Shown here: in pieces, positions 1 to 36,865 of the stretch
Layout of the letters: each line of letters begins with the position of its first letter
Position numbering within the stretch: the first letter of the stretch is position 1
Assembly: GCA_020536535.1 (NCBI GenBank)
Contig: JAHLWZ010000966.1
Location: 1-36,865, forward strand
Direction of reading: 5' to 3'
DNA: 36,865 nucleotides
Source: Pelomyxa schiedti
Lineage: Eukaryota > Protista > Evosea
Notes under the pieces: model-generated
The model's input: only the letters and a program-made list of their open reading frames with translations
Database searches by the model: none
What the model was told of the DNA's origin: nothing
Program-made: the position numbers and the translations under genes

Positions 1-1066
1 CAACTTACAACCTACTTAATGAAGCAATTCCTGTACCAGAACTCCCACAAACACCACTCCCCCCAAAGTCTGTACCAAATAGCACATACAACTCAACCGG
101 AGTCTCCCAACTACCCGAAACACAAACACAAGCACAAGCACAAGCACAAGCACAAGCACAAGCACAAGCACAAGCACAAGCACAACCACAACCACAGGCG
201 CAGGCACAAGCACAGGCCCAGGCACAACCACAAGCACAGGCCCAACCACAGCCACAACTACCACAGTTACAACCAACCTTGCCTTTTGCTACAAATAGCC
301 CCCTGGTCACCACTCCTTCAACAGTAGACCCACCAGAATCCTACAATTCCAGGATGCACCTCAAACTTCTATCACGATTAGCCACCCCAGACACTAAACT
401 GGGGTAACACACCATTTTCCCACAGTTAAATTGCAAAGTTTTGTTTACTAGATACACATGAAGAATTTGTTTTAAAACACAAGAATTGATTGGGAATCAC
501 TTTCGTGATTGTAGATAGCACAATATTGTATTTAACAGTGATGGCTGGGCTCGCCACAATGACGGGGTATGAGGAGTTTGTGAATGAAGTCAACGCAAAG
601 TTCACATCTGACCTGATGGGTATTGGTTTCAACAATATTCTTAGTGTTATTTATTGTCACCAGACTTTGTGGAAATGTGGGCCAACCAGAGAGACCCCTC
701 AGGGGAATGTCAGAGGCTGAATTCCGCTCTGTGTAGGGTCTTTTCCCCCTCATTTTATGGAACCATTCTTAATAATTGAATAGTGAAACAAGTAACTGAG
801 GAGCATCTGATCATTGACACAGTGTGGCACACATGGGGTGAGTCCCTATGAACTGTTGAAAACTGCCACATTTTTTCAAATAACAACCCAAAATAGAAGC
901 AGAAGAGCGATATGACAGGTTCTTCCAACACAAAGCAACATGTGAGCGAAATGGCCTCAAGATCCCGCTTCCTGCTCGATGTACAACAATTGACCAAGTC
1001 AAGGCTCAATTTACGCAACTGCAACAACAGGCAGCAACCTGGAGATCTAATCCCGGGCTCCTTTAA
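1..1066 (+). CDS. Hypothetical protein, 3' part (multi-exon, QA/QP-repeat tract)
   Basis: Frame from base 3 reads TYNLLNEAIPVPELPQ...(QA)n. Later exons join across GT-AG introns (e.g. donors at 620 and 838): MAGLATMTGYEEFVNEVNAKFTSDLM/DFVEMWANQRDPSGECQRLIPL/LKQVTEEHLIIDTVWHTW/EAEERYDRFFQHK...WRSNPGLL, with stop TAA at 1064-1066. No family recognised. Confidence 0.6.
120..260 (+). repeat. (CAAGCA)n hexamer microsatellite encoding a Gln-Ala/Gln-Pro tract
   Basis: Tandem cacaag/cacagg/cacaac units are directly visible. They explain the spurious CACA-, HKHK- and VLVL-type ORFs in other frames. Confidence 0.9.
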
Positions 1067-1461
1067 CCTGGCACACGGGGGTGGTTTTGGTTTTGGATTG
1101 TGGGAAACCCAACCAACAAGTGCACGTTCCATCACATCGCCGTTCTTGTCTTTTTTTCTTATTCCGGGAAACTTGATGAAGGGTGACTAAATTTAAGTGG
1201 CGCCACTCCCCTGCGTGTATCCCCGGACACCAAATGGATCTTATCCCCGACAATTGGAAAATAACCCAGAGAGTGAAGGGCCTTTTGGGATCTCAACATT
1301 GAAATTTTCAAACAAAAGTAAGCCCGAGTGTGACGCTGTTCCGGTATCACGCTAACACAGTAATAGGAAACACGGTAATCACGCGGAATTAATATACGTA
1401 TCGTTGTAATGCTCGCATCCATTGTGCTCGCTTTTTTTTTCCTTTGACTCGTACGACAGAA

Positions 1462-3012
1462 ATGGATCCGTCAATACCAACAGAAATGCCGTTCGAGTGT
1501 CTCATGGATAGAATGGGTCCAGGCGGCAAGGATGTCCACGTAAAATGCAAGTTCGTGATTGGACAGAGCGAGCCGAAGGGATTCACTGTATTCGAGGCCT
1601 TGGCCGAAACAAAGAGCGACCCAGACATGCTGCGCATGGTCGGCGAATTCTACATAAGAGGGCAAGGGACAGAGGCAGATCCTGTGGCTGGATTCAAGTA
1701 TTTCCGGAAGGCAGCTGACCTCGGAAGTGTGAAAGCATTGTGGAACATGGCTAATTGCTACTTGCACGGGACTGGCGTCAAGAAAGATCCTGCCAAAGCT
1801 ATTCCTTTACTTCAGAGGGCTTCAGATGCCGGAGAACCAACAGCAACGTTCACTCTTGCCCACTGCTACATGGACGGCTCCGGTGAGGCGGCAAATATCA
1901 GCAGGGCAGTTACTTTATTTCAGAAGGCTGCTGACGAAGGAAGCGCTGCGGCAAATCTTGATCTTGGAATTCTCTATGCAAATGGTTCAGGAGTCAAAAA
2001 GGATGACAGTAAAGCAATATCTCTCTTCAAGAAAGCTGCTGCTGCAAAGGATAAAAAGGACAAAGAGGTCGTATGGATGGCTGAGCTCTTTCTCAGTGAC
2101 TACTACATGTCTGGTGATGGAGTACCACAGAATTTCGTCAAAGGTGTAGCTCTTATGCAAAAAGCCGTGAAGGCAGGGAACCCGCAGGCATTATGGCGCT
2201 TGGGCTGCTGTTATGAGGAGGGGCAAGGAGTTGAGAAAGATGTCAGAAAGGCAATCGGTCTTTATGAAAGGTCTGCTGAAGGTGGCTTCGTAAAAGCAAT
2301 GCAGAGCCTTGGTGAGCACTTGTTGACTGGAGAAGGTATTTCACGAGATGTGGTGAAAGCTGTTGCCCTTTTGAATAGAGCTGCAAACAACGGATACACA
2401 CGTTCAATGCGCCTACTTGCACAGTATTACAAAGAGCAAGGTGGTGAAGAGGACCTCCAAAAAGCAATCTCCCTCCTGAGTAAGGCTATTGATGCCGGAG
2501 ATGAAACAGCACTGGTCGAACTTAGTCACTACTACAGCACGGGAGCAGGTGTCCCTGTTGATATGAAGCGGTCTGTGTCACTCCTTAGAAAGGGCTACAG
2601 CATGGGTAACGCTGAAGCCGGAGTTGCACTTGGATGGGCTTACTTGACAGGGGCTTACAATGTAACTCGCAACGTCCACAAAGCTCTACCCATTTTGAAG
2701 AAGGTTGCCAGAGTGTCATCTGATGCGAAAACAATGTTGGCATTGTGCTATGAAACAGGCTGGGGCATAGACATCGACACAAGTAAAGCTGACTCTCTAT
2801 ACCAAGAAGTCATTGAAAATGGCTATGCGGAGGCTATCTTCAAGGTTGGGCAGAATTTGGAACTGGGTTCTTGGGGGGCACCAAAAGACATGGGTAAGGC
2901 CTTTCTACTTTTCAGCAGGGCCGCTCTGGCAGGAAATGAGAAGGCAGTCGCCAAGCTTGCAGTACTCTTCCGTTTTACAAACCATGTGTTTGAGGCGGTA
3001 ACCAAAACCTAA
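1462..3012 (+). CDS. SEL1-like repeat (SLR) protein, intronless
   Basis: Single ORF with its first ATG at 1462. Roughly a dozen SLR units such as ALWRLGCCYEEGQGVEKDVRKAIGLYERSAEGG and ANLDLGILYANGSGVKKDDSKAISLFKKAA. Confidence 0.92.
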   Translation: MDPSIPTEMPFECLMDRMGPGGKDVHVKCKFVIGQSEPKGFTVFEALAETKSDPDMLRMVGEFYIRGQGTEADPVAGFKYFRKAADLGSVKALWNMANCYLHGTGVKKDPAKAIPLLQRASDAGEPTATFTLAHCYMDGSGEAANISRAVTLFQKAADEGSAAANLDLGILYANGSGVKKDDSKAISLFKKAAAAKDKKDKEVVWMAELFLSDYYMSGDGVPQNFVKGVALMQKAVKAGNPQALWRLGCCYEEGQGVEKDVRKAIGLYERSAEGGFVKAMQSLGEHLLTGEGISRDVVKAVALLNRAANNGYTRSMRLLAQYYKEQGGEEDLQKAISLLSKAIDAGDETALVELSHYYSTGAGVPVDMKRSVSLLRKGYSMGNAEAGVALGWAYLTGAYNVTRNVHKALPILKKVARVSSDAKTMLALCYETGWGIDIDTSKADSLYQEVIENGYAEAIFKVGQNLELGSWGAPKDMGKAFLLFSRAALAGNEKAVAKLAVLFRFTNHVFEAVTKT

Positions 3013-3653
3013 GCCGCACTCACGTAATACAATGACCTCTTTGTTTAAAAAACCTTTCTCTGGGCTCATTAACAAAATGTAAAAAAAAGGAACAAGGGTG
3101 CAAAGCACCTAGGCAGTTCTCATGTATGTTGGAGCAGTCGGCAAGAAGTAAGACTTTATTTCCTCGCTTCCAAGTACAGCCACAAGCGTCTTTTCTGGTG
3201 GCACTGACACGATCCCAGACGTCGTACAAGTAACGCCAGTAGGAGAAAAAAAAAATTGATACACTTCTTGTTCGTGGTCGTTTTGCCGAAACAAACGCCG
3301 CTGACCACAAACACATAAAAAAACGTAGGCCCCACACGACCAAGTTATGTAAATAATAATATACAAGATCTACTAAGACTGTCGGTTTTTGGTAGTACCA
3401 TGCATGCCACATACGCGATACAGTAACCCTGTTTTTCATAGCGTTTTTAAATCATCGTTCAACTTCCAACCCCCAACAACAACAACCACCAACCCCAAGT
3501 CACCAGAGTACTCTCGAGCTTGAGACCCACGCAAATCCAAGATATGCCATTCTCTCACTTTATGCAGTTTGTGCTAACCACGAGTTAATAGGCAAGAACC
3601 CCAGCAGAACCACAGCCGCCACAGAGTACTCTTCTGCCTGCCCGATTTCAGCC

Positions 3654-3719
3654 TCAGTTCATCATAATAAGTAAATCTTCAACATGTACATGTTCAGTTC
3701 ATAATAAGTAAATCATCAT
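3654..3719 (-). ncRNA. Candidate box C/D snoRNA
   Basis: Minus strand reads AUGAUGA (C box) - uuuacuuauuaugaa - CUGA (D') - acauguacaugu (palindromic spacer) - UGAAGA (C') - uuuacuuauuaugaugaa - CUGA (D). It lies in an unusually long gap between convergent genes. No clear terminal stem. Confidence 0.5.
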
Positions 3720-3822
3720 TCACTTCCAACCATGCTTTATTCGAAAATTTCCTTCAATCAAAACTTTTTTGTTTTGTTAGCTATTCGACAGTGGTATGTG
3801 GTGTGGATGGATGGATTTGGGC

Positions 3823-6800
3823 TCATGCAAAGGATGAATGGGCTGCTGCGTCCTGGTGGTTCTGAGCGGCCGCAAAGGCAAACCACCTCCTGGCCTCATT
3901 CGCGTCCCTCCCCACAATGCCGTTCACTCCACTCTCATACAACAGCCCCAGGTGGAACTGAGCCTCGGGGAACCCTTGCTCGGCAGCGGCCCTGTACAGC
4001 TCAAACGCAACGCCGCAGCTCCTGTCCACCCCCTTGCCGTGCTGGTAGCACTGAGCCAGGCTGTCTTGGCCAGGAGCCCAGCCCTGCGCTGATGATGCCT
4101 GGTAGTACCCAATGGCCAGTGTAGGATCCTTGACGAGGCCGGTTGCAGAGGGGATGCCAGCCTCGTGGAGCGAGCCGAGCCTGCTGGCCGCCATCGGGTT
4201 GTTCTTGCTGGCAGAAGCTTCAAACAGCCTCACGGCCTCGCTCGGGCTCTTTGGCACGCCCTGGCCCTTCAGGTAGCAGTACCCAAGGTAGAACTGGCCC
4301 AGGCTGTTCCCAAACTGCGACGCTACCTTGTAGTGCTTCACGGCCTCGGGTATGTTCTTTGTAACTCCAACGCTCTTCTGGTGGATGAGACCTAGCATAA
4401 AGTGACACATTGCAGCCACCTCGTCCCCAACAGTATAGCCGGTGGAAACGGTAGCGGCGGAGGAAGACTGTTGTTGTGCCTGTGGCTGTTGTGAAGGTTG
4501 CTGCAAGGGTGTTGGTTCCGCAGCCCACTTATTGAGGAGCTTGAGCATGTGGGGGTGCGAGTTGCGTGAGGTGGCTGCTGTGGCCAGTAGGGTCTCAAAG
4601 GTCCAGGTTGTGCTCTTCTCGAACAGGTTTGGCTGAACTGAGAACACACACCTGAGAAGTAGTCGGCCAAGTGCCTCTAGTGAACTTGCTTTATTGACCA
4701 TCAATTGACCACTCTGGAAAGCCTGGAACATGTCGCCAGATACAAAGGACCTGATGGCATTCAGTGGGAAGTCCTCTGAGCTCGTGTCGATCAAACCTTC
4801 ATTTGAAGTTGAGAAGTCAAAACTTCATAAAGAAGGATTACCTTCACTAAGGGAAAATTTCATGGCAGGGATTGTTGTAGGAATAGGCATAGGCCGCCTG
4901 ACTGGAGACCTCTAAAAAAGTTGTTATAAGGACAGATTGAAAGGTTTCTAAAAATCTCACCATTGCTTCAGTACCAAAGCTCAGAGACTCTGTCGCCACT
5001 GGGCTCTCAGTTTCAACACCAATAGCCCCAATTTTAGGTATCTCTGATACTATCTGTGATAGATTCTTGTTCTCGAGGCGTAATTTTGGTGTCGGTGCTA
5101 GAATATTTCTTGTAGACCGCTCAAGTAGTGACTCCATCTCAGTGTAATGAAGAGCAAAAGCGAGTCGGCTCCCGGTGGGCTGATCTGCTGCCTTTATTAT
5201 CGCCTCTCCTCTTTCAATGAATTCGCGCATGAAATGTGATGTGCTAGATATATTGACACCTTGCTTGTTCCACTTATCTCTTATCTCATTTGATATTGCA
5301 GCGAGCATGCTTATCAGTTTCTCTTCTCTTTTAGTTGCCGCTTCCCTCACTACAGAAAACCACTCTCTGATTTGTTGTGTGTAGTCTTTGACGAGTGTGT
5401 CCAGAGAATCATTTTCATTTTGAACCAATTTAACGGTATCCGTGTGATGACGGTAAAGTTGTCTCATCCCCTCGAGCTTGTCTGAGAAAACGTCCTTACG
5501 AGAGTCGAAAAATTCATCAATTAATTCAGTTTGGTGATTCTTGTGTTCCGTTCTCTCGCAGATAAAGCATACAGGCTTGGAGCACTCCATGCACCATAAT
5601 TCAAACTCCCGGCTCCGATGAATCTTACATCTGCTGAAGGGGAAACTCTTCATTTCGTCCAAAGAAATAGCTGAGTGATGCAGCAATGTGCCACCAGAAT
5701 GCTGTAACTTGAAACAGTGGCTGCACAGAATCATGCCATGGCATTCCTCACAGACAACGGTTGCTAGTTGGGGGCTATCATATCCACCTTCTTGACACCG
5801 GCCTGCCTCGCAAACAAGCCTCTGGGAATAAGCCTCCGTGCTTCTTTGGATATTCTCCTGAACTGGGAAGAGCCTCGGGTCCGCAAAGAGTTCCCTGCCG
5901 TCACTCACCAATCTGACCTCAGTAAGCTTTTGGCACCACCTGTGCGGACATGGGACTTGCACGACGCCAGAGTCTACTCTCGATTCCACAGGCGGGATTG
6001 CCAAGTCCGCCGCAGTAGCAGCTGTATTGATAGTAGATGCCAACGGAGTGCTGGGCTGCTGCATAGTTGCTGTCCCAAGTGGCCCCTTGATGGGCGAAAT
6101 ACCAATGCTAGAGGGCAAGTTCCTCCCAGGAATCAAAGAAGGCTTCATCGGCGACGCTTCCGCGGCGCTGCGGGTGGGCGTCCTCTGGGCCGGCGATGAA
6201 GAAGAAGAAGAAGGGAGGGCCCCAGTGACGCTGCCGTAGGGCCCGCCGCCGCCGCCGCGCCGGGCCGCAGGGTGGAGCACAGAGTAAGAGGCCAGGCCGC
6301 ACAAGCAGCTGTAGCACACCAAGTGGCCGCACTGCAGGCTCACAGGGCTCCTCACCACGCCAAAGCACACGCCGCACATCATGTCCACGACCCCCCTGCC
6401 ACTCCCCCCAAATCCCAATCCCCCAGAGCCAAGCCCCCCAATCCCATGCCCATGCCCAAGCCCCTTCCCCAGGCCCATGCCCACTCCTCCCAGATCCAAG
6501 GGCGAGGTTGTTGTTGTTGCTGTCCTCTGGGCGCCCGAGCCAGATGGCGCAGAGGGGGCAGAGGACGAGGAAGACGTGGAGGAGGAGGAGGAGGAGGAGG
6601 ACGAAGAGGCCACGATCTCGGTGATGCGCACGCGCTGCTGTTGGCGGCCGCGCACCTCGGTGGCTCCCTCCCCCTCGCCTCCCGACGCCTCCTCGTAGTC
6701 GTCCTCGTGCTCCTCGCGCCTCGCCTGCTGCTGCTGCTGCTGGGTCTGTTGGTGCCTCGGCGCGCCCCTCTGCTGCTGCGGCCGCGGCGGCTCGCGGTCG

Positions 6801-7018
6801 GCGGCCTCGTCGTCGGCGTCCTTGTCTCGTTGCCTCTGCTGGCTGCGGGGGACCCTCGCCGGGTGCCTGGGCCCGCCGCCCACGCTGCTGCTTGTGCTGG
6901 TGCTGTTGCTCCCCTCGTTGCCGTTGCTGCTGCTGCTGCCGGCAGAGGTTGTTGCGGTGCTAGTGGGCGGGGCTGAGGAGCGACGCCCTTGGGGTGTTGT
7001 GCTGGAGCCGCCACTCAT
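3823..7018 (-). CDS. TRIM-like RING / 2x B-box / coiled-coil protein with C-terminal SEL1 repeats (putative E3 ligase)
   Basis: RING CGVC..CGHLVCYSC...CPHRWC, B-box1 CEECHGMILCSHCFKLQH, B-box2 CKIH..LWCMECSKPVCFICERTEHKNH, then a coiled coil. Introns 4960-4912 and 4841-4797 join ORF 4847-7018 in frame to the SEL1 ORF 3823-4794. Confidence 0.85.
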
Positions 7019-7453
7019 CGTGTGGTTCTGTGGTTGTTGTGGATGACAGGGAAGTGCTGGAAGTGCTGTTTATTGGATGTTTGTTTGTGGGTGTGTTTGG
7101 TTTTTTTGTGTGTGTGTGTGGTTGTTGTGGTTGTGGGTATTTTTGCGGGGTTTTTTTTTTTTTGTTCTTGGCGCAGTGGGATGCTCCATGAACGTAATGA
7201 GTCAAGGTTTACCTTTCTTTGGTTTTTGCATTTTGATCTGTTTCACAGAACTGTGGAGATCTTGGAGTCTCTGCACTGGACGACACCGGAAGTATTGGTA
7301 GTGGGAACTTACATCAAGGACAAATCTCTCGACCACCGAAGAGTGGGTGATTCCTCGGTTCCGCTGAAGTACAGTTGCAAGCAGATCAAATTACAAACTA
7401 TTTATTCTGCCGAACACACAGGCAGCGTGCGTGTCAACGTAACAACAGCTCCA

Positions 7454-10400
7454 ATGAGACGACAACTCCCGAAAAAGCGACAAGCCATCTCTCGGCCCCA
7501 AGGCGTTTCCGGTGCCACCACGAAACGAACCAAGACCGTGCCGGATTGTCGTCGCCATGCGGCGCTCCCTGCCATGCTCGTGAAGTCGCGCCCTGCTGCG
7601 AAGACGCCAGAAAGAAGCGAGAAGCAGCCGTTTCATCTCAAAAAATCCGGCCATGCGCCTGTGCTGACCAAGACCACGAAAAAACAACAAGAGGAGGATG
7701 CCAGCAGCGACGAGAATGAGGAGGAAGAAGAGGAAGAGGAAGAGGAAAAAAAGGAAGAAGATGAAGATGAAGATGAAGACGAAGACGAGGAAGAGGATGA
7801 AGAAGTGGAGGAGAGAGCGCAAGTGGCTCCAAAACGAGCGGTGGGCAAGAATGAAAAAGATGCCTTGGAGGGGTGGGAGAAGCATGGCGAGTTGGGCATG
7901 TTTGACTTCATACCAAAGCAAAAGACAAGCAAAAAGAGAGATGACTTAGAAGAAGAGGAAGAGGAAAGTGACTCTGATTCTGCAGCTGAAAGCTCTGGAA
8001 ATGAAAGAGAGGAAACCAGTGATGACCAAGAAGACCCAGAAGACAAAAAAGATAAACGAAGGGCCTCCCTGGTGAATGCTATCCTGGCTAAGCAAGCGCC
8101 TGGCATGGTTCCCTCCAACCACTGCATATACTATGTTTAATTATTGAAGTGTCTTCTGCATCTATTGCTTGGTTTTTTTTGTTTTGCACACCAATAAAAA
8201 CCACTCCCACTCATCAACATTTAGAACCTGTTGCACCCCCTGAGTCCTCCAAAGTCAGCCTGGCAGACCTTCTAGAACCATTAGAAGGAAAAACCGAATT
8301 CAAGACGACAACTCAGCAGCTAAGTGGTGTTGCACGAATTCTAGATCCAGAAAGGGCCAGTAAAAAAAAAATTGCTGTCAAATCTCTCACCGAGGCTGAG
8401 ACCGAAATGAAAGAATTTGAGAGATTGCTGAAGGACTACGAAAGAGAAGAGGAGCAAGGGGGAAGTGAAGAAGATGTCTACAGTAATGATGAAGAAGTTG
8501 AGGACCCTACCTATAGAATCAAAGAGACCCCAATGAGAGCTTATATGGCCAAAAGCCTGGGACTGGATTCAAAGGAAAAGGAAGAAAGCAACGTTGTGGG
8601 GACTGTGGGAAATGATGGTGTGGATACAGCAGAAGACATTGAAGAACGAGAAAAAATAAGGATTATTCCATCAAGAAAGAATGATCTAGTTTTTCGTACT
8701 GAAGGAGTGATTGAATCCCGTGCTCAGGCCTCTGGAGAATCTGCAGACGACGATGCTATTACTGAAGGCGGGGAAGTACCAGATGAGCCTACCGGGAGTA
8801 TTACAGATGACGATGATGAAGATGACGAAAATTTCTCTACTCTTGTTGATTCAGCTCCAGAAGCAGTACCCTTCTTGTCACTTTAATCCCTCCCAATATA
8901 TGCCATTAACAAGATTTAGAGTGCAATAGCCGAAAGTGCTCGCATAGCAGCTTATGTGGAAAATGCTAAAGAACTGCATAAATGGCGGAAAGCTGCCGAT
9001 AACGTTCTAACAGTTAGAGTTTATGTTTCCTTGAAGCGTCATTCACATCTCTGCAGAAACCTGTGTCATTCCCTCTCAATGAATCTGCTGCAACAAAAAT
9101 TCCAGTACTCACTAAACAAATTGAAACTGTGTGCACTAGTTCTCTCTCTTTCGTTCTAACAGGGTAAAAAAAGCCGATGACAGCACTGGAGAAAGAACTT
9201 GGCCAAATAATGTCTGCAGGAAGTGCCAACCTTCTGTCTCTTGCACAAGTTCGTGCATCGAAAGTAGAAGAGGTACAGTTTTTAGGTGTGATTGCATTGG
9301 ACATAATACTTATTTAAGGACAAGAAACAAGTTCAGGACTCACTTCTTTTATCACGAAAAAAGAAATTCTTAGAGCACTCCAAGCTTAAAAGACAAGCAA
9401 AAATCAAGAGCAAAACGTATTGACCAATAAAGACAACTTTCTATTAATGTCTACTCCAGATACCACAAAATCCTCAAAAAAGAAAAATTAAGACATCAAT
9501 CAGACAAATTGGCACAGCTAATGGCAGAAGACCCAACAGCTGCCGCTGAATACAAGGAGAAAATGGAACTAGAGAGAATAACAGTTCTCCACAGTCTACT
9601 GTAACTTTTTTTTTTTTAACTATAGAATGAAAGGAACGTATGACTTTAAAACACAAAGGAAATACAAAGTGGAACCAACAAATCAAAATCAAAGGACTTC
9701 ATTTAATGCCAAATGTACAGCTTTTTACTTGTTGGTGTTGCCTAAGAATGTGAAGATAAAACGAGCAGTAGCAGAACAGAGGAGAAAAGGAAGAGAGCTC
9801 TTACGAAAAGACAAATTTCCAGAAGATGGTATTCAAGCAAAATAAATTTAAAATGTAGTTACGTCGTATAGCCCCTGAAAGACTTGCTGATGACGGAACA
9901 AAGCTGGGGCCAGAAATGCCCCACACAAGTGGTGACAAGAGTCCCACTGAAGTTATACGTATTGAGACTGTGACGGAAACCCCGTTGTTTATACCAATAG
10001 CCACTCACAAGCCAACATCAGACATAAAAAGCACAGCAAATTCAGTTCTTCCAACAGCATCTGCATCTAAAAATGAGCCAGATGAAGGGGGAAAGAAGAA
10101 AAACACGGAGGGACACCTCCTTATAAACCCCACTCCCAAGTCCGATATTGAATGCAAGTCTGCAGAGAGCGAGAACTTCAAAATAGATGAATCCCAGAAA
10201 GAACTACAAAAGATGGCCTTCATAGATGCTGGATTTGCTGAAGACGTATTTGTTCTTCCAGATAGCTTTTTCCATAAGAACCCCAGTAAATAGGAGGAGG
10301 AGGAGAAACCCCCGGAACCAAAAAAAGAAGCCAGTGGCTCAACTGAAATGCCTGGCTGGGTATGCCTCCCTAATCTCTTTTTCCGGTCTAAAAGTGTTAA

Positions 10401-10902
10401 CTGCAGGGTGACTGGGCCATAGACAAAATCAAACTGGCGAAGAAGGAAGAACCAGTCCGCACTACATCCAATAAAATACCAACACTCCTCAAGAAGAGAG
10501 TCATATTGCAGGAGGTACCCGCACCAAACAAAACAACAACACAATTTTTGCTGACCCAAACTGCATATCCCTAGAACAAAATGTTCATGGTTGACGTGAA
10601 GCCCCACGGAGTTACACCCGATCAATATGATGCATCCATGAGCATGCCGCTAGGCAGGGAATGGCAGACCCTAGGGATGCACGCACAAGCCGTACAACCA
10701 AGGGTGAGAATCCAACATTAACCCCACCAACCCACCCACCAACCAAACAAGCAAGCAACAAAACCTCCACTAACTAATCCTTCTTTCACAGGTCACCGTC
10801 AAGCGTGGCAAAGCCATCGACCCGATGGACATTGCACAGAAGTCCAGGCCTCTCATTCCCACACAGAAGCAGCCCACTACCTGGGTCAAACACCGTTCCT
10901 GA
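7454..10902 (+). CDS. UTP14: U3 snoRNA-associated protein 14 (SSU processome), multi-exon; start uncertain
   Basis: Acidic N-terminus, VSLADLLEPL, KRQAKIKSKT/YHKIL, MPGW/GDW, and C-terminal QYDASMSMPLGREWQTLGMHAQAVQPR/VTVKRGKAIDPM, all typical Utp14 motifs. Stop TGA at 10900-10902. Confidence 0.88.
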
Positions 10903-10993
10903 GCCCAATCCAACACACAGAAAGTTCTTCGTGGAACCAAACAAAAAAAATTGGCTGAATACAAAAAACCGGTTGAAGAGCACAAAACAAAAA

Positions 10994-11717
10994 ATGCCCA
11001 AGGGGAAGAAGTCAACGACGAAGGCGACCTCCAAAGGGACACCAAAGGGGCACAACCACCACCACGACGAAGACGAGGACGAAAACGAAGAGCCGACAAC
11101 AACAACGACTAGCACGACTACGACAACTACAACGCTGACCAAAAAGAAACAGGCCAAGAAACAACAACCTGGGAACGCGGCGCGAAGAGCCAAGCTGTTT
11201 TTGCTCAATGTGACGTACATTGGCATCGTGATTGGTGCATTTGTGTGCATTGCCCTGGGTGTAGGTTTGTTGTGTCCTCTCTCTTATTCTATGATAATTC
11301 TCTCTCTCTCTTTTTTTTTTTTTTTGTTTTTCAAATCCTGTACCACGCAACTCGTGAAACATAAAACAGTTGTTGCTTTGGGTTTTCCTTTTCCCTCTCT
11401 GTGCCGGTATTACCACCTGCTCATAAATTGTATAGCGTTAGCTACTGAGATTTTCGTTGTTTCACCATGGGTGGTTGCTGCTGTTGTTCTTGCGGAAGGA
11501 TTCTCTGTCATGTTCTTTATTACCTACGTTTCCAGGTGTGACCCTTTCTTCCTACGTGCATGTGGTGTTTTTTCCTTGTTGTTGCAATGCGTTGGTACTG
11601 TGTTGCACTAAATCACAAAGAACCGCTCTAACAACTCATAGAGCCAAATCTTCCCCCGTGCCTCATCAAAAACCACCCAAGCCAACTATCCCCAAAGGGA
11701 AAAAAAAAGAAGAGTGA
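10994..11717 (+). CDS. Small membrane protein with basic termini (hypothetical)
   Basis: ATG at 10994 (MPKGKKSTT). Hydrophobic segments LFLLNVTYIGIVIGAFVCIALG and IFVVSPWVVAAVVLAEGFSVMFFITYV. Last exon ends ...PKGKKKEE stop. Intron boundaries approximate. Confidence 0.55.
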
Positions 11718-11778
11718 GTGCCCCAACATATGTTGGTTTTTGTTTTCTTGTACAACATTCCATACTGGGCACTTCACT

Positions 11779-14772
11779 TCAGGAAGAGGATGACGGTGCA
11801 TCCGGGAGAGAGGTACTACTGCTTGTGCTTGTGTTTGCTGTAGTAGTTGACGTTGTGGTTGTAGTTGCAGTAGACGAATCCGTATTTGGACTGAGACTAG
11901 CGGAAGTGACTGCATGTAATTCCAGGGTTTTGCGCTGATGTGGCTTGTGTTTGAACTTTGGAGATGTGGGTTTCGTGGTGCGTGGGCTGGTGTTTGTCGT
12001 GCTTTGGTTCTTGGGGGATTGGGTGTGCTCGTCCGAGTGTTGCTTGTTCGAGTGCTTTTTCTTGGTTGACGGCGGCGAGGTGTTGTGTTTGGGTGACTTG
12101 CTGTGGTTGCTGCTGGATGCCGTCGAGTGTTCGTGCTTCTTCTTCTTCTTGCCTTTGGATTTGGATTTGGATTCATCACAGCTTTTGTGCTTCTTTGGGT
12201 GCTTTTGTTTTGGGTTTGTTGTGGTTGGGGTGGTACTTGAGGTTGTTGTGCATGTGGCCATAGAATTGTCTTCGGCTACAGTGTGGGTGGGTGTTTTTGT
12301 GCTTAAGGTCTTGATTAGTGCGTCAATGGATTTCCGAGGTTGAGTGATTGTGGGTGTTCGTGGGTGCGGTTTTTTATTTAGTGTTGATGTGTGTTCGAGA
12401 TTAATTTTATCTGTGGACAGTTAGGGATTTTGTAGTCGTGGGAATAATACCATGGAGTTTGATTGGGCAATAGCCCTTGATAAATGAAAGGACTTGTTCA
12501 TCAAGCCCAGCTAAGAGAGGTGAAAATAGCCAACTGTTTGTGTACAACTTACCCAAATTCAAGATAGGGCCGTAAATTGTGGGCTCAATTTCTCCTTTTA
12601 CAGGCTTCTACGAAAAAAATTAGTGCAACCATGTTAACATTAGTCCCATACCTTCGACGTGACAAGTTTGCAGCATGAAATTCCTCCGCCTTCATCAGGG
12701 CTGAGATACCCATCATCCACTACAAACTGCGTGGAATTAAGAAAGCTGAGCAGTCTTCATAACCCTCCAATAAAAAATGAGTACTGCTTTGTCATCAGGG
12801 GTTTCTTCAACATCAATCTCCTCTTCTTTGTCTTTGTTATCATCAGATGGAATGTCATCTGCATCTTTGACATCCTCGAACTCTACGCCACTGTCACAGT
12901 CATAGTCAAAAAGCTCGGGATCTTTGTTGAGTGGTTTTCTACCACTTATGACTTTGCTTGTCTTAGACCATGTGCCTCAGCAAAGGTCAGACAAAAAATA
13001 AGTTTTGCAAATAGAATACCTCTGTAAGGTGGCCGTACATTTTCGGAAAATAAGAACAACTTTAGGGCCATATTCAGAGGTGGTGAGCCTTGACTAATAT
13101 ACTGTACTTTGGGTGGTGTGATCACAGGAGGCTGCGCAACCACAGCAGGTTGCGCAACAGCTGGAGGATGTGGAGCAGTAGGTCCTTGTGGTTGGGCTGC
13201 TTTCATTTGTTTGAACTGCTCCATCAAGCTCTGTCGTATAGTGACAATATCCACATCTTAAAAGGAACAATAAATAGGGGAAAGGCAGGAAAGAAGAAAA
13301 GGTGGTTGTTAATTAATTATTTGTTCAGTATACCTTGAGCTTCTAGTGCAGACTCGAATTTTGCAAGGAAGTTGGGGTGCTCATCGGGCTGAGGCACTTT
13401 TTTCTCCTGTTTTTGTACGATGGCTACACAGGACTGTCAAAAAAATACTAAGTGAGAAGAGTCCTACGTTGAAAGAAACTTTTCATGAATTTCTGTTGTC
13501 TTTCAGCTTCTGTGGATGGCAACGTTTGTGTCCTGAATGTATTTTTAACTGGACAGGTTAGTAGTTGGAAAAAACATACTCCTTTTTATGGATGACTTTG
13601 GGTTGCTTCCCTGGTTTCCCCAGTTTTCCTCCCTGTATCTTTTTAAAAAAGAGAAAGACTTCGAGGACCTCGTACCACAGGAGATACATCAGGACCTGAA
13701 GGAGCCTTTCGTTTGATGGGTAAAGTTTTTGGTGACGAGTCCTTGCCATGTTTCGTGGTAGATGTGGCATCTGCATTGGCAGCAGTGTCAGACGTGCCAG
13801 GTGCTGCTTCCTCAAGATGAATACCGGCAGATGCAAGAGCATTGCTTGAAAGGCCAAGTGCAGATAGTGCAAGTACCCTTTCTTTTTCAGAGAGACCCAT
13901 TATTTCACTCAGGATCTGTCCAAGTGTCAACATTTCAATACAGACAGTCTTGACAAAGATAACGGTTATTAAACAAATGAAAAAGAGCCTACAGAAGCCA
14001 GCTTAGACTTGTCATGAGCTGCCCCAGTGCTTCCACCAGCCTCCCCGCCCTTGTCCTTCCCCTTGTCCTTATCCTTATCCTTGGCCCGCTTCCTCTTCCC
14101 TTTCTCCTTCTTCTTATCCTTGTCCTTGTCCTTGTCCTTCTCCTTCTCCTTCCCCTTGCCCTTCCCTTTGCCCTTCTCCTTCTTGTGCTTGTGCTTGTGC
14201 TTGCCCGCCGTCTTCCTCTCGCTCCCCCCCCCCTCTGCGCTCTCCCCCACGCTCGCGGGGGCGCGGCCCCTGGCAGCAGCACTGGCGGCTGCTGCTGCTG
14301 CTGCTGCGCTGGCGGATGCGCCGACGGGAACCACCGTGGCCGGCACCACCACGCTGACACTCGGGAGGCTCTGCAGCTCGTCCCGCATCACCGCCCGCGG
14401 GCACCCTCCCAGATCCGACCGCCGCCGGTGCGGCAGGTGCCTGGCCGCGGCTCCCGCCCCCGCTCCGGCCCCTGCGGAGGCCGCGCTGCTGCAGTCGCTC
14501 GGGGGGCTAGGGCTGCGGGCGGCACTGTGGGTGTGCGGGGAAGCTGTGAGCGAGGCCGACGGGAGCTCGTTGGAGACTACGGGCGGGGGCACGGGCATGG
14601 GCAACGAGACGGGTGGTGCGGGAATGAGGGCCGGGGTCGGTGTGCTTGCCGCGGAAGGGTTTGGGATTATGGGAGCAACGGACGTGGTGGTCGGTGGGGG
14701 GACGTCGTCGGCTTGGTGCGCGTTGCTGTCCGTGAAAACGACATCCGTGGTTCCCTCACCGATATCACCCAT
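11779..14772 (-). CDS. CHAF1A: Chromatin assembly factor 1 large subunit (p150/Cac1-like), multi-exon; start uncertain
   Basis: PIP box QKFMKSFF (about 13472-13495). CAF1A core LKLFLFSENVRPPYRG/TWSKTSKVISGRKPLNKDPELFDYDCDSGVEFED, then an acidic stretch and VVDDGYLSPDEG. Confidence 0.8.
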
Positions 14773-14974
14773 AAATCTGTTGGTTTCCTCAAGAGAGATG
14801 CAGCTTTTCCTCTGTGGGATCCCGACTTCCTGCGCCCCGGGTACTGGAGGAGTATCGTGGGAGCAGTCCCAGTTGGCATGAAGATCCGATTGTACCCGGC
14901 GGAGATCGGCTCCTCATTTGGGGCTTGATAGGAATATCAGACCAATCAAAATTGTATTGGGCTCGAAGCGCCGA

Positions 14975-15982
14975 ATGGCTTCGGTACCCGCCGATTTTTT
15001 GTACAAAAGTAGGAGACACCATTGACAACTCACTCCTTTTTCTAATTCTATGTTTGGAGTTGTGCTATTAGGAGACAGTGGAGTAGGAAAGAGTAATATT
15101 GTTGCCAGATTCAATAAGTCGGTTCTTTAGTCACTGTGCCACAAATCCATATCGCATTTCCAATCATAAATTAGAAATCAATTTAGCCTTGAGACTAGAA
15201 CCACCATTGGGGTGGATATTGCTAACAAAGAGATCACCCTTGATGGGAGTAAGATTTCTCTGCAGTTGTGGGATACAGGTAATGTCACCCTTTGATTCAT
15301 TAATCCTCAACTGATTTGATTCTCCTTGCCCCCCTTGTGTGTATAATAGCTGGGCAAGAGCGATTCCGTGCAATTTCACCTGCATACTATAGAGGAGCTG
15401 ATGCTGCTTTACTGGGTTATTTCTTCATTCCTCGATTATCAGTTTGCTGAATGGAATGCAGTTTATGACATCACGAAACGTGATTCCTTTGCTAGTATGA
15501 CCAGATGGTTAACCGAGCTGAAGTATGTCACTTAACATCCAGCAGTCTTTTCCCAACAATTGATACCTTTCCCAGGGAAAATGTTGACCACAGTCTCACT
15601 ATTGTTCTAATTGGAAATAAATCCGATTTGCATCACCTCCGGGAAGTTTCTATTGCGGAGGCACAAGCCCTTGCAGAGACAAACTCCTTACACTTCATGG
15701 AGACTTCTGGTAGAATGCCGCGAATATCTTCATCAGCAACCTAACAAATAAACGTAGCCAGGAATGCTGTAAATATCGAAGAAGTTTTTGTCCAGGTTAT
15801 TAAAGGTGTGCTGTATTCCTCATTTAGATATCCATTTGCGTAACCAAAAACAAAAACCAGCTCTCCAAGGGGCAAAACCCCTAAAAGGATCTTCAGAGAC
15901 TGCAGTGCGGTCCGGTGGATCCAATGTAGGCAAACCAAATACCAGTGGTTCAGATGACAAACCCTGCTGTTCTATTATGTAA
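14975..15982 (+). CDS. Rab GTPase, Rab11-like, multi-exon
   Basis: MASVPADFLYK/IVLLGDSGVGKS, TTIGVDI, LQLWDT/AGQERFRAISPAYYRGA, LIGNKSDL, FMETS/A, and a prenylation tail DKPCCSIM stop. Confidence 0.9.
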
Positions 15983-16066
15983 AAATTTAGCTATCTTCTT
16001 CGTTGTTATTTTTAAAAAGACCCTTCAACGTGCTTGAAATCAACAGGTAAAAACAAAACAAAAAAA

Positions 16067-17260
16067 ATGAGCGGACAAGGTGATGCGGCGGATAGTGCGA
16101 CACCGCGAGGGGGCGGGGAGGGCGACGCGGCGGCGCCGGTGCACCCGCTGTTGGCCCCACCGTCTCCCATAATCCCGGTGGCCACGGTCTCCTCGTCCTC
16201 ATCTGCTTCCTCTTCCTCGTCGTTGTCGTCGATGCACTCTGGCGACGCCTCGACCACGACGCCAAGAGGGATCCTCAAACGGGGGACGAGGAGCCGCCGG
16301 TGCGAGCGGCGGCGGGCCGCTTTCGCCGAAAGCGCGGCGGGTGACGAAGATAGCACGGCCACTACTTCCACTACTAGCACCACCTTCGCGTTCTCTTCTT
16401 CTTCTTCTTCCACTGATTCTGTGTCTGTTTCTATTTCTGGTGTTGGTGTTGGTTCTGGCTCTGCATGTGAAGCAGAGAGTGCCAAGGACGGCGGCGGAAT
16501 TGTGGAGGAGGATGCTGTGCACCACAAAGTACAAAAGCCGTGTGTACATGTTTGTACTCTTCTCTTATCTCTAAAACTCTTTTTTTTTTTCCCTAAAGCG
16601 TTACCTACATATTCTCCCTTCCGTCACATAATAATCTCAGTTTATAATGTTTGGTAAGAACTGTAGTTTGGAATGAAGAAAACCTGAGGATGTGCGAGGA
16701 ACAGAAGGACTCACATGATAAAATAACAGAGCCTAAGACTCCATACAATTTTTACTATGACCCCAGCGAAGACTTTGGTTCCTCCTCTAGTCAACGTTAC
16801 AATTCCCTAACCCTAGGTTGTATAGGTGAAGACTTGGAGGATTTTTCACTGGACCAGCATCACAGTGATCTCACAAAAGCTCTCGAAGGCGTGCAACAAC
16901 ACATTGACATACAAGAACACAGTGCGTCTCCAGTGCGATGGTCGTCGTCTTCAGAAGATGATGAATGTGGTAAACAAATCAATTCCCAACATACTCTAAT
17001 TTGGCATTTCCAAAATAGCTGAAGAGCGCTCGGCGAAGCGAAGGAGGTTTTATGAGCAGCGGAGATTACATTATGATGAATACCAGAAAGTAATGAAATT
17101 CAAGTCCGAGGGCCACCTTGAGGAGGAGACAGAAGACCAAGAAGAAGAGCAGGAAAATGAAGAGGATGTATACAACACTAACGATAATGAGACAATAACC
17201 ACAGAGAGTGACCCAGCTTCTACAGACACCACACTCCCAAAAACCACAAGTGACGAGTGA
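16067..17260 (+). CDS. PPP1R2: Protein phosphatase 1 inhibitor-2 family protein
   Basis: GILK (SILK) motif, VVWNEENL, KITEPKTPY and FYEQRRLHYDEY: the conserved inhibitor-2 motifs, in the expected order. Confidence 0.88.
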
Positions 17261-17416
17261 AATTGGAACACACTCACACTTAGCTGTTAAAAGTAAAATG
17301 AATAAAAGGCTATTGTACTTTTTTTTAGAGGCTTTTTTCCCTTATTAACGACACACTCTTTGTTGTTGAATTAGGAATTCCACCCAGGTAAATGAATGGC
17401 ACCAGGAAGGCACGGC

Positions 17417-18122
17417 CTACAGTGCGGCATACTGCTTAATTACAGCCTCCTGCTCAGCAGTCTCTATGGAATTCGGGCGCGAACGGCGGACCATTTGTAT
17501 TGCTTCAGGACCTTCTAGCCCAAGCAAGTGAACGAGGCAGCATGCCAAGAGGGTTCCAGTACGCCCAAGGCCTGCTGCACAATGTATGGCCACTTTCTAT
17601 TTTGTGTGTTGTGGGCCATTATGGTAAATCCCATTTTTGTGGGTATGGGTGAAAGTGAAGTGATAAAGGGTTGTGGTTAATGGCAAAGTAAGAGGAGGGG
17701 GAAGGAAGGTCTTATTTGAGGGAACCTGGTTTTTGCCCATGCATTCGTCCACAAATGCAATGATCTCTTGTATTTGGGCAATAGTGGGAGCAATCATATC
17801 CGGCTTTGAGAACAAAATGAGTACAACAAAAGGAGCGGGCAGCGCAAACATACGACATCAACGAATTTGTGGGTGATCCCTGGGGGCACAGGAACATTGA
17901 AAGAAGTCAGAGACACCACGTTGCTCACTCCCTAATTATGGGTAATTCATTGAATGACCCAACTAAACAAGCAATACCCAAAAAAAATAAAAGAAAACCC
18001 CTGACAAAAGACGGAAAAACCGCCACCTGTGACAACAACCAATCGAAATTCTCAGGGCGAGTTGGATAAGCCATTCCAGCCAACTCGGGAAGCACAAAAG
18101 AGAAGTTGTTTGGTTCCACCAT
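17417..18122 (-). CDS. Dual-specificity protein phosphatase, DUSP23-like
   Basis: MVEPNNFSFVLPELAGMAYP N-terminus, DMIAPT general-acid loop, catalytic HCAAGLGRTG, and VRRSRPNSIETAEQE. Stop TAG at 17417-17419. Confidence 0.88.
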
Positions 18123-18609
18123 CGTTACTTGTAACCAACCGTCGCTTGTTTTTTTTTTTTTTAATTAAACACCGGTTCGTTTTTTAAAAATCTTAACAAA
18201 TTCCGGGAAGAGATCGCGGAATCGTTTTCTCGATACCGGTGGCGTTGTCTTACAGTTGTTCGTTTTAGACAAGAGGCCTTGGGTTTGGTATCCCTGAAAA
18301 GAGTGGGTGCCTCAGTCTTCCGTGTGTCCTTGGGGAATCTGTTGTGGGCCAGTCGATCTGGAAGCCTTGAACGCGTGTACCTTTTTCATCTTGGAAGTTT
18401 GAAAGAGTGAAGGTCATGGATAAGCCATAGAACATCACTGTTCTTCAGGTGCAACTTCGGCCTGTGGAACGCTGAGAAACCACCATAAAAACCGAAAAAA
18501 AATAGAACAAACACAAAAACCCCCCAACATAAACAGACAAACAGCGTGGTGTTGTGTAAAAAAAAAATATTAATCCCAAAAGAAATAACACCAAAAACCC
18601 AACAACAAA

Positions 18610-20626
18610 ATGTTGAAGCACATACCAAACCGTTCGTTGTACGATGAGCTCAAGACAAAATTCCCTGGTTGTGACAACGTATGGAAGTGGTTCTTATCTC
18701 TAAACGAAAATCCTCGTCCTTCTGGACACACAGAGGTTTGTTGCCTTTAAGTTTCCTGGCTTGCCTATTAAAATGTTACGCTTGCTTTTTCAACTAGGCT
18801 GCTACCCATTGGATTGCCCAAATCGCAACAAGAATACACCCAGATGCTACAGTGAAAACTGATTCAGTGGGAAACGTCTGTTTGAGCATTCCGGCGTCCA
18901 AGTTGGCCACTCTCTGATAAGCTATTAAATGCTAACCACAGTAAAAGGGGAAAAGAGCACTTACCTGCAATTGTTCTTCAAACTCATTTGGACATGGTGC
19001 CAACAACTACTCGGCCGGGCTTCGACTTCACCCGTGACTTGATTGTAATGCTCCGCCTACTTTCTTCGTATTGCTTAATATTTTGGAAGGATATGTACCT
19101 TGAGGGAAACTTTCTCCGGGCACGGCAAACAACACTTGGGGCTGATGATGGCAGTGGAGTAGCTGTTACATTGGCTCTTGCAGAGGATCCAACCCTTGAC
19201 CATGCACCTTTGGAGGTTTATAGTGCGTGCTATTCTCGAAATTCTCATTTTTTGTGTATAGCTGCTTTTCACCGTTGATGAAGAAACTGGCCTTATCGGA
19301 GCCTGTGCATTGAAACAGGGAGAACTACTTACCGCGAAGGCAAAATACCTTATCAATGTGGATTCCGAAGAATTTGGAGAAATTTGCCTTAGCTGTGCAG
19401 GTTCGACAGTCTTCCCATTTCGCTCCATTTGACTGATTGTTGTGGTATAGGGGGAGCCAATCGTCACCTCAGATTCCCAATGCAGCGGTCTCCGCTTCCT
19501 GTGGGTTGGAAGTGTGCCAAAGTTAGCATCAATATGTTCAAAGGAGGGCACAGTGGTTGCGGTACCCAATACTTTGAAATAGTTAAAACTTATGTACCCA
19601 AAGATATTCATCTCGGACGTGCAAATGCAATCAAGTGGATAGCTTACATGCTCTCGGAAAATGCAAGTGCTATTCAAGGTATGATCCGCTTTCTTTATGT
19701 CTCTATTGTAAGATAGTGTACAGGCACACCTTTCCGTATCTGCTCGTTGAGTGGAGGCAATGCCCACAATGCAGTTCCTTCCCAAGCTGAAGTAGAGTTT
19801 GCTGTCCCAGAAGAGAAATACCACGATTTTATCAGTGGATTGACAACGATTTTTGATGCACTTATTGCCAGGTGAGAAAAGCGCTTTGGCACTCGGTAAT
19901 TAAGTAACAATGTCCCAAGGTGGAAACATGTAGAGACCAAACCACCCCAGCTTTTACTGGAAGGTGCCACATTCGACTACGCCCTTACATTCTCGTCTTC
20001 GCGAACGGCATGCAGGATACTGGAATGCATTCACCATGGTGTTTTCTCATGGAGTGAGCACATTGAAACTCTCGTAGAGACATCGCAGAGCTTGTCCATT
20101 GTCCGCATGGAGAGGGGCTGCAATGAGATGTTCGTTGTGGTATGGTTGAATGTTTTCACTTGTCATATGATCTTGACCTCCGCCAAGGTATTTGCCAGGT
20201 CATCACACCCTACCGCTCTTGGGCCTGTTCACAAAACTTTGGAGTCTATAACAGCTCTATATGGAGGAAGCATTGAAGTGCATGGAACTGGTTTGTACAA
20301 ACCCATTTAAACGCAACAGTATAACTAATGTATTCCAAAACAAAAAAGACCTTGCAGGTTGGCCTGCAGAGCCAAATTCCAAATTAGCACGCACAGCAGT
20401 AAGTGTTTTTAAAAGTACCTATAGCGCTGAGCCCAAAGTGACATCAATCCACGCTGGGCTGGAATGTGGTGTGATCATGTCCAAGTTTCCAGATAATGAC
20501 CTGGAAGCAATATCCGTTGGTCCCACCGTTCTGCACCCACATACAACAGACGAGGCCCTGGATGTTCCTTCCACATGCAAACTATACCACTACATGGTCA
20601 ACCTCATACAAGCCCTTTCCAATTAA
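18610..20626 (+). CDS. pepD: Aminoacyl-histidine (Xaa-His) dipeptidase, peptidase M20 PepD type, multi-exon
   Basis: PRPSGH, LQTHLDMV, TTLGADDGSG, FTVDEETGLIGA, INVDSEE, GGHSG/DIHLGRANAIK, SIHAGLECG and SVGPTVLHPHTTDE. Confidence 0.9.
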
Positions 20627-20771
20627 CACCTCTATTTGTTATTAAACCAAAACGGAAAAAAAAGAATGTAATTTGACAGGCAGTGGTTTATTAACAAAAC
20701 GCAGCTTTGGCGACAAACTCGTTTAACGGTTCCCTTGTGGAAGGGCGTTTTTTTTTTTTTTACTTTTTAAA

Positions 20772-20931
20772 GGGGCAGCGAAGATCGCTAACCCCAACGA
20801 GACAGAAATTGTGTACTAGGAATCCCCTTTCGGAGACCCATACAGATTCCTCACACTAGAGTGCGAAGTGCAAAAAATCCAGTACACCTCGCTCCCTTAT
20901 TGATCAGAGGAGGTGAGTACCAGGTAAGTAT
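20772..20931 (-). ncRNA. U1: U1 spliceosomal snRNA (canonical 5' end)
   Basis: 160 nt. 5' AUACUUACCUG; helix H GUACU/AGUAC; SL1 CACCUC-CUCU[GAUCAAUAAG]GGAG-C-GAGGUG; SL2 with loop UCGCACUCU; SL3 GGGUCUCC[GAAA]GGGGAUUC; Sm site AAUUUCUG; SL4 GGGGUUAGCG..CGCUGCCCC. Confidence 0.93.
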
Positions 20932-20985
20932 GAAGATTATTCTTCCATAGGCCCGCGGAAGGTCAAGGGGTCCTTCGACTGGGAA

Positions 20986-20993
20986 TTGTGGGA
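20986..20993 (-). promoter_or_regulatory. DUSE-like snRNA upstream element (TCCCACAA) of the canonical U1
   Basis: Matches the Dictyostelium element [A/T]CCCA[C/T]AA and starts 62 nt upstream of the U1 5' end at 20931. Confidence 0.8.
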
Positions 20994-21021
20994 CAAGAGA
21001 TCCCAAAGTTTTGGCTTTTCA

Positions 21022-21029
21022 ACCCATAA
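21022..21029 (+). promoter_or_regulatory. DUSE-like snRNA upstream element (ACCCATAA) of the variant U1
   Basis: Same consensus; starts 62 nt upstream of the variant U1 5' end at 21084. Confidence 0.8.
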
Positions 21030-21083
21030 TAGTCTCCAAAAAAACCCTGTACAAATCGCCGAACTTGACAAAATAACTCTTTC

Positions 21084-21244
21084 ATACATACCTGACTGTG
21101 CGCATCCTTGATCATCAAGGAGTGGTGCGCTGTTGTAAGCTTTCCATTTGCACTCTATGGGAGGCTTCGGCATGGATCTCCGAAAGGGGAGCCCAGCAGT
21201 GTAATTTTTGTTCAGCTGGAGCCTGCGTCTCTGTGCGCGACTCC
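21084..21244 (+). ncRNA. U1: Variant U1 snRNA (5' AUACAUACCUG)
   Basis: 161 nt. 5' AUACAUACCUG; helix H ACUGU/GCAGU; SL1 GCGCAUC-CUU[GAUCAUCAAG]GAG-U-GGUGCGC; SL2 AAGCUUUCCAU[UUGCACUCU]AUGGGAGGCUU; SL3 CUCC[GAAA]GGGG; Sm site AAUUUUUG; SL4 GGAG...CUCC. Confidence 0.9.
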
Positions 21245-21629
21245 TTAAATTAAAACACAAGAAAGATCGCAGAAATACTGGAAGTAGATCATTTTCACTT
21301 TCGGTTTCAGGTACGCAAGTACTGCACCCCAACGAACCGATGATACTTGGACACCTTGATGGAGAAGATGAACCCCGTTTGATTTCAGAGATTGGTAGCT
21401 CGGGTGTCTGGAACCTCAATCAGATTTCCGACTCGAACCTTCCACTTCGGACTCACCCATCTCTCTTTGGTAATATTCCAGGCATCAAGAAGGGCGAAAA
21501 AAACCAAGCACGCGTGATCGGTCCTTTCAACGCAATGGAAAACCGGCAGCGAAAAAAAATGTCCTTTTCGTTTTGTCCAACATTTTTAAGGAGTGTCTGT
21601 TGAAAGAATTCCCCCAAAACAAAGGAAAA

Positions 21630-23943
21630 ATGACAACAGCACAGAGGCCTGTGTATGGTGAAGTAGTAATAGTGGCTGGCCAGAGTGGCGAGACAGGTAA
21701 CTGTTCCTCTAATCACGGCCCAGTTCAGAGCTGTCATTACATAATGCTCTACCGCCTCCCTTGAGTTCGAAGCAGGCCTCAACACTAACTGTTACAGATG
21801 TGGCTCAGGAGGCAGTGAATACACTGATGGTGGAGGGATTTGAGGCGTCCATACCTTTCTTGAGGGCATACATGAGAAATGGAAAGGTACATACCCGGTA
21901 GTGAGGGAATTTGAGTATCAACATGAGCATTTAGAATGCGGCCGCCGCAGCTGCCTCTGTAACTGCGGGAAGAATGGTACCTCTTGGAGGAGTGTTTATC
22001 AAGCAATTTATAGAAAGAGAGAGGAACGTGACTGCACACCTCATACATGAATATGCGCCTAGCACAAAGGCCGAGTTTGAAACCTATGTGCCAAGGGCCT
22101 CGGTACTGTTGATAAATACTACATTGATGCTTTCCTGGGACTGGGTGGAGCAGATTGCAGATCATGCAAGGCTACTGAATCCCAACATTATAATAGTTGC
22201 TGGCGGAATTGCCGTGCTCAAGTAAGATTCAAATCCTTGAAGTATGTCATTAATTCTTGCAACAAAAGGTTTTACAAAGTGCGGCAATTTATAGATGCTG
22301 GAAAACTACCTTCAAATGCTAATGTCTTGCGGGAAAACTTGAGACTCCTTTTCTTAAAGGAATACCATTCCTCCATTGATTTCTTTATTGCCAGTAATTC
22401 AGGAGAATATACTCTACTTTCCCTGCTTGATTCCTTGGCTAAGGTTGAGCAGTGAATTTAACAATCCCGTTCACATGTTTTTAGAGTTCAGAAGATTGGA
22501 AAACACTTCCAGGTGTATGTTGGCAGGAACCAAATGCGGTCCAATGGAATATGAATCCTAGTAAGGGAAAAAGTTCACCTGCCTTCTTTTTCTAACTCCC
22601 ACATAGTGGGCAACGAGCCCATTTCAGATGTAGAAGTCGACTGGGCTAAGGAAATAATTCCAAATCCTGAGCGCATCATCTTCCCTATTCAAGTGGGATA
22701 TGGTTGTCCATTCAAGTAAGAAGGAGTTAATAGTATTACGTCCTTACTTGTTTGTAGGTGCGGCTTTTGTGATTTCCATTTTATTGCCTCAAAGCCTCAT
22801 CAATCGGATCTCGCTTCTGTCATTCGAACTCTGAAGTCTGTACCACTTATCGAAGGGGTCAGACGGGTGTGTTTCGTGAGTCCTTATGTGAACTCAGTCA
22901 TGGCAGGTCTTTTTCACAAATGAAAATTTATTGTTGAACAGCAAACAAAGCCATGAACTGTTGCAGGCAATAATTGATGCAGACCTGCATTTGAGATGGA
23001 CTGGTTTTGTAAGAATTGATGCTGTTCAGACAAGTGATATTGTTGACCTTATTGTCCAATCGGGCTGTGAGAAAGTCTTGATTGGAGTGGAAAGTGGAGA
23101 TGAAACAGTGTTGAGGAATATGAACAAGCACTGTGCACCAGCGGTTTGTTATCGAACTGAGTTCTTTTCATTTAATTTGCTTTTTATCTAGCTGATAACC
23201 CGAGCACTTTCCCTTCTATTGGCAACGAAAATTGCAGTTCACACGTACTTACTTGTTGGTTTTCCAGGAGAAACTGAAGTATGAGTTTCCTCGTGGCCTA
23301 TGTTTCACTCAAATATGATTTCAAAAAAGGGAACCATTGCCAACACTGTCCGTCTATTCAATGAACTTCCTGAAGGAGGCTTACTTATGTTCAAGGTAGT
23401 CTCTCATCATGTGTAACTCATTCTTTTTCAGTTTCCATATTTATGTATTATTCAAGTGAATAAACTATACAAACCTCATAAACCAATTGCTAACAAACGA
23501 TTTGGCGAATTGGCCAATTTCCTAGGCCATCCCACTTATCGTGGCGCCCCTGTCGCCGATTTCAATGTTCCCGGAGCAAAGAGTGGGATTCGGACTTGTG
23601 GGAGTGACAAACAAGTGGCGCCACACCACGATGGACTACGCCACGGCCCACGCACTTGCTCAGAAAATCCCGGACATGATGAAGTCCACTTTGACGTCAG
23701 TCGTGCCAATTGACCAGATCTTCCCAGTATGGGACTGGGAGAAGATGCGCCAGCTCAATCTGGCCAGGAACGTGGTGTGTTTTCGGCTTCGTTCCGTTTT
23801 GTTTTTTTTTTCTCGCTGTTTGGACAACTTGGACTGATCATAGCTAGTTGAGATTCAGGCAGAGGGGACTTCAAGAGCAGCCGGTTGACCCAAGGACAGA
23901 TGACCAGCTCTGGAGTGCCTTGGAAGCCAACCTCTATCCATAA
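21630..23943 (+). CDS. Cobalamin-binding radical SAM protein (class B methyltransferase-like), multi-exon
   Basis: B12-binding-like region VPLGGVFI..LINTTL..NPNIIIVAGG..IDFFIASNSGE. CxxxCxxC = GCPFK/CGFC across intron 22716-22757. Barrel motifs WTGFVRID, SGCEKVLIGVESGDETVLRNMNK and LLVGFPGET. C-terminal FGLVGVTNKWRHTTMD. Probable last exon ends ...SALEANLYP stop. Confidence 0.85.
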
Positions 23944-24139
23944 TGCTCAACCTTGATCTCAAAGAAATCCTTTTTTTGATTGCAGATGAGTTCGACTTCT
24001 TTCTATCTAAAAAAAAGAAGCCAACGATACGAAGAGGGATGTCGCTCAACACGAATTCGGCATCACAAAACAATCTTTTGGATGTGCTGAGGGCGAGTAG
24101 CTCCAGCATTTTATGTGTGTAAAACCCGGGATGTGCCAC

Positions 24140-24673
24140 ATGAGTGGTTTTTTTTCAAGGGTGCACTTTATGAAATCTCTTTCTTTCTCCTTTTCCTTTT
24201 GAGTGGTTGTTTTAACTTTTTTTTTTTTTTTTTGTTGCTCCCCTTTTGTTTGTTTTGTGGTGCTCTCGTTGGTCAAACACCTTAATTTAATTAAGAATGC
24301 CCATTTCTTTTTCTCCCTCCTTTCAGCGAACTTATCTCTGAAGAGGACGACATCACCATCAGCACTCGGTTCTGAATGCACAACAGCAACCTCAGTCGTG
24401 AGCAACGCAAGCCCCAACACATCACCAGGCCTCCCACTCTCGCCCGTTGTCCCACAATCCTCCTCCACCTCCACCACCACCGTGAACTGCCACTCGCCAA
24501 CCCCACCCCCGACCTTGTCCCTGTCGCCACCTCTGGCCAATTTATCTTCCGGTTCTCAGGGTGTGGGGGACCAAAAGAGCCCCGTTCTGCCTCAATCTCC
24601 TCCTTCTCAGAGACTCAGGCCTCTGGGTTCCATGTCATGGCCTTCAACTCCAAAGGGTGAGTCCCCATCGTCT

Positions 24674-24705
<32 letters not shown>

Positions 24706-26146
24706 GTTGTTGTTGTTGGTCTAAACATAGGCATTTGGTCTGCCATTTTTCCTACAAAAGTTGTCGAAAATTACGAAGAGTGGCTCAAAAACGACCCCCA
24801 ACTCTCTGCTACTATTCATGGGCTGAATGCACTCTTGACAATCCTGAAAGGGAGCACAGGTTCCTCACGTCACATATGCACTACTTAGTTAACACTTTCT
24901 TTTTCTCTGTCTCTCTCTCAGCAACAACTATTATGGGGTTGAGACAAGAACTTGATGAAGAGGCAGCAAAACTATTCGAGAGCAACAAAGCAACTATATC
25001 TGTTGCTTCAGGTCTTTTACTAAACTTCCTCTGCTATTCTGAACTTTTACCACAGGATGTGCTTTATTTCTTCAATTTGTTACACATATTGCCCTTGATG
25101 TGGAGGTAAGTTCCACTTGAATCAGTAGTTGTTAAAGTATTTAGGATATTGAACAATGCAAAGCTAAATTAGTTGAAAGAGCAGAGCTACTTATAACAAG
25201 AATGTCCGAAGCAAGAGACAGAATTGCAACCATAGCATATCCCTTCATTACTGACGGCTCAGTATATTCCCTGCAAACATACTAATCAGCCAACCAAATA
25301 AAGGTTTTCCTCGTACATGGCTCCTCTAAAGTTGTACTGAAGCTGCTGCAAAGAGCAGCCCAGGAACATATCTCCTTCCGTGTAATCTGCACCGAATCGA
25401 GACCTGGGTCCTCTGGGTATTCCACTCGCCGATCTTTGTTGCATAAATCCACACCTCGACTGCAGCTAATCGCCACACTCCACATACAAGATGTACTTTT
25501 GCCTTGATCTAATCTTCTTATGGCGAGGAAGATTCAACTTCGCGCGGAGTCTTCAAGCATTGACTATTCCCGTTGAAATCATTTTGGATTCTGCAGTTGC
25601 CGCAGTTATGGACAAAGTTGATGCAGTTATTTGCGGTTCTGAAGCTATTGTTGAAAATGGTGGCATAATTAATAAGGTATGCCTTATCTATTCTACATAT
25701 TTTTTTTCCTACTAAAAAAGCAACAACCAAAAGATCGGGACATTTCAAATCTCCATTGTTGCCAAAGCATTCAATAAACCGTTCTATGTTGCTGCTGAAA
25801 GCTTCAAATTTATCCGATTGTACCCACTCACCCAATCAGAGATACCACAGGTTCGAACCCTTTTTTTATACCTATCTTTCTCACACTTACACAGAGAGCG
25901 TCCCCTTTTACCGCCTGTGCCGCATGCTCCCCAGCACTGCCGTCCTCAATTCAAGTTCATTTCCCACTTCCCTAACACTGACTGACACCACTAAAAACAA
26001 CTACATAGGTTTTCAATCCACATAGTGACTACACACCACCAAACTACATCACTTTACTCTTTACTGAGCTTGGTGTTCTCACCCCTTCTGCCGTTTCTGA
26101 CGAACTCATTAAGCTGTCATCACTATCCGCACCAACCAACTCTTGA
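24140..26146 (+). CDS. EIF2B1: Translation initiation factor eIF-2B subunit alpha, multi-exon
   Basis: [78 protein letters not shown] and [30 protein letters not shown]. Start inferred as ATG A followed by intron 24144-24327. Confidence 0.9.
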
Positions 26147-26199
26147 ATTTTTGATAATAGAAACAAACTTTATGCAAAATATGTGTTCTTTTCTTTTTA

Positions 26200-28320
26200 T
26201 CTGGTTTGGATACAGTGGCAAAGAGGCTCTTTGCTGGGGGTCCTTTAACCAAAGTACAACAAAAGGAGATGTGTTACACAGGTACAATCACAACTGTATT
26301 ACATGTGAGAATCCAAGGAACTATGTGAGGAAAAGAAAAACCTGATTGGGTGGATCAACTCCTACAGGCGGCTCTGTGCTCTTTATTGCAATTGTAAGGG
26401 GTGCGTGTTTACATCGTGAGGGCATTCTTAGCACTAGAACGTCACCACTTCGCAGGTTTTCCTAGTATGTCCGCAAATGGGTATCAAGATATGCGTCCTA
26501 GTTTTCCTTTACCTCAAAATTGGTAAAATTTGCTATCTTAGTTCCCGGTAGTAAATCTGGTACCGCATCAGCTGGTATCAGGCTTTCCCAGTCCTAATGA
26601 ACGTTGAAACTGTTACAGAGAGAAAGTTCGTACATGAAACTGAGCTAAATTAATTTGCCCTAGAATCGCCGTATCAATTGGCATGGGTGAGAGAGGGCCT
26701 AAAAACGTTGAGTAAAGGGTAAATGCGAGTTATTTTTTCTACCTAATCTTTTTGGGGTCATCCAGTAGACAAACGAAATTATCATTGAAATAAGCATGAC
26801 TTGAGCCACAGCATGCACCAGCCACAAATAATTCCACACAATGAAAGTGCGAACACAGATTATTACAACAGCAGCTCCAAAATATAGGATAACAGCTGCT
26901 CTGATTGCCCGCAGCAACTTCACCTAATTAAGTTCTAGGATCCATAATTTATTTGTACCTTCATTTTTGAACGTAATACAGTATCCTCCACAACTTCATG
27001 CAATAACCACAAGTATGCATGCAGTGTGTGCATATTTTGATTAACCTATGAGTACTGTTCATAAGATTGAGAGGAGAGAAACAAGTAAATAAAGCTTACA
27101 CCAGAAGTCACTCTTGGTAAAATAAAGAAGAATGCAAGAAGCAGTGTCAAGAAATAATAACCATCATTGTAAAACCTAGGGTGCACGTAAGACGGGCTAC
27201 AAACAGCAAATAACAACGTGTGGAACAGCAGAGAAGTGAAGAGTAAGGCAACGCCAATTATTATTGTCCGGAGTTCCGTAGTCTGGAGTTGCTGCCGTAT
27301 AATGCGAAAACCCTTACACACCAAAAGGATAATAGAAAATAACGTCGTTTGCATCACTGCTATAAGGAAACCTGAACATAGGAAGTAGTACTTCCTTTCA
27401 TGTCCTTTTTATTTATTAAATAAAAGAGAACCATAAAAAATCCCACCTGTTTTGTGAAGGAGAGTCCAGTAAGTTGCTTGCGCAACGACAAAAAATAGGC
27501 ATGCGCCAAGAGTAGCTGTCAGAAGTGGATGTAAATCGCGGAGACTAGCAAAGAAAGTAAGTATGGACTGAGAAGGGAGGGGATGATAACAAAAATCTTC
27601 TTCCCCACAAGAGTGTGAAGCAGTGTCCGATTAACACAACTCCCCACAAAGCACAGGAAACGTAATATAAGTATGGAAGAGGAATATCTTGAGAAATATG
27701 AGAGATATTGGAGAGAAGTCTAAACCTCCAACGGGAAGTTGTTCTTCACCAGGGTTCAAAAAAGTATATGAAATTATTACCTCATCCTGAAGAAATAAGG
27801 AGGGCAACTCAAGGGGGAAGGTGTACCAGTGTGCCGGCATAGGCACAATTTATAATGTACAAATAATAGTTTGATGTTGTAAGAACTGTGTGATTCGATA
27901 CAACGCCAGGACTAACTTTATATTTGTGGAGGGAATTTCAAGTGAGGTCCCAAATAAACGAAAATAGCTACTGACATGTGTATTCACACTTAATAGAACT
28001 ACACGGGTGATCAAGCAGAGTATCACGCTGTTTCCCTTGGGTGCATAACGTTGCATTCACTTTGGACCTGATTTCTGCAGGTTCCACAGTATAGTAAATA
28101 GACACACTACCCCCAGCATGGAAACTGAACAAACGGCGTTGTAATAACTCAGAAATCGAGATTGGGGGAGAAAAAGGGCAAACCCAAATGTGTCTAATAG
28201 CAAAGGGGCGCCAACTTCGAGCGATTTAACAGAGTGGTTTGTAACCACAAACGAATTGCCACCATGTATTTCCAACAGAAGAGCGAGACTAGTCGTGACC
28301 ACAAAAAGACCAGCAATCAT
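26200..28320 (-). CDS. Lung seven-transmembrane receptor family protein (GPR107/GPR108-like), multi-exon; 3' end approximate
   Basis: Signal-peptide-like N-terminus, LLDTFGF, YTFLNPGEEQLPVG, LFSIILLVCKGFRIIRQQL, KMKLLRAIRAAVILYF, and multiple transmembrane segments. Confidence 0.65.
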
Positions 28321-28555
28321 ACGCCACCGGTGTCACAGGCTCAGATCTCCCTCGCTTTTGATTTTCTGTTGATTATTACTCCGTCGTTTTGTGAGAGACG
28401 TCGGGCCGTGCACAGAAAAAAAGCAAAAAACCAGCCGCCACAAACACTGGGTGAGTCACTCAACAAGGTTTTTTATATTGTTCAGCACAATAACAGTGAG
28501 CGATAGGTTTTTAACGTCTTGGTGAGGAGGGAGAGCCTGCTGTTGTTTATAGAGA

Positions 28556-29021
28556 ATGCAACGAGATCCCCATGTACCAGTAGAGATGGAAATTAGTATT
28601 GTTGATGCAATTGTGGTGTCACTGATTGCCCTGCTGGCCATTGTGTTTGTGTGGTACTGCACAAAGGCCATCACTACTGTAATAGCTTGGATTGTAAAGG
28701 TACGCAACAGCCGCCATTCTCGATTTTTTTTTTACCAAATTATGACCTTACTGTTAAGATGACCATTGTGTGTACAGTGCTGGGTTTGCTTGCCTTCCTA
28801 TTACTCCAATTATTTTCTCCTGAAGACAAGGCTCTCATTGGCTCCTTTGTGTGGGAAAGTGTTTCGCACCTTGGCTCACTATCATGTCATTCTTTTCCTG
28901 TTTCGTGTTTGCTATTAATACACTCCCAGACACTGTGATACAGCTTCTCAGTTCTGCATACACCACTGTATTGGCACCCACTATCTCCTATGCATACAAC
29001 CTCTTAGCACCTCAGCAATGA
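28556..29021 (+). CDS. Small membrane protein (hypothetical), 3 exons
   Basis: MQRDPH...IVVSLIALLAIVFVWYC...WIVK/MTIVCTVLGLLAFLLLQLF.../...YNLLAPQQ stop. GT-AG introns start near 28700 and 28859. Confidence 0.55.
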
Positions 29022-29060
29022 ATAGTGATAATTTTGTATTCCTTTTAACTCTTGGATGAA

Positions 29061-31527
29061 TTACACAAGTGAAAAGCTCACACCTTCGCAGCACACACGA
29101 CAAGCGAGGTGCAATCTCGAGGCACTAGACAGTGGTGGTGTCAGAGACATTATTTCCTTGATGACCCCATCACACCACAGGGCTGCCACGCCTGCCTGCC
29201 GGTCAACGAGAACAACCGCCACCCCAGCTGTGACATAAGAAGGCCACCACATTGATCTGCCATCACCCGGGAAGGCGACCTGGGCAACTTGGGCATCCCC
29301 GCTGACCACCGCAAGTACCCAGCAGCAGCTACAGGGTTTTCCAACCTTCACATGAAACGTAGCCGCTGCACCAGGCGCAACACCTGCGATTGTCCGTGTC
29401 CACCGTTTTTGGCCGTCTGTTGGTAACCGTGGCGTCATCATCGCAAAAATCGGCAGCAAGATCCCAGGCACGCTCCCACTTGGTGGCCGTGGGGGCGAGG
29501 TGGAAACGGTCTAATTTGACATTCGTGAAATTGGTGGAACAGAGGTACACCCCTGTCAAGTCGCTTCCAGAGAGGTCTGCATTGGAGCAGTCTGCGTACC
29601 CTAAGTCACTGCAACTCAAGTTGGTAGAATCGAGCTTAGAATCACTTAGGTCACAGTTCCTAAGATTAGAACCCTGAAGATTAGCGCCAGAGAGTATGGA
29701 GCCACTGAATTTCGTTCCAGATAGGTCTGCTCCAAGGAAATTCGCTCCCTTCAGTAAAAAGCCAGAGAAATCGAACCCTGCTAACTTACAGTTTGAGAAG
29801 TTGACTCCGGGTAATTCACGTGGAAGTTTGGTTGAATTCAAAATTGACCCACTCAATTCAAATGCCTGAGGTATAACTGCATGAGTAAGATTGCACAGAG
29901 TCATGTCTGTGCGGATAAGCGCGGCGGGAAGTATCGTTAGGTGAAAGTTCGCTCCTCGTAGGGAAGATTCATGGAGAGTAGCACCAGCCATATTTGCCGA
30001 TGTCAGGTCTGCTCCATCTAATATGGCGCCACTAAGTGAGTTAGAGAATAGGTATAGTAGTTAAATAATGGGTGAAGCGGGAATTATACCGCATATTTGC
30101 CTTTGAAAAATTTACATGGGAAAGGTTTGCTCCACTTAAGTCTGCATTGACTAGGGATGCGTTACACATAAGGAATCCAGACAGATTTTTCCCAGAAAAA
30201 GTGGAGTTACTGAGCTGCTTGCCACTCCAGTCCAGTGGGTGTGCTGTGGGACACACGATTGCCTGTGCCTCGGATGTGCAACCAGGCTGAACTCCCGTAA
30301 TTGTTGACGAATATCCTTTCTCCTCATTCAGGACTGGTTCATGGAGAACGCACGATGAGGATAAGTGCCTATCCATCAAGCTTAGGGAAGATAGGAGTGT
30401 ATTTTCAAGAGATGCAAGTCGTAACAGAATAGGACGCTGCAATTCAAATGCACAGGAAACAGTGTGTTGAGCCAGCTGACCACGGGGACCCTTCCATTGG
30501 CAACCAACAACCATTCCAGTACATGGAACAAGAAAAGCAGCACAACTTGTTGAGGCATGTTGATCTTGCTTTATTGGTGGAACCTTCATTCCACATCCAA
30601 GAGGGCAACCTTATTTCAGTGAAACCCGCCAATTTTTATAATTGAGCACACCAACTGGGCAATCATTACGATCATGAACATCGGTATCCTTGCGTTTGAA
30701 TTGGGCATCACATTTCGGGCATTTTACAGACACTTCAGGACACACAGCTTCTTCATGAGCTTTTTGCTTCAAAGGGGCAATCTTTTCATTGCATCCGAAC
30801 CGGCACACTGGCAGTTTAATTGTTTAATAGGATTCAATGAAGTTGGGCTTACAGACTGGACAGTCTTCTTTGATATGCATTTTCAACATTCCACGCTTCA
30901 TTGCCATATTGCACTTGTCACACACAATATCAACCATTGGGCACTCTGTTTGCTCATGGCTTAACTGAGTGGCAGGAGATAACGTTGTAGACTCAGCACC
31001 ACACTTGGGGCAAGCTAGTGTTGTATTGTTTTTATGTGTTTATTGGGTTGTAGATTTATATTTATTCTTCTCAGGTTGGTAGGGTGTATGTACATACGCC
31101 TTGGACAGGCTGGATAATGGTGGATAAACTTCTTCCGGGACATCAATTGTCCACACGAGCTTGGGCACCGAACTTCAAGTTGGTCCAGCTGTGTCAGGCA
31201 CCTTGGATTGGCAACAGAAACAACGGAAGGCACCGTGGCAGAGCACACTGGGCATGGTCGTCCCACCTCAATGCACTTTCTACACATATAGGACGTGCAG
31301 CACGCTGCCGAAACTGGGTCAAACAAAGGCCTCTATTTCACAAACGCACTTTAGCCCTGCACCACAAAAATTGGCAAAAAAAAAAAAGGGGGAGTACTCA
31401 CTTGGCAGTGCTCATTTCCGCAAGTCCAAGGAAACGCATCCAAAGCGCCAACATACTGGAACGGAGGAGGTGACTGTGGTCGTACTTGAGCCCCCGGCTC
31501 CCCGCCACTCCTCTCCACCCCGGCCAT
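29061..31527 (-). CDS. RING / TRAF-type zinc finger / pentapeptide-repeat protein
   Basis: RING-like CGNEHC/..DPVSAACC..MCRKC..CPVC. TRAF fingers CRFGCNEKI..HEEAVCPEVSVKCPKC..HDRNDCP and GCQWKGPRGQLAQHTVSC. Long A(D/N)LxG pentapeptide tracts at about 29500-30200. Exact C-terminus ambiguous. Confidence 0.8.
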
Positions 31528-31662
31528 TTTTTTGTTGTTTTGAGACGGAACCAACACGATTTGCTTTTTTCGGTTTGAAAAAAGAAACGCCCAAGAAAGA
31601 AAATCATCCGCCAAGTGGGATTGACAAAAGCGAATGAGTTTCTATTGTGGGGGATAGAGAGC

Positions 31663-32840
31663 TTAGGACTTGGATGCTACTGGTGCTGGCTGCTCGGTCT
31701 TCTTTGGTGCTGGTGCCTTCTTGGTCTGCTTCTCGGCTGGTTTCTTGGCGGACTTGCCTGCCTGTGTTGGGGCCTTCTTGGGTGCCTTGGCCTTCTTGGC
31801 AGCTGCCTTGGCTTTCTTGGCCTTGGCCTTCTTGTCCTTCTGCTCCTTCCTCTTCTTGTCTCGCTCCTCCTTGCCCTCGGTGCGTTTCTTGACCAGGTCT
31901 GCGGCCTTCTTCTTGAGCTTGGCCTCCTTGGCTTTCCGCACTACAGCGACCGCCTCGAGATTTTTCTTCTTAGCTTCGTCTCGTTTGGCGGAGATGCGGG
32001 CCTGGCGCTCACGGAGAATCTGACCGGCGCGAGAGCGAATAGCAGTGGAAAGCTGTTGGTGTTTGTTTTTTGTTTTTTGTTTGGTGGAAACAGTTAGCGG
32101 GGTAAAAGAAGATAATGGAAGAAGAGAGCGCACCTTTCTGCGGAGGCCGAGTCTCTGGAACCTTTCGAAGTCAGTAAGTCCTCTCTTGACCTTGGTTGCA
32201 TCGATTTGATGGAACCACTTGGAATAGCGCCACTTTCTCATGACGCCCTCCTGTGCGACAGTTAAGTTGGGTTACAGCGTAACAAAAAGAAAAGAACAAT
32301 CTCACTGACCTTTTTGAAGACCTGAGCAAGTGCCTTGGAGCCAAAGGTATTTTGGATGGGGATGACGTAATCGGTGAGGGCAACTCTTTTGAGGGGCATT
32401 GCTTGTCGGCAAACTCCGGTTACGGACCTTGGGCCATCAATAAGAACCTTCCAAAAGTCAGACTGAAAACACAGGGAAGCGTGGGTGTAGGTTGTGATGC
32501 CAAAGGGTGTTTGAGTGTTGGTTGGTGGGGTTGGCAAACTCGGTTTTCGTCGATGATATCCACGATGGTAGCAAGTTTGCCATTGTCGGGGCCATAGTTA
32601 ACAAGGACAACGCGGCCCACTTGGACGAACTTCTTGTACAACTAACAAGAAAAATTACTATCGCCTCAAAAACGGTGTTGGAGGTAGGGAGTGAAGCCCA
32701 CAAAAACAAAATAAATGCATCATAGAAACGAGACGAAACGTTGCGAAAAAAAAAAACCGAAGAAACGAAGCCGACGTTGCGGAAAAAAACGAAAATGAAA
32801 CAAGTGGGTAGCGTGTTGTTGTTTTCTGGGGGCCTACCAT
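31663..32840 (-). CDS. RPL14: 60S ribosomal protein L14 (eL14) with Lys/Ala-rich C-terminal extension
   Basis: First coding exon is just the ATG (32838-32840), followed by intron 32837-32642. Then [43 protein letters not shown] and LTDFERF. Confidence 0.95.
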
Positions 32841-33108
32841 CACGTATCGTCGCGTGACAAACAAAAACAAAAAATGGAGCCGGACTACGGTGGCCGATTT
32901 TCAGGATCAAAAGGAAAAAAAAAGAAAAAAATTGTAGGCACTTTGCTATTGTAAATTTCTAAAAAAAGGTCTCAACGTCATTAGATTTTTTCCTCCTCAA
33001 CTGCGATTCTCCTCAATCATTTTTTCTTTCCATCTGTTGTGCCAAGCCAAGGATGCACAAAGAGAAGCGAAACAACACAAGAACGAAACACGGCCATTGT
33101 TAAAACGT

Positions 33109-34473
33109 TTAACACTTGGTGTGTATGATGGAAGGCCCACATGAACTGTATTCCTCTTTGGTAACGCACATCCCGGGAAAGGACCCAAGACTGGCAACAA
33201 TGGAACCGCCAAGCCAAGCGGAACAGGCACGTTCCTCGGGAGCCACGACTTTAACCTTGAGAGACACGGGGGCCAGCGTGGGTGCCAGTGTACCCATTTC
33301 CTTCCGCATGCGTTCTTTCATGTTGGGAAACAGAGTGCTGCCTCCTCTAGAATGGATATCAATTGTTTGTGCGGTAAATGGAGAGATGGTGCATACGAAA
33401 GTACAATATTCCCGTAAAGCTTCCCTCTTACTTCGGGGTCACACTGTTTTATTGCCTCGTAACACAGTTCATGCAACCCCAATGCACATCCACAATTCCC
33501 TTTCATCCCACGGATATTGGGTTGGAATAAAGCTTCAGGGCATTTTACACGCTCCACGCCAACAGGGACAAGTCTTCCATCTGGTAGACGATACTTCTCT
33601 GTCCTGACAGGGCCTCTCATTTCCATTTCAAAATTAAGTGAAATCATTCCTAGCTAGAAGGTTTAGTTGTAATTAACCCACATGACATTGGCAACCTTTT
33701 CTTTTATGTCTTCAACGCGTTCTCTTAAGAATAAATGTCCGCATTCTGTCACAAGGGAGAGCATATACTCATTTAACTGAAGTCCTGCTACATCTCCCTT
33801 CATTGATGCATGAACAATTGGTACAGAATCTCGTATTGGAACCACATGCGAGGCCCCATGGCCTACTTCAACAACTGTTCCATCTAGCCTTCCACTGGCA
33901 AACAGCGACAACAGTGTTGTTGTTGATATGCGAAATGTCTGCGCATCAAGAGATTCAAAAGCCAGTTGCGTTAGGCGTTCCCTGCAGGCCCTCGAGTTGA
34001 AAGGCGGTTCACAAATGAGGATGCCACTAGGTGATTGTGATGTCTGATCGTTCTGTGAAATAGAGGTAGTGTTAGTCTCATCATCTTCGTCATCGTTTCC
34101 TTCACTGGCACAACAAGTAATTGCGTGCTTTGCTAGATGCTCCATTGTCGCCCAGTCCTGTATCACGCCTCGTTGAACAGGCCAAATTGCGTCTCTGTGC
34201 TTTCTCGCATCATCGCCAACCACTGTGAATACTGTGAGCTCCAAAGTGGAGGTATTAAAAGTAGCGGCTTTTTTTTTTTGGCAGCGTAATCAATGAATGT
34301 GGCACCATTCTTTTTGCGGTTGTAATTTGTAGTTGTCAGGAGTGTGCGAAATCACCCACAGAACCGCCTGACGTGCGCAATACTGATGGAAACACTGTTG
34401 GCTCGTCATCGCCCGCCAATCCCGCCTTAGAATACAATGACCCAAGATCTACGACACCAACGCCTTCCCGCAT
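33109..34473 (-). CDS. Divergent actin / actin-related protein, multi-exon
   Basis: [65 protein letters not shown] and [28 protein letters not shown]. Confidence 0.88.
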
Positions 34474-34932
34474 CTTCTCGGTTTTTATCGTTTTTTTGAT
34501 CAATCGCCAAATCCACTTTGATCGGGAAAACGCCACTGAGAGCAATTTTATCAAAAACAGAAGCGTTGATGTTTAGTCGTTGATCAGGCATTGCATTTGA
34601 CACATGATTATTTCTATGAACGGACACTCAACCAAATCCGTCGTGTGGCTTGTTAGTTTAGATGAAAAAAATACAACAGAAGAAATGTACACACGAATTT
34701 CGAAACGAAAAAAAACAAGAAAAACAAAAGCAACATCTCAGTAACGCCACATTGCCGACACTCCTACACGCCAACAACCAAGCCAACAAAACAACGACAA
34801 GGAGAAAAACCAAGCCTGTAGGTATTGCAACACTAACACCTGATAAATAAAACCCATAACACACCTTCACTAATACCCCATCACTCCCACACATCCCCGC
34901 CACCTCCAATCGACATCCCTCCCTCCTCTGCC

Positions 34933-36865
34933 ATGCGCAAGCGTTCCAACATAGCATCGCAGAGCCCACCGCTCCCGGCCCCCCCGTCGCCCGCCCGCTC
35001 GCCCTCGCCGTCCCCCTCGCCCCCGCCCCCTCCCCCGCCGCTTCCCTCCACCTCCCCGCCTCCCCCGCTGCTCCTGCACCCAGCAGCCGCCGCCGCCTCG
35101 TCCTCGTCGTCCTCCGCCTCGGGCTCCTACACTCCACATTCCCAACATACACCTCTCCATGATGTGGCCTGGCCTGAAGTTGGTTTTCGACTTCAGGAAG
35201 GTAGGCCATTGTTTTCGTTATGATGCGGTTGTCAGTATTGGGAGGGGAAATTGGCCTTGATTCATCAATTCTTGTTGTTCCTTCCACTTTCGGGAAGGCA
35301 AAGAACAGGGAATCGTTGAAATGTGTGCTTTGTTAACCAGTGGAACATATTGCATAATATGATGGCTGACAGCTTAGGTAGGGTTTTCCACGCCGCAAAG
35401 CTGATGCCATCTGGTCCTGGGGCTGATTTGGATTTGCATGAAAGAATTGCTGCCTCTACATCATCAGGGGTCAACATTGGAATTGGGCCTAGTTTTTTCC
35501 GGTATTTGCTCAGAAGGGTCTTCAGGGCCTCTCCATCTGATGATATCAGACCCAGGAGAGGGGCCCAGAATTCCTTAGTTATTTCATCTTTCCTCAGGGA
35601 GTTACTGGTCAGGTTTTGGGTTGTGGGGTCCAACATTTGAGCATAAAGACTGCTTTTTGCTGGAATCTCAGGGAATGGTGTGCGCTTCTTCTTGGGGATT
35701 TTGATGTCTAATTGGGTTTTAACCCATGTGATTGCCTCTTGTATTTGGTCGAACAGATCTGCTACCTCCTTGTTTCTTTCAATGATGGTCAAGGCTTCTG
35801 TTGCAGATGCTTTCTGCAACTTAAGCAATGCTGAGAGAGTGTCCTGCTGTGTGTTGTTGTGGTTGTTCATCGTTTGCCATGCAGCTTTGGTTAGTAGCCT
35901 CTTGTAGGTCTTCCAGCATGCCACTGGATTGTCAGGGAGGCTTTCTGGAAGGATTCTCAGGAGGTGCAACTTGTATGCTGGGTTTTCAAAAGTCCATCTT
36001 GGGGGTCTGTCCTTGTTCCATTCAGTCTTGATTCTAGTGGTGACTGTCAGCAAGATTGGGAAGTGATCTGAGGCGTTGGATTCCCAGGTGGTAACCTGGG
36101 AAATAAGGTTTTTGGCTTTGGTGCATGCGGCATGATCTAAGGTGTAGCAGGTGCTGTTTTGAATGAATGTAGGAGACTTGGTTTCAACTGGGTGAACATC
36201 CCAGTTTTCCATGGTTGACATTGCTGCTTGTCTCAGGTTTGCTGACCTTTCAAAAGAAGGGTGTTGGTGTTTGAAGAGTGGGATATTGAAATCCCCTATC
36301 AGGATGGTTGCCGATGTGTTACTTGGGGTGTATCTTTTGTTGGTGTGTTCCCAGAAGTCCGCCGCTTCTGGGTGGCCTAAGTATGGGGCATAGACACCGA
36401 TGATGTCTAAGGCTTGATTCTCCCAGAGAATTTGAACCTTGGACATTCGGCCTTCCATCAGGACTTCGGGTTGTGTGGGGTTGAGGGATTTGAGAATCCC
36501 TATTGCCACACCATCTGTGTTGTGGCGTCCGTTCATGAACCACCAGTATTTTGGGTTCAGGTTGGAGGTGTTGTAGTGTGCTTGTTCTGTGGAGTGTGTT
36601 TCTGTAATTACAAGGATATGTGTGTTGATTGCGTTGATTGTGTCTTTGATTTGTTTGAGTTTGGGTGTTGGTGCTGTGGCTAGCCCCTGCACGTTCCACG
36701 ATAATACTCTTAAGCTGGTCATTGCTTATTAGGTGGTTTTATCGGGGGATGAATTGATTTACCTGCAGAAATTGGAAATGCAAAAAAGCACATTGTAACT
36801 TGTACAGTGACCAAAGGACTGAAGGATATAGTTCTACTGGGCTGGGCTGTGATACCACTACAATG
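34933..36865 (+). CDS. Partial gene with Pro/Ser-rich N-terminus and a C2-like domain; long intron 35201-36768
   Basis: Exon ends ...VAWPEVGFRLQE-G|gtaggc and acceptor ctgcag|AA restores the frame: EIGNAKKHIVTCTVTKGLKDIVLLGWAVIPLQ, open to the window end and reminiscent of C2-domain LGxxxIPL strands. Start uncertain. Confidence 0.55.
35201..36722 (-). mobile_element. Truncated non-LTR retrotransposon (LINE, L1/Tx1-like) ORF2: APE endonuclease intact, RT frameshifted and truncated
   Basis: EN motifs SWNVQGL, TETH, GVYAP, GDFN, LDH and SDH. RT-proximal KSAPGPDGI. After a frameshift near 35325: FNDSLFFAFPK..RPISPPNTDNRIITKTMA, then homology stops. No YADD motif or poly(A). Confidence 0.9.

Follow-up and report, generated by a model that had tools for sequence, protein, structure and literature searches.

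Position 5 of U1 snRNA faces intron position +4. Recoding of the ACUUAC reader has been reported in amoebae by Roy and Bowser (bioRxiv, 10.1101/2022.06.08.495308), who found that a standard ACUUAC and an ACAUAC U1 coexist in Physarum polycephalum, where GUAUGU is the commonest donor. In the same preprint, Mastigamoeba balamuthi has a single candidate U1 with the reader ACGUAC, which fits a GUGCGC consensus, and Entamoeba, with an intron-poor genome and uniform GUUUGU donors, has a single U1 gene reading ACAAAC. These authors pose, as still open, the questions of why the U1 reader so seldom coevolves with donors and of how such coevolution came about in a few amoebae; they do not mention Pelomyxa (10.1101/2022.06.08.495308).

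We analysed a window of 36,865 nucleotides (positions 1 to 36,865 of contig JAHLWZ010000966.1) from Pelomyxa schiedti, the assembly of which comprises 52.4 Mb in 5337 scaffolds with 149,016 introns, or 7.43 per gene (PMC8887013). The window contains a U1 gene with the reader ACAUAC (A5) beside a canonical ACUUAC gene (U5). Physarum has the same two readers side by side; the preprint gives them two sentences, without a third class, a cassette or copy numbers, and the donors of Pelomyxa, unlike those of Physarum, lack a strong GUAUGU consensus. Mastigamoeba, also an archamoeba, shares the ACGUAC reader with a further Pelomyxa class (G5), but G5 is a two-copy minority in Pelomyxa. Entamoeba, again an archamoeba, has A at position 5, which coevolved there with the donors, but it differs from Pelomyxa in its single gene, a second change at position 6 and the uniformity of its donors. 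Human variant U1s and animal isoforms resemble the Pelomyxa genes in being paralogous U1 genes of differing sequence. The human variants are of low abundance or stage-specific. Two U1 versions in Fritillaria have identical 5' ends (PMC13326754), in contrast to those of Pelomyxa. U11 of the minor spliceosome is comparable to A5 as a second U1-like RNA for another donor type, and in Pelomyxa it is a separate single locus on contig C820.

The preliminary description of this DNA had taken the ACUUAC reader to be nearly invariant, a view that overlooks exceptions already published for this clade, such as Physarum with both ACAUAC and ACUUAC. A recoded U1 reader is thus a phenomenon already described. 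The Pelomyxa set is real, conserved and unusual, and what appears to be new is the coexistence of A5, U5 and G5, the 1:1 cassette of A5 and U5 and an uninformative donor +4. A literature search, mostly outside subscription journals, found no paper on Pelomyxa U1 genes.

Results

The A5 gene occupies positions 21084-21245 on the plus strand of the window. The Rfam U1 model (RF00003) matched it at 21084-21247(+) with 75.1 bits over model positions 1-166; our own model gave 148 bits, and the fold z-score was -2.1. The canonical U5 gene lies head to head with it on the minus strand (20769-20931) and matched Rfam over its full length with 72.4 bits. Both scores exceed the RF00003 gathering score of 69.5, and the spacer between the genes (20932-21083), a putative bidirectional promoter, measures 152 nucleotides, as had been reported for two divergent U1 RNAs. 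Two PSE-like elements stand back to back in this spacer, CCCATAA for the A5 gene (21023-21029, +) and CCCACAA for the canonical gene (20986-20992, -), each at -61.

All U1 parts tested were present in the A5 RNA: helix H, with its 5' strand at 21095-21099 and partner at 21196-21200, SL1-3, the 10-nucleotide U1-70K loop of SL1 (21110-21119), the U1A loop of SL2 with UGCAC (21147-21155), the Sm site (21203-21210) and SL4 (21218-21244), all on the plus strand. The corresponding minus-strand parts of the canonical gene are the arm at 20931-20921, loop I at 20905-20896, the Sm site at 20810-20803 and SL4 at 20795-20772. Paired helix H and SL1 stems, the 10-nucleotide U1-70K loop, the Sm site and SL4 are therefore kept by both genes, in agreement with the preliminary description. 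The 5' splice-site pairing arm of the A5 gene (21084-21094, +) departs from the canonical reader in having A at position 5 (21088), opposite intron +4, whereas the neighbouring gene has U. Nine other full-length genomic copies share this A, and contigs (not raw reads) of two DNA runs from the same sample, possibly the very source of the assembly, span 21088 with no difference listed. We also considered whether the A5 RNA could be U11 (RF00548). This was rejected, as the sole U11 match in the genome is C820:10548-10683, and the A5 RNA has a U1A loop and scores as U1.

Among the surroundings of the pair, an M20-family dipeptidase gene model with 11 exons (18610-20626, +) ends 143 nucleotides from the 3' end of the canonical U1. 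Gene models were also obtained for a dual-specificity phosphatase (17417-17851, -) and an eIF-2B subunit (25491-26146, +). A spliced antisense transcript seen in RNA contigs (21646-22467, -), whose introns are 21983-22039 and 22236-22309, has stop codons in every frame; it heads towards the A5 gene and overlaps a plus-strand B12-binding radical SAM model (21630-23943). By eye, a 485-aa open reading frame (35265-36722, -) resembles a non-LTR retrotransposon endonuclease and the start of a reverse transcriptase.

Next, a covariance model built from the local copies was run over the genome (52.37 Mb, 5337 contigs), and 27 U1 loci were obtained. The full-length copies comprise 10 A5 (ACAUAC), 8 U5 (ACUUAC) and 2 G5 (ACGUAC; C804 and C919) genes, and position 5 is fixed inside each class (10/10, 8/8 and 2/2, respectively). 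The remaining seven loci are one degenerate copy (C22) and six short ones of about 140 nucleotides (about 22 nucleotides shorter) with G11 changed to A, three of them A5 and three U5, located at C918:62-386, C1151:13641-15473 and C3860:275-415. Just 43 nucleotides separate the short pair on C918, which leaves insufficient room for promoters, and an inverted duplicate is present on C1151. Decay, chimeric amplification or a separate subclass may account for these short copies; for those on C918 and C1151, identity as U11 was rejected. The partner U1 on C22 (L003:1190-1349, -) carries an A5 reader on a canonical-type body, with G11 changed to U, a damaged SL3 and a long branch. It represents either a reader switch or decay, and such a combination of reader and body implies that readers can switch. 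A candidate for a fourth reader, C5 (ACCUAC; C398:634-668), which would be a +4G reader, has a perfect U1-70K loop at U1 spacing, yet it lacks a linked promoter motif and was matched by neither the Pelomyxa model nor Rfam U1. Readers other than U, A and G were not confirmed in the genome.

The three classes are distinct beyond their readers. Once the first 11 nucleotides are set aside, bodies are 72% identical inside A5, 70% inside U5 and 51-55% identical from one class to another. A tree computed from the copies minus the reader separates every class from the others by a branch of moderate support (74/89, 92/94 and 93/92). Helix H is class-diagnostic, one version being common to A5 and G5 and another found in U5, while the A5 copy on C353 has a compensated variant. 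Across 21 copies, helix H is 100% paired, with four of its five pairs changed on both sides. Over the whole structure of these copies, 93% of pair cells are kept, compared with 72% after shuffling and 39-55% with partners slid, and changes on both sides occur in 28 of 37 pairs, partly reflecting between-class divergence. Pairing of helix H at position 12 is of importance for splicing in human cells, where the A12-U122 pair is functional (PMC13500670); the A5 class of Pelomyxa has this A12-U122 pair. Comparison of the copies supports A5 as a U1 variant that has been conserved and retained alongside the canonical one, not as a pseudogene. This part of the preliminary description stood, and its two-U1 system gave way to three reader classes in a multi-copy family. 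Contigs assembled from random-primed RNA libraries cover neither U1 gene of the window, and the expression asserted in that description is accordingly putative.

Could the A5 genes nevertheless be pseudogenes, an assembly error or the product of mixed organisms? Such an explanation can draw on the pooling of seven micromanipulated cells in the assembly and on the seven degenerate or short U1 copies. However, paired positions covary, promoter elements are intact, A5 and U5 genes are physically adjacent, and the two DNA runs agree at 21088. A single U11, one clear U1-C gene, one 18S and near-identical U6 genes indicate that the U1 loci are dispersed paralogs of one genome and not a mixture. GC content and intron size of the G5 contigs also agree with those of the remaining contigs. 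The flanks of different loci are not related, and the pairs show no flanking synteny. We regard this explanation as very improbable and largely refuted.

Seven loci are full-length A5+U5 pairs arranged head to head with spacers of 132-152 nucleotides, and in all eight pairs examined a spacer of this length holds two outward-facing elements back to back. The CCCAYAA element stands between -59 and -63 in every one of the 20 full-length U1 genes (chance, 0.005 per gene) and also lies 5' of U6 genes, as expected of a snRNA-type promoter element that would be active. Apart from it, the upstream spacers of A5 copies are at chance identity (0.32). Distances among A5 and among U5 genes are congruent over the seven pairs (Mantel r 0.69, p 0.0002), indicating that the pair duplicates as one unit. 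Judged from these comparisons, it is a 1:1 bidirectional cassette that has been duplicated at least seven times.

This arrangement also bears on whether the classes are isoforms regulated by life stage (trophozoite versus cyst) or stress, or have a non-splicing role, such as the suppression of premature polyadenylation proposed for human variant U1s. Their class-specific helix H and SL1 could bind different proteins, and human variant U1s are reported to be stage-regulated (PMC5159530). By contrast, there is a single clear U1-C gene, and the short spacer and promoter element common to all classes point to their co-expression. Regulated or non-splicing isoforms are thus an improbable explanation.

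About 20 dispersed U6 genes (L039-L058) are near-identical, unlike the diverged U1 paralogs, and all have CCCAYAA about 60-65 nucleotides upstream. A U6-like RNA on C386 (L059:1501-1609, -), scoring 33.6 bits and so below the cut-off, combines the snRNA promoter element with a changed 5' splice-site box; it is possibly a recoded U6atac. About 90 introns of the genome are of the minor type (PMC10639083).

To describe donors, we used our own two-strand gene model, trained on 135 kb, in which intron +4 was never scored. The model was of order 2, as order 3 overfitted (one of five RNA introns recovered). It recovered three of three sense introns seen in RNA contigs, and its exons matched Pfam families in order (M20 peptidase; B12-binding and radical SAM; eIF-2B); in eIF-2B the profile positions run on without a gap from one side of an intron to the other. 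In 338 predicted introns of 36-80 nucleotides, +4 was U, A, C and G in 44, 23, 22 and 11%, against an intron background of 37, 27, 25 and 11% (p 0.11). Donors carried 0.013 bits of information at +4, against 0.33 bits at +3 and 0.45 at +5, two strongly constrained positions, the latter with G in 43%; the values for +3, +5 and +6 are inflated because these positions were learned in that run. A fully blind run gave +5G in 32-34% against a background of 11-12%, and +4 was equally flat. Among +5G donors, +4 was U in 50, A in 28, C in 13 and G in 8% (p 0.005). The sequence CAG/GTAAGT occurs 291 times genome-wide, without enrichment over a reversed control (298) or expectation (262-347).

The preliminary description had listed 13 donors and proposed an enriched +4U intron class. 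All 13 were also predicted by the +4-blind model, two of them (25106 and 25262) being backed by RNA joints, but the list proved selective. The enrichment was not borne out: +4U is the commonest but lies close to its frequency in introns at large. As estimated from predicted introns, the +4A preference has been lost, U is commonest and a sharp, discrete +4U class is absent. Set against amoebozoan U1s with recoded readers, the A5 change complements the commonest +4 base (U, 44% overall and 50% among +5G donors), and a strong matching donor consensus is absent (0.013 bits at +4). A subset of strong donors selected post hoc (+3R, +5G; n=108) gave a U : A/G : C split of 50:40:10, which equals the 10:8:2 of the gene copies. 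Across all predicted donors the split is 44:34:22, which departs from 10:8:2 (p 3e-12) because +4C makes up 22%. The match in strong donors is a hint only.

Recoding of the major U6 was ruled out, since all 20 U6 copies above the cut-off have ACAGAGA. Loss of METTL16 is an unlikely cause of +4U, as a family match is present on C725 (exon fragments, at family level only).

A flat +4 would likewise be expected if +4 pairing is simply irrelevant. The classes would then be interchangeable functional isoforms that all serve all introns, with A5 fixed by drift in an old duplicate and donors set by exon AG, +5G and short-intron definition. The 0.013 bits at +4 fit such interchangeability, as do a reader switch at C22 and the splicing of +4Y donors with canonical U1 in yeast and Giardia. 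Donors with exon AG also have weaker +5G (27% vs 50%), like a U5/U6 trade-off (PMC9803359). However, a neutral position 5 should vary among copies with saturated spacers, and it is fixed in every class; the confirmed readers are, moreover, limited to U, A and G. Fixation within classes argues against pure neutrality, without proving specialisation, and we consider interchangeable isoforms unlikely, though the strongest of the alternatives.

Discussion

The reading that we favour, and think probable, is that the three U1 snRNPs constitute a co-expressed reader set covering every +4 base. U5, A5 and G5 readers jointly pair all four +4 bases, G by wobble, and at a site that is perfect in all other respects a match at +4 is worth about 4-6 kcal/mol to the reader (pseudouridines left out). 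We infer transcription, snRNP assembly and a preference of each class for its own donors. About 149,000 short, weak-donor introns would be served by three U1 snRNPs differing at position 5, of which U5 would take +4A and, by wobble, +4G, A5 would take +4U, and G5 would take +4C and, by wobble, +4U. Twin promoter elements in the A5+U5 cassette would supply both classes about equally. The best-pairing U1 would bind the donor, after which a single U6 type (ACAGAGA) would take over.

Among the metagenomic matches listed, eukaryotes contain at least one further A5 U1 (L068/L071, 72.6 bits) and at least one G5 U1 (L128, 66.1 bits), implying that position-5 recoding recurs. Their bodies are different, and L068 and L128 have a similar upstream motif, CCATAA near -63. 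Both come from one sample (Ga0209935).

A bolder version of the reader set, which we put forward tentatively and hold to be possible rather than probable, likens it to tRNA isoacceptors. Three dosage-matched readers would split major-class introns by +4 and thereby free this position; the set would be ancestral in Archamoebae, and one reader each would have been kept by Mastigamoeba, as G5, and by Entamoeba, as A5 plus A6. If true, an ancestral set would account for the recoding of a near-invariant reader without passage through a lethal intermediate. Canonical, A5 and G5 readers in one genome offer the intermediate expected from duplication, specialisation and loss. Pelomyxa also provides a natural test of the in vivo selection of intron subsets by U1 base-pairing, a matter of relevance to engineered U1 therapies.
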